Of a stretch of DNA of 64,000 nucleotides, positions 1 to 64,000 are shown piece after piece. Each line of letters starts with the position of its first letter. The stretch's first letter is position 1. The translations under genes were made by a program, and so were the position numbers. A model generated the notes under the pieces. The model saw only the letters and a program-made list of their open reading frames with translations, was not told where the DNA came from and ran no database searches. The DNA is from Escherichia phage Mt1B1_P17. The stretch lies in sequence record NC_052662.1. One strand, written 5' to 3'.

Positions 1-51
1 AACGCGAATTTTCGGGCCGTCAGGTCCACGCAGCGACAATTCCCAAATATC

Positions 52-255
52 ATGCGAATGAGAATAATTATCATTCGTATTCAATGACTTATGCAAGGCT
101 CATGCCAACGTAGCGACAAGGTGGGCCACTTGATTATAAATCACACAAACACTTATTTATCAATAGGTTGGCAACTTCATCATATGACGGAACAATGTCA
201 ACTAATCCCGCTCATGACAAGCAGACTATTATTCATATGAGAATGATTATTATTT
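52..255. repeat. two Fur-box-like imperfect palindromes (ATGCGAATGAGAATAATTATCATTCGT at 52..77; ATGAGAATGATTATTATTT at 237..255) in AT-rich non-coding DNA
   Basis: Read directly; near match to the 7-1-7 Fur-box pattern TGATAATnATTATCA; same motif family recurs at 13293..13407. Confidence 0.4.
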
Positions 256-564
256 AAACGTTTATTAACATAAAAACCAGAATAAATCAAGAATTTTCTG
301 ATTTTATTTACGTTTAAGAGAAGATGCTCAACATATCGCTACGCGATAGTATTCGCCCCCAAAAGTATTGACTTTTATTCTATTATGTGCACACTATGCA
401 ACCTGTCGCTATTCGCTCATGTTGCTACGTGCAATTATTCATCTTGCTAATGATTTCATATTGTAATTATTACAATGATTATTGTTATTGCGCTAATGTT
501 ATGATCTTGGTAATTACATATAATGCTAATAATAAGCCAGCGCAATAAGTGTAAGCGTCATTAC

Positions 565-583
565 GCTTGCAATTATTGCAAGC
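565..583. repeat. perfect palindrome GCTTGCAAT-T-ATTGCAAGC
   Basis: 9-bp arms read directly; adjacent second inverted repeat TAAGCGT/ACGCTTA at 552..568. Confidence 0.5.
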
Positions 584-1200
584 TACGCAGTAACAAGAAA
601 TAACCATCACCGATGGTTATGATTGTTGGGGTGTAGTTGGCTTATTATTAGCTCGCTATGTGTCCGGCATAGCGTGCTAATGATGATCCTGGGAATGATT
701 CGTTTTGTAATGATTTCATTCAGTCACTATTATGGCAATAGTTATTATTTTAATGGTTTCGTTTGTTATTGTTCGTTAGTTGGTTGTTTTGTCGTGTTAT
801 CGTTATCTTGCTTAGTATTCATCATGGTTTGATTGTTTCTTGTTATCAATCATCTTGCTATTATTCCTTTTATTATGATTAGTTTGCTTATTGTTTTAGG
901 TTGTTGGTTAGTTAGTTGTTGCGAACTGTTATCAACATTATAGTTATGCGCTTATATTGCATATATAATCATGTATAGATGATAATGGTTATCATTGCAC
1001 TAGAAAGGAGGTAAAAGGGTGTTTTTGATGGTTTGTTGTTGGTTGTTGATCGATTTTAACCGCTATAAATGGCTCTCTAACAGCCTGTTACCCTGGGAGG
1101 TATGGTTATTCGTTTAATGGTTGATTAGCTCGATACCGCGATTTATTCAATTTTGTTCTGTGTCGGTTTTTCATAGGCGAAAGCTATCAACATTGTTCGG

Positions 1201-1228
1201 GCAAAAAGAAAGGGCGCTTGGTGCGCCC
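1201..1228 (-). terminator. intrinsic terminator hairpin GGGCGC-TTGGT-GCGCCC (copy 1 of 3)
   Basis: Stem-loop with T-rich flanks just downstream of the stop of CDS 1245..1664; identical hairpin at 1776..1794 and 7207..7225. Confidence 0.5.
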
Positions 1229-1244
1229 CTTGTTTTGTTGTCAA

Positions 1245-1664
1245 TTATAACGCTTCATAGATTGAGTAGATCCGGTTTGCCAGGTCATTACGAAAGCGGA
1301 ATTTTTCATCACGTTTGATCATCAGATCCTTAAAACCGCATTCTTTCAGTGCTTCATTAACTTTATGGCGGCAAACGTTCATATTATCCTGCGCGTCACC
1401 AATAAACTTATTGCTGTGATGCATTGCTTTGATCTCTTCCTCTAATACCAGGGCAACTACACGGATCGGATCAAGCTGATATGCGGTAACATCCATGCGG
1501 CATTGTAAACGGCTTTTAACATCGTTTACCGGATATACTGCAACCTCTTCCCCGTCAACGTTCACGATAACCAATTTACCATCGATTTCGAAGCCTTTGG
1601 CGGCGCTACCGTGACAAAAAGCGTTATCGAAGGAGTAAGCTGGATTATTTGATTTAATGTTCAT
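1245..1664 (-). CDS. hypothetical early protein (139 aa)
   Basis: ORF with own TTGACA-N17-TATATT promoter upstream (about 1720..1750). Confidence 0.5.
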   Translation of the reverse strand: MNIKSNNPAYSFDNAFCHGSAAKGFEIDGKLVIVNVDGEEVAVYPVNDVKSRLQCRMDVTAYQLDPIRVVALVLEEEIKAMHHSNKFIGDAQDNMNVCRHKVNEALKECGFKDLMIKRDEKFRFRNDLANRIYSIYEAL

Positions 1665-1775
1665 GTTTTTATCCTTTGTTTCGTTTCGTTGTTTGCTGCC
1701 AGTGAGTTAAATATAATATAACGCCGATCCCCTGTCAATAGGGGATAGCGCATTATTTACATTTCTTTACGTTAA

Positions 1776-1794
1776 AGGGCGCTTGGTGCGCCCT
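1776..1794 (-). terminator. terminator hairpin copy 2 (AGGGCGCTTGGTGCGCCCT)
   Basis: Same hairpin as 1212..1228; lies between stop of 1804..2172 and the promoter of the next gene. Confidence 0.45.
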
Positions 1795-1803
1795 TGTATA
1801 ATC

Positions 1804-2172
1804 TTACTTTGTGCTGTTGTAAACGTTATCGCGTTCAACCATCACGGCAAGGCGGATCAGTTGATCAGTTGTATCGCGTAAACTGTCGGGCCATGTTTTA
1901 CTGTTCCAGTTATCCAGGTTTGACTGTATATAGGTTTCAATGGCTTGATCCATATTATCAAACAAGTTTTCCTCCAGGCTCTCGGCTGTTTCACACTGGA
2001 AAGCATTAGCGACACTATTAATCAATAAGCAAGCCAGTAAATCAGCATTACGCCAATTTTTACGGATAGTTTCATCTGTCAAATAACCAACGAGATTAAC
2101 CTTTGCGCCAGTGGTTGACGTTGCGATCACTTCTTGTGCTTTTTCAAGTGCTTTAATTACTGATTTGCTCAT
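1804..2172 (-). CDS. hypothetical early protein (122 aa)
   Basis: ORF; RBS AGAGGAAAAG; TTGCTT-N17-TATAGT promoter upstream. Confidence 0.5.
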   Translation of the reverse strand: MSKSVIKALEKAQEVIATSTTGAKVNLVGYLTDETIRKNWRNADLLACLLINSVANAFQCETAESLEENLFDNMDQAIETYIQSNLDNWNSKTWPDSLRDTTDQLIRLAVMVERDNVYNSTK

Positions 2173-2250
2173 CTTCTTTTCCTCTTTGTGGGCTTGCTGT
2201 ATTGCTCGCCCTACGCAATAACTATAAGTTAACAGGAGCTAGAAAGCAAG

Positions 2251-2484
2251 TTATTTTTTATAAAATTTTTCTGCTGTGATATTCTTCCCAGTAGGCTTAA
2301 CCACTTGCAAGATCTTATCATGTGCCGAACGTCCAAAAGAGTAAGATCCGTACACGGTAAACCAATAATCCCCGTTCGGTTGAACGGTTACGGCGGCGTA
2401 CGGTGTACCTCTTTCATTATCCCCGATAAAGTGAGAAACATTACCGTTAACATTTGGTTTAGTGCTTTTAATTTGTTCGATCAT
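2251..2484 (-). CDS. hypothetical early protein (77 aa)
   Basis: ORF; RBS AGGAG; promoter/hairpin cassette 2503..2562 upstream. Confidence 0.5.
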   Translation of the reverse strand: MIEQIKSTKPNVNGNVSHFIGDNERGTPYAAVTVQPNGDYWFTVYGSYSFGRSAHDKILQVVKPTGKNITAEKFYKK

Positions 2485-2502
2485 GATATGACTCCTAAAT
2501 CA

Positions 2503-2562
2503 GGCGGGAAACATTCCCGCCCTACGTGATAAATGATAATGTAAGCGTGATCCGGTGTCAAT
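2503..2562 (-). promoter_or_regulatory. early promoter cassette: TTGACA-N17-TATCAT, then TAGGGCGGG and 5' stem-loop GGCGGGAA-ACA-TTCCCGCC
   Basis: Read on minus strand; -35 at 2557..2562, -10 at 2533..2538, hairpin 2503..2521. Confidence 0.6.
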
Positions 2563-2867
2563 AGGTAGGATTGTAAAGATTTGATAGTTTATCTCTTTGA
2601 TGTTTTGTTGTTTGATAGATGTTAGCTATCAATATATAGCGGGGTCGTCCGGTGATTATCTTCCCCTGCTTCCAGGTGCCGCCCGTTCAATAAGTATAAC
2701 AAAAAACAGGACAAAAACAAGCCCTGTTTATTTATCTTAAAACCAGTTGCCAACCGTTTCCAATAGGTCACTGACTACCAGGACAACATTGATCAGCACA
2801 TGTTCAACCATGAAGGGGATAAGCGCCAGCGTTGCTACTACGATCCCCATTGTGATGATTACCTTTC

Positions 2868-3158
2868 TCATTGTTGGCGGTTTACGTAAGCTTTACCGTT
2901 TACGGTCATCGGTATGGCCTCAAGGTCTGGATCTTCCTTAAGGTCGCGTGCAAGCTCACCGCAGCGGATACCCTCGAATCCGTGGTATTCTGTCGTGCCG
3001 TCCTGGAAAGTTTTAGCGGCAAGGCATAGGCGATAATTAACGCCGATCCGGTTCACTGCGTTAATATCGGTTAACGTGATGGATTCTGGCAACTCTTTCG
3101 CCATTACAGGCGCGTTAATACCAACAACCAGGGCAACTACTGCGATCATCTTTTTCAT
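2868..3158 (-). CDS. secreted/periplasmic small protein (N-terminal signal peptide MKKMIAVVALVVGINAPVMA)
   Basis: ORF with hydrophobic signal-like N-terminus; 5' hairpin GGGGCGGTAACGCCCC and RBS upstream. Confidence 0.5.
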   Translation of the reverse strand: MKKMIAVVALVVGINAPVMAKELPESITLTDINAVNRIGVNYRLCLAAKTFQDGTTEYHGFEGIRCGELARDLKEDPDLEAIPMTVNGKAYVNRQQ

Positions 3159-3213
3159 GCTTTCTAGCCTCTTCCTATTGCGTTTAATGGGGCGTTACCG
3201 CCCCGCTTATGGT

Positions 3214-3450
3214 TTATTGATTGATGTTATAATGAAAATTATTTTCTTCAATAGCTTTTAAAATAAAAGCCGTGATCGCTTTCGTGTCTACTTGTTCGAA
3301 CGTATCGGAATAGCACCAATAATGATCATCCCCTACTTTCGGCGGGTAAACCTGGACAAGGAGATCGCCACCTGGTTGATCTATAAGCTCAACATGCAAG
3401 CCGGATGATTCAGCGGTTTTAACGGCGTTTAATACTGTTGCAATACTCAT
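3214..3450 (-). CDS. hypothetical early protein (78 aa)
   Basis: ORF; RBS; 5' hairpin GGGGCGGCAACGCCCC upstream. Confidence 0.45.
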   Translation of the reverse strand: MSIATVLNAVKTAESSGLHVELIDQPGGDLLVQVYPPKVGDDHYWCYSDTFEQVDTKAITAFILKAIEENNFHYNINQ

Positions 3451-3494
3451 AATCTTTCCCTTTCTGATGTGGGGCGTTGCCGCCCCTTTGTTGA

Positions 3495-3794
3495 TTAGAT
3501 CGCTGTTTCCAGTAGTTCGGCTAACGTCTTACCGCCTGATAGTTGGTCTAACGTTTGCTCTTCTGGCAAGAAATTAGCTGATATTAAACCGACTTGATTC
3601 CCTTTGTGCCAATTAGCTTGACGGATGATTCCATCCTTTAAGGATTTTACCGCCATTGTGCAACCGTCGCCAAATGATTCATTTTTATGATCCATCACTT
3701 CGTAAGCGCCCAGTTTGCTGCTGTTAGGCACCATTAACGCGAATACATCACCAACAACCAGTTTTTCTACGGTAACAATAGCGATAGTTTCCAT
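3495..3794 (-). CDS. hypothetical early protein (99 aa)
   Basis: ORF; RBS GAGGAAAG; cassette 3813..3869 upstream. Confidence 0.5.
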   Translation of the reverse strand: METIAIVTVEKLVVGDVFALMVPNSSKLGAYEVMDHKNESFGDGCTMAVKSLKDGIIRQANWHKGNQVGLISANFLPEEQTLDQLSGGKTLAELLETAI

Positions 3795-3812
3795 TTTACT
3801 TTCCTCATTATT

Positions 3813-3869
3813 GGCGGCACCATTGCCGCCCTACGTGGTAAATATTAGCACACTGGCGATCTGTGTCAA
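3813..3869 (-). promoter_or_regulatory. early promoter cassette: TTGACA-N16-TAATAT plus 5' stem-loop GGCGGCAATGGTGCCGCC
   Basis: -35 at 3864..3869, -10 at 3842..3847, hairpin 3813..3830 (minus-strand reading). Confidence 0.6.
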
Positions 3870-3875
3870 TACTTT

Positions 3876-4262
3876 TTATTCAATATAAATCAAATTATCT
3901 TCACCAATGTAAGCCGACACGTTCGGCATAAACTTAGCTGCATTGGTTAGGCGGTTCGCCGTGTTAGTGGTGTATATCTCAGGGCGATCCCAAAAGCCTA
4001 CGCCGTGACCGTTACGGGTAAAATGTAAATCATTCCCGATCTGGTTGGCTGTTGCGCCGTCGCTCATTGCCTCAGAGATAGCGGCAAGATTAGCATTAAT
4101 AAAGGCTGTTACATCCTGGGCGATCCGTTCGTCCGCGCTAGGAGAAAAATCATAATCGTCTAAGTTATCAATAAAATTACCTTCATGATCCCTTGCTGAT
4201 TCAGCAAAAATAAAGGCTTCTTTATAGCCGTTGATGATTTCAATAATGATTTCTGTTTTCAT
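3876..4262 (-). CDS. hypothetical early protein (128 aa)
   Basis: ORF; start overlaps stop of upstream gene. Confidence 0.5.
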   Translation of the reverse strand: MKTEIIIEIINGYKEAFIFAESARDHEGNFIDNLDDYDFSPSADERIAQDVTAFINANLAAISEAMSDGATANQIGNDLHFTRNGHGVGFWDRPEIYTTNTANRLTNAAKFMPNVSAYIGEDNLIYIE

Positions 4263-4483
4263 GCTGTACGCTCGACAATAATAATAGTTTGCGGGATCTC
4301 GTTTTCTACTACTAACAAGGCTTTTTTCTGTGTGATAGATATTTTAACACGTTGTAAAGTAGCGGTAAAATCTTTCATTTCATTATGCGCGGACTTCGTG
4401 CAATGCCAGATCTCAGGCTTACCAACTTGTAAGCCGCGTAAAAATTCCGTTTTGCCTGTTTTGTTCGTGATCATTTGTTTCAC
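4259..4483 (-). CDS. hypothetical early protein (74 aa)
   Basis: ORF in operon-like arrangement. Confidence 0.4.
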   Translation of the reverse strand: MKQMITNKTGKTEFLRGLQVGKPEIWHCTKSAHNEMKDFTATLQRVKISITQKKALLVVENEIPQTIIIVERTA

Positions 4484-4484
4484 C

Positions 4485-4589
4485 TTAACCGATACCGTGG
4501 GAAGATAGGATCATATTAGCCATAGTTGCAACTACTCCAACCGATAACGCTAGGCCAACCACTGCAACCGTGAAAATTTTCTCTAACAT
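4485..4589 (-). CDS. small hydrophobic (membrane) protein, about 35 aa
   Basis: Start moved to internal Met (MLEKIF...) downstream of the 5' hairpin; the track ORF 4485..4688 translates the hairpin. Confidence 0.35.
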   Translation of the reverse strand: MLEKIFTVAVVGLALSVGVVATMANMILSSHGIG

Positions 4590-4672
4590 GATTCTACCCT
4601 CATTAATGGGCGTTGCACCATTGCCCCGCCCTACGTAATACACTTTACTAGATAACAAATTATTGTCAAGCT

Positions 4673-4810
4673 TTATTTTACTTCCCAAACGGAAAATTCG
4701 CTGCCTGTTGGGATCATTTTTTTAATCTTGTTTGCTGCCGCTACCAGGTCAACGGCTTGTACTGTAATAATATAACCAATTGTCGAGGCTGTTGCGTTGA
4801 AAGTTTTCAT
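4673..4810 (-). CDS. small protein, about 45 aa (below track cut-off)
   Basis: ATG at 4810 with RBS AAAGGGCAA and 5' hairpin GGCGGGATTAATCCCGCC upstream. Confidence 0.4.
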   Translation of the reverse strand: MKTFNATASTIGYIITVQAVDLVAAANKIKKMIPTGSEFSVWEVK

Positions 4811-4854
4811 TATATTGCCCTTTAATACAGGCGGGATTAATCCCGCCTTGTTGA

Positions 4855-5025
4855 TTACTCTTCATTGTCGCCGTTATAGTATTCAATGCCGTTTTCATCG
4901 GTTACGGTGATGTTAACGCCACCGATAGCAACACGATCACGGGCAAACGTCATAGCTTCATTTAAATCTTCAGACCAAAAAATATTGTGACCTTTGCGCG
5001 ATACATAAAACATAGTCGGGATCAT
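4855..5025 (-). CDS. hypothetical early protein, about 56 aa
   Basis: Track ORF N-terminus (YHIGRRNGPP) is translated hairpin; start set to internal Met. Confidence 0.4.
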   Translation of the reverse strand: MIPTMFYVSRKGHNIFWSEDLNEAMTFARDRVAIGGVNITVTDENGIEYYNGDNEE

Positions 5026-5110
5026 GATTTGTTTCTCTTCTGTTATGAGCGGTGGACCATTCCGCCGCCCTATGTGGTAAACTTTACTACGTTGTTTGCG
5101 TGCTGTCAAA

Positions 5111-5395
5111 TTATTTTTTAATGTTTTGCCCTACAAAATTGATCACTTCCTTAAGCTGTCTCTCTGTCATGATCGTACCTGGTAACTCTTCTTTAATTTC
5201 TTCCGGTAAATAGATATTACCGCGCCAGGTTAACAAACAACCGTTTTGATCTTCGCAGATAGAATAAGAAAACATCCACTCGCAATCATTTTCAAGCTCC
5301 CAAAAACACAAAAAGTCTTCTTTCCCTAAGTTTTCAACGGTTAAACATAATCCGCGACGTGCTGCATAATTAGTTAGGCTTTTTGTAATTTTCAT
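5111..5395 (-). CDS. hypothetical early protein (94 aa)
   Basis: ORF; RBS; cassette 5418..5472 upstream. Confidence 0.5.
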   Translation of the reverse strand: MKITKSLTNYAARRGLCLTVENLGKEDFLCFWELENDCEWMFSYSICEDQNGCLLTWRGNIYLPEEIKEELPGTIMTERQLKEVINFVGQNIKK

Positions 5396-5417
5396 GATTT
5401 TTCTCTCTTCTTGTGAG

Positions 5418-5472
5418 CGGCACCATTGCCGCCCTACAAGATATATATTATCAGACTAGGCGGACTTGTCAA
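5418..5472 (-). promoter_or_regulatory. early promoter cassette: TTGACA-N16-TAATAT plus 5' stem-loop GCGGCAATGGTGCCGC
   Basis: -35 at 5467..5472, -10 at 5445..5450, hairpin 5418..5433. Confidence 0.6.
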
Positions 5473-5473
5473 A

Positions 5474-5584
5474 CTATTTTTTCTTTTTCTTTGCTTCCAA
5501 CCGTCTAAGGTTACGGCTTGACTTATTGCGCAAGGCGCTTAGATCGTCGTACCCTTTCCATGCTTGCATATCTTTCGGATTCAT
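5474..5584 (-). CDS. small basic protein, about 36 aa (MNPKDMQAWKG...KKKKK)
   Basis: Internal Met with strong RBS AAGGGGGAT; weak call. Confidence 0.3.
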   Translation of the reverse strand: MNPKDMQAWKGYDDLSALRNKSSRNLRRLEAKKKKK

Positions 5585-5594
5585 GTTATCCCCC

Positions 5595-5873
5595 TTAACG
5601 ATTATAAACATTATGGATGGCTTCAAAGGCAAGATGACCATAAGCCGCCAAATCGGGATTGATCCAAGCGTTATCCAACATCGTTTCAAGGACTGTGGAA
5701 TCATCGTATAAAGCATCATAGAAATCTGCACGGATGATCGTTTCAATGTCGTCCGGTGTTAGTTTGTCGTTCAACTTGCACACTGTTTCAACGTCAACAC
5801 CAATTTTCCAATTTTGTAAATTAGTGGTTAACATTGTTTTCATTTCTTCGGTTGTTAATTTAACGATGGTCAT
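5595..5873 (-). CDS. hypothetical early protein (92 aa)
   Basis: ORF; RBS AGAAGAGAG; TTGACA promoter and 5' hairpin GGGGCGACAAGCGCCCC upstream. Confidence 0.5.
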   Translation of the reverse strand: MTIVKLTTEEMKTMLTTNLQNWKIGVDVETVCKLNDKLTPDDIETIIRADFYDALYDDSTVLETMLDNAWINPDLAAYGHLAFEAIHNVYNR

Positions 5874-5953
5874 GATTTTTTCTCTCTTCTGTTAGGCGGG
5901 GCGCTTGTCGCCCCTATGTGATACATCTTATCAGGTTGATTCAGCTTGTCAAA

Positions 5954-6115
5954 CTATTTGTTAGCCGGATTATATGCCAGGACCGCGCCACTTGCTTTCA
6001 CGCTTTCCGCTTCATAGTTGCGCAGATCGTTTTCTGTAAGATTGAGCGCGATCACTTCCTCGATCTCAACGCCAGCGGCAAGGGCGATCTCTTTGATAAT
6101 ATCTGTTGTTTTCAT
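5954..6115 (-). CDS. hypothetical small protein, about 53 aa
   Basis: Internal Met (MKTTDIIKEI) with RBS AAGGTG. Confidence 0.4.
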   Translation of the reverse strand: MKTTDIIKEIALAAGVEIEEVIALNLTENDLRNYEAESVKASGAVLAYNPANK

Positions 6116-6127
6116 GGTGTGCACCTT

Positions 6128-6247
6128 ATAAGATGATTGATAAGATAGTGACAACGAAAGCGATTATACTGATGGCAAATGTCATCTTTTTACCTTCGGA
6201 TACTGCCGGATTCTCTACCGTGTATTCTACTGTGTACTTGCTCATCG
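6128..6247 (-). CDS. small membrane protein, about 39 aa (C-terminal hydrophobic helix)
   Basis: ATG at 6247 with RBS; TTGCAA-N18-TATTTA promoter and 5' hairpin upstream. Confidence 0.4.
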
Positions 6248-6343
6248 TGTAATCCTCTCGTTTGCTTTGGGAACTATTCCCGCCGCCCTATGAATTAAAT
6301 ATACACTATCTCAAAATGATTGCAAGCCTTTTTCTAAATTATT

Positions 6344-6628
6344 TTATGCAGTAAACAAACCATCATTTACAACGGCGGCGATGATCTCCCGTGCCATTGA
6401 TTCAGGGAAAGGGGCGCTATAGTCCTGGCTTGTCTCATCGGTATCGGTGATCCAATGATAAGCTAACGAGTAAAAGCCTTTACTAACTGTTTTCAGTGAG
6501 ATGATGATCACTCGGTCAAGCTTATTGGTGAATGTTGCCGTTAATGTGTTACCCTCCTGCGTCATGTTGGACAAGTAAGCGAGATCATTAATCAGGGAAA
6601 ACATTAGCACGGTGTTAGCTTTACTCAT
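6344..6628 (-). CDS. hypothetical early protein, about 94 aa
   Basis: Start moved to internal Met (MSKANTV) after the hairpin; RBS GAGGATG. Confidence 0.5.
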   Translation of the reverse strand: MSKANTVLMFSLINDLAYLSNMTQEGNTLTATFTNKLDRVIIISLKTVSKGFYSLAYHWITDTDETSQDYSAPFPESMAREIIAAVVNDGLFTA

Positions 6629-6699
6629 GATTGCATCCTCAAAGGGGCGCGGCACCATTGCCGCCCTACACGATAACTATAACACAATGTAAAACAGGA

Positions 6700-6906
6700 T
6701 CAACCTTTATTTTTCCACGGTGTCAGCTTGTTAATCATTGGTGATAAATAGCGTTTACCAACGTAAAACAGTACGCCAACTGATGCAACGGCGGCGACCT
6801 CATGCAAGGAGGAAGGACGCGCGGTGTCATAGTAGGTACCAATAATAGCAATAGCGGCTACTGCGGCAATGTCTGTAATAATTTTTTCTTGTTTTGTTGT
6901 GATCAT
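6700..6906 (-). CDS. small membrane protein (68 aa)
   Basis: Hydrophobic stretches; RBS; 5' hairpin GGCGGGGAATAGTTCCCCACC upstream. Confidence 0.45.
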   Translation of the reverse strand: MITTKQEKIITDIAAVAAIAIIGTYYDTARPSSLHEVAAVASVGVLFYVGKRYLSPMINKLTPWKNKG

Positions 6907-6991
6907 AATATTTACCTTTTTGTATGGTGGGGAACTATTCCCCGCCTGATGTAATACAGTTTAACAGGTCCGGTTATGGTGTCAACCACTT

Positions 6992-7177
6992 TTAAAGATA
7001 TTTTATGCTAATGACGTTTTCAGGTTTTACCTTGTTATGATGTGCATCAACATAGATCAAACCATCGTCAGAAAAGCCCAGGATCACACCCTGCGCGATA
7101 AAACCATACGCATCACGGTAACGCACGGCTATTTTTAATGTTGCGTTATAGGCTGTTTTAAGCTCGCTTAAAGTCAT
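6992..7177 (-). CDS. hypothetical early protein (61 aa)
   Basis: ORF; RBS GAGGATAAACA. Confidence 0.45.
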   Translation of the reverse strand: MTLSELKTAYNATLKIAVRYRDAYGFIAQGVILGFSDDGLIYVDAHHNKVKPENVISIKYL

Positions 7178-7206
7178 CTTTGTTTATCCTCTACATATAA
7201 AAAGAA

Positions 7207-7225
7207 AGGGCGCTTGGTGCGCCCT
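7207..7225 (-). terminator. terminator hairpin copy 3 (AGGGCGCTTGGTGCGCCCT)
   Basis: Identical to 1776..1794; T-tract on minus strand. Confidence 0.45.
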
Positions 7226-7233
7226 TGTTATGT

Positions 7234-7380
7234 TAATCCTCTAAATCCATCCAATTATATTTGTCACTCTTCCCGCGCTTTGTTTTATTGCGCTTGTCGC
7301 CTTTGCGGATCACTTCCTCGTTCCAGGCCTTGCGGATCTTGGAAGATTGAATTTTTTCTGCGCGATTAGATGTATTCATT
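7234..7380 (-). CDS. small basic protein, about 48 aa (K/R-rich)
   Basis: ATG at 7380; RBS GAGGAAAC; TTGACA-N17-TAAATT promoter and 5' hairpin upstream. Confidence 0.4.
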
Positions 7381-7458
7381 TTGTTTCCTCTTCATATGAG
7401 CGGCACCATTGCCGCTATATTGTTAATTTAAACTGTTTTGTAAAATTGTCAAGGTTTA

Positions 7459-7812
7459 TCATTCATAAGAGCAAGCAAGGATCACGCCTGCAATATAAAG
7501 CCAATAATTTTCCCTTTCTCGTTGGATTTTATCATCGCTGCTATTCTCTTTAATGTATCCCCAGGATGTTAACAAACGATCAATTTCCCAATATTCGAAA
7601 GCTATATTAATATCTGATGGCAAGCCTTGTAACCATGATGCAAGTGCTTTAACAATACTATAATTAAAACGTGATTGATTATCAGGGTACCAGTACTCGG
7701 AATTAAAACGGCGCATCAATTCCGCGATCTTCTCTTTTTCGGTTGTAATACCATAATCATTAAAATCGATAGCGGCAAGGATGTACTCTTTAATTGCATT
7801 TTGTGCTTTCAT
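7459..7812 (-). CDS. hypothetical early protein (117 aa)
   Basis: ORF; RBS; cassette 7831..7887 upstream. Confidence 0.5.
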   Translation of the reverse strand: MKAQNAIKEYILAAIDFNDYGITTEKEKIAELMRRFNSEYWYPDNQSRFNYSIVKALASWLQGLPSDINIAFEYWEIDRLLTSWGYIKENSSDDKIQRERENYWLYIAGVILACSYE

Positions 7813-7830
7813 GGTCTTTCTCTCTTTTTA

Positions 7831-7887
7831 GCGGGAACTATTCCCGCCCTACGTGTAACAGTTTACTGAAAATTAAATCCGTGTCAA
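7831..7887 (-). promoter_or_regulatory. early promoter cassette: TTGACA-N16-TAAACT plus 5' stem-loop GCGGGAATAGTTCCCGC
   Basis: -35 at 7882..7887, -10 at 7860..7865, hairpin 7831..7847. Confidence 0.6.
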
Positions 7888-7890
7888 GCT

Positions 7891-8112
7891 TTATTTTGTT
7901 ACTACCATTTGGTACCCTGTTTCAATGTTAGTAAATACTGTTATCCCGTCCTGGCGTTCACTCATTAGCATACAAGGCGCTAACATCCTTTCTACTGCCT
8001 TGCACTCATTGTAAACGGCGGTTATGTCTCCTGCGGCCTTGTCTTCTGTGGTGAATGTATCGTTTATGTAAACTTGACCAGCGACAACGGCGACAATAGC
8101 GAAAGTGATCAT
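7891..8112 (-). CDS. hypothetical protein (73 aa), hydrophobic N-terminus
   Basis: ORF with RBS. Confidence 0.4.
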   Translation of the reverse strand: MITFAIVAVVAGQVYINDTFTTEDKAAGDITAVYNECKAVERMLAPCMLMSERQDGITVFTNIETGYQMVVTK

Positions 8113-8185
8113 GATGTCTTTCTCTTTATGTGTTTCTATTAGTTGATATTACAGCAATTCGCAGATTAGTTTTTAGCAATTCGTG

Positions 8186-8404
8186 CTATTTACTCATAAC
8201 AGTATCGAAAACAAATTTTTCTTTGTTGTCAAAGCTCACGTATCCGATTCGACCACGCAAGCCGCAAGTAGTGCCGTATTCGTAACCGTCAAGACCTTTA
8301 ACCTTCCAATCCACGCCCATTAAAACCGCATTATATTTCTGACCAACTACAAACGCGCCACCAGTTGATTCAATGCAAACAACTTTAATTTTACGGATTG
8401 CCAT
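8186..8404 (-). CDS. hypothetical early protein (72 aa)
   Basis: ORF; 5' hairpin TATAGCGCC-TTACAAT-GGGCGCTATA upstream. Confidence 0.45.
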   Translation of the reverse strand: MAIRKIKVVCIESTGGAFVVGQKYNAVLMGVDWKVKGLDGYEYGTTCGLRGRIGYVSFDNKEKFVFDTVMSK

Positions 8405-8485
8405 TTTCTTTCTCTCTTTCTGGTGATTGGTTTCTCTTCTCTATAGCGCCCATTGTAAGGCGCTATAACGAAAAGTCAACGATTA

Positions 8486-8650
8486 TTTTTTAAGGCTTAA
8501 AGTACCTAACTTGTCAGCATGACGTAGACCAGGGAAGATCCATTTTCCTGATTCATCTTTTACAGGGGCTTTAAACGTAGCGCCCAGGTTGGCGGCGTTA
8601 ACTTTACGGGCAACGTTGCGAGCGGCTTCACGGGTAGCGAAAGTGATCAT
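8486..8650 (-). CDS. small protein, about 54 aa (below track cut-off)
   Basis: ATG at 8650; RBS GAAGAGGAAAAC; TTGCAA-N16-TAAACT promoter and 5' hairpin upstream. Confidence 0.4.
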
Positions 8651-8741
8651 GGTGTTTTCCTCTTCTCTTTGTTAGGCGGTGGACCATTCCGCCGCCTTGA
8701 TGTAATACAGTTTACTTTATTTTTGCAGTATTGCAAGCGTT

Positions 8742-8954
8742 TTATGAAATAATCGTCAAAGTAAAATTGTAATCACCTGATTGGTACAATACTTTATCAC
8801 CGAAAGTTCCAACACGTTTAACATTGCAATATATACCCATAACACTTTTTACATCTTTGATATTCTTCACGCCTGTAATATCTTTATTAAAATGATCGTG
8901 ATCAGAAAATAAAACTTGACTTGCATTTTTTAACAGTGTACGGATATTAGCCAT
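8742..8954 (-). CDS. hypothetical early protein (70 aa)
   Basis: ORF; TTGACA-N16-TAAACT promoter and 5' hairpin upstream. Confidence 0.45.
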   Translation of the reverse strand: MANIRTLLKNASQVLFSDHDHFNKDITGVKNIKDVKSVMGIYCNVKRVGTFGDKVLYQSGDYNFTLTIIS

Positions 8955-9044
8955 CGTGATAATCTCTCTTCTGTTGTGAGCGGCACTATTGCCGCCCTAC
9001 GTAATACAGTTTACTCTTTTTCTTTCCCGTGTCAACAATCTTTT

Positions 9045-9272
9045 TCAGATTAATTCATCCAGGCATAACAGGCGATCAACGTTGAGATCTGTTAGGCTGA
9101 TGGTTGGCACCTGGTAGGATTCGATGTACTCGACGCTTGCATATTCCCCAAAATTAGCAACAGCCCACTTATTCAAGATCTCACATACATCATTAATCTT
9201 TTTGTTTGTTACAACTGCTACAACCTGGGAATAGCCAACGGTGCCGGATACGCGAACAATATTGATAGCCAT
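9045..9272 (-). CDS. hypothetical early protein (75 aa)
   Basis: ORF; promoter/hairpin cassette upstream. Confidence 0.45.
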   Translation of the reverse strand: MAINIVRVSGTVGYSQVVAVVTNKKINDVCEILNKWAVANFGEYASVEYIESYQVPTISLTDLNVDRLLCLDELI

Positions 9273-9363
9273 AATCTTTAATCTCTCTGTTGTGAGCGGG
9301 AAACCATTTCCCGCCTTATGTGATACATCTTACACTAATTTTAAACGTTGTCAACTGTTTTTA

Positions 9364-9603
9364 TTACATTCCAACCATCGCGGCGCGGATCGCTGTAGTG
9401 CTATACTTGAAACCGTCTGGAGTTTTATCTTGTCCAGTTTGTTCCAGGAATAACATCATATCACGGGCAGCATCATTACGATTAGTATTAGCGGCGATAA
9501 ATTCTTTCGCCAACCGATATAATGATTCGTCATTATTAATCCAAAGGCTTACATTCCAGTGAGTTTTATTTTTGTGACCTAAGAACATTTTTGATTTAGC
9601 CAT
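9364..9603 (-). CDS. hypothetical early protein (79 aa)
   Basis: ORF; promoter/hairpin cassette upstream. Confidence 0.45.
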   Translation of the reverse strand: MAKSKMFLGHKNKTHWNVSLWINNDESLYRLAKEFIAANTNRNDAARDMMLFLEQTGQDKTPDGFKYSTTAIRAAMVGM

Positions 9604-9692
9604 GATATTAATCTCTTTTTCAGTGAGGCGGGAAGTATTCCCGCTCTCTATGTAATACAGTTTACTCTTTTTATTCGTGCTGTCAATGCTTT

Positions 9693-10058
9693 TTATAAAT
9701 CTTTTTTACGTTTAACATCACTCGCATGACTGTATACAGTGATCCCATTGTCACGGCAAAAACGGGAAAGATACGCGCCGCGTGAAAACTCTTTACCTTC
9801 CATATTAATAACCTTGCTAAATTCTTCCAGGGCGACGGTATCAAAATGATCACCATAGCCATATTGAAACGGAACGTTAACCACCTCGATCAGTTTACCG
9901 CCGATCTCAACGTCAACCATTAAAGAAAAATATGTGTTACCGTAGGACTGTTGAAACCAGCGACGGGCGCTAATGTGCACCGCTTCAATGCTGGATAATT
10001 CAATTTTAGCCGTGTTAGCCAGGGTAGCATAAGCGGAAACATTGATATTAATAGCCAT
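9693..10058 (-). CDS. hypothetical early protein (121 aa)
   Basis: ORF; TTGACA-N17-CATAAT promoter and 5' hairpin upstream. Confidence 0.5.
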   Translation of the reverse strand: MAININVSAYATLANTAKIELSSIEAVHISARRWFQQSYGNTYFSLMVDVEIGGKLIEVVNVPFQYGYGDHFDTVALEEFSKVINMEGKEFSRGAYLSRFCRDNGITVYSHASDVKRKKDL

Positions 10059-10155
10059 GATGATAATCTCTCTTTTTGGTTAGTGGGAAGTATTCCCGAT
10101 AAAAGTTATTATGCTTATACTATCACTCATTGTCAATAGTATAAGACTAAAACTT

Positions 10156-10335
10156 TTAACGATAATCGTTATAGGCTTTATTGACCTGGCGAATGTAACA
10201 TTCGAAAGCAAGATCAATGTATTCGTATTCACGCACATAATCACCATAGGTCACTACATACATTTTTAAAGTTTCCTCATAAGCCAGGAGGATCGAATCT
10301 AAACCTATAATCTCAGTTTTTGCAATGATAGCCAT
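10156..10335 (-). CDS. small protein, about 59 aa (below track cut-off)
   Basis: ATG at 10335; RBS; TTGACA-N16-TATAGT promoter and hairpin GGCGGCAATGGTGCCGCC upstream. Confidence 0.4.
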   Translation of the reverse strand: MAIIAKTEIIGLDSILLAYEETLKMYVVTYGDYVREYEYIDLAFECYIRQVNKAYNDYR

Positions 10336-10418
10336 GATGTTAACCTTTTATTGTTGGCGGCACCATTGCCGCCCTACGTGATAAACTATACCAGAAGTTT
10401 AAACAGTGTCAACCGTTT

Positions 10419-10781
10419 TTATTCGTAAATTTTACCGCTTTCGGCCCATACCATAACGCGGCGCATACTATCCCAAGTGTTTTGATCCAGGTTTAAGCCG
10501 TGCAACTCTTCGGTACTTCCCAGACCAGGTACCGCTTTGTTGTAAGTCGCATATAAGCGCCCTTGATACTCATACACCAGAGTAAGATCCGTTTGAATCA
10601 TCTTTTTAAGCATAGCATTAAGCATCATATTAGCGGCATGTTGATCACGTTTTAGCGGTAACATATCAATAAGGGCGCGATAAGCTGAAACATGGATATC
10701 AACCGTTTCACGTGGTAAATTTTTCATATCATCGCGGAAAGATACCAGATTAAACATGATAGTATTGATTTGCTTGCTCAT
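10419..10781 (-). CDS. hypothetical early protein (120 aa)
   Basis: ORF; cassette 10803..10863 upstream. Confidence 0.5.
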   Translation of the reverse strand: MSKQINTIMFNLVSFRDDMKNLPRETVDIHVSAYRALIDMLPLKRDQHAANMMLNAMLKKMIQTDLTLVYEYQGRLYATYNKAVPGLGSTEELHGLNLDQNTWDSMRRVMVWAESGKIYE

Positions 10782-10802
10782 TGTGTTACCCTTTTTTGTT
10801 TT

Positions 10803-10863
10803 GGCGGGGAAGTATTCCGCCGCCCTATGTGATACATCTTATCAGATTAAAAAACGTTGTCAA
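10803..10863 (-). promoter_or_regulatory. early promoter cassette: TTGACA-N16-TAAGAT plus 5' stem-loop
   Basis: -35 at 10858..10863, -10 at 10836..10841, hairpin 10803..10824. Confidence 0.6.
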
Positions 10864-10871
10864 GAATATTT

Positions 10872-10967
10872 TTAGAAAATAATAGCCGCTACTACAACCC
10901 AAAATGGAACGGCTAGAATGATAGCGTTAATCGTTCCAACCGTCAAGCTATTTTCTTTATTAATCAT
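10872..10967 (-). CDS. very small membrane protein, about 31 aa
   Basis: ATG at 10967; RBS AAGAGGCTT; TTGACA-N17-TAATAT promoter and hairpin upstream; hydrophobic C-terminal half. Confidence 0.35.
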   Translation of the reverse strand: MINKENSLTVGTINAIILAVPFWVVVAAIIF

Positions 10968-11049
10968 TGTAAGCCTCTTGCATAATTTCACTATGAGCGG
11001 CACCATTGCCGCCCTACGTGGTAAATATTATGCCAGTGGCGGCGATATG

Positions 11050-11616
11050 TCAAAGACTATTTTCAAAGTTTTCTAGTGCTATCCTTTTTTCTTCCTCTGT
11101 CGGCTGATAATCAGGAAAAGCATCAACACACAACAACGGCGGGATCTCTTCGTACTCTTCCTCTTCCGTTGTCTCCTCGTCTTCCTCCTGGGCTATGGCT
11201 GCAATTTTGGCTAATTTTCTTTCGGCTTGAATCAATTTACCATCAAGTACGTTTTTTGCCATGTTGTAAGCGGTCCAGGTGATGCGCTTACTTTCCAGAG
11301 CTTCATCAAGCGCCGCTATCTTGCTGGGGTATTCATCCAGGACACGAAAAGCCGGATCAACTTTGTACAAAGGATTATCTTTCGCGCCGTCGCTCGCATC
11401 TTCTGCACTGGATAAATCAGCGTTACCATTTGCCAGCCAGCCAGGGCGCACATAACGCGCTTTTACGTTGCCGTTACTACGTGCTAATCTGTTACCTATT
11501 TGCTCACCGCTATATCCCGTGGATTCATCGATAAGATGATCGGGAATGATGCGCGGATCATCTGCTTCATGTTTTACCCAAGACTGGATCACATATTCGC
11601 GGCCCATATTAACCAC
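11050..11616 (-). CDS. hypothetical acidic protein (188 aa; E/D-rich C-terminus)
   Basis: ORF; RBS AAAGGTGG; start overlaps stop of upstream gene. Confidence 0.5.
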   Translation of the reverse strand: MVNMGREYVIQSWVKHEADDPRIIPDHLIDESTGYSGEQIGNRLARSNGNVKARYVRPGWLANGNADLSSAEDASDGAKDNPLYKVDPAFRVLDEYPSKIAALDEALESKRITWTAYNMAKNVLDGKLIQAERKLAKIAAIAQEEDEETTEEEEYEEIPPLLCVDAFPDYQPTEEEKRIALENFENSL

Positions 11617-11866
11617 CTTTTTTCAACAATTGGCATACTTTAAAAAGACTTGCTGAATCCTTGCAAGGGTAGAAAGATGTACGATAGTCACGTACGCCAA
11701 CCTTGCGGATCTCGATGTTCTCGCATGTTGTTTGATCAAAGATATTTATTTCATCACGCCCCCTTATATAAACATAGTGGGGATGTATTAACGCATATTT
11801 TGCTAATCTGTAAAAAGCGTTATCTTTGAACGCGATCACGTGACCTTTTAATTTGATGTAAAACAT
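11609..11866 (-). CDS. hypothetical early protein (85 aa)
   Basis: ORF; RBS AAGGTGG; TTGACA-N16-TAATAT promoter and 5' hairpin upstream. Confidence 0.45.
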   Translation of the reverse strand: MFYIKLKGHVIAFKDNAFYRLAKYALIHPHYVYIRGRDEINIFDQTTCENIEIRKVGVRDYRTSFYPCKDSASLFKVCQLLKKGG

Positions 11867-11942
11867 TCTACCACCTTACAAATAGCGGGAACTATTCCCG
11901 CTTTATGTAACATATTAACAAATTATTCGTTAATGTCAAGCC

Positions 11943-12215
11943 TTAAAGCAAAAACGCTACATCTTGCGCTTTTAGTGTAGTATCAACCATTTTCGGGCTT
12001 TTATAATCAACAAAGCGCGCGGTTTTTTCAATAGCGAAACCGAGATAATCTTGCTTGTTGAAATTACATTCTTTCTTAAATGTTTCCCGTGCAATGGCAA
12101 TCGCTGCGTCCAGGGATAAACGCCCGTCAATATTGATATTAGCGAAAGATCCGCCACCGCTCATAGGTTTACCAGTGGTGCCAGCTACGATCATTGTTGC
12201 GCTATATGATGCCAT
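11943..12215 (-). CDS. hypothetical early protein, about 90 aa
   Basis: Track ORF N-terminus (YHIGRRNGPA) is translated hairpin; start set to internal Met MASYSAT. Confidence 0.45.
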   Translation of the reverse strand: MASYSATMIVAGTTGKPMSGGGSFANINIDGRLSLDAAIAIARETFKKECNFNKQDYLGFAIEKTARFVDYKSPKMVDTTLKAQDVAFLL

Positions 12216-12304
12216 GATGATAATCTCTCTGTTGTGAGCGGCTGGACCATTCCGCCGCCCTATGTGATACATCTTATCAGGTTGTTGTTTGTTGTCAATA
12301 CTTT

Positions 12305-12502
12305 TTATTCTATCCCTGCAATTTGATTAACGCGCTTGCATTTTGTAGCGTGCTGGTCTTCTGTAATGACTCCCATTTCTAACAGGGAATCAATGAAAGA
12401 TAAAACCGTTTCATGATCATCCTGGGGATGACTGAACTCAGTAAAACCGTTTACTATTACGTTGATTTGTCCAGCTTTCGCCACAATATGCAATGTTGCC
12501 AT
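12305..12502 (-). CDS. hypothetical early protein (65 aa)
   Basis: ORF; RBS; TTGACG-N17-TAGTAT promoter about 150 nt upstream. Confidence 0.4.
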   Translation of the reverse strand: MATLHIVAKAGQINVIVNGFTEFSHPQDDHETVLSFIDSLLEMGVITEDQHATKCKRVNQIAGIE

Positions 12503-12775
12503 GATCTTAACTCCAGGTGATGAATGATGTTTTTTGTTGGTGGACGGTGGATTATGGAGATCCTCACCTTTGCCCGTCCTGCATTGCGCCCTCCTGTTGT
12601 TTATTGTCGTTGTGCCGCGCCCCCCTCGACAAGATGAATACTACGCTACCAGGTGAGGAACGTCAACCACTTTTTCAATCTTTTTTATTTTCTTTTTGCT
12701 TGCTATGTATAAAGGAAAGGGCTATTATCTTTCTACCGCGCCAACCAGGGCGCACAACAAAGAAAGGGCGACACC

Positions 12776-13042
12776 ATGACAAATACTACATTACACCTTA
12801 TGCACTCATTGGGCTGGCAAGGCGGAACGGTGCACCAGGTAGCAAGCGCAACGGGCTTAAAGGTTGAAACAGTTCTCAACCTGGGCGATCATAAGGTGGA
12901 AGAGATAGATCATTTTGATACGTTCGCAAATGGTTATCTATGGGCTTGCAGTGGCGGCGGGGAAAGCAAGATACCACCAGGGGCGCGGGGCGATATGTAT
13001 TTTTGGTTAGGTGTCCTATCCTGGCAAGAAAACAAAAAATAA
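12776..13042 (+). CDS. hypothetical protein (88 aa), plus strand inside a minus-strand block
   Basis: ORF with weak RBS; GC-rich surroundings; uncertain. Confidence 0.3.
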   Translation: MTNTTLHLMHSLGWQGGTVHQVASATGLKVETVLNLGDHKVEEIDHFDTFANGYLWACSGGGESKIPPGARGDMYFWLGVLSWQENKK

Positions 13043-13044
13043 TC

Positions 13045-13073
13045 TTGACAAGCCCAGGGATCGGGCTTATACT
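13045..13073 (+). promoter_or_regulatory. near-consensus sigma70 promoter TTGACA-N17-TATACT with no downstream ORF
   Basis: -35 at 13045..13050, -10 at 13068..13073; followed by about 200 nt of GC-rich untranslated sequence. Confidence 0.5.
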
Positions 13074-13292
13074 GTTTTACATACAGAAGAGGAAGCGCCA
13101 CCCCACGGCGTAAAGGCGGGGCTAACATACCAGGGGGCACTGGTTGGAAGGTTGATCGCCGGTAGGCTGGGCGCTATATATTTGTAAAGAAATGTAAAGA
13201 TAAAATAATCACTTGCTTTCCTGGCTGGATCTGTTATTCTTATTACATGGCGAGGGGACACGGGAGCGCGAGACAAACACCGCCCCTGCGCG

Positions 13293-13407
13293 TCATTCTC
13301 TAAATGAGAATGATTATCATTTACTTTATTAAATAAGAATCAATCTCATTTATAAACTTAAATGCGAATCATTATCATTTGCATTTCCACATGAGAACTC
13401 TTCTCAT
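13293..13407. promoter_or_regulatory. cluster of four Fur-box-like imperfect palindromes
   Basis: ATGAGAATGATTATCATT (13304..13321), AGAATCAATCTCATT (13335..13350), ATGCGAATCATTATCATTTGCAT (13362..13384), ATGAGAA-CTC-TTCTCAT (13391..13407); read directly. Confidence 0.45.
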
Positions 13408-13427
13408 TCCCACCTGCATAAATTTTT

Positions 13428-13606
13428 GTAAACTTTAAATTTTGGTTTTGTACTTTCATTTTTGTAAAAGCAAAAAAACTTTAAATACTGTGGGCGCGCA
13501 AAATTTTTAAAATTTTCCTTGACTTTTGAGTTTTGTTTTGTATCTAACATTTTAAGATAATTTTCCTAAACTTTAAATTTTGGTTTTCAACTTTCACTTT
13601 TGTAAA
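13428..13606. repeat. two about 40-bp direct repeats (AAACTTTAAATTTTGGTTTTG/CAACTTTCA...TTTTGTAAA) in AT-rich intergenic DNA
   Basis: Copies at 13428..13468 and 13566..13606; extra AAACTTTAAAT-type and TTTGAGAT motifs nearby. Confidence 0.5.
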
Positions 13607-13857
13607 TTCTTAAAAAGTTTAAATAATTTGAGGAATTTTTGAGATAATAGGTAGTGGGAATTTGAGATAACCTTTAATCTTGTTGGTAAACCTTCAGGAA
13701 CCCACCTAGATCAAATCTTAGCAATGCAAACTGAAAAAGATAAGTGTTCGTATAGGACAAAATAATAGGCTCTCTACGGTGCTGTAGGAGCCTTATTTCT
13801 GTGCTACAAAGTGACGCCTTTGTTCTAAAAATGAAAAAAGTTAAAATATCACAAATA

Positions 13858-14391
13858 TCATCTTTGCGGTATTTTGTCTGGGAAAAGTATTTCTATCAGT
13901 TTGTTATGATATTTACCTAAAAGATTCTGTCCTTTCCAGGTGGCAGGGTTTAGCACCCCTGGTTCATACATCCCCATTCCAATTCCGTATACCTTATCGT
14001 AAGGACTTGCTTCAACAAATGTTTTGTATTGATATAGACGTAAATCGGCATACAAGTCTGGATTCTGTACATACTTCAAGCATAAACCTCGCATAACAAT
14101 ACGCTCACGATTCTCTTCCCATATTTTGTTATCGAAACCTGCTACTGCCCTACCCATACGTTTGTAATAAGCTTGTATCTTCTCATCTTCTCGTTTTAAG
14201 CTATGAGTCAGAATAGCTTGTGCGTTGTTGTGATCGTTAAAGAGCAAAGCTTTACGCCACATCATATATTGTTCTACACAGTTAAATGTTTCATTGTAAC
14301 CTGGTTCGGTTTCTGTAAAGGGTGCAATATACCAATTACTAAACACATCTTTATGTGAAAAGAAGAATACATATTCATCAGTTATTCTCAT
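13858..14391 (-). CDS. NADAR / YbiA-like (DUF1768-type) domain protein
   Basis: Motifs FFF...FSNWY, ...MMWRKALLFND, GRAVAGFD, LVEASPYD..YGIG match the NADAR family pattern from memory; not confirmed by search. Confidence 0.55.
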   Translation of the reverse strand: MRITDEYVFFFSHKDVFSNWYIAPFTETEPGYNETFNCVEQYMMWRKALLFNDHNNAQAILTHSLKREDEKIQAYYKRMGRAVAGFDNKIWEENRERIVMRGLCLKYVQNPDLYADLRLYQYKTFVEASPYDKVYGIGMGMYEPGVLNPATWKGQNLLGKYHNKLIEILFPDKIPQR

Positions 14392-14567
14392 TTTTTCATG
14401 CCTCCTAAGACTTCAGCTTGCCCGTCTTGAAAAGCTTTCATCAGAACTATCTTAAGATTGACTTCCAAACGTTCTTCATCCTCTCTATAACAATCCAACA
14501 CTGCTTTAAGTTCATCATAGTGGTTCAGAATAGGTTTAAAGATTTCATGATCTGCTAAACGTGCCAT
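14388..14567 (-). CDS. hypothetical protein, about 59 aa
   Basis: Internal Met with RBS AAAGGAG. Confidence 0.4.
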   Translation of the reverse strand: MARLADHEIFKPILNHYDELKAVLDCYREDEERLEVNLKIVLMKAFQDGQAEVLGGMKK

Positions 14568-14580
14568 AGTTTCTCCTTTG

Positions 14581-14946
14581 TTAGTCCATCCACCAGTAGC
14601 CATAAACTGCGTCTGCGTCGATGAGTTTGTGTTTGTTGTTCCGCATGTAGTCTAAGATAAGTAGACGTTTATTGTATCTGGAGAGATTATGACCCTCTTT
14701 TCCGCCATAGTCAAAATATTTTGCAAGATCTTTGCACTCAAACAAAATTAGTTCGGGAGTTTCTTCACACTGGTCTGTCTGGTACACTTGACGAATGATC
14801 ATGTATACATCATCGTCTTCCGCTAAATGCTCTACTGGTCCACATCCAGCAGGAACAAATTCATAGTCCCATCTGATCAGATGTTTCTCTACTGCTTCAA
14901 AGAAGTCCATTCTTTCGTTGCGCATAATTTGAACGTCAACTAACAT
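14581..14946 (-). CDS. hypothetical protein (121 aa)
   Basis: ORF; RBS CAGGAGGAAAC. Confidence 0.45.
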   Translation of the reverse strand: MLVDVQIMRNERMDFFEAVEKHLIRWDYEFVPAGCGPVEHLAEDDDVYMIIRQVYQTDQCEETPELILFECKDLAKYFDYGGKEGHNLSRYNKRLLILDYMRNNKHKLIDADAVYGYWWMD

Positions 14947-15947
14947 GTTTCCTCCTGTAATATTCCACCATAAAGTTTATAAATGTTTTGTATTGATGCC
15001 AGACAAGATAGCTCCACTGTTTCTGTGTAGCCGTCTGGCATAGCATATTTGCTCACTGCTTCTGTGTCTAACACCTTTTTGCAATACTTTTCTGAATTTT
15101 TGCACTGCTTCACAGTGGGGAACTGCCACACTTGAACTTGTCTCATAGTAAACACATTGCGGCTATTCTGTTCTTTGATACGGCGATCACTACTATTGGC
15201 AATACCAAACTTCAGTGCACAAAGAATACCATCTTCATCATAAATATGATTAATGTAACATTGTTGTTGGTTTTGGCCCCCGCACTGCGGACACCCACTC
15301 CCCTTATGTAGCAAACCATCTGCACGCCCTATCTGTTCCCCGTGCTCCTTACATCCATATTTAAACTTACCCATTGTTGAAGGTTTACCGATCCATCCTA
15401 CCCATATATATCCTCTCCTTTCTACTTCCTTTCTTGTTCTATAGGTGGTCTGATCCTCTGTGTATTTGTAACTTGTAGAACAGCGGCAAGGGAGACACCC
15501 ACGTTTAAGATGACTTCCGGTAGCATAGAATTTACCATCACACACCCCAGCTTCCACATATTCATCATGAGAGCAAACAGGACATTCAACCATCCATACT
15601 ATATCACACCCTTTACGTTCCCCTGTATTGGTGAAAATAGTGCCTTCCTTAAATTTACCTACCTTCATAAAATCTTGTATGTGTTGCTGGTCTGGAATAG
15701 TGATAGCTTTGCTTCTCTTTTTCGAACGTTCCCTGTAGGCGCACTTAGGACAACCTCGACCATCTTTAAAACTGTGAAACGTTGTAGTATTCCATTCATG
15801 ACCATGCTCACAACGATTGATCATCTTCGTATGCACACCTTTATCTTCTCCATACGTGCCGAGAATGGTAATCCCTTTAGCCTCAGCTATCGGCTTACAT
15901 TCTTCCATATATGTTTCAATACTCTTCTTTACTGACATATCTAACAA
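14940..15947 (-). CDS. Cys-rich (multiple CxxC zinc-ribbon-like) protein with C-terminal T5orf172-type domain
   Basis: C-terminal FGIANSSDRRIKEQN...PDGYTET motif shared with CDS 20722..21708; several CxxC pairs in N-terminal half. Confidence 0.5.
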   Translation of the reverse strand: MLDMSVKKSIETYMEECKPIAEAKGITILGTYGEDKGVHTKMINRCEHGHEWNTTTFHSFKDGRGCPKCAYRERSKKRSKAITIPDQQHIQDFMKVGKFKEGTIFTNTGERKGCDIVWMVECPVCSHDEYVEAGVCDGKFYATGSHLKRGCLPCRCSTSYKYTEDQTTYRTRKEVERRGYIWVGWIGKPSTMGKFKYGCKEHGEQIGRADGLLHKGSGCPQCGGQNQQQCYINHIYDEDGILCALKFGIANSSDRRIKEQNSRNVFTMRQVQVWQFPTVKQCKNSEKYCKKVLDTEAVSKYAMPDGYTETVELSCLASIQNIYKLYGGILQEETC

Positions 15948-15967
15948 TTCTCTTCCTATTAAACTGA

Positions 15968-15998
15968 AATCAATATAACAAAACCCGCCGAAGCGGGT
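15968..15998 (-). terminator. intrinsic terminator AAACCCGC-TTCG-GCGGGTTT plus T-tract
   Basis: Perfect 8-bp stem; minus-strand U-tract TTTTGTTATATT. Confidence 0.55.
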
Positions 15999-16016
15999 TT
16001 AGCTATTTGTGCTGTA

Positions 16017-17156
16017 TCAGAATACGCTACCCAGTGTGGTAGATCGCTGCGTTACAGGCTCCAGCACCACTCGCAGAGTGTTTCCTGGTGTAGTGCTCAT
16101 CACCAGGATCTTACCACCTTCAATCAGATCACAAGTTAGACCATCAGCAGTTGCACATAGATCAATATGTGGGTCGCCATCTTCGTCTAGGATAACATAA
16201 CTATTGGTTTCCATTGCTTCCACTTCATCATCTTTCAAGCTTTGTAGATAGATGTTCAAGGAACAAGCACCCGACAAAAACTTAGTAGGGGTAAAGTCGT
16301 GCCAGTTATTGATCCAATTCACCTTCAAGGTTTTGCCATTAGCTACAATAGAAGCCACATTCCATTTAGCATCATTGCCTAAAGAAATACCCATCATTTC
16401 AAGACATTCTTTAAAAGTCATTTTTGGATAGAAATTCAATTCTTCTACAATGCCTTGAATAACATCGAAAGACAACTCTGTGCTAACATCCCATAAACGT
16501 TGGAAGTTATCTACGTGTTTTTTATTTACCAAGTTCTTATCCAAGTAATCTAACATAGTTTCACTAGACAGTTTATCGTAATTGAAACTGTAGTAGATAC
16601 GACTAGGACGGTTTACAAAATATTCCGAGATATAGCCACTATTTTTAGTGAGGATGTAAAGTTTATTCCCACTTCCTGTTCCATCCAACAAGGTCAACAG
16701 TGCTTCCTGATCTTCTTTCTTAGCGTACACTTTATCAAATTCGTCAAATAAAACAACAGCACGATCTGTAATTTTACTCATAAATTCTAAGAAGCCAGCA
16801 TCTGTGTAAGGCTGTGTAACCAAAATGGTTGGAATACCTAAACCTTCTGTGGACATTAGAGACATGCTAATCAGTTTAGCTAACATCGTCTTACCACTGC
16901 CTTTTGTCCCTGTCAGTAACACCCCAGTATTTTTACCTTCTTTACTACGACGAGCAAATGTTTTAATAACATGTGCGGCGCGATCTTTAGTTTCCCCATA
17001 AAGAGTGTTCGGAAGAGAGAAACTTTCACCACGCACTAAAGAGTAGTTACCGTGCGGATCGCAGTTGACAACCCAAACTCCAGCAGGAAGTTTATTAGCT
17101 TCAACACCATATTCCTTATTTACAACAGCCACATCTCCAAAAATAGTGTATTTCAT
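16017..17156 (-). CDS. AAA-type P-loop ATPase
   Basis: Walker A GTKGSGKT and Walker B VVLFDEFDK. Confidence 0.6.
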   Translation of the reverse strand: MKYTIFGDVAVVNKEYGVEANKLPAGVWVVNCDPHGNYSLVRGESFSLPNTLYGETKDRAAHVIKTFARRSKEGKNTGVLLTGTKGSGKTMLAKLISMSLMSTEGLGIPTILVTQPYTDAGFLEFMSKITDRAVVLFDEFDKVYAKKEDQEALLTLLDGTGSGNKLYILTKNSGYISEYFVNRPSRIYYSFNYDKLSSETMLDYLDKNLVNKKHVDNFQRLWDVSTELSFDVIQGIVEELNFYPKMTFKECLEMMGISLGNDAKWNVASIVANGKTLKVNWINNWHDFTPTKFLSGACSLNIYLQSLKDDEVEAMETNSYVILDEDGDPHIDLCATADGLTCDLIEGGKILVMSTTPGNTLRVVLEPVTQRSTTLGSVF

Positions 17157-17512
17157 TAGAACGTTTCTCCTTTTAAAATAATTACTGTAAACTTTGCAGT
17201 TTTTTCACTCTTAATATTCTTGACTAATAAGTATTCTCCTCCAGGGGCATCTTTATATTGTTTAATAGCTACTATTTCATTTTTGCAAGTGGCTATAATC
17301 GAATAAAAAGGACGTTCCGTGTTATCTTCTTTTCCTGTATATGCCTCAACATCTTTACACTCTTCTAGAACACCATTTCCAGGTGTATAGTAAAACTTGT
17401 TGCCTGTGATCACAACATCTTTACCAATATCTGTTTTAACTGCTACAAATTTTTGAGCGTAAGTGGTGAAGCTTACGGTAGCCAGCAATGTGGCTAAGAT
17501 TAATTTTTTCAT
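17156..17512 (-). CDS. secreted protein with signal peptide (MKKLILATLLATVSFTTYAQ)
   Basis: Start set at internal Met with RBS AGGAGGG. Confidence 0.5.
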   Translation of the reverse strand: MKKLILATLLATVSFTTYAQKFVAVKTDIGKDVVITGNKFYYTPGNGVLEECKDVEAYTGKEDNTERPFYSIIATCKNEIVAIKQYKDAPGGEYLLVKNIKSEKTAKFTVIILKGETF

Positions 17513-17523
17513 AAACTTCCCTC

Positions 17524-17688
17524 CTATTCCCACAACATACAAATCGCAGCGACAAACATGTTAGCAACAGCCGCACCAAGAACTATAAACATCGCCAGTT
17601 CAGAACAATATTCACCAACCAGAGGGGATACTATTGCACAGAGTAGTCCCAATGTCAAACACAAGTTGATGATGAAGTTTAAAATCAT
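17524..17688 (-). CDS. small membrane protein, about 54 aa (below track cut-off)
   Basis: ATG at 17688 with RBS AAGGAGAG; hydrophobic throughout. Confidence 0.35.
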   Translation of the reverse strand: MILNFIINLCLTLGLLCAIVSPLVGEYCSELAMFIVLGAAVANMFVAAICMLWE

Positions 17689-17697
17689 ATTCTCTCC

Positions 17698-17862
17698 TTA
17701 CAACCAACCCTTTGCCTGGTAGCCTTTAGAAAATCCATCTTCCCATTCTTCGAATTCCTTTTTGTGTGTCATTGGACAGTATGGATTTACTTTATTAAAC
17801 ATACCAAACTTGAACCCTGCGGTATACCCTTTCTTAAAAGCTATTGATTCTAAAGAGATCAT
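17698..17862 (-). CDS. hypothetical small protein, about 54 aa
   Basis: Internal Met with RBS AGAGGAG. Confidence 0.4.
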   Translation of the reverse strand: MISLESIAFKKGYTAGFKFGMFNKVNPYCPMTHKKEFEEWEDGFSKGYQAKGWL

Positions 17863-17875
17863 ATTCTTTCTCCTC

Positions 17876-18127
17876 TTAGAACTCGACAATGATTTTGTCT
17901 AAGTGTTCTGCTTCAACTTGGGATAATGTTAACACCTGCACCAAACCTCTGTCAATGCCTAATTTGATCACTTGCAAATAATCACCGAAAAGATCAGAGA
18001 TTTCAATCTGGTGTTCAGTAACCACCACGACCTCGTTACCCTTGGTATACTCTCTCCAGATTCGTCCACACTTGTAAATGAAATCTTTCTGGTCTTCACT
18101 GATCATCTTAGGCTTAACGCTTAACAT
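17876..18127 (-). CDS. hypothetical protein (83 aa)
   Basis: ORF in operon; start overlaps upstream stop. Confidence 0.45.
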   Translation of the reverse strand: MLSVKPKMISEDQKDFIYKCGRIWREYTKGNEVVVVTEHQIEISDLFGDYLQVIKLGIDRGLVQVLTLSQVEAEHLDKIIVEF

Positions 18128-18465
18128 TACATACTCCCGTATTCTGGTTCAATATTATGTTTACGACAAATGGTATCCCAACGTTCATTACCAAAACTTC
18201 TTCCATGTAGAGCGTTAAATGCGAAATGCTCTGCCAACCACAATACTACATCATCAGGATCTGTGTCAAGAGGAATTCTAAACTCTCGATCATAACGCAT
18301 ACGCAGAATAAAATCCTTATCATCTTCAAGGAGATACATGTGACTTTTAGCCCGTGATGCCAAATCAAAGAAAGGAGGCTCATCTTTCCAAACGTGACGC
18401 TCAACTTCAACACCATGATCAACTACCAGAGTAGCGATTACCTCTCTCATTTCTTTACTAAACAT
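18127..18465 (-). CDS. hypothetical protein, about 112 aa
   Basis: Start at internal Met with RBS GGAGGT. Confidence 0.45.
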   Translation of the reverse strand: MFSKEMREVIATLVVDHGVEVERHVWKDEPPFFDLASRAKSHMYLLEDDKDFILRMRYDREFRIPLDTDPDDVVLWLAEHFAFNALHGRSFGNERWDTICRKHNIEPEYGSM

Positions 18466-18475
18466 ATTACCTCCA

Positions 18476-18652
18476 TTAACCAATTAGTTCAACCGATTTG
18501 CAAATGTAAATCCAAACTGGAGTGAGCATAAGAGCTATACCGAATACACAATTCCACTTAATTCCCATTTCCTCTATTAGAGACATGATTAAGCCAACAG
18601 CACTAATAATCAGATAGATCCCTAAGAAAGCCATTGTGAAGAATTCAGACAT
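18476..18652 (-). CDS. small membrane protein, about 58 aa
   Basis: Two hydrophobic segments; start at internal Met with RBS. Confidence 0.4.
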   Translation of the reverse strand: MSEFFTMAFLGIYLIISAVGLIMSLIEEMGIKWNCVFGIALMLTPVWIYICKSVELIG

Positions 18653-18654
18653 AT

Positions 18655-19011
18655 TTAGCTCCAAAGATTATCAAAATAACTAGCGAATAAAAGACGGCCC
18701 TCTAATCGTGCCTTCCTTTGATCTTCAGCATACACGATTTCTGGATTACCACTATCAATAAAAGCATTCTCCATCTTTTCTAAAATATTTAACCACTCTC
18801 TTCTACCTGTCTCCTCTTCTTCATCTGTATACGGCGCACTTCTATTTGGATACAAAACACGCATCAGTTTAGTGGGGATCATGACAAACGTGCTATTGTT
18901 TGCCTTCTCACGGAAGGCTTTAATTCCTGCATAGATTACCTTCCCCAAAGCTGCATCCAAATCCATCAGGTCACTTTCTTCTATTTGAATTTCATCGTGT
19001 ACAATTTTCAT
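18655..19011 (-). CDS. hypothetical protein (118 aa)
   Basis: ORF; RBS GGGAGAAGG. Confidence 0.45.
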   Translation of the reverse strand: MKIVHDEIQIEESDLMDLDAALGKVIYAGIKAFREKANNSTFVMIPTKLMRVLYPNRSAPYTDEEEETGRREWLNILEKMENAFIDSGNPEIVYAEDQRKARLEGRLLFASYFDNLWS

Positions 19012-19295
19012 CGTGCCTTCTCCCGATCTGCATCTAATTTCAACAAGAAAGCTGTATACTCTTCCGAACCTTGGTGTAAAAACATGCGATAAGAGCTTAC
19101 CAGTTTCTTGGTCGTTGTATAACGTTCCATTTCCCCAACAACACCTCCACCTAGTGTGTAGAGCACAATACCTTCAACTCCAACATGGGTTACTACTTCA
19201 ACCAAGTCTGTGTTATCCCAATGATAGTTAGGTGACACAATAAGATCGCCAACTGCCAGTTTAATGTTTGCTACTTCATTTTGTGAATAATACAT
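19008..19295 (-). CDS. hypothetical protein, about 95 aa
   Basis: Start at internal Met (MYYSQNEV) with RBS AGAGGAG. Confidence 0.4.
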   Translation of the reverse strand: MYYSQNEVANIKLAVGDLIVSPNYHWDNTDLVEVVTHVGVEGIVLYTLGGGVVGEMERYTTTKKLVSSYRMFLHQGSEEYTAFLLKLDADREKAR

Positions 19296-19332
19296 TTGGT
19301 TCTCCTCTCTTAATTGATGGAAGTAGTATACC

Positions 19333-19824
19333 TTACCACATAATCTCGCGCAACTCTTTTTCTTCTTTGAAATTACGTAAGTTTTCCAGTGCACGATTTA
19401 GGTCTTCTTCCGTCTCTGCTTTCTGGACTTTTTCCATCATTTTCGCAACAATATTTTTCTTAACTTGCAAATCTGGAACAGGCATACGTTTTTCCATTTC
19501 ATAAGCTTCTCGTTTATGACGTTCCTCCATCTCTGCTTTTTCTTTCACCCAATCCGCCTCGTCCATTGCACCTTTGCAGACACAAGTGTAACCTTTAATA
19601 GTATAATCACCATGTTCAATACCAGGTTGAAGAGCTAAAGCTTCATTACCACAATACGCGCACAACGGACGACCTGGCATTTTCAAAGTTTTGGTAGCCT
19701 TAGCGCCACATTGACTATCCCAGCTTGTTTTATAACTGGAACCGTTGTCTCCGTGAGAACGACCAACCAAGAAGTTACGGAAGAAACCCATAGCACGTTC
19801 GTCAATGTAATCAGGGTAAGCCAT
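19333..19824 (-). CDS. hypothetical Cys-containing protein (163 aa; CAYCGN...CVCKG)
   Basis: ORF; RBS AAGGAG. Confidence 0.45.
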   Translation of the reverse strand: MAYPDYIDERAMGFFRNFLVGRSHGDNGSSYKTSWDSQCGAKATKTLKMPGRPLCAYCGNEALALQPGIEHGDYTIKGYTCVCKGAMDEADWVKEKAEMEERHKREAYEMEKRMPVPDLQVKKNIVAKMMEKVQKAETEEDLNRALENLRNFKEEKELREIMW

Positions 19825-19836
19825 TATATTCTCCTT

Positions 19837-20130
19837 TCACATTAAGACACGTTTTGTGTCGATGGGTGCATTATCAAACATGTTAAGAACATTGTCAAGC
19901 AGTTTTACTAATTCATTTGTAATTTGTTCTTTTGAACGGGAGGAAGTGAGCACTTTGCTTTCACCAACGATATGCATAACTTTTATAGGGGCATCTAAAA
20001 TAATGTTGTGTTGACGATCCTCTTCAAAAGAAGCCAACCATTTCTCATTGTTACCGTGCAAGGCTACAATCACACCAAAACCGTTAATTGTTTCAGAAAT
20101 ATTCTTAGTTGCTAAAGTAATGTTCATCAT
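19837..20130 (-). CDS. hypothetical protein (97 aa), first gene of leftward operon
   Basis: ORF; RBS AGAGAGG; promoter immediately upstream. Confidence 0.45.
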   Translation of the reverse strand: MMNITLATKNISETINGFGVIVALHGNNEKWLASFEEDRQHNIILDAPIKVMHIVGESKVLTSSRSKEQITNELVKLLDNVLNMFDNAPIDTKRVLM

Positions 20131-20156
20131 CTACCTCTCTTGTTAATGTTCATACA

Positions 20157-20214
20157 TGATACCTGAAAATAATTTCAGATCAAGTGTTGACATGCTTTTT
20201 AGTCCTGTTAAGAT
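20157..20214. promoter_or_regulatory. back-to-back divergent sigma70-type promoters
   Basis: Leftward: -35 TTGATC (20178..20183) and -10 TATCAT (20157..20162); rightward: TTGACA (20187..20192)-N16-TAAGAT (20209..20214). Confidence 0.5.
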
Positions 20215-20244
20215 CAACTCATACAAAACGAGAGGAGAAAACAA

Positions 20245-20670
20245 ATGCAAAACATGACTTGGACCGAAGCTAAAGAAGCGATGCAGAATGGCAAACGTGT
20301 GAAGCACGAATACTTCTGTAGTGATGAGTGGTTTGAGATGCAATACGGTGTTATTCTGGATGAGCATGGCTACAATATGTCAAACTGGTTCCGAGGGGAA
20401 GCTTGGCAGGAACAGGGTTGGTTTGTAATTGAAAAAGAAGACAGTAAGGAAGAAGGCGTGTTGTCTAATGTAGAACGCGAGATGAGGGAAACAAAGATAC
20501 CTGCTTTGGATTTTGTATACCTGGAAGAACTTGTGGCAGCCTCTTTTGTAGCAGGGAATCTTTGGAAGACGCCTGTTAGCCGACTGGAGAATCAAAATAA
20601 CCCGTCTGCTCGTAATCACAAGCTTTATAAGGGCAAAAACCACAACAAACTAAAGAAAAGGAAGAAATAA
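20245..20670 (+). CDS. hypothetical protein (141 aa; basic C-terminal tail)
   Basis: ORF; RBS AGAGGAG. Confidence 0.5.
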   Translation: MQNMTWTEAKEAMQNGKRVKHEYFCSDEWFEMQYGVILDEHGYNMSNWFRGEAWQEQGWFVIEKEDSKEEGVLSNVEREMRETKIPALDFVYLEELVAASFVAGNLWKTPVSRLENQNNPSARNHKLYKGKNHNKLKKRKK

Positions 20671-20721
20671 TCCATCCTTGTATTAGTGCCATAGAGCGTG
20701 ATTACATCAAGGAGATTTTTA

Positions 20722-21708
20722 ATGATTAATGAAGAACAATTTGTAAAAGTTCCTATGTGGATTCTAAAAATAAGCCAAGTAAACGGGCATAAATTTACAG
20801 ATAGTGCTAAAAACCTTTACTGCTATTTGAGAGGGTTTGATCGTGCATTTCCCTCTTACGCTAAGATAGGCGATGTTTTTGGCATAACACCAAGAGCAGC
20901 AGAAGAAAGGGTTAAGAAATTGCTCGAAATGGGATTAATTATAAAAGATGCACGACCAGGAAGCTCTAACCTTTATCGAGTGCTTGATATTCCAAAAGGA
21001 GAATCATCACTACCTGATCCTTCTGAGAAAGAAGAAGCTATTGTTAAAGCTGTTCAGGAACAGCTTCCCCTTATGGAATGGAAGAACTTTAAAAAATGGT
21101 ACTCACCATCTGGTAATGAATACACCGCTACACTGCCAGCCGTTGAAATCTATAGCTATATAGCTGGATTCAATGAACAAGGGCAAGAATGTTACGCTAC
21201 TCAAAAAACATTAGCTAATATTGGAATGGTTAGTGATCGTCAGGTACGCAATATTATAAATATGTTTGTTGATATGGGAGTTCTTTCTGTAGAGGCACGC
21301 CACGGTCAAACATCACTCTATAAAACCTTACCCTTTACAGAGATGAATGTTAAAAAGCAAAAAAGAGTAAAAGAGATTCCGTACACTGAAAACCAACAAT
21401 CAGATTGGTGTTTTTATATACAAAAATTGGTTTCTCCCTTTTATACCTGCCTGAAAGCAGGGATTACGGTAAACATTGATCGTAGAATCAAAGAGCAAAG
21501 TAAAAACAGCATGTTTAAACATTATCTACTTGACAGTTTTAGTGGAGATTATGCTACTATTTTCTCTTTGGAGAAAGAAGTTAAAAAAGGTTTTAACCGC
21601 TCTTTATGCTTAAAAGAGTGGCTGCCAGATGGTTATACCGAAACATATAATCTAGAAGACTATGAAAGTATAAAAAATTTTGTTAGTGAGAAATTGATTA
21701 AGGAGTAA
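20722..21708 (+). CDS. putative DNA-binding protein: two winged-helix-like repeats plus C-terminal T5orf172-type domain
   Basis: Internal sequence repeat (GFDRAFPSYAKIGDVFGIT... and ECYATQKTLANIGMVSDRQVR...) and C-terminal GITVNIDRRIKEQ...PDGYTET shared with CDS 14940..15947. Confidence 0.5.
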   Translation: MINEEQFVKVPMWILKISQVNGHKFTDSAKNLYCYLRGFDRAFPSYAKIGDVFGITPRAAEERVKKLLEMGLIIKDARPGSSNLYRVLDIPKGESSLPDPSEKEEAIVKAVQEQLPLMEWKNFKKWYSPSGNEYTATLPAVEIYSYIAGFNEQGQECYATQKTLANIGMVSDRQVRNIINMFVDMGVLSVEARHGQTSLYKTLPFTEMNVKKQKRVKEIPYTENQQSDWCFYIQKLVSPFYTCLKAGITVNIDRRIKEQSKNSMFKHYLLDSFSGDYATIFSLEKEVKKGFNRSLCLKEWLPDGYTETYNLEDYESIKNFVSEKLIKE

Positions 21709-21710
21709 AC

Positions 21711-21860
21711 ATGATTATCTACAAAAACAAGTTCACTGGTTGTCTCCGTAAATTTATCGATAAGAAAGGGTATGTTTCTCTTGACAACGGGGTTACATGG
21801 ACAGAGAATGGCACTTCAGAACAACTGATCAAAGCTTTGCCTTACTACGAGGAGGTTTAA
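21711..21860 (+). CDS. small protein, 49 aa (below track cut-off)
   Basis: ATG 3 nt after upstream stop; RBS AAGGAG; ends just before next gene. Confidence 0.3.
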   Translation: MIIYKNKFTGCLRKFIDKKGYVSLDNGVTWTENGTSEQLIKALPYYEEV

Positions 21861-22184
21861 ATGTCAAACAGTTTGTTTAGCGTGTCAATTGCACCACGTG
21901 TCAACATCCGTTGTCAGTTTGTTACTTTACCTGGTGTAACGCATATCACATTAGAATACGATCCTCGCTCACGAGACAACCCAATCACAGGGAAAATTGA
22001 TTGTGCTTATGGAGACTTTGTTATGGATCACCAAACCCTCTTATGCTGTGTGCAACGCTTACAGGCAGGATCTTTATACATCTTTAAGAAAACAGTGTTC
22101 CAAGAGATTGCTCAAGCAGTTGAAAGCGGTATGGAGACTCTTAACGTTATGATTGAAGCAGCCAACCAGAAGGAGGTTTTATGA
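21861..22184 (+). CDS. hypothetical protein (107 aa)
   Basis: ORF; RBS GAGGAGG. Confidence 0.5.
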   Translation: MSNSLFSVSIAPRVNIRCQFVTLPGVTHITLEYDPRSRDNPITGKIDCAYGDFVMDHQTLLCCVQRLQAGSLYIFKKTVFQEIAQAVESGMETLNVMIEAANQKEVL

Positions 22185-22438
22185 CACTTTATCACGTAAC
22201 CACTGAAGGCGATACCGAAGGTCGTACTACGAAAGATTTAGGGTATGTTGAAGCAGATTCCCCTGAACACGCAATTAAGTATTTGCATTCCATCGGTAAA
22301 TATGCGACTTATGAATATACTATCTACAAGGTTGAAGTTAGCCCTATACAAGTGGCAACTCCTATGGCAGAGTTGAAACATCTTAAGGCAAAAGTAAGAC
22401 CTGGTATAGTGTCCGATTACAAAGGGGAAGTAAAGTGA
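22181..22438 (+). CDS. hypothetical protein (85 aa)
   Basis: ORF; RBS AAGGAGG; overlapping start/stop. Confidence 0.5.
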   Translation: MTLYHVTTEGDTEGRTTKDLGYVEADSPEHAIKYLHSIGKYATYEYTIYKVEVSPIQVATPMAELKHLKAKVRPGIVSDYKGEVK

Positions 22439-22647
22439 GTGGATGGATTAAAGTATCTGGTACCGAGGATGTTCCTATCGGAGAATGGCTCGTAATCATG
22501 GCAAACGGCAAGAAGGGATTCTGTGAAGTTAACAAAACACGCAATGGCACGATAGCTGTTATCAATGGTCATTTTTATTTTGACTTGGCACCTGTGATCG
22601 CATACCATGCACTACCAACATATGAAGAGGAGATTAACAATGGCTAA
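22435..22647 (+). CDS. hypothetical protein (70 aa), GTG start
   Basis: ORF; RBS; overlapping start/stop. Confidence 0.45.
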   Translation: MSGWIKVSGTEDVPIGEWLVIMANGKKGFCEVNKTRNGTIAVINGHFYFDLAPVIAYHALPTYEEEINNG

Positions 22648-22963
22648 CAAAGAACCACATGTATATACTGCACTGGTAAAGCACTTGAACAAAGAACGTA
22701 ACAGGATCATTGCAGATTATCGTAAATTTAAACGTAGTAGTCTAAATCGTAAATACATGCCACATGCAGCTTTTGACGCTACACGTGCAGTATTTCGTGC
22801 AAAGATTGCGGAAATGGATAATCTGCTTAAGCTTGCACGATTATCTATTCATGCATCCAAAGTAACAGGAGTCACTCACTTCTTTGACTTCGATACTAAA
22901 GCACTATATGCACCAGAGGCAGGTGAACAATTGATTTATCTACTTACCAAAAATAAGTGTTGA
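22640..22963 (+). CDS. hypothetical protein, about 107 aa
   Basis: Start set at MANKEP with upstream RBS. Confidence 0.45.
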   Translation: MANKEPHVYTALVKHLNKERNRIIADYRKFKRSSLNRKYMPHAAFDATRAVFRAKIAEMDNLLKLARLSIHASKVTGVTHFFDFDTKALYAPEAGEQLIYLLTKNKC

Positions 22964-23132
22964 CTTTTTTCAAAAAATATGCTACCCTAACCCCGAAGGG
23001 TCGAGCGATAGCGAGTATAGATTATGTAATAGATTAATCTCTATCGTTAGATGTTCGAAGAACAGAGATTTAAGTACTTGTTCTTATCGGTAGATGATCG
23101 TAAGATCAAGAACAATAATAGGAGAGTGTGTT

Positions 23133-23330
23133 ATGTTAGTCAGTGAAATACTACCTGACTCTAATGGTAATCAGATCACTGTTGATTGGTTTCCTGGTAC
23201 TGGTACACTAGATCTAACTGCTGAATGGTCTGGTGATATTTATGGAGAAGGTGTATTATCATTGTCTACAGAACAAATGATCATCCTTCGTGACTTCTTA
23301 ATTAGTTTAGATCTAGGAGAAAACAAATGA
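23133..23330 (+). CDS. hypothetical protein, about 65 aa
   Basis: Internal Met with RBS AGGAGAG. Confidence 0.4.
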   Translation: MLVSEILPDSNGNQITVDWFPGTGTLDLTAEWSGDIYGEGVLSLSTEQMIILRDFLISLDLGENK

Positions 23331-23596
23331 GTAAAACTTCTGTTGAGTTTATCGAGAAATCCCCTGTTCCAAAGTTATACCGTTTATCTGAAATTGAACC
23401 TATGTCTGTTTTCTACTACTACGATTCAGAAGTAAGTGAACAAGAACGGGACTACTACTTAGCTACAGATACAGGTGCAGTGTGCTTAACAGGTTCTCGT
23501 GCAGGAGAATACATTGTGACTAGTCGTTTTAATGAAGCAGATTACTGTTGGGCTAAGGTTGAAACTAAGATTGTCATCAACATCACTAATCATTAA
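23327..23596 (+). CDS. hypothetical protein (89 aa)
   Basis: ORF; RBS AGGAGAAAA. Confidence 0.45.
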   Translation: MSKTSVEFIEKSPVPKLYRLSEIEPMSVFYYYDSEVSEQERDYYLATDTGAVCLTGSRAGEYIVTSRFNEADYCWAKVETKIVINITNH

Positions 23597-23606
23597 GACT
23601 AATCTG

Positions 23607-23648
23607 ACAAAGAGTTACTTGACATGTGCAAAGCTCTTTGTGTAGAAT
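23607..23648 (+). promoter_or_regulatory. promoter TTGACA-N18-TAGAAT bracketed by inverted repeat ACAAAGAG/CTCTTTGT
   Basis: -35 at 23619..23624, -10 at 23643..23648; 8-bp inverted repeat arms at 23607..23614 and 23634..23641. Confidence 0.45.
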
Positions 23649-23678
23649 AAAGATTCACTTACTAAGGAGATTTTATAA

Positions 23679-23876
23679 ATGGCTACAAAGAAACAGAAAA
23701 TGAAATGTCTTACTCTTACTGAACTGGGTCAAGCTTCCAACTGCGTTACTGTTGGTAAGATTTATTCTACAGTTCTTGATAAAGACAACAACAGTTTTAC
23801 TTTCAAAGATGATAACGGAAACCCTCAAGTTGGAATCTACCCTTCCTGTGCTTTTGGTACTTGGGAAAAAGTGTAA
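23679..23876 (+). CDS. hypothetical protein (65 aa)
   Basis: ORF; RBS AAGGAG. Confidence 0.45.
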   Translation: MATKKQKMKCLTLTELGQASNCVTVGKIYSTVLDKDNNSFTFKDDNGNPQVGIYPSCAFGTWEKV

Positions 23877-23919
23877 CTAATTAGAGGGTATACTTGTAAA
23901 CAAGATTAAGGAGGCATTT

Positions 23920-24093
23920 ATGGGAGATAAACAAAGTAACATCCGTTACGCGCTTTATGGAAGAATGGGTGCAGATTGTGAATGGATGCTTCTGTCGCAA
24001 CGTATACCCTCTTACAAAGAGGCTCTTGAAAAAAGAGACTATTATAAACAAACATGGCGTTTTGTCATTTGTAAACACTATTTGGAGGCGTGA
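23920..24093 (+). CDS. small protein, 57 aa (below track cut-off)
   Basis: ATG with RBS AAGGAGG; stop overlaps next start. Confidence 0.3.
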   Translation: MGDKQSNIRYALYGRMGADCEWMLLSQRIPSYKEALEKRDYYKQTWRFVICKHYLEA

Positions 24094-24401
24094 TGAGTAC
24101 ATTATCATTAGCAGTTACGGTGCACCAGTATTACGAAGAAGCTGTAAAAGATTCAGAAAACCCATCTACATTGGTGTTTGAAGATCGGACTGGTCTTAAA
24201 TGGGTAGAATCTGGGGATGAACTCTACTTTTGGTATCCACAAGGTTGCACAAGTAATTCTAATTTGTATAGTTATGAACTGGAGTATCGTGCGCCTGTAG
24301 ACGAAGATGACAATTACATCATGTATTATGTTAATAATGGTTGCGGTGAAACGTTTAATGTAGTATTCTCTAAAGCCTTGAAGTCCGACGAGGAGATGTA
24401 A
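24093..24401 (+). CDS. hypothetical protein, tandem paralogue A
   Basis: Shares TLSLAV...Y...VKD...EDD.FIM..VN.G.GE...VVF with CDS 24401..24706. Confidence 0.45.
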   Translation: MSTLSLAVTVHQYYEEAVKDSENPSTLVFEDRTGLKWVESGDELYFWYPQGCTSNSNLYSYELEYRAPVDEDDNYIMYYVNNGCGETFNVVFSKALKSDEEM

Positions 24402-24706
24402 TGCGGCACAATACGACTTTAAGTTTGGCAGTTGCAGCCCACATGCTGTACAATGATTCTGTGAAGGATGAGTTGTCGCCTGTGAGTTTAGCTTTCTATC
24501 TGATAGACAGGGATTGGATGTTCTCTGGTGAGGATGAAATCTACTACGTAAATTCACGCGGTTTTATTGAAAGTTTTGAACTTGAACATCACGCACCAAC
24601 AGCAGAAGATGATCGTTTTATTATGTTCTGTGTAAATGATGGTTACGGAGAGGTGTATGACGTAGTATTCTTCAAAAACCGACAGAAGACTGAAGAGGAA
24701 TTCTAA
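24401..24706 (+). CDS. hypothetical protein, tandem paralogue B
   Basis: Paralogue of 24093..24401; overlapping start/stop. Confidence 0.45.
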   Translation: MRHNTTLSLAVAAHMLYNDSVKDELSPVSLAFYLIDRDWMFSGEDEIYYVNSRGFIESFELEHHAPTAEDDRFIMFCVNDGYGEVYDVVFFKNRQKTEEEF

Positions 24707-25070
24707 ATGAAAAGGCTACTTTGTATCCTGATGTTGATGATTGCCACCAATGCTACAGCCGCCCGTGATGGTTTCAAGATTGGGGGTGGAAGGTAGCCAA
24801 TTCTTCACTTGGTATGGTGGTGAAGCTGTCTACCAGGTGGATGATAAAAAGTATAACTGCAAGTTTGATCGTATAGATCGTGGAGTGGATAATTGGGGTG
24901 ACGCTTACAAAGCCACAGGTTTCTATTGCACAAAAGATTTATATATTACAGTCAAAGAACCACAAGACAATAGAAAGGTGTTGTTCATTGTGGTAAACCC
25001 TGCTAAATTTGAAGAACGTAAAGCTTACTATGCAGATATGTTCATTGAATACAAAAAGGAGGAAAAATGA
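24707..25070 (+). pseudogene. secreted protein gene split by a frameshift at a G5 run (24782..24786)
   Basis: Signal-peptide ORF 24707..24796 (MKRLLCILMLMIATNATA..., RBS GAAGAGGA) is joined to ORF 24741..25070 by removing one G of GGGGG. Confidence 0.4.
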
Positions 25071-25429
25071 GAGAAACAATCGTAGATGTTGTTATTAATG
25101 GTCAACGTTATGTGCCTGTTGTAGAGAAAGCTGAACCAGATGCTTTAGATGTTGTTTTTGAAGACGATGATCTTGGCACTGTTACTGTGCGTGAATATTT
25201 CAGACGACTGCTCTCTACACTTTGGGAAGAAGAAGATAGTTTCAGTGGAAAACGCCCTTTCGGTAACTCTTGCTGGCAGTTCGATTTGATTATTGGTTTG
25301 ATCGATGCTGGGTACCTGGAAGGTAAAGTTTATCGTGACGAAGATGGTGGTATAGAAGATACCGACTATGATCGGGAAGAAGCAGATAAACTCATCCAGG
25401 GTCTGATCGCACGTATGTGTTTAGGTTAA
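25067..25429 (+). CDS. hypothetical acidic protein (120 aa)
   Basis: ORF; RBS AAGGAGGAAAA. Confidence 0.5.
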   Translation: MRETIVDVVINGQRYVPVVEKAEPDALDVVFEDDDLGTVTVREYFRRLLSTLWEEEDSFSGKRPFGNSCWQFDLIIGLIDAGYLEGKVYRDEDGGIEDTDYDREEADKLIQGLIARMCLG

Positions 25430-25430
25430 T

Positions 25431-25799
25431 ATGAAGGTATTAAACTTTTACCATTTAGGCAAAACAATCCCAGAAGGTGCTGTTTATATTGGTAGAGCAA
25501 TGCCACACATGGAATTAAAAGCCTCTAAGTTTGCAAACCCTTTTAAGTTAAAAGATGATGAACCACGAGGATCAACTATACAAAGGTATAAAGAGTGGTT
25601 GTGGGAGCAAATTCGTTGTGGTAAGATCACTCTTGAAGATTTATTAGAGTTAGAAGGGAAAGATTTAGTTTGCTTCTGCTCCCCTCAACCTTGTCATGGA
25701 GATGTATTGGTAGCAGCCGTGACTTGGGCTAGAAAAGAGTGGGACAAAAGGCATCCTACTTATGTAGACAATTATTGGATTTGGGAGGAGAATTTTTGA
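25431..25799 (+). CDS. conserved-looking hypothetical protein (122 aa; YIGR...NPF...CFCSPQPCHGDVL motif)
   Basis: Motif pattern typical of a widespread phage protein family of unknown function; from memory only. Confidence 0.45.
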   Translation: MKVLNFYHLGKTIPEGAVYIGRAMPHMELKASKFANPFKLKDDEPRGSTIQRYKEWLWEQIRCGKITLEDLLELEGKDLVCFCSPQPCHGDVLVAAVTWARKEWDKRHPTYVDNYWIWEENF

Positions 25800-26155
25800 A
25801 AAATATTATTGATGTAGATGTGTTTGGTATCACAGCACTACAAGACAAACAAGCAACATTATACTACCATAAAAAAGAGGATAAGGCTTACATCTACATC
25901 TACCTAGGAGCAGAAAAATTTGGTGTTGGAGATATGGCTCTAAATGTAGAAGGGGATCTTCCTTTAGAACAAAAGTTGAAAGTTTTTCGTTTCACAAGAG
26001 ATGTTAAACTAGACGGCGTTATCGCAATCCTACAAGAAGACCATTATTATATGGTAACTTTCGTTACTCCTGCTTTCTCTGGTCTTAATGGAGAAGAAGC
26101 TCTTAACGATGTTATTATCTTAAAGATTGGTAATGCTTTAAACGATGTAAACTAA
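25796..26155 (+). CDS. hypothetical protein, about 119 aa (TTG start)
   Basis: RBS GGAGGAG before TTG; ORF continues to 26155. Confidence 0.4.
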   Translation: MKNIIDVDVFGITALQDKQATLYYHKKEDKAYIYIYLGAEKFGVGDMALNVEGDLPLEQKLKVFRFTRDVKLDGVIAILQEDHYYMVTFVTPAFSGLNGEEALNDVIILKIGNALNDVN

Positions 26156-26169
26156 AGGAGGGAGTGTGT

Positions 26170-26679
26170 ATGTTCTTTGATGCAAATTCTCTTTTTGTAT
26201 CTACAGCAGGGCAGTCTGCTGTTAATGCAGAATTTGAGGAAAGAGAAGAATGGATTGATAATCACAACTATGATCCAAGTAATCTAAACTGGTGCAGTTT
26301 GGATGTTGGTAATCTTAGTAGAGATAATGCACTTAGAGCATACTACTCTGTATATACTGTTGACAATCTTTATCAATACTACGTGTTTCGTAGTCTTATT
26401 GTTAATCTTAATTTAGCTGGACGTTTAAAGAACAATAAGGCATTCACATTGGGACATTATATTCCCTTCCGTAAAGGTGGTGTGCATTTTCCATGTAATT
26501 GGATCATTCAAACACGAAAAGAAAACAGTTTAGCAGGAGACACCATGCCAAGATTTAAAGATAAGTGGACATGGGAAAAACAAATGGGGTACATTAATGC
26601 ACATTTGCCACCTAATCTAAAAGAACCTTATGCCAGCAGAGCTAAGGAAATGATGAGGATTGTCAAGAGTTTTTATTAA
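26170..26679 (+). CDS. hypothetical protein, possible HNH-like nuclease (GHYIPFRKGG...N)
   Basis: Partial HNH-like His/Asn motif; RBS AAGGAGGG; weak assignment. Confidence 0.35.
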   Translation: MFFDANSLFVSTAGQSAVNAEFEEREEWIDNHNYDPSNLNWCSLDVGNLSRDNALRAYYSVYTVDNLYQYYVFRSLIVNLNLAGRLKNNKAFTLGHYIPFRKGGVHFPCNWIIQTRKENSLAGDTMPRFKDKWTWEKQMGYINAHLPPNLKEPYASRAKEMMRIVKSFY

Positions 26680-26693
26680 GAGAGGAGAAATAC

Positions 26694-28286
26694 GTGTCTA
26701 CACAATTGAGTTTTACACCTACCGAGGAACAATACGCTATTGAAAGCGGGTATAAAGAAAATCGTTTCGTTACAATTCAAGCTAAATCTGGATCAGGTAA
26801 AACGTCAACACTGTATATGTTGGCTAATGGCACAAATGATAGTATTCTATATTTGGCGTTTAACAAAAGTATGGCAGAGGAAGCTCGACGTAAAATGCCG
26901 CCTAACGTTATGTGCCGAACGCTACATTCAATCTGTTACCAGCGTCTTCCACAAAACCTTCGACACAAATTGTCTCGTCCAGAAGGTCAATATGTTAACG
27001 TAGCTGGAACTGGTAGTGAGATTGCCAAAAAATTCAAGATTCAGAATTTGATTGATAAGAATGGTAAAGTGCTACTGACTCGTGCAATGATCGGGTTAAT
27101 GGTAAAACAAACTTTAGCTAAATATGAGTTTTCTGACGATGAACATATCGGACATAAACATTTTCCTAAAGTGCACATGTCAGATCTAAAACGTAAAAAC
27201 ATCAACGAACAAAAACTTATTAACGAAGTTGTTAAATATGCGAAGCAACTTTGGCGTGAGCGTATTGATCCTAAATCAGAAACCATTATGACTCATGACA
27301 CCTATGTGAAACTCTTTGAATTGAGCAAAGAAGATTTAGGATACGATATTATTTTTGGAGATGAATTCCAGGATGTTAACCCTGCATTCCTGTCTATCCT
27401 TCGTAATGCTAAATCGGCTAAACGTATTGTTGTTGTGGGTGATGAATTTCAGAGTATTTATCAGTTCCGTGGAAGCCAGAACATGATGAAGCAAACGGCT
27501 ACATATGGGGTTGAGTTGCCTCTGACAGCTTGTTTTCGCTTTGGTCCTAAAGTTGCGGACATTGCTAATGCGATCCTTTCTGATCGTTCACCTCTGAAGC
27601 ATCCGCTGGTAGGCAAAGGTTATGATACTGTCACTGGAAGTTTTCATTCTGATGTGGTAGATTATAGTAAACCTTACACCATTATTTTCCGTAAGAATTT
27701 GACTCTGTTGCTCGAAGCTATGGACCGAATCGCTAACGGAGAAGAGATTATTATTAACGTAGATACCAAAGATTTCATTTCTATGGTTGATAGTGTTAAT
27801 GCTTTACGTAGAGGCGATTTGGACAAAGTTAAGCATGAGACAGTTCTCCCTTACACTTCTTGGGAAGAATTTGTAGAGTGTGCAGAATCAGATCCTGATG
27901 CAAAACGACTTTTAAACATTGTTGTTTCTGGTAAAGCTAACAATATTGCATACACTTTACGTATGCACCGTAACTCTCCAACAGCTAAAGTTACTTTAAC
28001 TACAGCCCACAAATCAAAAGGTTTGGAATGGGATCAGGTTATTGTTGCAAATGACTTTCCTTCTAATTATGATAAGAAGGGTGAGTGGGTAGGTCTTGAA
28101 GAATCAGAACGAAACCTTCTGTATGTTGCACATACACGTTGTATTAAATGTCTACAATGGAACCGGACTGTTCAAGAGATTCTAGACATGCATCGTTTAG
28201 GTAAGAGCACGGCTCCTGTATCCGAAGAAGATAAGCTTATAGCTGCCCTTGCTCGTAAGATTAATCAAATCAGAGAGGATCGTTAA
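26694..28286 (+). CDS. UvrD/PcrA-like superfamily 1 DNA helicase
   Basis: Walker A AKSGSGKTS, motif II GDEFQDVNP, UvrD-like C-terminal TTAHKSKGLEWD; GTG start with RBS AGAGGAG. Confidence 0.7.
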   Translation: MSTQLSFTPTEEQYAIESGYKENRFVTIQAKSGSGKTSTLYMLANGTNDSILYLAFNKSMAEEARRKMPPNVMCRTLHSICYQRLPQNLRHKLSRPEGQYVNVAGTGSEIAKKFKIQNLIDKNGKVLLTRAMIGLMVKQTLAKYEFSDDEHIGHKHFPKVHMSDLKRKNINEQKLINEVVKYAKQLWRERIDPKSETIMTHDTYVKLFELSKEDLGYDIIFGDEFQDVNPAFLSILRNAKSAKRIVVVGDEFQSIYQFRGSQNMMKQTATYGVELPLTACFRFGPKVADIANAILSDRSPLKHPLVGKGYDTVTGSFHSDVVDYSKPYTIIFRKNLTLLLEAMDRIANGEEIIINVDTKDFISMVDSVNALRRGDLDKVKHETVLPYTSWEEFVECAESDPDAKRLLNIVVSGKANNIAYTLRMHRNSPTAKVTLTTAHKSKGLEWDQVIVANDFPSNYDKKGEWVGLEESERNLLYVAHTRCIKCLQWNRTVQEILDMHRLGKSTAPVSEEDKLIAALARKINQIREDR

Positions 28287-28538
28287 ATGGCGGGGTATCA
28301 CATAACAGACATTAAGAAACAACCTTATGGCAGCATAGAAAAGATTAAAGAGGAAGTAGAAGAACTTTTTGATGCTGTTGAACAGGATTGCAAAATAATG
28401 CAACTTGTTGAATTATCAGATATTATAGGTGCTGTTGAGGGAGTTTTAGAACAACAGTTCCCAGATATGACTTTACAAGATTTAATCATTATGTCCAGCA
28501 TTACTAAACGCGCTTTCCGCACAGGAGGGAGATCATGA
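28287..28538 (+). CDS. small acidic helical protein, possible MazG-like NTP pyrophosphatase
   Basis: EEVEELFDAVEQD...ELSDIIGAVEG pattern resembles MazG/HisE-type metal-binding helices; tentative. Confidence 0.35.
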   Translation: MAGYHITDIKKQPYGSIEKIKEEVEELFDAVEQDCKIMQLVELSDIIGAVEGVLEQQFPDMTLQDLIIMSSITKRAFRTGGRS

Positions 28539-29089
28539 ACGTAGCTGTTATTGCTCAAGCTATTGATTACTATGGGCGATTTGCGGAGATGTTGGAAGTC
28601 CCTTATCTTGTAGATGCGGATATCCTTGCATATACATTACCAGAAGGTAAAGAGGATCGCCCCTTGGGGCATCCTAATGGTAAGTTCTACGTAGCCAGTG
28701 CAGAGCAGTCTTTCCTCCAGATGGAGAAAGACGGGTTTGAATTTTCAACAGATCATCCTTATATGGCTCTAACACCTTGCTACCGAACAGAAGAAGAGTT
28801 AGATGATGTTCATTTTAACATTTTCTTGAAGTTGGAAATTATTGAGTTTTATCCAGGAGCATCCATCAAAGAATATGCCGAAACTATGCGCTATTTCTTT
28901 TGGACGTATTACAAAGTTCAAACTCAAATCATAGAGACAGATATTGGTCTTGACGTGGAAGATATGTATGGGTTAGAATTAGGTTCGTTTGGGATGAGAA
29001 CTTCTCCACAAGGTCATCCGTATTTATACGCCACTGGTATCGCAGAGCCTAGGGCATCTATTGCAATAAAACGAGGAGGGTTATTATGA
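28535..29089 (+). CDS. hypothetical protein (184 aa)
   Basis: ORF; RBS GGAGGGAG; overlapping start/stop. Confidence 0.5.
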   Translation: MNVAVIAQAIDYYGRFAEMLEVPYLVDADILAYTLPEGKEDRPLGHPNGKFYVASAEQSFLQMEKDGFEFSTDHPYMALTPCYRTEEELDDVHFNIFLKLEIIEFYPGASIKEYAETMRYFFWTYYKVQTQIIETDIGLDVEDMYGLELGSFGMRTSPQGHPYLYATGIAEPRASIAIKRGGLL

Positions 29090-30432
29090 ATGTATATACA
29101 CATAAGCAAGATTTGGTAACAGCGGCAAACAATCGGGGCTTGTTCGATAGGCTTTGCAAAGCTATTGAAATTGCATATGGTTGGACTAAAGAGACAGATC
29201 CTAAACTTACAGGACAATATGCTCTTTTACACGGTTGCACAAATTTTCCATACATCTGTCACACAGTCGGGACCAATGAATTTTCTGGAGAGCCGACAGT
29301 AGGAGATAATGAGCTACGTTTTACAGGAGATGCAATGCTAGATTTAATTCTTAAGAAAGCTAAAATGCTAAAAATTGAAGATGTTTACACAGACACTAGT
29401 AACCTTTCTGAAGAAGAAATTGGAGAAATGATTACTACTTTCAATAATACAACAGGGAAGAGTTTTTGGACTAAAAGCGATGCTTCCCGTCTTAAACGAG
29501 TAGACCCTGCTATTCCAGAAGACGGTAAGAAGTATCGAAAAGTTATCTTTTACGATAAAATGGCAGGTCTGGATGCTCTACATCTTGAGTGTGGAAGCCT
29601 TGTGCCTCCGGCTGTCAGAGAACATGAATTTGCAGTTGAGGTTGAAGCGCAGGAGTTTAAAGATATGTTTTATACTAAGCATGTAAGAAAAGTGGAAGAT
29701 GTGGAACAACAAAAAGAGACTTTTGAACCAGAAGACACAGAGCCTACCTATATTCCTAATACAGGTATTCAACCTTGTGAAGACTTTGTTCAAGTCCGTT
29801 ACAAAAATGGTGTTTTAGAAGTATGTAAAGCCAACCACTTCGAATGGGAGAAATACGATAGTGAATGGCAGATTGAAGAATATTTTGTTCTCCCAAGAAC
29901 AGCAAAATACCAAGCACACATCGGAGGTAGACGCCCTTGTGATGGTCCTGTTAATGTTCTTTTTCGAAATGGGGACCAAGGAAAAGGTTTGGCAGAGACA
30001 TTTTATTGGAGCCACTCTGGAGATGGATCAGATATTGTAGGTTATATTAAACTTAACCCATCTCCACGTTACCGCAAACGTCGTCAGAAGCCGCCAGTAG
30101 GTAAGAAGAGTGTCGTTCGTGTCCTCTACACTACACAACAGACCTACACATTTAAAAATGTGGTAGACGTGCAAGTAACCGAGGAGCGAGTTTATATCCA
30201 ATATGACCGTGAAGTTACAGAGGGTATCAAAGAATCGGTTACTACCGAAATTGAAAATAAGCTTGTTATGGCAATCATTGTGGAAGAAAGTAAAGTAGAG
30301 AACGGTAAAGCCTACACTGTTCGTGATAGCTTCTTGCGTAATATTGATGGAACTTGGGATTATAATGGACACGATGGGACCGCTGTAAAGAACGGTAAGA
30401 TCATGGGAAGACAATTCCTCTCCAAACGATAA
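29086..30432 (+). CDS. hypothetical protein (448 aa)
   Basis: ORF; RBS GAGGAGGG; followed by terminator. Confidence 0.5.
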   Translation: MNVYTHKQDLVTAANNRGLFDRLCKAIEIAYGWTKETDPKLTGQYALLHGCTNFPYICHTVGTNEFSGEPTVGDNELRFTGDAMLDLILKKAKMLKIEDVYTDTSNLSEEEIGEMITTFNNTTGKSFWTKSDASRLKRVDPAIPEDGKKYRKVIFYDKMAGLDALHLECGSLVPPAVREHEFAVEVEAQEFKDMFYTKHVRKVEDVEQQKETFEPEDTEPTYIPNTGIQPCEDFVQVRYKNGVLEVCKANHFEWEKYDSEWQIEEYFVLPRTAKYQAHIGGRRPCDGPVNVLFRNGDQGKGLAETFYWSHSGDGSDIVGYIKLNPSPRYRKRRQKPPVGKKSVVRVLYTTQQTYTFKNVVDVQVTEERVYIQYDREVTEGIKESVTTEIENKLVMAIIVEESKVENGKAYTVRDSFLRNIDGTWDYNGHDGTAVKNGKIMGRQFLSKR

Positions 30433-30437
30433 AACTT

Positions 30438-30461
30438 AAAGGCGCACTTTGCGCCTTTTTT
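30438..30461 (+). terminator. intrinsic terminator AAAGGCGC-ACTTT-GCGCCTTT plus T6
   Basis: Perfect stem followed by TTTTTT. Confidence 0.6.
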
Positions 30462-30532
30462 GATTTTCCTCAAAGCTTTTTTCGGTTGGAAGAGGTAGAA
30501 TAATAGTTCTACTCACAAAATAAGGATTAATA

Positions 30533-32347
30533 ATGAAAGATTTGTACCAAGATGTTTTTTCTTTTTTAGATCGCACTTCAGAAACATACACTAGAGAGAA
30601 TGCAAACAAACCTTCCCACCTCGTTAACACGCATAGGGATCTCTTGGCGGGGATTTTAAGCAAACATATGGCAATGACACAGATACTGCCAAAAAACTTG
30701 TCAGAGTGGCATACAGAAGGTTTTGGACATATTCACGACTTGGATTATCTACTCTCTCCTCTTACAAACTGTTGTCTTGTTAATTATCAAGATATGTTAG
30801 AGAATGGTTTTAAGATCGGAGCCGCACAGATAGAAAAACCAAAATCTATTGGGGTAGCTACCACAGTGCTAACTCAAATTATCCAAGCTGTTGCCTCCAG
30901 TCAGTATGGAGGTCAGACGTGTGCGCACATTGATAAAGGTCTTAGTCCTTATGTTGAAGCTAGTTTCCTTAAAAACATGGAGATAACCAAACGTCGCTAC
31001 GGTTGTTATGCAAGGAAAGAAGCCCTAGAAATGACCGAACAAGATGTATACGATGCTATGCAAACTCTCTTGTATCAGGTTAATACTTTAATGAGTGTTA
31101 ATGGACAATCTCCTTTTATTACAATCAGTATGGGTCTGGATACCTCTGTTTTTGGCAGAATGATTACAGCTAACTATCTTAAAGTGCATAGTAACGGTCT
31201 AGGCAAAGATCATGTAACGCCTGTATTCCCTAAAGTTATTTTCTTTTTACAAGAAGGTGTTAACATGAAACCTAGTGATCCTAACTATGACCTTAAGCAA
31301 CAAGCTTTGGCATGTTGTGCTGATCGTATTTATCCAGATTTTATTTCTGTTCCTTTGAACAAAGAAGTTACGGGATCAGCAGATGGTACTGTTACGAGTA
31401 TGGGTTGTCGTTCCTTTTTGTCGTACTATGCCACCGAACAAGGAGAAAAATACGATGGACGATTCAACCTTGGAGTAGTTTCTATCAACTTACCTCTGAT
31501 CGCTGCGGAAGCGAGAAGTAAAGGAGAATCTTTCACCGATCTTCTTAATAAACATATGGAGATAGCCTACGATGCTCACATGCTACGTGTAAACCGTATC
31601 AGACATACCAAAGCATCTGAAAACCCTATTCTTTTCATGGAAGGGGCTTTAGCGCGTTTAAATGCCAATGATGAAATTGGTGTTTTGTTTGAAGGTGGTT
31701 ATGCTTCTATTAGTATTGGTTATGTAGGTCTTGCCGAAGCTTTGGAAATCCTTTATCCAGAAGAAAAAGATAAAAAGGAATTTGGTAAAAGCATTCTGCA
31801 ACATATGAAAGATGTGTGTGCTGTGTTTAAAGAACGATCTAAGCTGGCGTTTAGTCTCTATGGAACTCCAGCAGAATCTTTGTGCTATAAGTTTGCAACA
31901 GCTTTAAATGAAAAATACCCAGGTTTGGTAGAAAGAGACTATCTTACTAACTCTTTTCATCAACCTGTATGGTTGGTAACAAATCCTTTTGAAAAATGGG
32001 ATTATGAAGCAGGTTTTGCACAGATTAGTAATGGTGGTAACATAAGTTATGTCGAAACACCAAACTTAAAGAATAACTTAGAAGCTTTGGAGACTTTAGT
32101 AGACTACGCTTATGAACATATTCACTATTTTGGTATTAATCAGCCCGTGGATCAATGCTTTAAGTGTGGTTTTCATGGAGAATTTAAGGCAACGGCTAAA
32201 GGGTTTGAGTGTCCTGATTGTGGCAACCATGAAGAAGAAACTATTTCTGTAGTTAGACGTGTATCAGGGTATCTTTCTGCCCCTAATTCACGGCCTTACA
32301 ACAAAGGTAAAATGCAGGAAGTTTTGCAAAGGGAGAAACATCTTTGA
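30533..32347 (+). CDS. nrdD: anaerobic ribonucleoside-triphosphate reductase (class III RNR)
   Basis: C-terminal zinc ribbon CFKCG...CPDCG followed by glycyl-radical motif RRVSGYL; size about 600 aa. Confidence 0.85.
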   Translation: MKDLYQDVFSFLDRTSETYTRENANKPSHLVNTHRDLLAGILSKHMAMTQILPKNLSEWHTEGFGHIHDLDYLLSPLTNCCLVNYQDMLENGFKIGAAQIEKPKSIGVATTVLTQIIQAVASSQYGGQTCAHIDKGLSPYVEASFLKNMEITKRRYGCYARKEALEMTEQDVYDAMQTLLYQVNTLMSVNGQSPFITISMGLDTSVFGRMITANYLKVHSNGLGKDHVTPVFPKVIFFLQEGVNMKPSDPNYDLKQQALACCADRIYPDFISVPLNKEVTGSADGTVTSMGCRSFLSYYATEQGEKYDGRFNLGVVSINLPLIAAEARSKGESFTDLLNKHMEIAYDAHMLRVNRIRHTKASENPILFMEGALARLNANDEIGVLFEGGYASISIGYVGLAEALEILYPEEKDKKEFGKSILQHMKDVCAVFKERSKLAFSLYGTPAESLCYKFATALNEKYPGLVERDYLTNSFHQPVWLVTNPFEKWDYEAGFAQISNGGNISYVETPNLKNNLEALETLVDYAYEHIHYFGINQPVDQCFKCGFHGEFKATAKGFECPDCGNHEEETISVVRRVSGYLSAPNSRPYNKGKMQEVLQREKHL

Positions 32348-32814
32348 ATTTTGCAGGATATGAACCTGTAGATCTTATTAATGGTGAGGGAGTTAGGTGC
32401 TCCCTCTGGGTTAGTGGTTGTAGCCACGGTTGTCGTGGCTGTTTTAACCAAAAAGCCTGGTCTTATTCTTATGGGAAACCGTTCACTCACGAAAATGTAG
32501 AGCAAGTTTTAAAAGATTTGTCAAGACCGTTTGTAAAAGGTTTAACAATTTTAGGAGGAGAGCCATTAGATCCGCAGAATATTTACAATGTTAAAAACCT
32601 TATAGAAAAGGTTAGAGACGTTTATGGGTCAAGCAAAGATATAATGGTGTATACAGGATATACTTTTGAGGAAGTGCCTTTGTATATTAAAAATCTTGTT
32701 GACATTATTGTAGACGGAAAGTATGAAATAAACAATCCAACTACAAAACCTTTCAGAGGGTCAGATAATCAAAGATTATGGACCAAAACGGCAAGTGGTT
32801 GGCAATCAGATTAA
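32344..32814 (+). CDS. nrdG: anaerobic RNR activating enzyme (radical SAM)
   Basis: CSHGCRGC radical-SAM cluster motif near N-terminus; 156 aa; TTG start overlapping nrdD stop. Confidence 0.8.
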   Translation: MNFAGYEPVDLINGEGVRCSLWVSGCSHGCRGCFNQKAWSYSYGKPFTHENVEQVLKDLSRPFVKGLTILGGEPLDPQNIYNVKNLIEKVRDVYGSSKDIMVYTGYTFEEVPLYIKNLVDIIVDGKYEINNPTTKPFRGSDNQRLWTKTASGWQSD

Positions 32815-32827
32815 CTTAGGAGGTTTT

Positions 32828-33019
32828 ATGGTTACATATTTTGCTGTAGGAGATAGAGTAGGGACGGCAGGAGAACTTTTGAAGAACAGTGATCGGGACG
32901 TTAAGGACATTCTTGCAACCCTTGTGGATATTTTACAAAGAAAAGAGTTGCTTTCTGATCGAGATGTTGCTAAATTACTTGATATCGGAGGAGATGAACT
33001 TCAAAGACTTCCATTTTAA
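32828..33019 (+). CDS. hypothetical small protein, about 63 aa
   Basis: Internal Met with RBS AGGAGG. Confidence 0.4.
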   Translation: MVTYFAVGDRVGTAGELLKNSDRDVKDILATLVDILQRKELLSDRDVAKLLDIGGDELQRLPF

Positions 33020-33034
33020 GTGAGGAGATAAGTA

Positions 33035-33640
33035 ATGCAACATAGTGTAGTAGTCAACATGCCGAATAGTGGGGATAAATCTTTTGGTGTCCCTGCTAAA
33101 AAAGTGTGGAAAGCCCATTTTCATCTTACTTTATCTAACGTTAGTTCTGAAGAGTTGATGAAAGCAGCTAAGATTATTGGTGCCAAATGCACAACAATTG
33201 ATTTACATCGGGATACAAAGTCTCAACGTGATCGTATGTTAACAAAGTATCAAAGCGATCTCGACACTACTTTAATGTTGCAGTGTGTAGAAAAACTTGA
33301 GAATGCAGGTTTCAATGTTGTTCGTTACAAACTGGAACGAATGTTTAAACATGTTGCCTGTGTTCTTTTCATGGATCTAAGTAAAGAAAATTACGGAGAA
33401 GTTCACATTAAGACTTCAGCAAGTGATCCCGAAGTAGAAACAAACTTCTTCCGTATTTCTTCTAATGCTGAAGAAATTGATTACCGATTTTATAATGCTC
33501 GCTTATATTCCGCAGAAGATAAGTTGCGTTTCAATGAAGCGTATGATATGCTCTTGAACAGTGGGATACAGATAAAAGGCTACCACATAGAACAAGTGGT
33601 AGTGGACAGTAATCTTAACTTAGACGCATGGTGGGCTTAA
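33035..33640 (+). CDS. hypothetical protein (201 aa)
   Basis: ORF; RBS GAGGAG. Confidence 0.5.
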   Translation: MQHSVVVNMPNSGDKSFGVPAKKVWKAHFHLTLSNVSSEELMKAAKIIGAKCTTIDLHRDTKSQRDRMLTKYQSDLDTTLMLQCVEKLENAGFNVVRYKLERMFKHVACVLFMDLSKENYGEVHIKTSASDPEVETNFFRISSNAEEIDYRFYNARLYSAEDKLRFNEAYDMLLNSGIQIKGYHIEQVVVDSNLNLDAWWA

Positions 33641-33641
33641 T

Positions 33642-34298
33642 ATGACTATTAAACATATCTCTTTTGATGTATGGAACACACTGATCACAGCAAACTCCAA
33701 TTACGCAGACATGCGAGCCTGGACTATCGCAAAATATGGAGATATTACGGAAGTGGAAGCAAGAGCAGCTTATAAAAAGATCAAAAAGGAACTGGATAAT
33801 GCAGCACTTCAAGGCAAAGCCGAGTGTGCAGCATACGCCTGGGAAAGACTTGGTTCTGAACTTGGGATAACGCCTTGGAAGTCTGCAAAGCTTCGTTTCG
33901 AGTGTGAACAGTGGTTCCTTAAGTTTCCACCACACGTAGCCGTGGATCTGCCGATGTACTTGCTGTATCTTTCAGGGCGTTATGATTTGAGTATTAAGAG
34001 CAATACCAACTTCATATCAGGGGATATCCTGCGTCGTGCTTGTAAGTTTGATAGTTGGAATTGTTTTGAGTTCACCCATTTCTCGGATGAAGCTTTACTT
34101 TGTAAACCAGATCCGCGATTCTTTGCTCGCACGCTCACGTATTCTCCGATCCCTCTGTTAGGGCACGAAGTGTTGCACGTAGGCGATAGTGAAGAATATG
34201 ATGGAAAATGTGTTGACTTAGGATTTAACTTCTGTCATATTAAGAACCCTAACGACTTACTAGAGAAACTTAAAAGAGGAGAAATTGTAAATGCGTAA
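33642..34298 (+). CDS. HAD-superfamily hydrolase/phosphatase-like protein
   Basis: HAD motifs I FDVWNTL, II IKSNTN, III KPDPRFF, IV VGDSEEYD in correct order. Confidence 0.55.
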   Translation: MTIKHISFDVWNTLITANSNYADMRAWTIAKYGDITEVEARAAYKKIKKELDNAALQGKAECAAYAWERLGSELGITPWKSAKLRFECEQWFLKFPPHVAVDLPMYLLYLSGRYDLSIKSNTNFISGDILRRACKFDSWNCFEFTHFSDEALLCKPDPRFFARTLTYSPIPLLGHEVLHVGDSEEYDGKCVDLGFNFCHIKNPNDLLEKLKRGEIVNA

Positions 34299-35118
34299 TC
34301 AAACTCAAATTTTTGCAAATAAATTTGATGACCTGGAAACTGCTACTTTTGATATCCAAGATTATTCAAAATTAAAATTTGGTAGTAACCAAGCTGCGCG
34401 TCGTATGGGTAAAGAATTAGCACTTCAGTTTTTTGCTCAAGTGGCAATGAAACATATTGGGGAACAATTTGTTATCATTCCTTCTCCTTATAACCATGTG
34501 CATAATGCTGCAACAATGATGACAGATCATTTTATTAATTATTTTAATATGTTGCAATCACAATATGATCAAGGTCGTTCAGCAGAACTGGACATTATTC
34601 ATCGTAAAGTTAGCTATATCAACGATTATGGTTTCTTGGATAAAGCTAGTCGTAAGAAACTTATTGATGGGGATACATTCTACTGCAACAAAGAATTCTG
34701 GGGTGATAAGAAGCTTGTATTCATTGATGATGTAAATATCACTGGAACGCATGAAGACAAACTGATTGAGATCCTTGATGAAAATCAAGTTAAAAATGAT
34801 GTTTACTTCTTGTATTTTGCAAAATACGAAGGTAATCAAGCAGATACCGAAGCTAAACTGAATTTTAACTACATTAATACACCAGAAGCGTTTGTTAAAA
34901 TGATTAATGAAGAACGTGATGCACAGTGTCTTGTTCGTCCTATTAAGTATCTTATGGGCCAAAATCATGAAGACTTCAAAATCATTCTTAGCCAATTGCC
35001 ACATTACTATGTAGAGCAACTTTTCTTTGGATGTTTGGGAGAAGGTTACAACCGAATTTCAAAGTATGCTGAAAACTTTGAATTCTTGGATCGTTACACA
35101 AAACAACACATTCTGTAA
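34291..35118 (+). CDS. phosphoribosyltransferase (type I PRTase) domain protein
   Basis: PRPP-binding motif KLVFIDDVNITGTHED. Confidence 0.5.
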   Translation: MRNQTQIFANKFDDLETATFDIQDYSKLKFGSNQAARRMGKELALQFFAQVAMKHIGEQFVIIPSPYNHVHNAATMMTDHFINYFNMLQSQYDQGRSAELDIIHRKVSYINDYGFLDKASRKKLIDGDTFYCNKEFWGDKKLVFIDDVNITGTHEDKLIEILDENQVKNDVYFLYFAKYEGNQADTEAKLNFNYINTPEAFVKMINEERDAQCLVRPIKYLMGQNHEDFKIILSQLPHYYVEQLFFGCLGEGYNRISKYAENFEFLDRYTKQHIL

Positions 35119-35132
35119 TAAGGAGCTAAAAA

Positions 35133-35606
35133 ATGCTTAAAATGAAAAGAGGTAATCTTATTGATGCCGCTAAAGCAGGTGAAGTAACTGTTATTGCTCA
35201 TTGTTGCAACTGTATGTGTAATATGGGGGCAGGTATTGCCCCACAAATCAAACAAGCATTTCCTTACGCATATGCAGCAGACTTAGACACAATGGCTGGT
35301 GATCAAAGTAAACTAGGTTGTTTTAGTTTAGGGGTGCCAGACGAACAATCAGACCCTTTGGTATATAATCTATACGGGCAATACCGTTACGGATACAATG
35401 CTAAAGGTCGTCAGTTGGACTATGATGCACTTTACGATGCACTAATAGCTATGGCTAACGATTTGCTTCTCCGTGACCAAAAATGTAAGATCGGCTTACC
35501 TATGATTGGCGCTGGATATGCTGGAGGTAATTGGGCTATCATCCAAGTGATGATTGAAGAAACTTTAGTAAAAACAGGTCACGATGTGACTATTTATAAA
35601 CTTTAA
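35133..35606 (+). CDS. macro domain (ADP-ribose-binding/hydrolase-like) protein
   Basis: N-terminal VIAHCCN...GAGIA and C-terminal GLPMIGAGYAGG resemble macro-domain glycine-rich motifs. Confidence 0.55.
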   Translation: MLKMKRGNLIDAAKAGEVTVIAHCCNCMCNMGAGIAPQIKQAFPYAYAADLDTMAGDQSKLGCFSLGVPDEQSDPLVYNLYGQYRYGYNAKGRQLDYDALYDALIAMANDLLLRDQKCKIGLPMIGAGYAGGNWAIIQVMIEETLVKTGHDVTIYKL

Positions 35607-35618
35607 GAGGAGATTAGT

Positions 35619-35840
35619 ATGGGTGTTTTTGCAGGTATTGTTGCAGTGGTAAGCTTTTTTGTTATTGCTTTTATGCTTAGTTTGATTCCAGCTTGGTTAC
35701 TGTTGCTGGCTTACAACTATGTTGCTGAAGTTATGGGTCATGCAGATATCACTGTCCCAGTAACCTTCTGGACCGTGGTTTGTGTTTCGTTTATTCTGGC
35801 TGTATTACGAGGAATCTTTTCCTCTCATTCAACAAAATAA
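35619..35840 (+). CDS. small membrane protein (two hydrophobic helices)
   Basis: ORF; RBS AGAGGAG. Confidence 0.45.
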   Translation: MGVFAGIVAVVSFFVIAFMLSLIPAWLLLLAYNYVAEVMGHADITVPVTFWTVVCVSFILAVLRGIFSSHSTK

Positions 35841-35843
35841 GTG

Positions 35844-35902
35844 TTGACATAGTTCTTAAAAAGAGTAAGATATATCACATGAAGCGGGGAATAGTTCCCC
35901 GC
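35844..35902 (+). promoter_or_regulatory. early-type promoter cassette on plus strand: TTGACA-N16-TAAGAT plus 5' stem-loop GCGGGGAATAGTTCCCCGC
   Basis: -35 at 35844..35849, -10 at 35866..35871, hairpin 35884..35902; same architecture as the minus-strand early cassettes. Confidence 0.6.
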
Positions 35903-35919
35903 AAAGAGAGGAGAAAAGA

Positions 35920-36894
35920 ATGCAACTTGGTTTCCCAATTATTGATGTAGTTGTTTTAGTTGGTATTTTAGCATTGTCTATTGGTATTGATTTCTTTGGT
36001 CACAAAGAAAATAAAGAAATTTCATTCAAATCCGCAGTTGGTTGGTCGATCTTTTGGATTGGTGTATCATTAGCTTATTATGGTTTTGTATACTTCCAAC
36101 ATGGTGCCGATTTTGCTAACTTGTTTTTAAGTGGATATGTGTTGGAAAAATCTTTGTCGGTAGATAACTTAGTAGTATTTGTAGCAGTATTCGCAAGTTT
36201 TGGTATTAAAAGCACACACTTGCAGCACAAGATTCTACTTTGGGGTATTGCAGGTGCGATTGTCTTCCGAGGTGTGTTTGTAGCAGTAGGCACTTACTTG
36301 TTAAGTTTGGGCTGGTATGTTAATATCTTCTTCGGTGCGGTCATCCTTTTCTGTGCAGCTAAAATGGTATTTGCTGGAGATAATGACGCAGAAGTTGATT
36401 ACTCTAAACACTGGGCTACCCGTATTGTTCGTAAACTGTTCCCTGTATCTAATAAAATGGATGGGGAGAAGTTCTTCACAATCGAAAATGGTGTTCGTGT
36501 AGCAACTCCAGCTTTGGTTTGCGTATTCGTGATGGAAATGGTTGATGTAATCTTTGCAGTAGATTCTGTTCCGGCAGTGATCGCAGTAACACAAGAACCT
36601 CTGCTTGTATTCTCTTCGATGTTATGTGCAATCTTAGGTCTACGTGCTCTGTTCTTTGTTCTTAGTGTTGCACTGAAGTATCTGGTTCACTTGGAGAAAG
36701 CAGTTATTGTGGTTCTGGTGTTTGTAGGTGTTAAACTGATGTATCACCCGTTTGCAGAAACGTTACATGAAAAAATGAGCTTCCTGCCAGCGCACATTGA
36801 TCCAACTATTAGTATGTATATTGTCCTGGGCACATTAGCTCTTGGTGTTATTGCAAGCTTTATCTTCCCTGAAAAAGAAGAAGCTACTGTTTAA
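35920..36894 (+). CDS. terC: TerC-family integral membrane protein
   Basis: Multiple hydrophobic helices and the TerC-type motif LEKSLSVDNLVVF. Confidence 0.6.
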   Translation: MQLGFPIIDVVVLVGILALSIGIDFFGHKENKEISFKSAVGWSIFWIGVSLAYYGFVYFQHGADFANLFLSGYVLEKSLSVDNLVVFVAVFASFGIKSTHLQHKILLWGIAGAIVFRGVFVAVGTYLLSLGWYVNIFFGAVILFCAAKMVFAGDNDAEVDYSKHWATRIVRKLFPVSNKMDGEKFFTIENGVRVATPALVCVFVMEMVDVIFAVDSVPAVIAVTQEPLLVFSSMLCAILGLRALFFVLSVALKYLVHLEKAVIVVLVFVGVKLMYHPFAETLHEKMSFLPAHIDPTISMYIVLGTLALGVIASFIFPEKEEATV

Positions 36895-36900
36895 TAAATG

Positions 36901-36925
36901 AGCCTCCTTCGGGAGGCTATTTTAT
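36901..36925 (+). terminator. intrinsic terminator AGCCTCC-TTCG-GGAGGCT plus T-rich tail
   Basis: Perfect 7-bp stem followed by ATTTTAT. Confidence 0.55.
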
Positions 36926-36936
36926 AGGAGAGACTT

Positions 36937-37287
36937 ATGAGTAATTTTGATGAAATTCAAGAACTTGTTTGGGATTTATCTGGTGATGTGGATTACATTT
37001 CAGATTATCTTTCAAAAGTTTACCCTGGGGTAAGCGTTATGATTGTGACCAAAGATCCAATTAATTTGCCTCCTAATGTTGTAGCTTGTTGTGGAAGTGG
37101 TTCAGGAGAAGTAGAGCCTGTATCTCGTTGGGAATTAACTAAAGCTGTTTCAAAACGAAGCGGTGAAGTTTTGAATATTGATATTGAGCAAATATGGACT
37201 TCTCCAGCAGCCAAATGGAATGATCCAAATGGTTGGGATTTGTTCTTCTGGGATAATGAGACTGATGATGAGGTGTTTTTAAAATGA
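36937..37287 (+). CDS. hypothetical acidic protein (116 aa)
   Basis: ORF; RBS AGGAGAG. Confidence 0.5.
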   Translation: MSNFDEIQELVWDLSGDVDYISDYLSKVYPGVSVMIVTKDPINLPPNVVACCGSGSGEVEPVSRWELTKAVSKRSGEVLNIDIEQIWTSPAAKWNDPNGWDLFFWDNETDDEVFLK

Positions 37288-37529
37288 AATACTTGTTGGT
37301 TGTGTTTGAAAATATCTGTTTTGCAATAGGGTTGTTTGTTGTAATTTTTGTATTGACAAGCGTAATCAACGGCAGTAAAGTGAGTTTATACCGAGATGGA
37401 GAGCAACTTTATTGCTTCTCTGGAGATTTCAAACACAGATGTATTAATAGCCAAAACGAGGAAAGCAAATATGAAAAAACTAGCCCTGATTTTAATTGGT
37501 TGTATCTTTTTAACAGCTTGCGAGGATGA
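37284..37529 (+). CDS. possible small membrane protein (81 aa; N-terminal hydrophobic helix)
   Basis: ATGA overlap with upstream stop; 3' end overlaps the lipoprotein gene by 59 nt, so uncertain. Confidence 0.3.
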   Translation: MKYLLVVFENICFAIGLFVVIFVLTSVINGSKVSLYRDGEQLYCFSGDFKHRCINSQNEESKYEKTSPDFNWLYLFNSLRG

Positions 37530-37908
37530 AACAAATCCTGCACAATACCAACAACCTCCTCAACAATACGCTCAACAAGGATCTGACGGAGATACAACTA
37601 TTATCAACAATGGTGGCGGTTCTAGTAGTAGCGGTGTTGGTGAGTTTGCTACAGGTATGTTGTTAGGGCATATGATGAGTGGCGGTAGTAATCGTAGCAG
37701 TGGGGATTATAACGATAACAGAACGATTATTAATAAGCATTATAATACACCTAAACCGAAAACTAATTTTTATGGTAAGCCTAAACAAGAGATAAAAACT
37801 TATGAAAAGCCGAGACAAACTTTTAAAACAAATAGTAGCTATACAACTCGTAAATCTTACAATAGCCCTTTAAGTAAAAAGAGTTCATCTCGTAGCAAGC
37901 GACGTTAA
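37471..37908 (+). CDS. lipoprotein (lipobox LTAC), Q/G/S/N-rich low-complexity body
   Basis: MKKLALILIGCIFLTAC signal and lipobox; RBS AGGAAAG; track ORF starts further upstream at 37396. Confidence 0.5.
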   Translation: MKKLALILIGCIFLTACEDETNPAQYQQPPQQYAQQGSDGDTTIINNGGGSSSSGVGEFATGMLLGHMMSGGSNRSSGDYNDNRTIINKHYNTPKPKTNFYGKPKQEIKTYEKPRQTFKTNSSYTTRKSYNSPLSKKSSSRSKRR

Positions 37909-37922
37909 TAAGGAGAAAAACA

Positions 37923-38516
37923 ATGACAATTTCTATTCGTACTTCCATTACAGGTGTTAAAAGTTTGCCTAATGCTTTGCAAATCACACGTGCTTTGAGG
38001 GATACGTTCTCTGCTGTGGATGAGCATAAGATGCTCGATAATCTCTCAAATTGGCCCTATTTCCATTATTTTAAAAATGAAGACGACGAGTTTATAGACG
38101 CTGTTTCTTACGGTTATGATTTCGGTAAGGAGGTTTCCCCTGAAGAATTTGTAGCTACGGTGTTCCCAAACGGTTTGCCTACTCGCAGTAAACGTAAAAA
38201 AGGACCAAAAAACAAGAAACGTGCTACTAATAAAGCTACCATTTTCTTTACTGATGGCACACAATATACGATTAAAGATTTTGAAGAGGTATCTTATACA
38301 GCAGGTGGGAGTCTTTCTTTCTACACCATCAAAAAACAAAACTATACGTTCAGCCATGTTTCTAACATGATTGAAATGTTAGTAGAAGATATTGAAAGCG
38401 TGGCTGTGTTAGGTATGCATAAAAGCTTTTTAATTACAAATATTTCAGATTTCAGTGCAAGTTTATCTGGCCCTGATTTTGAAGCCACGACCACGCATTT
38501 CGCTTTTAAGGTGTAA
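37923..38516 (+). CDS. hypothetical protein (197 aa)
   Basis: ORF; RBS AAGGAGAAAAA. Confidence 0.5.
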   Translation: MTISIRTSITGVKSLPNALQITRALRDTFSAVDEHKMLDNLSNWPYFHYFKNEDDEFIDAVSYGYDFGKEVSPEEFVATVFPNGLPTRSKRKKGPKNKKRATNKATIFFTDGTQYTIKDFEEVSYTAGGSLSFYTIKKQNYTFSHVSNMIEMLVEDIESVAVLGMHKSFLITNISDFSASLSGPDFEATTTHFAFKV

Positions 38517-38519
38517 GTT

Positions 38520-39110
38520 ATGCATACCGAGAGAGACTTGCAACTCTTGTGGTGGGAAGTGATGCAGGAAATAAAAGAAGATTTTCCTGTTTACTACAAC
38601 ATGTTACGTGAAGCAGGATATAAAGCTTGTGTTAGAAACAAAGTGAATAACTCTTTCGGTTGGTGCAACTACCGAGATAAAATTGTTGTTGTAAATTGGC
38701 ACTTGCATAAGAACTCCACAAGAGATATGATCGTGGATACAATGAAGCACGAAATTGCTCATGCTATTGATGGTTGTATGGGTAAGTTTAGTAGACACGG
38801 TGCTCATTGGCAAAAACTGGCAGCAGAGTTAGGGGCTAATCCTAAAGCCACTTCCAAAGAGCCGTTGAACCACGAATATAAATATGTTCTTGTTCTGGTA
38901 GATAGGTTTGCGACAAGATGTGTTAGAGGTTATAATCGTAAACCTAATCGCATGTACCCAGGTAAGCAACCTAATATGTGGTTGAAATCAGATAAAGAAG
39001 GGACCGAAGGAAAATTATGGTTGTATAAATGGGACGATTGGGTTAAAGTAGCTAAAGAGTACGGTGTTTCACCATATATAAGAGATGCAGAAGAGGAGAA
39101 TGAAGAATGA
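38520..39110 (+). CDS. putative zinc metallopeptidase (HExxH; SprT-like)
   Basis: MKHEIAHAIDG motif with downstream His. Confidence 0.45.
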   Translation: MHTERDLQLLWWEVMQEIKEDFPVYYNMLREAGYKACVRNKVNNSFGWCNYRDKIVVVNWHLHKNSTRDMIVDTMKHEIAHAIDGCMGKFSRHGAHWQKLAAELGANPKATSKEPLNHEYKYVLVLVDRFATRCVRGYNRKPNRMYPGKQPNMWLKSDKEGTEGKLWLYKWDDWVKVAKEYGVSPYIRDAEEENEE

Positions 39111-40219
39111 CAAGTCCATTTTTAAAAGCAGCTACTGGCGGTCAGAAGAAGCCTGAAATGAGCGTATTTGCTGCAACAACAGATGCAAGTAAATCTGTAT
39201 TCGCTCCAAGCGTGTTAGATGCCAGTCCTGTTTATGCACCAGCGGCACCGCAAGAAGTTCCAGTTTTGCCTTCTATGACCCGACAAGAGATCGAAGAGAT
39301 TGGGGCAGAGGCAGGAACAACCTTGCGTTCCTTGAATGCCGAGGTGTTAAAACATCAACGTAGTAATCAAGGCGATCAGATGAGTGAACGACTCACAGCT
39401 TTGATTAAACAGGCAAAACAACTTGATCCAAACTCTATTAAACAAAGCAAAGGTATTACTAAACTCATTAAAAAAGTTATGGGTATGAAAGAAGACCTGT
39501 TCGGGGAGTTTGATAATGTTAATAACCGTATTGAAGAGTTGGTAAAGAACCTTCAAATGGATATTCGCAAAGAAGAAGATTCCTTGGTATATCTTGAAAA
39601 GCTACATCAAGCTATTGGACAATATGCTGCAAGTTTGAACCGAGATATGCAGCTTCTAACAGCAACCTATGAAAAAGAAGAACAAGCTTTGGCTGCTCTT
39701 CCAGAAGATGCAGTAGAACAGCGACAAGTGATCCGAGATACTTTGGATCTCTTGGAGATTCGTATTGCAGATTTAAAAGCATTGCGCCTACTGTGTGTCC
39801 AAATGGGACCGCGTGTACAAGGTATGCAAAAAGTTTCTGCAAGCTTAATGCGATCTGCGCGTAACATAGTAAATAATGTTATTCCTGCTTACTCTGCTAA
39901 CTTCTCAATGTATATCGAGAGCTTACGTCAAATGAAAGCAGCAGAGACGCAGAATAACGTTCTTGATGAATTTAACCTGGCAATTAAACTGGGTAGCGAT
40001 CTTGCCACACAGAATCAGATCGAAGCAGCAGCACTGGCTAACCGTCAAGTGTTGGATATTGAAACTCTGCGTCACGATCAGGAAAACTTGGTTAAGATGT
40101 TGGAAGAAACTAACCGCATCAATACGGAAGCCCGTGCTGCTCGTGTTGATTATATTAATGAAGTTCAATCTCTGGAAGACGGGATGGTAGCTGCTGTGAA
40201 ACGAGGGCTTGGTAAATGA
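39107..40219 (+). CDS. long alpha-helical/coiled-coil protein; possibly TelA-like (unverified)
   Basis: 370 aa, helical heptad-like composition; TelA suggested only by size and Ter-gene context. Confidence 0.4.
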   Translation: MTSPFLKAATGGQKKPEMSVFAATTDASKSVFAPSVLDASPVYAPAAPQEVPVLPSMTRQEIEEIGAEAGTTLRSLNAEVLKHQRSNQGDQMSERLTALIKQAKQLDPNSIKQSKGITKLIKKVMGMKEDLFGEFDNVNNRIEELVKNLQMDIRKEEDSLVYLEKLHQAIGQYAASLNRDMQLLTATYEKEEQALAALPEDAVEQRQVIRDTLDLLEIRIADLKALRLLCVQMGPRVQGMQKVSASLMRSARNIVNNVIPAYSANFSMYIESLRQMKAAETQNNVLDEFNLAIKLGSDLATQNQIEAAALANRQVLDIETLRHDQENLVKMLEETNRINTEARAARVDYINEVQSLEDGMVAAVKRGLGK

Positions 40220-40416
40220 GAATCCGTATCTATATAATTGATGAGGACATTGGTGTCCGTTATGATGACGAAAAACGATTCGCGCCGATGGGAGGTATAT
40301 ATCCCCCAAGTGTTCTAGCAGTTTGTCGTGATTGTTATATTTATGAAGGTTGTCGTAACTTCCGTAAATTCGAACTCCTTGCAGATATTGACTTCAATGA
40401 GGAGGAGGAGGAGTAA
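40216..40416 (+). CDS. hypothetical small protein (66 aa)
   Basis: ATGA overlap with upstream gene. Confidence 0.4.
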   Translation: MRIRIYIIDEDIGVRYDDEKRFAPMGGIYPPSVLAVCRDCYIYEGCRNFRKFELLADIDFNEEEEE

Positions 40417-40590
40417 TGAAAATACTACGAGTGAATATTGAAACTGCTTGGTGTGGATGCAATGAGGTTGTGGATATCGAAATTGAAGATGATATGTCTC
40501 AAGAGGATATAGAAGATCTTGCACACGAAACCTTTCAGGATTATTGTAATTACGGGTTCCATATTTTAGAGGAGGAAGAAGATGTATAAT
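40417..40590 (+). CDS. small acidic protein, 57 aa (below track cut-off)
   Basis: ATG directly after upstream stop; RBS GGAGGAGG. Confidence 0.3.
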
Positions 40591-40980
40591 CCAACAGGTA
40601 TTCTTTTAAAACTTACAGTAACAGACCCTACTCTTTTCACTAAGTTAGCAAGTGGTGAAGTTTATGAAGTAATGAAAGATGGTGACGGTTGGTGTTATCT
40701 TTGTGGCTACTTCCTCTGTGATGCAGAAGAGTTAGAGTCCATTGTAACTAAAGGTTTTTATGAAGAACCAGGGTTCCGTGTGGAAACTACGCAGAAACCT
40801 GATACCATTACGCTGACTCGACAGGAACTGATCACAATCATTGAAGATGCTTTTATTGATGGCTGGAATACACAAGATAATGACTGGGGTGGACCCGAAG
40901 CTTTTCTGGAACATCATAAAGCTTATGGAGAATTTTGTGAAACCACTGTAGCTCTTGATAATCTGAAGGAGGGTTTGTAA
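40582..40980 (+). CDS. hypothetical protein (132 aa)
   Basis: ORF; RBS GAGGAGGAAG. Confidence 0.45.
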   Translation: MYNPTGILLKLTVTDPTLFTKLASGEVYEVMKDGDGWCYLCGYFLCDAEELESIVTKGFYEEPGFRVETTQKPDTITLTRQELITIIEDAFIDGWNTQDNDWGGPEAFLEHHKAYGEFCETTVALDNLKEGL

Positions 40981-41543
40981 TGGGTTGTTTTAGCTTTTTG
41001 TGCAAAGAATCGGGCAAAGCTGCCCTTTCTACTTCTTTCGACGGATCACCTTGCTACCTCTTTCTTTTGAAGGACGGTGTTGTTATTGAAGAGATGTATG
41101 GCAACTATGATAGTTATGGTTGTGTTTTCTCTGGAAAGGAGGATGAAAATGGTGTTCGTGAACGATTTGAATGGGCTATGGATTGGAGTAAGGTTTGTGA
41201 TTTGATGCATTCCTCAAATCCAAGGGACGGTATCGCTATGGTGCTGGAAGAGTACTTTACAGGTGAAATCCCTACAGAACAATCTGACGGAGATCCTAAC
41301 CAAGGTTGGGGTGATGGTGAAGAAGATCCAGATTGTTTTTTCAGCACAGAAAAGAATAAGTTTAAACGTGTTGACAACCCTTATCACAAAGTGCATAATA
41401 CTCTCATTGAAACAAAAGATGACAAGATGGAAATTGAAGAAGATGATCCTCTTGTAACACTTCCTATAAGTGAGTTACAAAAGATCACTAAGGAAGCTTA
41501 CGATTTGGGCTTCAAAATTGGTAGAGGAGGTATGCGTGTTTAG
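40980..41543 (+). CDS. hypothetical acidic protein (187 aa)
   Basis: ORF; RBS GGAGGG. Confidence 0.45.
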   Translation: MGCFSFLCKESGKAALSTSFDGSPCYLFLLKDGVVIEEMYGNYDSYGCVFSGKEDENGVRERFEWAMDWSKVCDLMHSSNPRDGIAMVLEEYFTGEIPTEQSDGDPNQGWGDGEEDPDCFFSTEKNKFKRVDNPYHKVHNTLIETKDDKMEIEEDDPLVTLPISELQKITKEAYDLGFKIGRGGMRV

Positions 41544-41814
41544 ATTCAATATTCAAGAAGAAAAAAGTCAGGATTTACCTATTGCTTTCGAAGATCTTGA
41601 CGTAGGGGCCACATTCATGTATTATGATGCCTATGAAGACGCAGGGTTGGATACCTACCGTAACTTGGTGTTCATTAAAAATTCCACAAACAGTGCGATT
41701 TGTATTAATGGATCACTAGCACAACGAGGCTATACTCATTGCATCCCACCAGATACAAATATGGTGGAAGTAGATTTAGAAGTTACCAATATTACACTTA
41801 AGAAGGAGAAATAA
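41536..41814 (+). CDS. small partner protein, paralogue 1 (GTG start)
   Basis: VFRFNIQEE...EDLDVGATFMYYDAYEDAGLD aligns with CDS 42836..43105; RBS GAGGAGG. Confidence 0.4.
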   Translation: MFRFNIQEEKSQDLPIAFEDLDVGATFMYYDAYEDAGLDTYRNLVFIKNSTNSAICINGSLAQRGYTHCIPPDTNMVEVDLEVTNITLKKEK

Positions 41815-41815
41815 T

Positions 41816-42610
41816 ATGTCCGAGAAAATCAGCCTGAAAAAACGTCAAGAAAACCTTGCTTTCTCTCTGAAAAAGAATAAGAACCTGAATGAAGGTAAGA
41901 TTGTTCTTCGTGTAGCATGTGCTCTAGATATTTCTGGTAGTATGCATGGTCTATATTCTAGTGGGGTAGTGAGTGATTTTGTAGGTAAACTGCTTCCTTT
42001 TGGTATGCTGTTCGACGATAATCAACAAATTGATATGTGGGCCTTCAATACGAGTTCCCAAGAGCTTACTCCAGCAACAGCAGACGTTTACGATGACTAT
42101 GTTGGTAAATGTATGCGTAATGTTCGTATCGGAGGTGGAACAAATTACGCCCCTGTAATGGCAGATATCTACGATGAGTATTTTGGCACTGTTACCAAAT
42201 ATATTACCACTAAACAAGTGGTACAAGAGGAGGCTCCAAAGAAAGGCTTCTTTAATCGTCTGCTTGGTAAAACTGAAACAGTGTCTGTAGAGCGTGAAAA
42301 AGTTGTAGCTGTATCTGAACCAGGTGCTGACGTTACCCCTGGTGTTGTATTCTTCCAGACGGATGGTGAGAATGGTGATCCTAGTGCTGTTCGTCGTCTT
42401 ATTGAAGAGAATAAGAATAAACCTATTTATTGGTTCATGGTTGGCGTTGGTAATGAGAAGTTTGGGTTCCTGAAAGAACTGGCAAATGCTTATGATAATG
42501 TTGGTTTTATTGGCATTAAAGATTTAGACTTGACAGATTCAGAGCTTTATGACAAACTCTTATCTGAAGAGTTCGGAGAGTGGGTTGTTAAAGTAGGTGC
42601 TAAAAAATGA
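41816..42610 (+). CDS. vWA-domain protein (TerY-like) with TerD-like N-terminal leader
   Basis: MIDAS motif ALDISGSM; N-terminal SEKISLKK repeats the TerD N-terminus of CDS 43121..43723. Confidence 0.55.
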   Translation: MSEKISLKKRQENLAFSLKKNKNLNEGKIVLRVACALDISGSMHGLYSSGVVSDFVGKLLPFGMLFDDNQQIDMWAFNTSSQELTPATADVYDDYVGKCMRNVRIGGGTNYAPVMADIYDEYFGTVTKYITTKQVVQEEAPKKGFFNRLLGKTETVSVEREKVVAVSEPGADVTPGVVFFQTDGENGDPSAVRRLIEENKNKPIYWFMVGVGNEKFGFLKELANAYDNVGFIGIKDLDLTDSELYDKLLSEEFGEWVVKVGAKK

Positions 42611-42855
42611 TCGACGAGCTTGCCTCTCAAGTCATAGAAAATTATTGGCGCGAGAGAGAAGCTTTCATTATGCGCAGTCTCAAAGAGTATTTCATTGGGA
42701 CTGTGCGAATGGAAGATATTGTAAGTAGAGTGGAGATTCATGTATGGCCCGATTATGAAGAATGGGTTGACAAAGAAAATGAAAATGCTATAATTCTTCG
42801 TATATACAAACCGGAGATAACATTAGGAGGAAGAAGTGTTAAACTTCGAAATTGA
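42607..42855 (+). CDS. hypothetical protein (82 aa)
   Basis: ORF with overlapping start/stop. Confidence 0.4.
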   Translation: MIDELASQVIENYWREREAFIMRSLKEYFIGTVRMEDIVSRVEIHVWPDYEEWVDKENENAIILRIYKPEITLGGRSVKLRN

Positions 42856-43105
42856 TGAGCAAAAAGTAAATAAACGATGCCTTACCATTAAAGATTTGGA
42901 TGTAGGAGATACTTTCGTCTATGAAAATGCATTTGACGAAAATGGTTTAGACCTTAGTGAAATCATTGTTTATTTAAAAGTAGATGATGGGGAAAATGAT
43001 TATTCTGCTGTAGAACTAAACCATCATGCACAATTAGTATCAATCCAAAACACATCTAAGCTTTTGGAAGTAGAATTGACTGTAACTGGTATTACACTTA
43101 AATAA
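42836..43105 (+). CDS. small partner protein, paralogue 2 (GTG start)
   Basis: VLNFEIDEQ...KDLDVGDTFVYENAFDENGLD; paralogue of 41536..41814. Confidence 0.4.
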   Translation: MLNFEIDEQKVNKRCLTIKDLDVGDTFVYENAFDENGLDLSEIIVYLKVDDGENDYSAVELNHHAQLVSIQNTSKLLEVELTVTGITLK

Positions 43106-43120
43106 TAGAGGAGACAAAAG

Positions 43121-43723
43121 ATGACTGATAAAATTTCCCTGAAAAAAGGCTCTAGCGAAAAAATTTCCCTGAAGAAAGTTGCTCCGGCTCTGAAAGAACT
43201 GCGCCTGGAATTCTCTTGGAAATCTGATTCTAAACTGGATCTGGATGTAAGTGCACTGGTTTGTCGTCACAATGCCGCTGGTAATCCTGAAATGCTGTCT
43301 GCACGTCATCTGGTTTGCTATGCTAACAAGTTTGATCCTGAACGTTCTACCTTCGCTGGTGACGATGTTCGTGATGGAACTGGCAGCATGGAGCAGATTG
43401 ATATTACTCTGGCTAAAATCTCTCCTGATGCACAAGAGATTGCCTTTGTTCTGACCATTGATGATGATACAGGTCTGAAACGTTTTGGTCATGCTTCTGA
43501 AGGTATGCTTAAAATCTTCGACTCCGAGCGCAATGTGGAAATTCTGGATTTTGACTTCCTGGCTCCTGAAGTAGCTGGCAACACAATCTGCCACGTGGCT
43601 TCCTTGGTTCGTGAAGATGGGGAATGGAAGCTGAAAGCATATGGTGTAGGTAAAGCTGGTCTGGATATTTGTGATGTGGTGATGGCCTTCGGTGGTAAAA
43701 AAGAATGGTATGAATGTCCATAA
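43121..43723 (+). CDS. terD: TerD-family protein
   Basis: N-terminal KISLKKGSSEKISLKK repeat, LDLDVSAL, acidic D-rich loops and GEWKLKAYG, matching the TerD pattern from memory. Confidence 0.75.
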   Translation: MTDKISLKKGSSEKISLKKVAPALKELRLEFSWKSDSKLDLDVSALVCRHNAAGNPEMLSARHLVCYANKFDPERSTFAGDDVRDGTGSMEQIDITLAKISPDAQEIAFVLTIDDDTGLKRFGHASEGMLKIFDSERNVEILDFDFLAPEVAGNTICHVASLVREDGEWKLKAYGVGKAGLDICDVVMAFGGKKEWYECP

Positions 43724-43741
43724 TAATTAACAAATGATTTT

Positions 43742-43766
43742 GAGGGGGAGAAATCCCCCTCTTGCA
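43742..43766 (+). terminator. terminator hairpin GAGGGGG-AGAAAT-CCCCCTC
   Basis: Perfect 7-bp GC stem after the terD stop; weak T-tract. Confidence 0.5.
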
Positions 43767-43822
43767 ATAAAGCCTCTATCGTGTTATACTAGAAATTCGT
43801 TAACTTAAAAAGGAGGCAAAAT

Positions 43823-44344
43823 TTGCTGATAAAAAACTTTGTAACAGTTGCGTTACTATCCTTAACTGCTTTTACATTTACACCTGTTGTGGCGAAAGCC
43901 GAAGCTGCAAACGTAAAAACCGCTAAAGTAGTTCACAAATGTACAAAGCAATATAATGATAAAATTCTATTAGCTTGTGCAATTTACGCAGAAGGTCGTG
44001 GTCTGGGTAAAAAAGGAATGAATGCCGTTGGGAATGTGGTAATCAACAGAAGAAATGATACCTACTTCCCTAACACAGTCAGAGGAGTCTTGTTCCAGAA
44101 AGGACAATTCTCATATGCGAAAACTTTTAACGTAACAGAGAAAGATAAGTGGCAGGAAGCAAAAGCAATAGCGGAGCGTTTACTTTATTTAGAGAAACAT
44201 TTTCCTGAATTGCGGTCTGTTTTAGATGTTACTAAAGGTGCTCTATACTTCAAGAAACGGAATATAAGGACACACTGGGAACGTGATATGCGTCTTGTTT
44301 ATCGAGATAAAGTGCATGGTTTCTATCTACCAAAGGGGAGTTAA
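43823..44344 (+). CDS. secreted cell-wall hydrolase, SleB-like domain
   Basis: Signal peptide; motifs AIYAEGRG, GMNAVGNVVINR, FPNTVRGVLFQKGQFS; TTG start with RBS AAGGAGG. Confidence 0.55.
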   Translation: MLIKNFVTVALLSLTAFTFTPVVAKAEAANVKTAKVVHKCTKQYNDKILLACAIYAEGRGLGKKGMNAVGNVVINRRNDTYFPNTVRGVLFQKGQFSYAKTFNVTEKDKWQEAKAIAERLLYLEKHFPELRSVLDVTKGALYFKKRNIRTHWERDMRLVYRDKVHGFYLPKGS

Positions 44345-44345
44345 A

Positions 44346-44630
44346 ATGCAAGAAGATAATACTGTTGTTGTAGCAAGTTACCTGGTTGTCGGTCTTACCG
44401 AAGAAGACGTATACTACACCCGTAAGCATTTGGAAGCATACGCTACTTTGTTTATGGAAGATGAAAAGGATGTAGATAAATATAGCATTGATATGATCAA
44501 CGACAGTATTTATCCTTGTATGGTTCTTAAAGTAGATGCTGTGTTGTGGGAGCGTTTTGCAAGGACTCATGATGCTGTAGAATGCTCCGCAGTAATGTCT
44601 CAAAACAACATTTTAGGGGAGATTCATTGA
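44346..44630 (+). CDS. hypothetical protein, about 94 aa
   Basis: Internal Met MQEDNT with RBS GGGGAG. Confidence 0.45.
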   Translation: MQEDNTVVVASYLVVGLTEEDVYYTRKHLEAYATLFMEDEKDVDKYSIDMINDSIYPCMVLKVDAVLWERFARTHDAVECSAVMSQNNILGEIH

Positions 44631-44860
44631 TGGGAGAAGTCATTGAAGTCAATTTTCGCACTAAACAGAAAGTGCAAAAATATGTCGTTATTAAAAACAT
44701 TTGCGTTGTCTGCTTCAATACAGTAATATACGACTCACGACGCGGAGAAAACGAAAATGAACCTTACATTGAAATTTCTAAGAACAAAGGTCAATGTATT
44801 TGTAAGAACTGTGCAGTAGCTATTAAGGAGGTTGTAAATGAAAACGCTTGGGACCAATGA
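44630..44860 (+). CDS. small Cys-pair protein (CVVCFN...CKNC), possible zinc ribbon
   Basis: Internal Met MGEVIEV; start shares one base with upstream stop. Confidence 0.4.
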   Translation: MGEVIEVNFRTKQKVQKYVVIKNICVVCFNTVIYDSRRGENENEPYIEISKNKGQCICKNCAVAIKEVVNENAWDQ

Positions 44861-45029
44861 AACTGGCGAAATCTCTCTTCAAGAAGTGACAAACGACAAG
44901 CTGATTAAACTACGGGATGTAGCTCGTGACCATCTCCAAGAATCTTTTAAAGAATATATGGAAGCACGAGATCGTGTGATCCAGATTCAACAAGAAATGA
45001 TTAAACGTGGGATTGTAGCTGACAGTTAA
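44838..45029 (+). CDS. hypothetical small protein (63 aa)
   Basis: ORF; RBS AAGGAGG. Confidence 0.4.
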   Translation: MKTLGTNETGEISLQEVTNDKLIKLRDVARDHLQESFKEYMEARDRVIQIQQEMIKRGIVADS

Positions 45030-45045
45030 TATAACGGAGGGGAGA

Positions 45046-45609
45046 ATGATTTATTATATTACTCCCTATCTGACAGGAAATATCGGCAAGGCTATCAATA
45101 AAGCCATTGCCGTTCTTCCAGATGATAGTTGGGTGTGTTTAAGAGATACCGATACAATGTTCCTCCTACCTGATCAACCATCTATGCTTGAAGAGCTTGT
45201 TATGTCAAACCCGCCTTTTGATGTAATAGGTGCAACTTGTAACAGGTTAGGCAGTGGTTATCAGCTTTTCTCTAACCAAATTAACGATGATCCAGATATT
45301 CTAAACCATATAGAATATGCTAAGATTGCAAGAGAATATCATAAAGTGAGTGTTGAAGAAGTTCCTTTCGGAACACCTCTGGCAGGTTTCTTCTTGCTTT
45401 TTAGAAAATCATTGTGGAATGAAATTCCTTTCGAAGAAAAATCTATCCAATTCGACTTAATTTTCTCTCGCACTTTACATGAAAAAGGAAAGAGGTTAGG
45501 ATTGATGCGGGGAATGTATCTGTTTCACATTTACAGATTAGGTCAAATAAATCCTCAACGGTCTATACATCATTTATTACACTGTCATGATCACAGTAAA
45601 ACTATTTAG
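45046..45609 (+). CDS. possible GT-A-like glycosyltransferase
   Basis: LPDDSWVCLRDTDTMF resembles a DxD nucleotide-sugar motif; tentative. Confidence 0.35.
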   Translation: MIYYITPYLTGNIGKAINKAIAVLPDDSWVCLRDTDTMFLLPDQPSMLEELVMSNPPFDVIGATCNRLGSGYQLFSNQINDDPDILNHIEYAKIAREYHKVSVEEVPFGTPLAGFFLLFRKSLWNEIPFEEKSIQFDLIFSRTLHEKGKRLGLMRGMYLFHIYRLGQINPQRSIHHLLHCHDHSKTI

Positions 45610-45617
45610 GAGAGAAA

Positions 45618-46301
45618 ATGGAAAATATTAAAATTGGAGTGGGTGTTATCACTGTAGGTGTCCGTCCACTTAAAGACTACCTTGTAACAGATCCACGTGC
45701 AGATTTTCGAGTATTCAACGATCCAGATCGTAAAGGTGTAGCTTATGCCAGGAATGAACTTATGCACCAGTTTTATGAAGAAGGTTATGATTATTGGTTT
45801 ATTTTTGACGACGATTGCTACCCAGTCATGGAGGGATGGGAAACATACTTTGTAGATCAAGCTGTCTCTGGAGGATGGGATTTCTTTGGTATGCCGGAGT
45901 ATTTCAAAGATAAAGTTGTTGGAAGCAAAGGAGAAGTTATTCTCTGGGAACTTGCAATGTGTCAATTTGCAATGTATTCTCGTGCCGTTGTTGAGAAGAT
46001 GGGTTATTTCCGTCCTTACACTCACGGCTATGGTTTTGAAGATGCTGAATGGGGACACCGTTTGCAAGCTGCTGGTTTGAATCATGGTATTCAGGCAACA
46101 CCTTGTCCACTTCGTATCATGGCTTATATCCACCCAGACGATGTTTTTGGAAACAACCCTATGCCTTTTGCTAATCTGACAAAAGAAGAGAAAGAAGCTG
46201 CTATCGGGATTAACTGGGAAGAATATAAAGCATCTTTAGAGGATATTAAAAATGGGAAAATCCGAATTTCCTATGAGGAGGCACTGGCACATGTCAAATA
46301 A
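45618..46301 (+). CDS. GT-A-fold glycosyltransferase-like protein
   Basis: DYWFIFDDDCYP (DxD) and GYGFEDAEWGHRL motifs. Confidence 0.45.
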   Translation: MENIKIGVGVITVGVRPLKDYLVTDPRADFRVFNDPDRKGVAYARNELMHQFYEEGYDYWFIFDDDCYPVMEGWETYFVDQAVSGGWDFFGMPEYFKDKVVGSKGEVILWELAMCQFAMYSRAVVEKMGYFRPYTHGYGFEDAEWGHRLQAAGLNHGIQATPCPLRIMAYIHPDDVFGNNPMPFANLTKEEKEAAIGINWEEYKASLEDIKNGKIRISYEEALAHVK

Positions 46302-47238
46302 AAAATGGTCTAAACTAAAAATTGATGCAAAACCTCATAGCGGTTGTGACTATCATCGTATTGTTATGCCATTTAACAACAATAATTTTCAACCTAAGAA
46401 AGATATTGTTGTGTTTAACCGTATCCACTCTAAAGGTGCAGAATACGTTTTATCTTTGAAACGTCAAGGTGTTAAGGTTGTTGTAGATTTAGATGATTTT
46501 TACCAACTTAATCCAGAGCATTATTTAGCAAGTCTATACGAGTCAAACACTCATGCTATTGTAGCTATGGTTAAGCTTGCTGATGTGGTTATTGTGACTA
46601 CAGAATATTTGGCATATAAGATCCGTCACTTAAATAGAAATGTCGTTGTGATCCGAAATGCACTTCCTTTTGATAGCGGACAATTCACTTTGTCAAATGA
46701 TCGTTCATCCGGTACCCCTGTTGTATGGGCTGGCGGTGCTAGTCACGAACCAGATTTACGACTAGTCTCTAATACTTTCGATGATGAACTTCTTACTATT
46801 GCGGGATATGAAGCATCACAAAGCATCACGGGACAAGAGTGGATTAAGATTCGCAGAAATTTACCAAATGCCAAATATAAAGCTGCTGTAAAAGATTTAG
46901 ATAATTACATGAGTGTTTACGAAAGTCATGCTATTGCTATAGCTCCTTTGGTAGACAATGATTTTAATAATTGTAAAAGTAATCTCAAAATCCTGGAAGC
47001 TGGAGCAAAAGGTATTCCGATTGTTTGTTCTAAGGTATTACCTTATTTTAACCCTGTAGATGCTCGCGCTGTTGCTTACGCAGAGAATAAAGCAGAATGG
47101 CATTACGAAATTGTTAAGCTTCTTCGCAATCCAAACTATCGGGAAGATCGTGGCTTGTTCTTGGCTGAACATGTTCGAACACATTATAATCTGGCAGATG
47201 CAAACGAGTTGCGACGCCAGGTTATTGAAAGTTTGTAG
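46291..47238 (+). CDS. GT-B-fold glycosyltransferase-like protein, paralogue 1
   Basis: C-terminal NCKSNLKILEAGAKGIPIVCS resembles the GT-B donor-binding helix; paralogue of 47246..48190. Confidence 0.5.
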   Translation: MSNKKWSKLKIDAKPHSGCDYHRIVMPFNNNNFQPKKDIVVFNRIHSKGAEYVLSLKRQGVKVVVDLDDFYQLNPEHYLASLYESNTHAIVAMVKLADVVIVTTEYLAYKIRHLNRNVVVIRNALPFDSGQFTLSNDRSSGTPVVWAGGASHEPDLRLVSNTFDDELLTIAGYEASQSITGQEWIKIRRNLPNAKYKAAVKDLDNYMSVYESHAIAIAPLVDNDFNNCKSNLKILEAGAKGIPIVCSKVLPYFNPVDARAVAYAENKAEWHYEIVKLLRNPNYREDRGLFLAEHVRTHYNLADANELRRQVIESL

Positions 47239-47245
47239 GTGAAGT

Positions 47246-48190
47246 ATGGGACAAATAATTCTTGACAATCGTAACGGAATCAATTATAGTGTCTGCGATT
47301 TCCATAGGGTAGTGCTGCCTTACTCAAGGCAGTTCTCTTCACAACCTAAATACAACGTTTTCGTTTTTAACGGAGTGCCAACAAAAGGTAAAGAGGGCTT
47401 TTTAGCCCTTAAAAACCTAGGCTTTAAAATGGTTATGGATTTGGATGACTCTTTAGTTATTCCAAAAGGACACATGTTAGAAGGTATTTTTGAATCAGGT
47501 ATTCGTGAACATTTAAAATGGTTTTTAGAGCACAGTGATCTTGTTACAACTACGACACCTGCCTTGCAAGTTGAACTTTCACAATACAATGATAATGTGC
47601 ACATAATCCCTAATGGACTTCCTTATGATGAAGGTCAATTTGTGTTGACCCGTGATCGCTACTCCAAAACTCCATTAGTCTGGGCTGGAAGTGAAACACA
47701 TAAACAAGATTTGGCTATCTTGCCCGATTTTGGTAAAGATCTTACAATATGTGGTTTTCGTAGGGATTCTGAAGTTTTAAGTAGTCGTGAATGGTCTGTA
47801 ATCAGAGAAAATGTAGCACCAACTTGTGTTTATGAAGGTGTAAGACCATATGCCAACTACATGGAATCTTACGATGGTCATCAAATCAGTCTTGCGCCAT
47901 TGATTGATAACGTGTTTAATAATGCAAAAAGCAATCTTAAAATTCTTGAGGCAGGTGCTAAGGGTTTACCTTTGATCTGTTCTCCTCGTGAGAATTATCA
48001 TACACAAGAGTTTAAAGATTTGTTATTCTTTGCTGAAACACCTTCCGAGTGGAAAGATATTACGGAATACTTATTAAGTGCTCCCGATGTTTGCATGGAG
48101 AAAGGATTAGCATTAGCTAAGTATGTCAGGACTCATTATCACATTGATGTGTTGAATGAGCGTCGTAGACTTTTATTTGAGGAGCTATAA
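47246..48190 (+). CDS. GT-B-fold glycosyltransferase-like protein, paralogue 2
   Basis: NAKSNLKILEAGAKGLPLICS; collinear similarity with 46291..47238. Confidence 0.5.
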   Translation: MGQIILDNRNGINYSVCDFHRVVLPYSRQFSSQPKYNVFVFNGVPTKGKEGFLALKNLGFKMVMDLDDSLVIPKGHMLEGIFESGIREHLKWFLEHSDLVTTTTPALQVELSQYNDNVHIIPNGLPYDEGQFVLTRDRYSKTPLVWAGSETHKQDLAILPDFGKDLTICGFRRDSEVLSSREWSVIRENVAPTCVYEGVRPYANYMESYDGHQISLAPLIDNVFNNAKSNLKILEAGAKGLPLICSPRENYHTQEFKDLLFFAETPSEWKDITEYLLSAPDVCMEKGLALAKYVRTHYHIDVLNERRRLLFEEL

Positions 48191-48468
48191 TGATTAACAC
48201 TTTTGATTTTGAATACACCACTCGTAACGGGAAAGCCTTAGTTGTGGAGGTGGATTACTATTATGAAGAGCCTAACCCGCTTTCTCGTGAAAGTGATTGG
48301 GATTACCACGGAGGGCTTTTAATTGACGGTATTCGTTTTTATGAAGGCTCTACAGAAGTTTTTGAAAAAGATTTAAATGTAACTGTAGCAGAAATTGCTT
48401 TCCAATTTAGAAAGCATATGGAAGAACTAGAAGCAGAATATATGATGGAGACTAACGAACCATTTTAA
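48190..48468 (+). CDS. hypothetical acidic protein (92 aa)
   Basis: ORF; overlapping start/stop. Confidence 0.45.
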   Translation: MINTFDFEYTTRNGKALVVEVDYYYEEPNPLSRESDWDYHGGLLIDGIRFYEGSTEVFEKDLNVTVAEIAFQFRKHMEELEAEYMMETNEPF

Positions 48469-48480
48469 CAGGAGAACAAA

Positions 48481-50259
48481 GTGTCGCACATTATAACTAA
48501 ATATGGATTTGATGTTGATCTTAGCAAGGAAGGGCATACAGGTTGTCCGCGCTGCATGAAAAATGGCAAGGATCGCTCTCGTAATAACCTGATGGTTTAT
48601 GGATTAGATTCTAATGGAGAGCATAAAGGTGCTAAGTGCTTTGCGTGTGAATACACTATTCCTAGCGTAGAATGGTTACGAGAAAATGGTGAAGTTTTAG
48701 AAGAAGAGGAGGAGATTGTGGGTTCGGAATTTAATAAACAGATTCATCGTAAAATTGTTCAAGAAACATCAACCAACCCACGTGGTTATCGAGGCATTAA
48801 AGAAAAAGTTTCATCTTTCTATGGTGTTCGTTATGAATACCGTCAGGAAGGGGATCAGATGGTAGTAGAAAGTTGTTTATATCCGACTACTATCGGTAAA
48901 GAATTGGTTGGTTTTAAGCGTCGTATTCATCCTAAAGATTTCAGTAAACCTATTGGTCAAGTAGGTAAAGATGTAGATCTTTTTGGACAAATTCGTTTTG
49001 CAGACCGTTCTCATACTGTGGTAATTACAGGTGGTGAACACGATGCTCTGGCAGCTTATCAAATGCTATCTGAAAACTTGGACAACAAGTATGAACTTCC
49101 AGCAGTAGTTAGTGGCACAACTGGTGAAACCAGTATGTATAAACAAGTTCAGGCACAATATCCTTTCTTTGAAAAATTTAAGAAGATTATTGTTTGCATG
49201 GATAATGATAAAGCAGGTAATGAGGCATTTGAAAATATTGTTAAGGTGCTGCCTCGTAACAAAGTCTACCGTATGCAGATGGATCTTAAGGATGCCAATC
49301 AGTATCTGGAAGAAGGTCGTGCAAAAGATTTCGTAAAAGCTTTTTGGAGTGCTCGTCTATACACCCCAGCAGGTGTTTATGCTTCTAATGTCTTGTATGA
49401 AGCTGCATTAGAATGCTTGGAATCCAAGATGATTACCTTGCCTCCTTTTATGCGTGTAGCTGCAAACATGCTGGGTGGTGGTTTAGTAGAGGAAGAGATT
49501 ACAGTCATCCTGGCAAAGACCAGTATCGGTAAAACTTTGATGGTGAACGAGATCACCAAACATATTATTGTTGCGCACCCAGAACATACCCTAGGTATCC
49601 TGTCCTTGGAAGCAACTTATAAGAAATATTCTCGTAACCTGTTGTCCTCGTTCCTGCATATTCCTCTACACAGGAAAACACCGGAAGAGAAATTTCAAAT
49701 CTTGGAAGAGAATAAAGAAAAAATCCTAGATTTTTACGAAAGAGAAGATGGATCACCACGTTTTTATGTATGTGATGATCGTGGAGCAGATGTGGAGTCT
49801 ATCAAAGAAAAAGTTTTGGAGATGATCATCTATTTTGGAGTAACAATTCTTGTTATCGACCCTTATTCTGATTTGCTTTCTGGTATGGATGTTCAAGCCC
49901 AAGAAGAGTTAGCAACATGGTTGAAGCGCATTATGAAAGAGTATGCTATAACTATTATCGTCATCTCACACGTTAAGAAATCGGCTAATGGTGGCAATGA
50001 ACACTTAACAGAGGACGATGCAATGGGTAGTAGTTTCTTGGCTAAAGGTGCTGGTATTACCTTGGCTTTGGAACGAGATAAAGCCGCTGAAGACCCTGTA
50101 GAACGCAATACGACTCATTGCTTTATCCTAAAAAACCGTGAGTTCTCGGAAACTGGTCCGGCAGGGCAGTTTTACTATGACATTAGAACTGCAACTCTGC
50201 ATGACAAAGAGCAGTATTTCAACAATCCTGCTAATTTGCCTACGGATAGCAACTATTAA
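48481..50259 (+). CDS. bifunctional DNA primase-helicase (T7 gp4-like)
   Basis: N-terminal zinc ribbon CPRC...CFAC, TOPRIM-like acidic motifs (GGEHD, CMDNDKAG), P-loop AKTSIGKT; GTG start. Confidence 0.8.
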   Translation: MSHIITKYGFDVDLSKEGHTGCPRCMKNGKDRSRNNLMVYGLDSNGEHKGAKCFACEYTIPSVEWLRENGEVLEEEEEIVGSEFNKQIHRKIVQETSTNPRGYRGIKEKVSSFYGVRYEYRQEGDQMVVESCLYPTTIGKELVGFKRRIHPKDFSKPIGQVGKDVDLFGQIRFADRSHTVVITGGEHDALAAYQMLSENLDNKYELPAVVSGTTGETSMYKQVQAQYPFFEKFKKIIVCMDNDKAGNEAFENIVKVLPRNKVYRMQMDLKDANQYLEEGRAKDFVKAFWSARLYTPAGVYASNVLYEAALECLESKMITLPPFMRVAANMLGGGLVEEEITVILAKTSIGKTLMVNEITKHIIVAHPEHTLGILSLEATYKKYSRNLLSSFLHIPLHRKTPEEKFQILEENKEKILDFYEREDGSPRFYVCDDRGADVESIKEKVLEMIIYFGVTILVIDPYSDLLSGMDVQAQEELATWLKRIMKEYAITIIVISHVKKSANGGNEHLTEDDAMGSSFLAKGAGITLALERDKAAEDPVERNTTHCFILKNREFSETGPAGQFYYDIRTATLHDKEQYFNNPANLPTDSNY

Positions 50260-50277
50260 GGGCTTCGGCCCTTTTAT
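50260..50277 (+). terminator. intrinsic terminator GGGC-TTCG-GCCC plus TTTTATT
   Basis: Hairpin immediately after primase-helicase stop. Confidence 0.6.
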
Positions 50278-50289
50278 TAAAAATACCTG

Positions 50290-50318
50290 TTGACAACTTT
50301 ACGGCAGAGACTTATACT
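50290..50318 (+). promoter_or_regulatory. consensus sigma70 promoter TTGACA-N17-TATACT
   Basis: -35 at 50290..50295, -10 at 50313..50318; drives CDS 50352..50783. Confidence 0.6.
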
Positions 50319-50351
50319 TGTCTCATCAACCAAACAAGAGGAGAAGTAAAA

Positions 50352-50783
50352 ATGCGTATGACAATCGATCTGAATGCAAAAGTTAAAGCTGCTGGTGCTC
50401 TGGGTGCTGGTGTTATTAAACACAAACAAGCGTTGGCATTTGCCATCCCACATATGATTGTTGAGGATCATCCTGAAGAGTTTGCTGTAAAAGTTGTTGA
50501 GAACAATGTTTCTGTTATTGAACATATCCCAACTGGACGTTCTTACCGTGTTGTTTCTTCTAAAGGTTTCCGTTTCGATGTAAGCCCTTCTTTCACAAAA
50601 GGTGCTGGTCGTAGTAAAGTGGGTATTCTTTCTTACAAATATTATATCGATAAAGTTGCAGATGGTGTTGCATTCTGTCGTGTAAGTGAAGGTAAAGTAG
50701 ATATCATCTTTAAAAATACTAAAAACATGGTTATTTCTGATGATGGTAAAGTTGACCTCACTATTGAGTTCGCTAACAACTAA
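50352..50783 (+). CDS. hypothetical protein (143 aa) behind a strong promoter
   Basis: ORF; RBS GAGGAGAAG. Confidence 0.5.
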   Translation: MRMTIDLNAKVKAAGALGAGVIKHKQALAFAIPHMIVEDHPEEFAVKVVENNVSVIEHIPTGRSYRVVSSKGFRFDVSPSFTKGAGRSKVGILSYKYYIDKVADGVAFCRVSEGKVDIIFKNTKNMVISDDGKVDLTIEFANN

Positions 50784-50792
50784 GGAGGACTA

Positions 50793-51587
50793 TTGAGCAA
50801 GTTGAACACACTTGATCAATATTACACTAACCCCGCTTATGCGGGGTTCTTATGTGATAAGATCAAAGAAATTTTTGGAGAGGAAGCTAACTACGTAGAA
50901 CCATCTGCGGGAGAAGGAGCTTTCTCTTCTTGTTTTAAAAACATAACTTCTTTTGATATTGACCCTAAGTTTGAAGATTGTATTGAGGCAGATTTTTTAG
51001 CTCAATCTGTTGAGTCTGTTGGTAGTGTAACTGCTTTTGTCGGTAATCCTCCATTTGGAAAAAATGCTAGTCTTGCCATTAAATTCTTTAACCATTGTGC
51101 TGAAATGCTGGATAACGAAGGTGGTATTTGTTTTATCTTGCCTCGCACATTTCAAAAAATCTTTTTTGCACACAAGCTAAATCCCCATATGCATCTTCTT
51201 TACGAAGAAGAATGTCCAAAAGGATCTTTTATTCTTCATGGAGAACCTTGGGATGTTCCTTGTGTATTCCAGGTATGGATTAAACGCAACGAGAAGCGTT
51301 CTCCCGTTGTTTTAGGAGAGAATCGACTATTCGTATTAGGTAACAGTAAAGACTACGATATAGCCGTTAGGAGAGCGGGAGCAAGTGCAGGTAAAGTGTT
51401 ATCAGAAGAAGATTCTTTATCTGAAGCATCTACCTATTTTTTAAAAGCCTTGACTTCTGATCTTAAAACGCGTATCATTGAGGCTTACCCGTTACTTAAA
51501 GCTGAAGCTAGTAAAACTGCGGGAGTAAGAAGTTTAAGTTTAAAAGAACTTCAGTGGGTTCTGGAGAACATTAGAAAGGAGGAATAG
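50793..51587 (+). CDS. DNA methyltransferase (N6-adenine/N4-cytosine type)
   Basis: SAM-binding motif EPSAGEGAF and catalytic motif GNPPFG; TTG start with RBS AAGGAGGA. Confidence 0.6.
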   Translation: MSKLNTLDQYYTNPAYAGFLCDKIKEIFGEEANYVEPSAGEGAFSSCFKNITSFDIDPKFEDCIEADFLAQSVESVGSVTAFVGNPPFGKNASLAIKFFNHCAEMLDNEGGICFILPRTFQKIFFAHKLNPHMHLLYEEECPKGSFILHGEPWDVPCVFQVWIKRNEKRSPVVLGENRLFVLGNSKDYDIAVRRAGASAGKVLSEEDSLSEASTYFLKALTSDLKTRIIEAYPLLKAEASKTAGVRSLSLKELQWVLENIRKEE

Positions 51588-54184
51588 TGAGTAAGTTTAC
51601 ATGGGATATTGAAGCAAACGGATTGTTGAATAATGACACTATTGATTATTTAGCTAGTCCTTATCGTCTCAAAGACACATTTCAAATGCACTGTATTGTC
51701 TTAGAGAACCATGAAACAGGAGAAATAGTAGCTTTCCACGATGGCCCTAAATACATCTTTGATGGGCGTCCTTATGAAGAGTCAGATGGTAAATACACAT
51801 ATGTTCTTAAAGAGTATGTGGCGCAAGATTACACACATTTTCAACTAAAAGATTTCCCAGATTTTATTAATCATGAAGGTTATTTTAAAGACAAGCCTGA
51901 ATATCTGGTTGAAATGGCTGTGGCTCACAACGGTATCAACTACGACTGGTTGGCTACAAAACTGTTTTATGGATTAGATTACAGTGTTAAATATAATACG
52001 TGGGGCAAAAATAAGGTAAAACTTATTGACTCCTTGATTTTGAGTAAAGTGTTAAACCCAGATCGAAAGATTGAGGGCAAATCAGGACATAGCTTGGCAG
52101 CACTTTCTCGAAAAGCAGGTGGTGATGTAAAAATAGATTTCCGTAAAGAGATTCCAGAAGAAGATCGATTTAAGACTTTTGCTGCGGATATGCTTTATTA
52201 CTGTATCTATGACAACAAAGCCAATACGAGCGTATATAATTACCTTATGGAAGAATGGGGTGATTATGATAAATGGGAAGGTCCATTTGAACTTGAACAA
52301 CGTGTAGCAGACATTATTACACGCCAGGAACACCGTGGGTTTGCTTTTAACATGAAACAAGCAGAAGAGAACCTTGCTTTTTTGGATGCAGAAATGGAGC
52401 GTCTTCGTTTACTCGTTGAGCCTATTTTGCCACCTAAACCAGCAACAAAAGGTTATCTTAAGGCTTTTATTCCACCTAAGTTGCAAATTAAAAAGAACTT
52501 AGAGCCAACTAACCATATGATCAATTTTGCTAAGAAACATGATGGTCATTTGGAAGAGAGGGATGGCGATTGGTGGTTAGTTATGTTGGGGAAAGAGTGG
52601 AAACTGCCAGTTGCAGCAGATGAGCCTCTATGTGATCCTAACATTCCTGCAACATTGAACGATACAACCCATATTAAAAACTGGCTTGTAGGATTAGGTT
52701 GGGTACCGTCTGAATATAAAGATAAAGACTTGACTCTTAAATCTGGCACCAAGATTAAAAAGAGCGAGGAAGAACTTCAGAAAGGTATTCGAGCTTACGT
52801 TGAGCAAACCCTATCTTCTAATTTTTGTCAGGATCGTTGTGATCATCTGGAGTGCACACCGGAAACCCTGGAAAGGAAGATTCAAGAGCGTATAGCAAAA
52901 GGTAAAGGTCGCGGTCTTAAAGTATTGACTAACCCGTGTTTTACCAAAGGTCAGGAAAAAGAAATTTGTCCTAACCTGCAAGCTTTGGGTGAGAAGTTTC
53001 CTTATGCTACACAGATTGTAGAATACTTAACGTATAAGCATCGTAGGAACTCTATTTTAGGTGGCGGTGCTGATTGGGAAGAAGATGAAGAAGATCAAGA
53101 ATACGATAAAGGTTTCTTAGCCGCAGTAAGGGCGGATGGGCGTATTCCTACCCCAGCCGCTACATGTGATGCTGCAACCTCTCGTATGAAGCATAGATCT
53201 GTAGCTAATATTCCTCGTGTCACATCTTTGTTTGGATGGGAGATGCGTAACTTGTTTGGTGTAGAGGTTCCTAAATACTTCCAGATCGGCTACGATTTCG
53301 ACTCTTTGGAAGCAAAAATTGAATCACACTACTGTTGGCGGTACGAGCCGGAGCCACACGAATATTGTAACGCTCTGTTGTTAGAGAAACCTAATGATGT
53401 TCACACAATGATGGCAAAACGTATCACTGAAACTATTGGACGTAAATTTGAACGTAGTCCTGCTAAATCTGTTAAGTATGGTATTACCTATGGTGCACAA
53501 GCCGACAAGGTTGCTAAAACAATTGGTAGCGATAAGTTTACAGGTCAATTGGTGTTTGATGCTTTCTGGGAAGCTGCATTCCCATTGGCGCGTCTTAAAG
53601 AACGTTTAAACGATTTCTGGGTTAAGACTGGTAAACAATATGTTTTGGGTATTGACGGTCGTAAGGTTCCTACTCGTTCTGCTCACGCGATTCTTAACTC
53701 TCTATTCCAAAGCGGCGGGGTTATCTGTGCTAAACGTGCAATGGTTATTTATGACGACATGATCGAAGAAGAAGGGCTAAGTGTTGACTTCTTTAAAGAT
53801 GACTGGAAGAATAAAGACTTCGTGCAACAAATGATCGCATATCACGATGAAGCCCAGCTTGAAGTTTCTCGTAACCTTGTAGAATTTAAATGGTTTTCAC
53901 CTGAATCATTAGGTTGGAAGAAAGTAGACGATCCTGAAGAACAAAAGAAAATTGATAAAGAATGCCTTGCTAAAGTTGAAGAATGGAAGCATAATAAGGA
54001 AAAAGAGACGGGACAAATTTGGGCTAACATTCATGAATCTCCCAAAGGTGGATGGTTTACAGCCTATAGTCGGGCAGGTGAACTCGCTGCTTTAGCTGTT
54101 ACTAAGGCTGGAGAATTTTACAATCTTAATGTTCAGCTTACTGCCGGATATGATGTGGGTAACTCCTGGGCATCCTGTCATTGA
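51587..54184 (+). CDS. family A DNA polymerase, T7 gp5-like, with 3'-5' exonuclease domain
   Basis: Exo I motif WDIEANGLL, DGRKVPTRSAHAILNSLFQSGG and C-terminal ...WASCH recalling T7 DNA polymerase; GTG start. Confidence 0.85.
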   Translation: MSKFTWDIEANGLLNNDTIDYLASPYRLKDTFQMHCIVLENHETGEIVAFHDGPKYIFDGRPYEESDGKYTYVLKEYVAQDYTHFQLKDFPDFINHEGYFKDKPEYLVEMAVAHNGINYDWLATKLFYGLDYSVKYNTWGKNKVKLIDSLILSKVLNPDRKIEGKSGHSLAALSRKAGGDVKIDFRKEIPEEDRFKTFAADMLYYCIYDNKANTSVYNYLMEEWGDYDKWEGPFELEQRVADIITRQEHRGFAFNMKQAEENLAFLDAEMERLRLLVEPILPPKPATKGYLKAFIPPKLQIKKNLEPTNHMINFAKKHDGHLEERDGDWWLVMLGKEWKLPVAADEPLCDPNIPATLNDTTHIKNWLVGLGWVPSEYKDKDLTLKSGTKIKKSEEELQKGIRAYVEQTLSSNFCQDRCDHLECTPETLERKIQERIAKGKGRGLKVLTNPCFTKGQEKEICPNLQALGEKFPYATQIVEYLTYKHRRNSILGGGADWEEDEEDQEYDKGFLAAVRADGRIPTPAATCDAATSRMKHRSVANIPRVTSLFGWEMRNLFGVEVPKYFQIGYDFDSLEAKIESHYCWRYEPEPHEYCNALLLEKPNDVHTMMAKRITETIGRKFERSPAKSVKYGITYGAQADKVAKTIGSDKFTGQLVFDAFWEAAFPLARLKERLNDFWVKTGKQYVLGIDGRKVPTRSAHAILNSLFQSGGVICAKRAMVIYDDMIEEEGLSVDFFKDDWKNKDFVQQMIAYHDEAQLEVSRNLVEFKWFSPESLGWKKVDDPEEQKKIDKECLAKVEEWKHNKEKETGQIWANIHESPKGGWFTAYSRAGELAALAVTKAGEFYNLNVQLTAGYDVGNSWASCH

Positions 54185-54202
54185 TCTAACGTATTGTTTT
54201 AT

Positions 54203-54223
54203 AAGGGGCTTCTGCCCCTTTAT
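54203..54223 (+). terminator. intrinsic terminator AGGGGC-TTCT-GCCCCT
   Basis: Hairpin directly after DNA polymerase stop. Confidence 0.55.
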
Positions 54224-54233
54224 AGGAGAAGAT

Positions 54234-54425
54234 ATGAGTTACGATTTAGATTATTTTGGTATGCCTTACCTACCAGATGAATTTGAAGGCGAAGAAGAAC
54301 GTGAATGGGACGATGGGGATATCCGTTGTTGGTCTTGTGGTAAAGATATGTCTTATGAACAACATATGCACAATGATGGTTTCTGCATACATTGTTATAA
54401 TGAAATTGATTTGGAGGAAGATTAA
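54234..54425 (+). CDS. small acidic Cys-containing protein, about 63 aa
   Basis: Internal Met with RBS AGGAGAAG. Confidence 0.4.
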   Translation: MSYDLDYFGMPYLPDEFEGEEEREWDDGDIRCWSCGKDMSYEQHMHNDGFCIHCYNEIDLEED

Positions 54426-54602
54426 TGGGAAATGGTATCATGATTTGCTATAAAATTGTGCGTATTGTCGGAGACGAAGTTACCACTCGGTATTTTATGA
54501 TAGAGTCTCAAGCCGATGAGGTTTATAATGACTGGCTTGAAAAAGGTGGATACGATTTTGTATCTAAAGAAACTTTCCGTTTAGAAGTATAAGGAGAAAA
54601 CA

Positions 54603-54821
54603 ATGCGTAAATTAGTGAGCTTTAATGTTTCAATTCTTGTTGATGAACAAAATGAAGATGTTATTAAAGGTCTTGCAAATAAGATTGCAGGTGGAATGAC
54701 GGAAGCTGAAGTGTGGGAAGAATGTGCTCGACTTTATGAGGAAGGTGTTATTGAGGTCTTGGGGGATGAGATTAATATGGACGATGTTGTAAAAGTAACT
54801 GTGGAGCGTATCAATGACTAA
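54603..54821 (+). CDS. hypothetical acidic protein (72 aa)
   Basis: ORF; RBS AAGGAGAAAA. Confidence 0.4.
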   Translation: MRKLVSFNVSILVDEQNEDVIKGLANKIAGGMTEAEVWEECARLYEEGVIEVLGDEINMDDVVKVTVERIND

Positions 54822-55407
54822 ATCAAAACAAATCAATATTGCCAAAGAAATTCTTACCGTATTAAAGATCGCTGATCCTAATTCTGTCTTGGCTGGCGGT
54901 GCTGTTCGTGATTGGCGTATTCTTGATATTGCTGGACGTGATCTGGATTTCTATACATCCCTTCCTGCACATCGGACTGAAGAACAAATACAAGGATTAA
55001 TTGCATCTGCTTTAATGGGAACCAATATTCGTAAACTAGGAAACAAAGAGGCTTCTGACAATTATGAAGGTGTTACTGGTCTTAAACACGTTTTTGAGTT
55101 TGAACGTGATGGTCAGCTTTGCAACCTTATGATTATGGAACCAAGCGTAATGACAACCTTTCTAAATGAGTTCGATCTGTCCATCTGCCAGGCTGCATTT
55201 GATGGGAAGGACTGTTATTATTCTAAAGATTTTGAAACAACCTTGGAAACAGGGATCTGCTTCTTGCACAAAGATGTTAGAGAAGATGCCAAACATGTTA
55301 TTAAAATTGCTACACGTTTTCCATATCTTCGTTTTGTGAAAGAGGTTAAGGTTCCACGTCCACCTCAAGTAGATACCAGATTGGAAGAAGATGATATTCC
55401 TTGGTAA
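54814..55407 (+). CDS. minimal nucleotidyltransferase (Pol-beta superfamily; CCA-adding/poly(A)-polymerase-like head)
   Basis: GGAVRD followed by DLD motif (LAGGAVRDWRILDIAGRDLDFYT). Confidence 0.45.
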   Translation: MTKSKQINIAKEILTVLKIADPNSVLAGGAVRDWRILDIAGRDLDFYTSLPAHRTEEQIQGLIASALMGTNIRKLGNKEASDNYEGVTGLKHVFEFERDGQLCNLMIMEPSVMTTFLNEFDLSICQAAFDGKDCYYSKDFETTLETGICFLHKDVREDAKHVIKIATRFPYLRFVKEVKVPRPPQVDTRLEEDDIPW

Positions 55408-55452
55408 TTAAAGCTTGACAATATTAAACATTTTATGATAGGATAGCATTCA

Positions 55453-55845
55453 ATGACTGAACGTTCTAAGATAGCTGTTGAAACTGTTTATGGAAACTAT
55501 ACCAGTTTGACACTAGTTGAGAAAAATGTTGTAGGTCTTGACAACTCTTTTTATTTTCAAATTTTGGTTATTCAAGGTGGAAACAAGAAGCTAACTGCTC
55601 GTGTTGAAACCTCTGAAATAATTGAAACCACTGTTACAAACAAAGAATTCATTTCACTGCAAGATACAATCCGAAACGTTATAGACGAAGAAGGCAAAGC
55701 TGCCACAATTAAACTCGGAGGTTTCCCAGTGCAAATAGTTCATTTTCCTAATGGTGAAATTGGAGTTGGAATAGGTAAAGGTAAATACCTGTTAGAGCAA
55801 GATGATATGGAAAGACTCCGCTCTTTCTGTGCAAAATTAATGTAA
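55453..55845 (+). CDS. hypothetical protein (130 aa)
   Basis: ORF with RBS. Confidence 0.45.
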   Translation: MTERSKIAVETVYGNYTSLTLVEKNVVGLDNSFYFQILVIQGGNKKLTARVETSEIIETTVTNKEFISLQDTIRNVIDEEGKAATIKLGGFPVQIVHFPNGEIGVGIGKGKYLLEQDDMERLRSFCAKLM

Positions 55846-55861
55846 TGTAGAGGAGATAATA

Positions 55862-56794
55862 ATGTCCGTAATTAATACTGAAACTGATCGTAAAGGCAAA
55901 ACCGTAACTTATGCAACTGGTATCGTAGACTACGTTAAACTGGATAAATTCGCTGAACCTAAAACTTTTCATTGGGAAGGAAAAACGATTGTTTCAACTC
56001 ACCGAGCTTCTCTTGTTCTGAAAGAGAAAGGTGCTAAACCAGATGAGAAAGGTGTTTGGATTTCTCTTGGTGACATTGAACTGAAAGAAGGTTATGAAAA
56101 CCTGCAAGTCAAAGAAGGTGATAATTGGATCACTATTGAAAAAGGTGTAGAAGTAAGTATTGATATTGATCGCGTTGATAATAAAGGCGGTAAAACTTAC
56201 TACAATACTAAAAAATCTCGTATTACAGTATTGTCTACCGATGGTGTTCAGAAGTCTAACAAATCTTCTGGCAATAAAGGTTCCAACGATGCTGCTCCTA
56301 AGCAGTCCTATAAAAAACGTGATACCGTAGGCCTGGAAACTGGTCACGCAGTAAATGGTGCACTGGAACTGATTCGTAATGGTGTTAAAGGCGATGCTTT
56401 CGATATCGCTGGGGTTGTTCAATCTGCAACTGTCACACTGAAATCGGAAATTGCTGAATCTCGTGGCGTTGATATTAATGATTATGATCTTGGGGCGTCT
56501 GTTGGTCACGCTATCCTCAATGCTTGTAAAGACCATACCATTAAGACTGTATCTGTAGAAGATTTGATTGACTCTGCTCGTAAAGTTCTAGCTTTGTCTG
56601 ATAAAGTTGCTGCTGCCATTCGTGGTTCCGTAGAACAACCTAAGAAAGAAGAGAAGAAAGAAGTTAAAAAGCCTGAACCACAACCAGAACCAACTCCAAG
56701 TAATCAAGAAGAACCTCCAATGGACTTCGATGATGATATTCCATTTGCCCCTATTGGACTGCAATATGGTCGAAACTTCCTGCATTGCTTCTAA
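55862..56794 (+). CDS. single-stranded DNA-binding protein with E. coli SSB-like acidic tail motif
   Basis: Gly/Ser-rich linker then ...EEPPMDFDDDIPF, followed by 15 further codons before the stop. Confidence 0.5.
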   Translation: MSVINTETDRKGKTVTYATGIVDYVKLDKFAEPKTFHWEGKTIVSTHRASLVLKEKGAKPDEKGVWISLGDIELKEGYENLQVKEGDNWITIEKGVEVSIDIDRVDNKGGKTYYNTKKSRITVLSTDGVQKSNKSSGNKGSNDAAPKQSYKKRDTVGLETGHAVNGALELIRNGVKGDAFDIAGVVQSATVTLKSEIAESRGVDINDYDLGASVGHAILNACKDHTIKTVSVEDLIDSARKVLALSDKVAAAIRGSVEQPKKEEKKEVKKPEPQPEPTPSNQEEPPMDFDDDIPFAPIGLQYGRNFLHCF

Positions 56795-57260
56795 GGTTTG
56801 TTTCAAGTGCGGGGTGTTAAAGCCCCTCACTGAATTTTACAAACATAAAGCTATGGCTGACGGTCACGTCAATAAATGCAAAGAATGTAATAAGAAAGAT
56901 GTTAAACAGAATCGTAAAGATAAATCTGAATATTACAAAGAGTATGATAAAAACAGAGATCAGACCCCAGAGCGCAAAGCTTTAAAAGAGGCTTACGCAA
57001 AAGGGAAAGGTAAAGATAAGGCTAATGAAGCTAAGAAACGTTACATCGAAAAGAATCCGAAAAAACGTTCTGCTCATATAGCTGTAGGTAACGCACTACG
57101 AGATGGAAAGTTAATAAAACAACCTTGCCAAGTGTGTGGGTCTGTTGATGTTCATGCTCATCATTGTGATTATGATAAACCGTTAGATGTTCTATGGCTG
57201 TGTCCTCTGCACCATGAAGCTTGGCATCAAGAACATGGGGAAGGGTTGAACGCTGAATAA
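56766..57260 (+). CDS. HNH homing-endonuclease-like protein
   Basis: N-terminal Cys cluster CFKCG...CKEC and C-terminal HNH motif VHAHHCDYDKPLDVLWLCPLHH; start uncertain (56730 or 56766), overlaps the SSB 3' end. Confidence 0.6.
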   Translation: MVETSCIASKVCFKCGVLKPLTEFYKHKAMADGHVNKCKECNKKDVKQNRKDKSEYYKEYDKNRDQTPERKALKEAYAKGKGKDKANEAKKRYIEKNPKKRSAHIAVGNALRDGKLIKQPCQVCGSVDVHAHHCDYDKPLDVLWLCPLHHEAWHQEHGEGLNAE

Positions 57261-57265
57261 AAGAA

Positions 57266-57290
57266 AGGAGCCAAATGGCTCCTTTTCTTA
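57266..57290. terminator. bidirectional terminator AGGAGCC-AAAT-GGCTCCT between convergent genes
   Basis: Perfect 7-bp stem with T-rich runs on both strands. Confidence 0.6.
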
Positions 57291-59960
57291 TTTATAACCC
57301 GAAGGAATATTGTTATAATCAGAAAGTTTTGTGCAATACCTGAATAGGTAACTATTAGCTACTCCACCTAATGTATTTGTTAATGTTGTTCCTGTTCCTG
57401 TAAGATTTGTGCATCCACTAAAGAAAGAAGATAATGCTCCACGTTTACCACAAACAGTTAACCCTGGGTTGTCATTAAAGATTTTATTAAAATCTGTAAG
57501 TGCTAAACAACCTTGGAATGTAGCTGTTAAAGAGGTCACTTTCGTTGGAATATTATCAAACATTCCTGCTGGAACTTCTGCAAGAGAGGTGCAATCTTTA
57601 AAGGTGTAAGAATATCTTGTAACTTTTGATAGATTCTTAAATAAATCTGAAGGAATAGATGTTAAAGATGTACAACCTTCAAACGTGCTTGACATTGTTG
57701 TCATTGAAGGAAATAAAGTATCACTGAATAATCCTTCAGGGATAGCTGTCAAACTTGTGCAGCCAGAGAAGATACCACTTATAGATGTTCCGGTGTAAGA
57801 TGTGTTACTAAAACAATCAGAAGTTATTCGTCTTAAGTTAGCACAACCTTTTAAGAATTGTGAGGCTGGACTTGTAGAATAACCAATTCTGTTGCCGCCC
57901 CATAATTCTAAAAGATCTGGATTTGCTTCCATAGACACATCAACACTATTCACTACTGAAGCACTTGCAAATTCAATAGCCAGTCTATATTCTCCTGCTG
58001 GATAACTATCCACTGTAGAGAAAGCTTTATTTCTAAATATTACTTTATTTGAAGGTATTACAACGTCATCCACCTTAACTACAAAGTTAGCTGGTGTGAC
58101 AGTACCCGATAAAATTGGGAACGTAATTGCCCCATCTGCCGAGTGGTTGAAATATCCGTTTAGAACCGTTAAACTACTACTCGGAGATGGAGCTAACTCC
58201 TTTCCCGCAACAGCATTCACCGTTAAATAAGAACTATCGGAAGCGGTAACAACACCTTGATACGTAGCTGTGCAACCAATCCTACAACCACCATCACCAA
58301 CACCAGTTATTACACCAGTTGTAGGATCTACTGTAGCAACACTAGGATCTGTAGTTGTATATTCAACAACCATGCCAGGTAAGCTTGCTGCCCCTGTTGG
58401 CGTTATTTCTGCTACCATTGTTTGTGTTGTTCCTACATCCATCGCAGATAAGCTAGGAGTGTAAACGCTCAATGTTGAAGCATATCCTCCAGAGGTATCT
58501 GATAAAGTTGTTCCTTCAGCGTTTAAGGCTGTCATACCTGCATCAAAACCACCTTCTGCATGGAAAGTCATTAAACCAGTAGATGATATTGTCATGTTTG
58601 CAGGGGCAGAAGAAGTGTATTTAATATTGAAAAGTTTACCTCCTTCTGGGCTAACAGAATGTGTCAACTGTTTAGTTCCACCTACAATACAAATTCCTAA
58701 AGAATCTGTAGTTAAGCCAGTTGCCAGAATATCACCCGTAATCACGGAGCTTGCTATTGGTGTGAATTTATTATAGTTTAGACCACTATTGAACAGATAA
58801 GAGGCTTTCCCATCTTTCCAAATACCGGAATAATACATATCTCCATTATAAACGAAAAAGGTTCCTTGATAACCTAATTGGTTAGTAATATCCATATTCA
58901 GCGTATGAACGCTTGTGAGCTTGTTTATATCCCAGGAACCCACTCCTTCAGGTTTAACTGGTTTTCCCACTTGGAGTGGATCTCCGCTCGCAGAATCATA
59001 CCCCAAACCTAAGTTTGCAGTATAGTTCTTACCAATAGCCCACAAGGAATTATTGATCCCAACGAAAAAAGAGTGGCGGCTTGGTGGAAATTTCCATGTT
59101 GAGAAACCTGCTGCAAAGGTATCCAGTTTAGTGTAGGTTGTTTCTGTATTAGACCTGACATATAAGTAGTTTACCGTGCCCGTACCACCGGAGGTATCTC
59201 CTACAACTATTGTCTGGGAAACTGTATTGATGTAATCTTTGACATACACTGTTTCAGTAGTGGATATCGTGGCATTGACAAAAGCGGTTGTTGTGTTATT
59301 ATTACCTGCTAAACCTTTACTGGCTCCACAAACACGCAAGGTTCCCACATTGTTGACATAAGAGCATTGGTTGTAACCTGCATCAAAAGCAATTGCTGCA
59401 CTTGTTATCTGACGAGGAGTAGAAACCTCGTTAGTAGTACTTGCACCTAAACTACCTACTGTGTTTTGACCTGATCCATAAAGAACACCACTATTCATTA
59501 ACCAGAGAGTGTTGTTATATCCTCCCTTAACCTCTTTAAGATTGGCTAAAGAGATAGTCCCTGTTATTACAGATGGAAAGCTGGTCCAAGTAGTTACACA
59601 TGCGTCCGTACCACCTGCTGCTATAGATCCTACCAATCCTGCTGTCAATCCTGAATATTGCCATCCCCCACTGTTAGTTTTAATAACAAAACAACGATCT
59701 GCGGTAAACACATCCGCTACTACAGTAGAAGCTAAGTGGAAATTATTGAATCGTGCACTACGAGTTCCATCTGCAATCTCACCAAAAAGGTTTGCGCCTT
59801 GAGTAAACAATCTACCATCATTAAGCAAAATTGCTAAACTGCTGTTAGAATTACCAGCATTATCTGGGTAATCTAAAGTGATTACTTTTTTAACAATACC
59901 TGCTGGCAGAGGAACGACACCAGTGCTGGTCATAATAGTAAATATTGGAATTGGAAACAT
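57288..59960 (-). CDS. tail fibre / receptor-binding protein with C-terminal leucine-rich-repeat-like (BspA-type) module
   Basis: 890 aa, G/T/S/N-rich; C-terminal repeats of F.GCTSLT.IP..LF about every 25 aa; RBS GGAGGG. Confidence 0.55.
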   Translation of the reverse strand: MFPIPIFTIMTSTGVVPLPAGIVKKVITLDYPDNAGNSNSSLAILLNDGRLFTQGANLFGEIADGTRSARFNNFHLASTVVADVFTADRCFVIKTNSGGWQYSGLTAGLVGSIAAGGTDACVTTWTSFPSVITGTISLANLKEVKGGYNNTLWLMNSGVLYGSGQNTVGSLGASTTNEVSTPRQITSAAIAFDAGYNQCSYVNNVGTLRVCGASKGLAGNNNTTTAFVNATISTTETVYVKDYINTVSQTIVVGDTSGGTGTVNYLYVRSNTETTYTKLDTFAAGFSTWKFPPSRHSFFVGINNSLWAIGKNYTANLGLGYDSASGDPLQVGKPVKPEGVGSWDINKLTSVHTLNMDITNQLGYQGTFFVYNGDMYYSGIWKDGKASYLFNSGLNYNKFTPIASSVITGDILATGLTTDSLGICIVGGTKQLTHSVSPEGGKLFNIKYTSSAPANMTISSTGLMTFHAEGGFDAGMTALNAEGTTLSDTSGGYASTLSVYTPSLSAMDVGTTQTMVAEITPTGAASLPGMVVEYTTTDPSVATVDPTTGVITGVGDGGCRIGCTATYQGVVTASDSSYLTVNAVAGKELAPSPSSSLTVLNGYFNHSADGAITFPILSGTVTPANFVVKVDDVVIPSNKVIFRNKAFSTVDSYPAGEYRLAIEFASASVVNSVDVSMEANPDLLELWGGNRIGYSTSPASQFLKGCANLRRITSDCFSNTSYTGTSISGIFSGCTSLTAIPEGLFSDTLFPSMTTMSSTFEGCTSLTSIPSDLFKNLSKVTRYSYTFKDCTSLAEVPAGMFDNIPTKVTSLTATFQGCLALTDFNKIFNDNPGLTVCGKRGALSSFFSGCTNLTGTGTTLTNTLGGVANSYLFRYCTKLSDYNNIPSGYK

Positions 59961-59970
59961 TTAAACCCTC

Positions 59971-59998
59971 CATAAAAAGAAAGCCCCTTTCGGGGCTT
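59971..59998 (-). terminator. intrinsic terminator AAGCCCC-GAAA-GGGGCTT plus T-tract
   Basis: Hairpin downstream of collagen-like fibre gene stop on the minus strand. Confidence 0.6.
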
Positions 59999-60001
59999 CT
60001 G

Positions 60002-62026
60002 TTATCGTGTTACAACAACCATGTCCACGATATCACCCACACCAGGATACGTTAATTGCAAAATTGTTACTGCGTTAGCAGTAGTTGCTATTTCTGTATC
60101 ATTTAGTGCTCCATAAGACGCATCTAGTGTAACCGTGTGTCCCGTTGTATCTTGAATCAAATAAATCATTGCTGAAAACGCTTTAGGTTTTGTAGAGCCA
60201 GTGACACCAGGCCATGCTCCAACTGTCAGAGCGTCAGTTACTGTAACAACATACATATTGGAAGTTCCAGAAGGAGTCCAAGATGCTCCAGAGTTGGCAG
60301 TAGTTGTTTCAAGTTCCATGAAACCTGCTGTAACTTTAGTTGGTGTTATAGCTTCCGTAGGATCTGATCCTGATATTTCGATCCAGTTTCCATCAGAACG
60401 ACCATACGTCAAGCCGTCTTGAGGGGCTTCTGGTATACTAGGAAGAGTTCCTATAAGCGTCCACGTAGAAGAATCTGTTTTCTTAAACACTGCTCCAGTG
60501 GTAGTATTGAAGGCGTAATCATTGATAACACCGTCTCCTGCGACTGGATTAGTTGTTGCTACAAACCACTGTGCGCCGTCCTTACCGTTGGTCCCATCAG
60601 TACCGTTGGTTCCGTTTGTTCCAGGATCACCCTTATCTCCTTTATCCCCTTTTTCACCTTTGTCGCCTTTAATACTTCCCATGTCAACAAAAGATGCGGA
60701 ATTGGTGTCTTGATCGTAGGTATAGATGTAAAGATTACTAGTGTCTTCAGTTAAGTAAGCATCACCATAGTTATTGTAAACAGGGAGAGCTTCACTGTTC
60801 GGAACATGACCTTTAGCTGTAATTGATGTTCCTCCAAGACTGCCAACATTCATCCATTCCGTAGCATCTTGGACCCAAACATACAAATCATTATTAATTT
60901 TATATGCATCACCTACTTCTCCAGTCGGAGGAAGTTCAGCTTCGCTGTTCAGAACCCCGATAATCTCTAAGCCTGATCCTGTTGCACCAACTGGTCCTTG
61001 TGGACCTAATTCACCTTGTGGACCTTGCTCTCCTTGATCACCCTTGTCTCCTTTTGGACCTTTAAGCGAGGCAATGAAATCTACTTCTGTCCCTTCATTA
61101 CCAGCATCCAGCCAACTTTGATATGCAGATTTCCCTTCATCTCCATCTGTTCCATCTAGACCGTCTTTACCTGCCTCACCTTGTGGACCTTGAGGACCAA
61201 CAATATTACCCATGTTGACCCAAGCTGTCCCATTGGAGACATAAAGATTACCATTGATAGAATAAGCTTGGCTTACGTTTTCAGAGTTAGGTTGTGGTAA
61301 GTTACTTGTAGAAGGCAAATCCCCACGATAATCAAAACCGTTGGCGTTAACACCAGGTGCTCCCTGTGGCCCTGTAGGACCAACATCGCCTTTATCACCT
61401 TTTATAGAGGTAAGAAAATCATAAACAGATCCTGTATTACCATCTGCCAACCATACCTCGTAAGCTGATTTACCTTCTGGCCCAAGAGAAGAAATAAGTT
61501 TCCAAACAGAACCATCCCAAGCGTAGATTACATCACCTACGATATAACCATCCCCTGCAACGTTACCTGTAGATGGTAGTTCACTAGTGCTTGCTAATGA
61601 TCCTTTAATATTAAGTTGAGCACCAGTGTCCCCTTTCAAAGAAGCAAGCCATTGTGCTTCTGTTCCAACAAAACCATTATCAAGTGCGATCTGATAAGCC
61701 GATTTACCAGCTTCAGGTATTGTTTCCGACAGATCATCAATCTGTTGCTGCATTGCCGTAAACTTGGCATTGATAATTGCTATATCATCGGCGGTCCCAA
61801 CACTTTGCCATGCAAGGGAAGAAATACCACCTGTGGTGGCTGGCGTAGAGTTTGCTGGAACTACTTTAGGAAAAGTTCCTTTCCATTGGTAATAATTCCC
61901 TTCTGCTGCTAACAGCAAAACTTCACGGGAATTACGTAATGTAAAACCTGCCTCAAAGCTGCGACGTTTTCGATAAGTAGCTTCTACCAGATCGGCTATC
62001 GCACTATTAGGTCTTGTTAAATTCAT
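60002..62026 (-). CDS. collagen-like tail fibre protein
   Basis: Multiple Gly-X-Y tracts (GPQGPQGEAGKDGLDGTDG, KGPKGDKGDQGEQGPQGELGPQGPVG, KGDKGEKGDKGDKGDPG); RBS AGGAGAG. Confidence 0.6.
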   Translation of the reverse strand: MNLTRPNSAIADLVEATYRKRRSFEAGFTLRNSREVLLLAAEGNYYQWKGTFPKVVPANSTPATTGGISSLAWQSVGTADDIAIINAKFTAMQQQIDDLSETIPEAGKSAYQIALDNGFVGTEAQWLASLKGDTGAQLNIKGSLASTSELPSTGNVAGDGYIVGDVIYAWDGSVWKLISSLGPEGKSAYEVWLADGNTGSVYDFLTSIKGDKGDVGPTGPQGAPGVNANGFDYRGDLPSTSNLPQPNSENVSQAYSINGNLYVSNGTAWVNMGNIVGPQGPQGEAGKDGLDGTDGDEGKSAYQSWLDAGNEGTEVDFIASLKGPKGDKGDQGEQGPQGELGPQGPVGATGSGLEIIGVLNSEAELPPTGEVGDAYKINNDLYVWVQDATEWMNVGSLGGTSITAKGHVPNSEALPVYNNYGDAYLTEDTSNLYIYTYDQDTNSASFVDMGSIKGDKGEKGDKGDKGDPGTNGTNGTDGTNGKDGAQWFVATTNPVAGDGVINDYAFNTTTGAVFKKTDSSTWTLIGTLPSIPEAPQDGLTYGRSDGNWIEISGSDPTEAITPTKVTAGFMELETTTANSGASWTPSGTSNMYVVTVTDALTVGAWPGVTGSTKPKAFSAMIYLIQDTTGHTVTLDASYGALNDTEIATTANAVTILQLTYPGVGDIVDMVVVTR

Positions 62027-62054
62027 TTATCTCTCCTATCATTAGACCATTCTA

Positions 62055-62082
62055 TTGGAAGAAGAGGGGGAAATCCCCCTCT
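62055..62082 (-). terminator. terminator hairpin AGAGGGGG-AAAT-CCCCCTCT
   Basis: Perfect 8-bp stem downstream of tailspike gene stop. Confidence 0.55.
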
Positions 62083-62088
62083 ATTCCA

Positions 62089-64000
62089 TTAGGTTGTTGG
62101 CACATCTACTACTGGCGTTGGGCGAATAACCGCAGTATTACCTACAGAAACATTACTGGAATCATTAGGTATGGTTTTAATTCTAACTCCAGCACTTGTA
62201 GGCGTTACAATTGGATCTGCAATGTCTATTTTAACTGGGTTAGTCCACGTATCATTATCTTGATAAGGTGCACGAGTAATAACTGTGTCCAAATCTGCTC
62301 CACCTACGCCAGCACCAGGAATACGGATACGTGTCCCTGCTGACAGAGGGTAATGATACAACCAAGAAGCATTTGTTGCTGTCCCGTTAGGAGTCAAGTT
62401 CTGTGTCAGGAAGGTATCTCCTGCCTGTGTAGCTCGAATACCGAAAGCTGGGATATCTGGAATATATGCCCCACTTGTTGTTACAAGGAAGAACGTATTA
62501 TCCGCCTTGACTATCATATCACCTTTGTCAAACTCTTTCCCTGTTGGGAAATGCATTCCATCAATGTTTCGACTAGGATTAGGCTCTAAGTAATAAACTT
62601 TGCCAGTTGTTCCTACAATAGCTCCAATACCACCTGCGATATTGGTATACATATTAGCTTCAACATTACAGTTGACACGATGAATATCCGAGTAACGGCA
62701 ACGGCTCCACTGTGGACGACCAGTAACCATCGTCTTGCCATCTGGGTAACAGTTTACGTTAACCATTTCAAGAACAGATTTTTCTCTACGGAAGAATCCA
62801 TCATAAAATGTCCCTGGACCAGATTCAGGTTGACCAACACAATCGAAGATATTACAGGTGATGTTAGACATTGAAAGCCAAGAAGCTATACCGAACAACT
62901 GCAATGCAGCGCAACGAATATTTTCAAAGCTAACTCTGTTTTCATAACCTGGCCCAGCGGAAACTCCTGCAAAAACACGCCCAGTTTTGGTGTGAATATT
63001 ACGAACAGAATAGTTAAAGCATGGGTTTGAAGGTCTACCCTGTGCCGGAACTACCGGATTACCCTCTTCGTCCAGAACTGCGTTAGTTCCCCACTCCAAA
63101 TAAATCATACGGATATTACTTGCAAGTGTGCTACCGTCTGTTTTAGGCTCTCCGTAAACACCGTCAATCGTAAAATCTTTACTTCCATACATTACAACTG
63201 CGCCAGTTGCCAAACCTGTCCCAACAGATACGGTTTGATCTGGATCGCCATGAATGTTTTCGATAGAGATATTACGACCAACTTCTACGTGGACAATCTG
63301 ACGACAACGTTTTGCAAAAACGTTACGAATTGTAATATTCTTGCAATATTGATCATCAGGGATTCCGTAACCATATGGTCCTTTACCAGCTACACCGATA
63401 CCGATACCCCAGTTGGACAGAGGAATAGGAGCGTTAGTCCCATCGATATTAGACAGGTAAATATTCTCAATCACACAACCATCGTCATAATGTTTATTGA
63501 TGACGTTCAGTTCTATTGCATCACCTTGCATGTCCATGAAGGTAAGGTTACGGAAGACACCACGTGTTACTGGTTCCCCTGTTCCTTGTTGAAGGATGCC
63601 ATACAACCCGTTTTTAAAAGTACAGTTATCAATTTCAAAAGTACCTGATATTGGGTTGCCTTGGAATACCAAGCTACCAACTTGACCTGGGCGAGGAGCA
63701 CCGTCCCACAAACAATCGAACATGCGCACAGCACCACCCCAATACATAACACGAGAGTTACGGAAAGTTGTGCCTTCTACTGTAGCATTCTGCACACGAT
63801 AGTCGCGTTGACCACGGAACACACCACCACGCAAAGTGATATCTTGAATATCAAAAGAGCTTGTCGTGAAAGTCATATCGCAACCGTAAGCATCGAGAAT
63901 CTTACTTTTCGAAGCTTTTGCTGCTAACAGTGCCGCCTGGAAAGCTGCTTCTGGTGTGGTATAGGTAGTTTTATTGTTAGCAAATTCTGACAAGTAGACA
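62089..64000 (-). CDS. tailspike-like protein with right-handed beta-helix (pectate-lyase-like) features; 5' end beyond window
   Basis: Reading frame is open to the window edge; repeated N..G/IxNxx motifs typical of beta-helix depolymerases. Confidence 0.5.
   Translation of the reverse strand, partial: VYLSEFANNKTTYTTPEAAFQAALLAAKASKSKILDAYGCDMTFTTSSFDIQDITLRGGVFRGQRDYRVQNATVEGTTFRNSRVMYWGGAVRMFDCLWDGAPRPGQVGSLVFQGNPISGTFEIDNCTFKNGLYGILQQGTGEPVTRGVFRNLTFMDMQGDAIELNVINKHYDDGCVIENIYLSNIDGTNAPIPLSNWGIGIGVAGKGPYGYGIPDDQYCKNITIRNVFAKRCRQIVHVEVGRNISIENIHGDPDQTVSVGTGLATGAVVMYGSKDFTIDGVYGEPKTDGSTLASNIRMIYLEWGTNAVLDEEGNPVVPAQGRPSNPCFNYSVRNIHTKTGRVFAGVSAGPGYENRVSFENIRCAALQLFGIASWLSMSNITCNIFDCVGQPESGPGTFYDGFFRREKSVLEMVNVNCYPDGKTMVTGRPQWSRCRYSDIHRVNCNVEANMYTNIAGGIGAIVGTTGKVYYLEPNPSRNIDGMHFPTGKEFDKGDMIVKADNTFFLVTTSGAYIPDIPAFGIRATQAGDTFLTQNLTPNGTATNASWLYHYPLSAGTRIRIPGAGVGGADLDTVITRAPYQDNDTWTNPVKIDIADPIVTPTSAGVRIKTIPNDSSNVSVGNTAVIRPTPVVDVPTT

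Follow-up and report, generated by a model that had tools for sequence, protein, structure and literature searches.

The window, a stretch of 64,000 nucleotides from the genome of a Phapecoctavirus (a phAPEC8-like myovirus), contains a gene for an SSB-like protein whose 3' end overlaps a gene for an HNH endonuclease. The two genes are followed by a terminator and by a convergent gene (Table 1). In relatives that lack the HNH gene, the terminator hairpin lies directly 3' of ssb.

Table 1. Features at the ssb 3' end of the window.
Feature	Position	Strand	Remarks
SSB-like gene, phrog_4477 family, 310 aa	55862..56794	+	relatives annotated single-stranded DNA-binding protein
Domains of the SSB-like protein			OB-like beta aa 1-125; helical aa 156-253; disordered tail aa 254-310
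Host-mimicking SSB tip EPPMDFDDDIPF	56711..56746	+	aa 284-295, internal rather than C-terminal
Post-tip extension APIGLQYGRNFLHCF	56747..56794	+	15 codons (56747..56791) and TAA (56792..56794)
Dual-coding overlap, 29 nt	56766..56794	+	last 9 SSB codons and stop / HNH leader MVETSCIAS
Free-standing HNH (predicted beta-beta-alpha-Me) endonuclease gene, 164 aa	56766..57260	+	ATG within the Q-Y-G codons of the extension
HNH catalytic/zinc motif	57126..57227	+	C121-x2-C124 ... HH-x-D ... C146-x3-H150-x3-H154
Bidirectional intrinsic terminator	57263..57286	.	closes the ssb-HNH unit
Tail(-fibre) protein gene, convergent	57288..59960	-	downstream boundary of the variable site

We call the first protein SSB-like from its architecture, in which an OB-like beta domain and a helical domain precede a disordered linker and an acidic tip. 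Its best family was phrog_4477, which is labelled 'unknown function', and database records often list the protein as 'hypothetical'. The Pfam SSB model (PF00436) gave no match at E <= 0.1, and the NCBIfam SSB model covered the tail alone (aa 255-295). In an AF2 model the beta domain (aa 1-125) had a pLDDT of 80-90 and the linker fell below 50. Foldseek returned OB domains among its top local matches (2k75 with probability 1.00, Stn1, TEBP-alpha and D. radiodurans SSB), all at E > 0.01.

The C-terminus of the 310-aa ORF reads ...NQEEPPMDFDDDIPF-APIGLQYGRNFLHCF-TAA. In all 12 residues the tip is the same as the E. coli SSB C-terminus (residues 167-178, the last of PDB 1EQQ chain A), which bears out a previous reading of the sequence alone that had described an internal E. 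coli SSB-like tip continued by 15 more residues. As in the E. coli SSB C-terminal tip (SSB-Ct), an acidic D-D-D-I-P-F follows a disordered linker; the encoded protein does not have the terminal Phe with a free alpha-carboxyl, because 15 in-frame codons precede the stop. Canonical tip binding depends on that free alpha-carboxyl (PMC10164576), so that the extension, by taking it away, must change how the tip is read. The 15 residues conform to a motif that we term class 1, A-P-[IV]-[GT]-L-[QPM]-[YF]-[PG]-x-[HN]-x-[IL]-[HY]-[AC]-[ILF]. AlphaFold placed the extended tail at a pLDDT of ~50 with no intramolecular docking, which speaks neither for nor against a binding role and led us to reject docking of the extension onto the protein's own domains. 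A beta-clamp motif was likewise set aside: the similarity of PIGLQY and PVTLPF to the hexapeptide QLxLxL is mere resemblance, with the Gln missing and class-2 tails misfitting. No other protein of the window was found to carry the tip or the extension, and its primase-helicase-like ORF (48481..50259) ends without a tip.

The product of the downstream gene, which starts MVETSCIASKVCFKCG..., matched nothing among Pfam HNH models, NCBIfam or PDB sequences. Matches came from PHROG families only: phrog_2340, labelled 'endonuclease', scored 9e-49, and families of endonuclease VII/HNH type lay between 1e-9 and 3e-6. The Cys cluster and HNH motif attributed to it earlier proved well founded: two CxxC pairs (C12/C15 and C38/C41) are invariant across 40 family members, as are C121, C124, H132, H133, D135, C146, H150 and H154. 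The AF2 model (pLDDT 95) has strands at 130-133 and 142-145 and a helix at 147-157, and Foldseek gave local matches to Hpy99I (probability 0.97 over 39 columns), Cap5 and T5 SciA, at E > 0.3. Several records misname this protein 'baseplate wedge protein gp25' or give it an internal-Met start.

The HNH frame, +1 to that of the SSB-like gene, is open from 56730 to 57260 and its conserved start is the ATG at 56766; the gene thus begins within the extension codons, where the earlier reading had placed its start inside or just after them. The leader MVETSCIAS, in the +1 frame of the overlap, is not conserved, and the codon of the invariant Lys-10 (56793..56795) overlaps the SSB stop codon. Other starts were rejected: the ATGs at 56730 and 56733 are not conserved, and the internal Met annotated in ZCKP1 would cost the protein its first CxxC pair. 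Upstream of the ATG there is a weak GGA and nothing stronger, so the earlier remark that no clear ribosome-binding site is present was fair. That this GGA, a Gly codon, is a selected Shine-Dalgarno sequence was rejected, as alleles with and without the HNH gene do not differ consistently. A fusion of the two proteins by frameshifting was also rejected: the +1 frame 5' of the ATG is open in the window, but stops interrupt it in ESh4/morffagbaw, GAP31 and KE23. Given the overlapping ORFs and the weak Shine-Dalgarno sequence, HNH translation would be low and coupled to that of ssb.

We compared Phapecoctavirus genomes, mostly 97-99 % identical, at the ssb 3' end and found four allelic states. In ESCO5 and ABPW7, which have no HNH gene, the SSB-like protein ends DDDIPF-TGA. 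The window, ZCKP1, nieznany and PsgM04F have both the extension and the HNH gene; vB_Ec-G1, DE16 and others have the extension and an internally deleted HNH gene. In the fourth state (nepoznato, AV125, phiWec188) a sister HNH gene is present, the stop is kept and the tip codons are altered to DDN or DED. Among the sampled genomes of the genus, the extension occurs only with this HNH gene or its remnant. Single-nucleotide differences in the ssb body are mosaic and the alleles part ways only from the Phe codon onward; with no allele-specific block in the body, we rejected a co-conversion tract there. Presence or absence at one site, with decayed copies among close relatives, is the polymorphism expected of a homing gene. 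E. coli K-12 MG1655 was the isolation host of phages both with and without the extension, implying that the peptide is dispensable in that host.

The sequence-only reading had offered a frameshift or sequencing error as one explanation of the internal tip. The same tail is found in many independent genomes, which excludes a sequencing error: it is identical in ZCKP1, nieznany, vB_Ec-G1 and DE16 and also occurs in the ~80 %-identical PsgM04F, and in all at least 10 independent GenBank phages share it, as does a 90 % cluster of 110 member sequences. Diverged copies, moreover, hold the frame through synonymous changes. That an assembly or frameshift error made an artificial extension in this genome, for which the unusual internal tip is the sole argument, has virtually no chance of being correct.

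The same reading's other explanation was that a homing endonuclease inserted at the 3' end of ssb and displaced its stop. The first half is broadly correct, the HNH gene being a cassette that is present, absent or decayed at exactly this site; the second half does not explain the extra residues, which are no accidental read-through but a conserved and selected peptide to which this HNH lineage is physically joined. VEcB, from a sister genus, has an identical extension and no HNH gene, an outcome that the sequence-only reading had itself named as counting against the displaced stop. More than 100 IMG/VR and prophage SSBs end in the extension motif with no HNH gene nearby, and extensions free of HNH were also found on the PVP-SE1 SSB, the KpS8 helicase, Vibrio K242, epsilon34 and mEpX2. 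Among 120 IMG/VR loci encoding DDDIPF-AP, about half had a class-1 tail and one had an HNH relative downstream. Bacterial genomes carry it too, across 28 species; in E. coli, 169 of 5426 genomes have it. No HNH remnant was seen at the clean extension-only alleles of VEcB, PVP-SE1 and KpS8.

The peptide itself bears the mark of selection. Read in the SSB frame, its codons gave a pN/pS of 0.40, compared with 1.34 and 1.60 for the other frames, and over the 15 extension codons the window and VEcB differ by 6 synonymous and 0 non-synonymous changes. The module is found on PF00436 SSBs, on phrog_4477 SSB-like proteins, on other scaffolds and on a DnaB_C helicase. In Mydovirus and Seunavirus, tip and extension together end the SSB-like protein and the DnaB-type primase-helicase alike; under the extension, the primase-helicase 'tip' is degenerate (DDDTPF, DNDTPF). 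In prophages, SSBs with class-1 extensions often lie beside erf and those with class-2 extensions beside a gene for a YqaJ-like exonuclease. We rejected Erf as a universal partner, as no erf lies beside ssb in the window and some erf-linked SSBs lack the extension.

These comparisons bear on a reading in which the 15 residues would be a neutral scar, left by read-through after HNH insertion and of no use to phage or element. Such a scar would fit the strict linkage of extension and HNH within the genus, the growth of close relatives without the extension on the same K-12 host and the predicted disorder of the tail. It is nevertheless highly improbable, because the motif is conserved in very distant HNH-free phages and recurs on at least five unrelated scaffolds, and because pN/pS is 0.40 in the SSB frame and above 1.3 out of frame, and all changes between the window and VEcB are synonymous. 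Judged from sequence comparison, the extension is no scar: it belongs to a tail module that is widespread among phages and maintained by purifying selection, and the peptide probably has a previously undescribed function.

The HNH family, a large one, is in turn tied to tip-ending genes. At 63 of 74 sampled IMG/VR loci with HNH relatives, the upstream ORF ends ...D[IVL]PF with 0-1 further residue, many of the HNH-linked SSBs ending one residue past the Phe (..IPFN). All five GenBank phages sampled have the HNH relative directly behind a tip-ending gene. A second trait of homing genes is steady linkage to a target, gene or sequence, that is conserved; here these are the tip-ending genes. More distant family members adjoin exonuclease or polA genes. 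Where extension and HNH gene occur together, their junction is fixed: at 12 of 13 loci, the helicase/primase genes of GAP31 and KE23 included, the codon for the HNH Lys begins 1 nt inside the TAA of the extension, and in 10 of them the HNH ATG falls at extension nucleotide 19. The fixed TAA/Lys junction implies that extension and HNH gene form one composite unit. Two further SSB lineages (P0075 vs P0097; P0084 vs P0115) have the extension only in members with a gene of the HNH family next downstream, and the same holds for Seunavirus helicases, where GAP31, KE23 and NINP13076 differ in this way from PVP-SE1 and ~11 other listed phages.

We therefore read positions 56747..57260 as a composite mobile 3'-end cassette, in which a selected 15-codon extension, fused in frame to the tip, travels with an HNH homing endonuclease; we put the probability of this reading at about 0.72. 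The endonuclease would cut alleles without the HNH gene, within or close to the end that codes for the tip. Repair off the HNH-bearing genome would then duplicate the cassette, crossing over within the short stretch of conserved DNA that encodes tip and extension. Cutting and copying of this kind would explain why the same composite stands behind unrelated SSB scaffolds and a primase-helicase.

A possible but doubtful alternative is that the extension is not cargo. The clean extension-only alleles of VEcB, PVP-SE1 and KpS8, with no HNH remnant, mean that it may be older and an independent target of the HNH endonuclease; extension-free Phapecoctavirus alleles would then have lost it or recombined it away. 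The motif on more than 100 HNH-free SSBs, its presence in outgroup genera and an HNH gene behind a helicase that resembles the SSB genes in its tail alone all favour an older tail. Against this, ~95 of 120 phrog_4477 clusters are without the extension and its carriers are scattered, and the extension appears only with HNH in Phapecoctavirus, in Seunavirus helicases and in the two other lineages. An intact target left beside the HNH gene would also expose the element to cutting by its own enzyme, unless the site straddles the junction.

The HNH protein might instead be a domesticated nuclease that works with the SSB-like protein, for example in replication or recombination, and not a selfish homing element. 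Its gene does steadily adjoin ssb, often in erf-ssb recombination modules, and its translation is seemingly coupled to ssb. But the gene is missing from most genomes of the genus, several viable phages have an internally deleted copy, the site is occupied by one or the other of two HNH alleles, and distant family members lie beside exonuclease or polA genes, all of which make domestication very unlikely.

How the extension acts within the proposed cassette can be stated less firmly. It may be a docking or tip-modifying peptide. Were it a cap only, burying the Phe alpha-carboxyl would suffice to block host SSB-interacting proteins (e.g. ExoI/SbcB) or an SSB-triggered defence; canonical pockets do require a free carboxyl (PMC10164576), a putatively homologous SSB-like protein with FDDDIPF triggers DRT10 and is linked to SbcB (bioRxiv 10.64898/2026.04.29.721553), and many HNH-linked SSBs end a single residue beyond the Phe. 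We consider a mere cap unlikely, because capping requires no specific sequence and yet 15 positions are patterned and conserved, because the module also sits on primase-helicases with a degenerate 'tip', and because elsewhere the tip beneath it stays perfectly conserved. With low confidence, we prefer to see in the extension a further docking element, one that a conserved partner would recognise, and not a mere cap. Presence of the same tail on the SSB-like protein and the primase-helicase suggests, as far as sequence goes, one shared partner. More broadly, and tentatively, we propose that the undescribed post-tip peptide A-P-[IV]-G-L-Q-Y-x4-[IL]-H-x-[ILF], found on SSBs and some primase-helicases of gamma-proteobacterial phages, makes the host-mimicking free-carboxyl tip a bipartite or masked signal and so may re-wire which host or phage partners, or defence sensors, respond to the SSB, and that in lytic phages the HNH endonuclease may home to the DNA coding for a short linear motif, not to any one gene, and toggle the peptide across genes.

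The closest parallel for the nuclease is among the free-standing homing endonucleases of T-even phages, which are promoter-less, variably present, weakly equipped with translation signals and accompanied by co-conversion of flanks (PMC2988022). Like the HNH gene of the window, segG neighbours an SSB gene: it lies between genes 32 and 59 and targets the SSB gene 32. Both segG/mobE and the window HNH gene are cassettes that encode a nuclease but have no promoter, sit in the gap beside a conserved replication gene, vary among relatives and have weak translation signals. Unlike segG, a GIY-YIG enzyme, the window nuclease is of the HNH type. In many phage families its relatives are tied to the tip-coding 3' end of genes of the SSB type, and one lineage overlaps 15 extra host-gene codons with a fixed stop/Lys junction; its cleavage and homing are putative. 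The locus thus offers a concrete case of a putative homing endonuclease lineage tied to motif-coding DNA that is common to unrelated genes, with the host protein's C-terminus and the endonuclease's N-terminus partly dual-coded. It also has value for annotation, as the HNH protein is misnamed or mis-started and the SSB-like protein 'hypothetical' in existing records.

The tail invites comparison with several known C-termini. In E. coli SSB (SSB-Ct MDFDDDIPF) as in the window, the 12 identical residues come after a disordered linker rich in Pro, Glu and Lys, on a scaffold that binds ssDNA or, in the window, is predicted to; the window tip differs in having no free alpha-carboxyl on its Phe, and since 15 residues follow, canonical docking is not expected (PMC10164576). 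As a working rule, SSB tips are taken to need a C-terminal position. Hundreds of phage and prophage SSBs, including those of ~3 % of complete E. coli genomes, challenge this, as they keep a perfect tip beneath a conserved extension of 15 (or 9) residues. In T7, gp2.5 (SSB) and gp4 (primase-helicase) have Phe-ending acidic C-terminal tails and both dock the T7 DNA polymerase. The single tail shared by SSB-like protein and primase-helicase in Mydovirus and Seunavirus recalls this pair, but its sequence differs and it is also seen on the SSBs of temperate phages lacking a polymerase gene.

A literature search of text outside figures, for the tip-extension peptide strings and for any post-tip extension, found no such extension described; the string matches listed were to unrelated text. 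Phage SSB tails tuned to a partner are known: the last six residues of the HK620 SSB, NDYPPF, recruit its cognate annealase Sak4 (PMC5928155), and prophage class-1 extensions, often beside erf, resemble this arrangement. The HK620 tail, however, is still Phe-ended, and the window has no erf beside ssb. The SSB-like protein Bas52_0087, from a coliphage of the Vequintavirinae type, triggers DRT10 (bioRxiv 10.64898/2026.04.29.721553). Its architecture is of the same kind as that of the window protein, with OB fold(s), where the window protein has an OB-like domain, a disordered tail and FDDDIPF, and in size and predicted architecture it is comparable to the larger (375-430 aa) members of the window family, a likeness drawn by description; its report mentions neither a post-tip extension nor an HNH gene. 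Phage SSB tails are now implicated in triggering defence (DRT10) and in deciding which annealases and SSBs are compatible in recombineering; for each of these, a tail module that is on or off in otherwise near-identical phages amounts to a natural experiment.

The ssb region of the window belongs to Phapecoctavirus (phAPEC8-like, Stephanstirmvirinae), with identity to those genomes mostly 95-99 %, and is ordered DNA polymerase, small ORFs, nucleotidyltransferase, 130-aa ORF, SSB and a convergent tail-protein gene. The sequence-only reading had described an internal E. coli SSB-like tip followed by 15 more residues, and this is borne out: EPPMDFDDDIPF matches, residue for residue, the final 12 amino acids of E. 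coli SSB (1EQQ), whose chain terminates at the Phe. The protein had no SSB match in a Pfam search and was assigned to phrog_4477. An AlphaFold model built with 50 homologues as input places an OB-like beta domain at aa 1-125 and a four-helix domain at aa 156-253, while the tail (aa 254-310) is disordered and shows no self-docking; in Foldseek, the model matched OB folds weakly. The label 'SSB-like' is therefore reasonable because of this architecture and the annotation of relatives, not classical SSB family membership. The nucleotidyltransferase, two genes 5' of ssb, has an acidic, SSB-tip-like end with Trp replacing Phe.

Features around the ssb 3' end of the window
Feature	Coordinates	Length	Detail
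Nucleotidyltransferase / poly(A)-polymerase-like ORF	54814..55407 (+)		end ...RLEEDDIPW
SSB-like ORF	55862..56794	310 aa	end ...EEPPMDFDDDIPF-APIGLQYGRNFLHCF-TAA
HNH ORF	56766..57260 (+)	164 aa	start ATG 56766
Intrinsic terminator	57263..57286		3' of HNH

Alignment of the HNH protein with 40 relatives placed its conserved core from Lys-10 onward, with C12, C15, C38, C41, C121, C124, H132, H133, D135, C146, H150 and H154 invariant. It matches phrog_2340 'endonuclease' (9e-49) and has no match among Pfam, NCBIfam or PDB sequences. The best structural matches of its AlphaFold model (pLDDT 95), local and statistically weak, are the beta-beta-alpha-Me nucleases Hpy99I, Cap5 and T5 SciA. Public records misname the gene 'baseplate wedge protein gp25' in ZCKP1 (L004 3954-4361) and GAP31 (L249 1563-2060), and the ZCKP1 record places its start at an internal Met, losing the first CxxC pair; both are propagating annotation errors.

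Within Phapecoctavirus, the ssb body carries mosaic SNPs and allele differences begin only at the Phe codon. ZCKP1, nieznany and PsgM04F (~80 % identical) have the extension and HNH as in the window, which excludes the frameshift error once proposed for the tail. vB_Ec-G1, DE16 and several others retain the extension and carry an internally deleted HNH, its first 15 codons running straight into the last few. ESCO5 and ABPW7 encode a 295-aa SSB ending DDDIPF-TGA, with the terminator seen in the window lying a short spacer downstream. In nepoznato, AV125 and phiWec188/190, the tip is DDNIPF or DEDIPF with a stop directly after Phe, and a sister HNH starts from a TTG overlapping that stop; the 3' half of the nepoznato copy is identical to that of the window HNH.

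The HNH family has at least 989 homologues. Among the best 80 IMG/VR loci, 74 had adequate upstream sequence, and in 63 of them the ORF before the HNH gene terminates with an acidic ...D[IVL]PF tip plus 0-1 residue. The same placement occurs in ACG-M12, ESh4/morffagbaw, K54_rec2 and Vibrio phages 207E29-2 and K63, and remoter members adjoin exonuclease or polA genes. Placement behind SSB tips, combined with the presence/absence/decay polymorphism, is the defining pattern of free-standing homing endonuclease genes, for example T4 segG at gene 32 (PMC2988022). We infer that the HNH protein would cleave and home. A non-terminal Phe is common beside the family: across the 74 loci (L172-L248), 33 SSB-type genes end ...PFN and 7 more ...PFS/PFD/PFR, one residue beyond the tip Phe. 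In Vibrio phage K63 (L140 1150-1185) the tip codons are repeated past the stop (ATTCCGTTC TGA TTTG ATTCCGTTC), and in 207E29-2 (L139 1115-1150) the last tip codons, CCCTTTTAA, recur just past it; these repeats look like a recombination or insertion footprint.

Extension and HNH form a single composite. Loci having both comprise SSBs of Phapecoctavirus, ABPH49 (another Vequintavirinae), Drexlerviridae and two metagenomic sequences, and the DnaB-type helicase/primase of GAP31 and KE23. In 12 of 13 such loci the second base of the extension's TAA is the first base of the invariant HNH Lys codon, and in 10 of those 12 the ATG lies at extension nucleotide 19, within the Q-Y-G/A codons. The GAP31/KE23 helicase ends DFDNDTPF-APIGLQYANHAIYAL; the helicase tails of GAP31, KE23 and NINP13076 carry the extension with an overlapping downstream gene, which for the first two proved to be an HNH relative. 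In PVP-SE1 and ~11 other phages listed, the helicase match stops at ...TPF; PVP-SE1, the one read of these, has a stop directly after TPF and no HNH. In two further SSB lineages (P0075 vs P0097, P0084 vs P0115), too, the extension accompanies an HNH-family gene and is missing where that gene is absent.

The gene that follows the extension at L251 (2928-3542) keeps the family's N-terminal zinc-ribbon (63 % identity over 35 aa) with a different C-terminal domain, which suggests domain swapping on a common DNA-recognition module. Mydovirus primase-helicase tails of KB57 (L258) and KpS8 (L135) are 100 % identical through ...DDDTPF, after which KpS8 has the 15-residue extension and KB57 a stop, then an unrelated 155-aa gene. 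PVP-SE1 (L259) gene 13, a primase-helicase CDS annotated as a join of two pieces, suggests an intervening element.

The extension also exists without HNH. VEcB, from a sister genus, encodes exactly these 15 residues (6 synonymous and 0 non-synonymous changes from the window) and no HNH, and variants lacking HNH occur in the PVP-SE1 SSB, KpS8 helicase, Vibrio K242, epsilon34 and mEpX2 (for example APVTLPFPRHAIHAI). Scanning IMG/VR for DDDIPF-AP codons gave at least 120 loci; among these listed matches about half have the 15-residue class, about a third a 9-residue class (APLHHLAGA), and one has HNH downstream. The 15-residue class is found in 28 bacterial species, 26 of them Gammaproteobacteria, the others being a Parasphingorhabdus MAG and a Chryseobacterium assembly. 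An epsilon34-type tail is present in 169/5426 complete E. coli genomes, and the extension has a patchy distribution across the family of the window protein (~25/120 clusters). Scaffolds bearing the post-tip module include PF00436 SSBs, phrog_4477 proteins, other non-Pfam scaffolds and a DnaB_C helicase.

By crude pairwise counts with pS saturated, pN/pS over extension codons 3-15 is 0.40 when they are read as SSB, against 1.34 and 1.60 for the two alternative frames, and the 9-residue class behaves likewise (0.38). The 9-residue tail, AP[LHM]HHL[AN]G[AVGT] (IMG/VR L015-L134, e.g. L106, L090), is found on PF00436 SSBs, in many cases with a YqaJ-like exonuclease gene upstream, and is, like the 15-residue class, under purifying selection.

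The proposal that HNH insertion displaced the ssb stop is thus partly supported. The composite junction and the HNH-linked extension in helicases and further SSB lineages indicate that it is partly real, and HNH is polymorphic at the site, with HNH-less ESCO5 and ABPW7 lacking the extension; against it, the extension also exists without HNH, as in VEcB. The extension may be either cargo or target of HNH.

In canonical tip pockets the terminal Phe is anchored through its alpha-carboxyl (PMC10164576), so an extended tip should be unable to dock by that route. Capping alone would require no 15 patterned residues, nor is it what one would predict for helicases whose tip is degenerate; we therefore favour the extension as a putative second docking element that would bind a conserved partner. 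It is dispensable on E. coli K-12, since phages with and without it were both isolated there. T7 gp2.5 and gp4 resemble the Mydovirus/Seunavirus case in having one tail common to SSB and primase-helicase.

No paper on the tail strings or any post-tip extension was found in the searchable literature. HK620 SSB functions with Sak4 only when its last six residues are present (PMC5928155). Bas52_0087, an SSB-like coliphage protein, is reported to trigger DRT10 (2026 preprint, bioRxiv 10.64898/2026.04.29.721553) and, by description, resembles the window protein in architecture and FDDDIPF motif. Two known kinds of element meet here, a probable free-standing homing endonuclease and a phage protein that mimics the SSB tip; the surprise is a conserved peptide past the supposedly 'terminal' SSB tip.

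Follow-up and report, generated by a model that had tools for sequence, protein, structure and literature searches.

The C-terminal 195 residues (aa ~696-890) of TfpM1, an 890-aa tail protein encoded by a phAPEC8-like phage of E. coli (Phapecoctavirus), form a leucine-rich-repeat (LRR) solenoid of the bacterial BspA/DUF285 kind. Judged from sequence comparisons, this solenoid together with the β-sandwich in front of it (aa ~585-890) is an exchangeable cassette, and TfpM1 as a whole is, on balance, probably a modular adhesin with an accessory role in the tail-fiber apparatus of Phapecoctavirus, in which the cassette would be the distal ligand-binding module.

The window, a stretch of 64,000 nt from Escherichia phage Mt1B1_P17 (NC_052662.1), contains the TfpM1 coding sequence at positions 57288..59960 on the minus strand (open reading frame list). 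Its product matched the 'tail protein' family phrog_11922 over the full length with 1343 bits, and the published name of this uncharacterised protein is TfpM1 (PMC12695924). The coding sequence is 98.6% identical at the nucleotide level to that of Escherichia phage EF1-1, with similar values for tuntematon and ESCO5; the tuntematon counterpart, gp128, is syntenic. The gene is encoded within the tail/baseplate morphogenesis module and closes the baseplate/tail-fiber block, following genes for baseplate proteins, a short fiber, a colanidase-like spike and a collagen-repeat fiber on the same strand. The last of these, the upstream neighbor at 60002..62026 (minus strand), encodes a 674-aa tail fiber with a Tail_spike_N anchor (Pfam E 1.3e-19) and Collagen repeats (E 4e-12). 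Scanning both strands for terminators revealed a bidirectional hairpin at 57263..57286, between the stop codons of the TfpM1 gene and a convergent HNH-like ORF, and a terminator-like GC hairpin with a T-run at 59980..59999 (minus strand) in the 41-nt gap that separates the upstream fiber gene from the TfpM1 start. Since the latter hairpin precedes the gene, expression of TfpM1 could be low or separate.

The C-terminal repeats and their class

A regular expression search of TfpM1 yielded seven copies of the core motif [FLIVM]-x-[GDYK]-C-[ATL]-[SNAK]-L. The repeats start at aa 703, 731, 760, 787, 815, 847 and 873 and have their cysteines at positions 706, 734, 763, 790, 818, 850 and 876; the Cys-centered core reads [A/T]-F-x-x-C-x-x-L, and 9 of the 16 cysteines of the protein fall within its last 185 residues. 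When the C-terminal 250 aa were shuffled 20,000 times, the core occurred on average 0.004 times and never more than twice, which bears out the claim of the first-pass annotation that the C-terminus of the 890-aa protein carries real repeats. That annotation had described at least six repeats with a spacing of about 25 residues and a pattern extending into I/V-P-x-x-L/M-F. While the number holds, the full pattern is present only in repeats 2-4, with repeats 1 and 5-7 being degenerate (the last three are also partly helical in the AF2 model), and the spacing of the repeats is 28, 29, 27, 28, 32 and 26 residues (mean ~28). Likewise, the interval 57288-58040 to which they had been assigned covers the repeats (nt 57291-57875) but also reaches some 55 aa into the β-sandwich in front of them.

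The tip has the characteristics of the LRR superfamily (Pfam clan CL0022), namely tandem repeats of 20-30 residues with a hydrophobic/Cys-Asn ladder, a curved solenoid with one repeat per turn, and significant similarity to known LRR proteins. In a phmmer comparison with PDB sequences, every match down to E 0.08 was an LRR protein. The designed LRR OR464 came first (E 2.9e-7), LRRTM (7.4e-6) and VLRs were also among the matches, and a profile built from homologues matched LRRTM at 1.9e-23 and the BspA-like structures 4fs7 and 4gt6 at E 2e-20 and 7e-20, respectively. LRR_5 was detected at E<=1e-3 in 46 of 104 homologues, the lowest value being 1.4e-32, and DUF285 in 32 of them (best 1.3e-72). 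These matches agree with the BspA-type likeness proposed earlier, and the structure prediction produced a solenoid instead of the canonical fiber tip that would have contradicted it. TfpM1 itself did not reach the gathering score of LRR_5 (PF13306; 27.7 bits) with the 250-aa fragment (19.1 bits), the 195-aa tip (20.4 bits) or the whole protein (11.8 bits), nor the cutoffs of DUF285 (PF03382; 16.1-17.1 against 25 bits) and of the PARCEL repeat model (TIGR02167; 17.4 against 30 bits), and Foldseek matches in the PDB were weak (E 1.8e-2, TM 0.13-0.25). The MAFFT alignment of the repeat proteins (A1) was ragged, with 1607 columns; the AF2 model obtained from it was still confident.

Differences exist to both related repeat classes. 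Repeats of the TpLRR class are ~23 aa long. Compared to those of the BspA/TpLRR type (LRR_5; 4fs7, 4gt6, 4fdw, 4h09), the repeats of TfpM1 are longer (26-32 aa) and only seven in number, and they end a phage tail protein, whereas BspA/TpLRR-type repeats are located on bacterial surface proteins. The 26-residue DUF285/PARCEL repeats have a similar period (~26-28 aa) and a similar register, C-x-S-L-x-x-[IL]...V-T-x-x-x-x-x-F-x-x-C, but their core W-[DN]-[VT]-S-N-V-T is missing in TfpM1, where I-P-x-x-L-F is found in its place. Alignment of Cys-LRR and DUF285 cassettes with hhalign resulted in a probability of 82% (E 1.1e-5).

Domain order and the exchangeable cassette

TfpM1 is predicted to be a chain of monomer-type globular domains and not a classical trimeric fiber. 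Neither Pfam nor the monomer AF2 model gave a trimeric fibrous or β-helical fold, and neither a coiled coil nor a triple β-helix nor a chaperone domain was detected, so that 'fiber' would be a loose term for this protein. A conserved N-terminal peptide (aa 1-20), predicted with low confidence, and an RCC1-like β-propeller (58761..59960, minus strand, aa 1-400; Pfam WD40_RLD/RCC1 and AF2) constitute the putative virion-attachment end. The propeller blades were modeled as β-strands with a pLDDT of ~90 and the first 10 residues with a pLDDT of 54; M1, P3, P5, G14 and P17 are near-invariant in 43 homologues with identities down to 27%, and aa 1-185 are shared at ~41% with an rV5-type 'lateral tail fiber protein with intimin domain'. 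Two Big_2 Ig-like domains (58206..58760, minus strand, aa 401-585), detected by Pfam in two stretches (E 2.6e-9) and modeled as β-sandwiches, follow as a spacer. The next domain (57876..58205, minus strand, aa 586-695; AF2 strands E598-686) is a small β-sandwich, PKD-like by motif, since a PKD-like H-x-Y-x-x-x-G signature precedes the LRR in homologues; BFVD matches for this region are named 'PKD domain-containing protein'. The chain ends with the putative ligand-binding tip (57291..57875, minus strand, aa 696-890), the Cys-ladder LRR solenoid of seven repeats with a conserved C-terminal cap (...C-T-K-L-S-D-Y-x-x-I-P-x-x-Y/W-K).

The boundary in front of the β-sandwich coincides with a recombination breakpoint. 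In tblastn searches the complete TfpM1 was matched by 32 phage records; for about 30 records from Phapecoctavirus the match was confined to aa 1-584, at ~97%. Windowed identity drops from 0.9-1.0 to ~0.15-0.2 past aa ~584, and both lines of evidence place the breakpoint at SSYL(T/A)VNAV at the end of the second Big_2 domain, with a conserved N-terminal, putatively attaching part on one side and a variable C-terminal tip on the other. In about half of the related phages the LRR cassette is replaced by a GTA-head-spike-fiber-like domain, which matched the NCBIfam model 'phage head spike fiber domain' above its cutoff (E 3.8e-21); in RcGTA, the head spike fiber domain is a capsule binder (PMC10218006). 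More distant orthologues have a canonical DUF285 tip, another unrelated tip or no cassette. The DUF285 tips are found at the same position in the orthologous fiber proteins of related ~150-kb phages, and precomputed PF03382 assignments exist for six such orthologues (P0138, P0141-143, P0146 and P0159). The LRR alleles among the compared phages are too similar to each other for a meaningful mapping of their substitutions onto the concave face.

Cassettes move across lineages. The LRR tips of phiWec188 and phiWec190 are 91% identical to that of the window and the alternative tip of phiWec181 is ~94% identical to that of phAPEC8_ev052, while the N-terminal parts of all three proteins share only 76-81% identity with the window. 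Both alleles were also obtained from the same host, DA340 (ECO340P1 and ECO340P2), as well as in the DIJ07P1/DIJ07P2 pair of same-host isolates, and in a natural fusion variant (P0001) the N-terminus derives from the upstream tail fiber (60002..62026), by a putative fusion deletion of 3,548 nt (reads SRR10359460), which puts the LRR cassette on a different anchor. TfpM1 is modular like other receptor-binding proteins, such as the 'Swiss-army-knife' lateral fibers of rV5 and phi92 or the TSP complexes of Ackermannviridae; its tips are of several types and recombine at a sharply defined junction, and the rV5 lateral tail fiber protein, whose N-terminus is homologous to that of TfpM1, is likewise encoded by the last gene of the same block. 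In contrast to these systems, TfpM1 is predicted to lack a trimeric β-helix, a coiled coil and an intramolecular chaperone, and its tip is an LRR and no glycanase or lectin.

Possible ligands and roles of the cassette

Based on these results we propose that the docking peptide, the RCC1-like propeller and the two Big_2 spacers anchor TfpM1 to the virion and that the β-sandwich and the seven-repeat LRR would act as its distal end, where the repeat surface may bind a component of the bacterial surface reversibly and thereby modulate host range. The LRR cassette would belong to a set of interchangeable tips, with recombination at the fixed junction behind the second Big_2 domain. A role in the tail apparatus is suggested by the position of the gene at the end of the baseplate/fiber block and by the N-terminal homology to the rV5 lateral tail fiber, while the isolation of both alleles on the same host and the existence of phi92-like phages without the gene (PMC12695924) point to an accessory status. 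Against a tail adhesin speak the predicted absence of any known trimeric fiber or tailspike fold, the terminator-like hairpin in front of the gene and the sub-threshold scores for LRR_5, DUF285 and PARCEL combined with the weak Foldseek matches; literature searches found no proteomic or EM evidence for the presence of TfpM1 in virions.

The LRR-bearing cassette probably contacts the host surface. LRRs bind glycans, as VLRs do, as well as proteins, as many LRR proteins including the internalins do, and for this cassette a protein ligand is no more likely than a glycan. The notion that the tip recognizes a specific host protein, such as an outer-membrane protein, the flagellum or an adhesin, appears unlikely from what is known about resistance to related phages. 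Phage 536_P1 carries the LRR allele in a TfpM1 orthologue that is 99.4% identical, and in 57 clones resistant to this phage LPS genes accounted for 77% of the mutations and capsule genes for 18%, whereas the few mutations affecting membrane proteins were always accompanied by an LPS or capsule mutation; a single clone had a mutation in the surface-adhesin homologue ECP_0298, which would fit a protein receptor (PMC11495123). Resistance to phiWec188 and phiWec190 involved waaT/waaG and yhaH, and the non-LPS requirement of 'Wecvirus' phages is yhaH in these two and flhD in phiWec179, 181 and 186 (PMC12548472). This difference follows the TfpM1 allele, LRR in the former group and alternative in the latter, and would also be compatible with a protein receptor. 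However, YhaH is an inner-membrane protein, for which contact with a fiber tip is unlikely, the flagellar dependence accompanies the non-LRR allele, and the correlation is confounded because TfpL, a second fiber protein, differs between the two groups as well (PMC12695924). None of the resistance genes reported for 536_P1, phiWec188 and phiWec190 indicates a tip-specific surface ligand, and in the ST410 paper the receptors of Phapecoctavirus are only hypothesised. The initial suggestion that the LRR may indicate a protein rather than a carbohydrate receptor is not supported, as none of these results discriminates between the two.

Two other functions of the LRR appear quite improbable to us. 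The tip could attach the virion to environmental surfaces such as gut mucus or host glycoproteins, with the bacterium being no target at all. Environmental adherence has been proposed for Ig-like capsid decorations, and BspA-type adhesins bind eukaryotic matrix proteins. The combination of Big_2 Ig-like domains and BspA-like LRRs in TfpM1 resembles bacterial surface adhesins, gut metagenomic phages, crAss-like ones among them, show an enrichment of homologous tips, and the gene seems dispensable given its absence from phi92-like phages. Its location within the tail-fiber block and the N-terminus common to TfpM1 and the lateral tail fiber protein argue against such a function, however, as do the alternative cassette, which belongs to a bacterial-capsule-binding type of domain, and the allele pattern, which follows differences in bacterial host genetics. 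Similarly doubtful is an internal role, in which the LRR would dock TfpM1 to parts of the fiber or baseplate or recruit a partner. LRRs are generic protein-interaction scaffolds, a Klebsiella P2-like phage has LRR repeats fused to the baseplate protein gpI, and rV5-like and phi92-like phages possess branched multi-fiber complexes (PMC8594841). Yet assembly interfaces are normally conserved, while in TfpM1 the N-terminus is conserved and the LRR is variable, replaceable and sometimes absent, and the fusion variant carries the cassette on another anchor. Finally, the sub-threshold HMM scores and weak Foldseek matches could be taken to mean that the repeats reflect chance or low complexity and that TfpM1 ends in an ordinary fiber tip of the β-sandwich or β-helix type, but with seven repeats against an expectation of about zero and only LRR proteins matched in the PDB, this is scarcely conceivable and effectively refuted already.

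A more specific version of the proposed adhesin function, which we consider speculative and rather unlikely, is that the LRR cassette represents a monomeric, repeat-encoded tip that sets the choice of secondary receptor in Phapecoctavirus and 'Wecvirus', with the LRR and lectin-like alleles explaining the yhaH and flagella dependencies. If this were true, the cassette would be the first functionally defined phage LRR receptor-binding domain, its repeat surface would be designable like those of VLRs and repebodies and might be used for phage retargeting, and the same logic would extend to the many LRR tips that gut phages, crAss-like ones included, carry.

Leucine-rich-repeat tips in other phages

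The LRR fold and LRR annotations in phages are already known and not new. Literature searches found no experimentally characterised LRR phage receptor-binding protein; a match in the CASP16 literature was dismissed as irrelevant, as it concerned LRRK2 and T5 pb1. The first-pass annotation had considered an LRR tip unusual for a phage fiber, which is correct for cultured phages, where related tips were found in 61 of 50,697 records (34 of them in the TfpM1 phage group), but not for uncultured phage assemblies, in which LRR/BspA-named proteins are common, including in a crAss-like tail module. The corresponding BFVD matches go under the names 'BspA family leucine-rich repeat surface protein', 'Leucine-rich repeat protein' and 'Internalin-like protein' and originate from Caudoviricetes MAGs and crAss-like phages; on a crAss-like contig, one such gene (P0025) adjoins a Phage_tail_C gene. 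An IMG/VR scan with alignment A3 gave 67 pattern matches, none of which was confirmed. In the literature found, LRR/β-helix domains for host recognition are predicted only in a preprint on phage Goslar, which proposes this function for its DUF7941 proteins.

In rV5-, phi92- and phAPEC8-like phages, which are candidates for broad-host-range therapy, the assignment of functions to the individual fiber genes is openly unresolved (PMC8594841, PMC12695924). The exchangeable tip of TfpM1 exists in at least two versions from the LRR clan and one that is lectin-like. Culturable coliphages, such as ECO340P1 versus ECO340P2 and phiWec181 versus phiWec188, therefore offer a natural series of alleles, which allows the role of an LRR on a phage particle to be tested. 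This role also has a bearing on the many 'BspA family' proteins, unannotated or automatically annotated, that are encoded by gut phages including crAss-like ones. While the LRR/BspA proteins of uncultured phages stand alone with 270-430 aa or are linked to other anchors, the LRR of TfpM1 is carried on an RCC1 and Big_2 stalk, and it occurs in a genetically tractable phage with a natural non-LRR allele as a control.

The repeat region and its protein

The tail protein TfpM1 of Escherichia phage Mt1B1_P17 is encoded by an ORF of 2,673 nt on the minus strand (57288..59960; 890 aa). The full-length AF2 model (pLDDT 87.4; pTM 0.57, in line with a beads-on-a-string arrangement) and Pfam together gave a five-part architecture, consisting of a low-confidence peptide (aa 1-20, AF2), an RCC1-like β-propeller (aa ~20-400, AF2 and Pfam), two Big_2 Ig-like domains (aa ~401-585, AF2 and Pfam), a small β-sandwich (aa ~586-695, AF2), whose counterpart in homologues has a PKD-like signature, and leucine-rich repeats (LRR; aa 696-890). 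Since neither the model nor Pfam revealed a trimeric fibre or tailspike fold among these five parts, 'fibre' is a positional rather than a structural label. Among 43 homologues, with identities as low as 27%, the first 20 residues hardly vary (M1, P3, P5, G14, P17). Residues 1-185 share ~41% identity with the N-terminal part of the rV5-type 'lateral tail fiber protein with intimin domain', whose gene is likewise the last in its own fibre locus, and because of this homology the N-terminal end is probably the attachment end.

The first-pass annotation had proposed at least six tandem repeats in the C-terminal part, and a regular-expression search located seven copies of the motif core, starting at aa 703, 731, 760, 787, 815, 847 and 873, compared with a mean of 0.004 copies and a maximum of 2 when the C-terminal 250 residues were shuffled 20,000 times. 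The proposed spacing of ~25 residues proved too short (26-32 measured, mean 28), and the full pattern F-x-G-C-T-S-L-T-x-I-P-x-x-L-F holds for repeats 2-4 only. Of the 16 cysteines in the protein, nine lie within the repeat region: each repeat has one, and there are two more. When the last 300 aa were compared with all PDB sequences (phmmer), LRR proteins were retrieved throughout, except for two matches with E above 0.1; the best were the designed LRR OR464 (E 2.9e-7) and LRRTM (7.4e-6), followed by many VLRs. A search of 5.8 billion proteins yielded 185 homologues at E<=1e-3, mostly metagenomic and 270-430 aa long; LRR_5 or DUF285 had been precomputed for many of them, and one bears the name 'leucine-rich repeat protein [Caudoviricetes sp.]'. 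Among the 104 aligned homologues, Pfam LRR_5 was found in 46 (best 1.4e-32) and DUF285 in 32 (best 1.3e-72), and the profile of this alignment matched LRRTM (1.9e-23) and the BspA-like structures 4fs7 (2e-20) and 4gt6 (7e-20). As phmmer matches, homologue annotations and profile all point to LRRs rather than to a canonical fibre tip lacking a solenoid, it is extremely improbable that the region contains no real LRR.

The protein itself scores below every curated threshold (LRR_5, 19-20 vs 27.7 bits; DUF285, 16-17 vs 25; PARCEL repeat model, 17.4 vs 30), and the earlier designation 'BspA-type' therefore describes a resemblance rather than proven membership. In its [A/T]-F-x-x-C-x-x-L signature the tip resembles BspA/TpLRR, while DUF285/PARCEL is the nearer match for the ~27-residue period and the V-T...F-x-x-C register; in hhalign the tip aligned with canonical DUF285 tips of orthologues at 82% probability (E 1.1e-5).

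Distribution of related tips among phages

A tip of this kind, which had been called unusual for a phage fibre, is indeed rare in cultured phages, with tip-like sequence in 61 of 50,697 records (tblastn), 34 of them from the same phage group, but it is recurrent and automatically annotated in uncultured phages (BFVD). The remaining matches, at ~30-37% identity, came from Klebsiella P2-like Reipivirus, Erwinia, Serratia and Klebsiella jumbo phages, Synechococcus S-CBWM1 (annotated 'putative tail protein'), Bacillus phage G (gp353), Listeria phages and Butyrivibrio phages. In Reipivirus, LRRs lengthen the P2-type baseplate protein gpI ('tail protein I') to 1008 aa, as in Klebsiella phage ST16-OXA48phi5.4 (L002 2523-5549; 7-8 tblastn matches to the tip). 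The BFVD matches originate from Caudoviricetes MAGs and crAss-like phages and carry names such as 'BspA family leucine-rich repeat surface protein', 'Leucine-rich repeat protein', 'Internalin-like protein' and 'Bacterial surface protein 26-residue repeat'. One homologue, P0025, has the same C-terminal cap (...Y-x-x-I-P-x-x-W-K) and lies on a crAss-like contig (ERZ16268206 scaffold_79; L007 3410-4219), immediately preceded by a 1074-aa Phage_tail_C gene, with the crAss ring and muzzle genes further downstream; the contig DNA did not translate to the homologue sequence, possibly owing to stop-codon recoding in that phage. Another, P0007, belongs to a phage-like contig of 88 kb, with a DUF4376 gene two genes downstream. 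LRR/β-helix domains have also been predicted in host-recognition proteins of phage Goslar (2026 preprint), and our literature search found no functional test of any phage LRR tip. The LRR fold, the protein as a database entry and BspA/LRR-labelled phage proteins in metagenome annotations were already known; new are the recognition, in the tail protein of a cultured coliphage, of an LRR that is sub-threshold for Pfam and its assignment to a defined cassette system of which natural non-LRR alleles exist.

The C-terminal cassette and its alleles

The most informative result of our analysis is the exchange of this cassette. A tblastn search of the 890-aa protein against the 50,697 phage records gave full-length matches in 32, while ~30 further Phapecoctavirus records, including phAPEC8_ev052, ZCKP1, ECO340P1, DIJ07P1 and TSP7_1, matched aa 1-584 only, at ~97%. 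In a three-way alignment, identity fell from 0.9-1.0 to ~0.15-0.2 immediately after SSYL(T/A)VNAV (aa ~584), and the LRR is thus, at the level of sequence, one allele of an exchangeable cassette. The alternative cassette of 307 aa, present in phAPEC8_ev052 (L003 4750-5676) and phiWec181 (L004), matched NCBIfam NF048003 'phage head spike fiber domain' (E 3.8e-21; 76 bits vs cutoff 36), a domain of the RcGTA head-spike fibre that binds capsular polysaccharide (PMC10218006). Through this match, a coliphage tail-protein tip is linked to the Rhodobacter gene transfer agent and its capsule-binding head-spike fibre. Cassettes cross lineages: phiWec188 and phiWec190 have an LRR tip 91% identical to that of Mt1B1_P17, and phiWec181 a GTA-like tip ~94% identical to that of phAPEC8_ev052, with N-terminal parts just 76-81% identical to Mt1B1_P17 in all three. 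In more remote orthologues, whose N-terminal identity is 42-57%, this position is occupied by a PKD-like domain with canonical DUF285, a GTA-like tip or another unrelated tip; some of these proteins end at aa ~565-573 without a cassette. It is mainly because the N-terminus is conserved and the C-terminal tip recombines, a classic pattern among receptor-binding proteins, that the LRR is read here as a ligand-binding tip.

The LRR cassette was also found on a different anchor. In P0001, a 396-aa fusion protein on a Logan contig (SRR10359460_34; L005 8001-9191), a 3,548-nt in-frame deletion (breakpoints at ~61791 and ~58259 in Mt1B1_P17) joins the first 73 aa of the neighbouring fibre, its Tail_spike_N anchor, to aa ~567-890 of TfpM1, including β-sandwich and LRR, at a microhomology of ~11 nt, CAA(A/G)GTGTTG. 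As synteny is otherwise intact, P0001 is likely a genuine deletion variant and not a misassembly. P0144, a 573-aa homologue on a 60-kb Logan contig, matches 45% of the N-terminal query at 95% identity and retains an intact LRR C-terminus; it may be a second internal-deletion form.

Candidate ligands and role of the tip

Known ligands of LRRs include glycans as well as proteins, and the earlier suggestion of a protein rather than a carbohydrate receptor is weakly founded. Host-mutant evidence, which had been proposed as a check, is already available for phages with the LRR allele. The orthologue in 536_P1 is 99.4% identical to TfpM1, and resistance of E. coli 536 to this phage mapped to LPS (77%) and capsule genes (18%) in 57 clones, three membrane-protein genes (mdtC, pqiA and an adhesin homologue) being mutated only alongside these (PMC11495123). 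phiWec188 and phiWec190, also with the LRR allele, were non-infective on a waaG mutant, a waaT/manB double mutant and a yhaH mutant, and phiWec179, 181 and 186, with the GTA-like allele, required waaT and flhD (PMC12548472). This correlation between allele and phenotype is intriguing but confounded, since the second fibre protein TfpL also differs between the two groups.

We lean slightly towards a mechanism in which the conserved N-terminal peptide and the propeller would dock the protein to the fibre/baseplate complex, the Big_2 domains would hold the tip outward as spacers, and the β-sandwich and LRR would contact a cell-surface component reversibly via the repeat surface; a buried Cys ladder would stabilise the solenoid, by analogy with LRR_5, and specificity would be exchanged by recombination at the aa ~584 junction, the step seen in the sequences. 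A specific protein receptor, for which the yhaH requirement might be invoked, is unlikely, as YhaH is an inner-membrane protein and flagellar dependence accompanies the non-LRR allele. ECO340P1 and ECO340P2, both isolated on S. flexneri DA340, differ in cassette allele, as do DIJ07P1 and DIJ07P2, a second same-host pair, and phi92-likes lack the gene entirely (PMC12695924). Because both alleles occur on the same host and the gene is dispensed with in phi92-likes, a role as an accessory adhesin that modulates host range is likelier for the tip than one as the essential receptor binder. Adherence to mucus or environmental surfaces and docking of the tip within the virion are both improbable, even more so than a protein receptor.

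Genomic surroundings

The gene ends the baseplate/fibre block, downstream of a collagen-repeat fibre gene with a Tail_spike_N anchor (60002..62026, minus strand) and a colanic-acid-degradation-like spike gene. It is 95-98.6% identical (nt) to its counterpart in ~30 sequenced phAPEC8-like E. coli myophages, e.g., EF1-1, tuntematon, ESCO5 and 536P1 (Phapecoctavirus, Stephanstirmvirinae), where it is labelled just 'tail protein' or 'hypothetical protein'; phrog_11922 'tail protein' matches over the full length. GenBank also holds Phapecoctavirus near-duplicates named 'Campylobacter phage B15' and 'Pseudomonas phage PsgM04F' and one Acinetobacter-named record, host labels that seem unlikely for a genus of coliphages and might stem from contamination or carry-over. 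A terminator-like hairpin (59980-59999) in the 41-nt gap upstream of the start may attenuate expression relative to the preceding fibre gene. At the 3' end, a perfect bidirectional terminator hairpin (57263-57286, both strands) separates two convergent stop codons, the second belonging to a 176-aa ORF (56730-57260, plus strand) whose Cys and His motifs, as we read them, are typical of an HNH homing endonuclease. This ORF is probably a mobile endonuclease insertion, because it is absent from tuntematon, where the flanking genes are 57 nt apart. The DNA polymerase is 1110 aa long in the Logan Phapecoctavirus contig (L005 11814-15146) vs 865 aa in Mt1B1_P17 (51587-54184), suggesting that one of the two genes carries an intein or endonuclease insertion.
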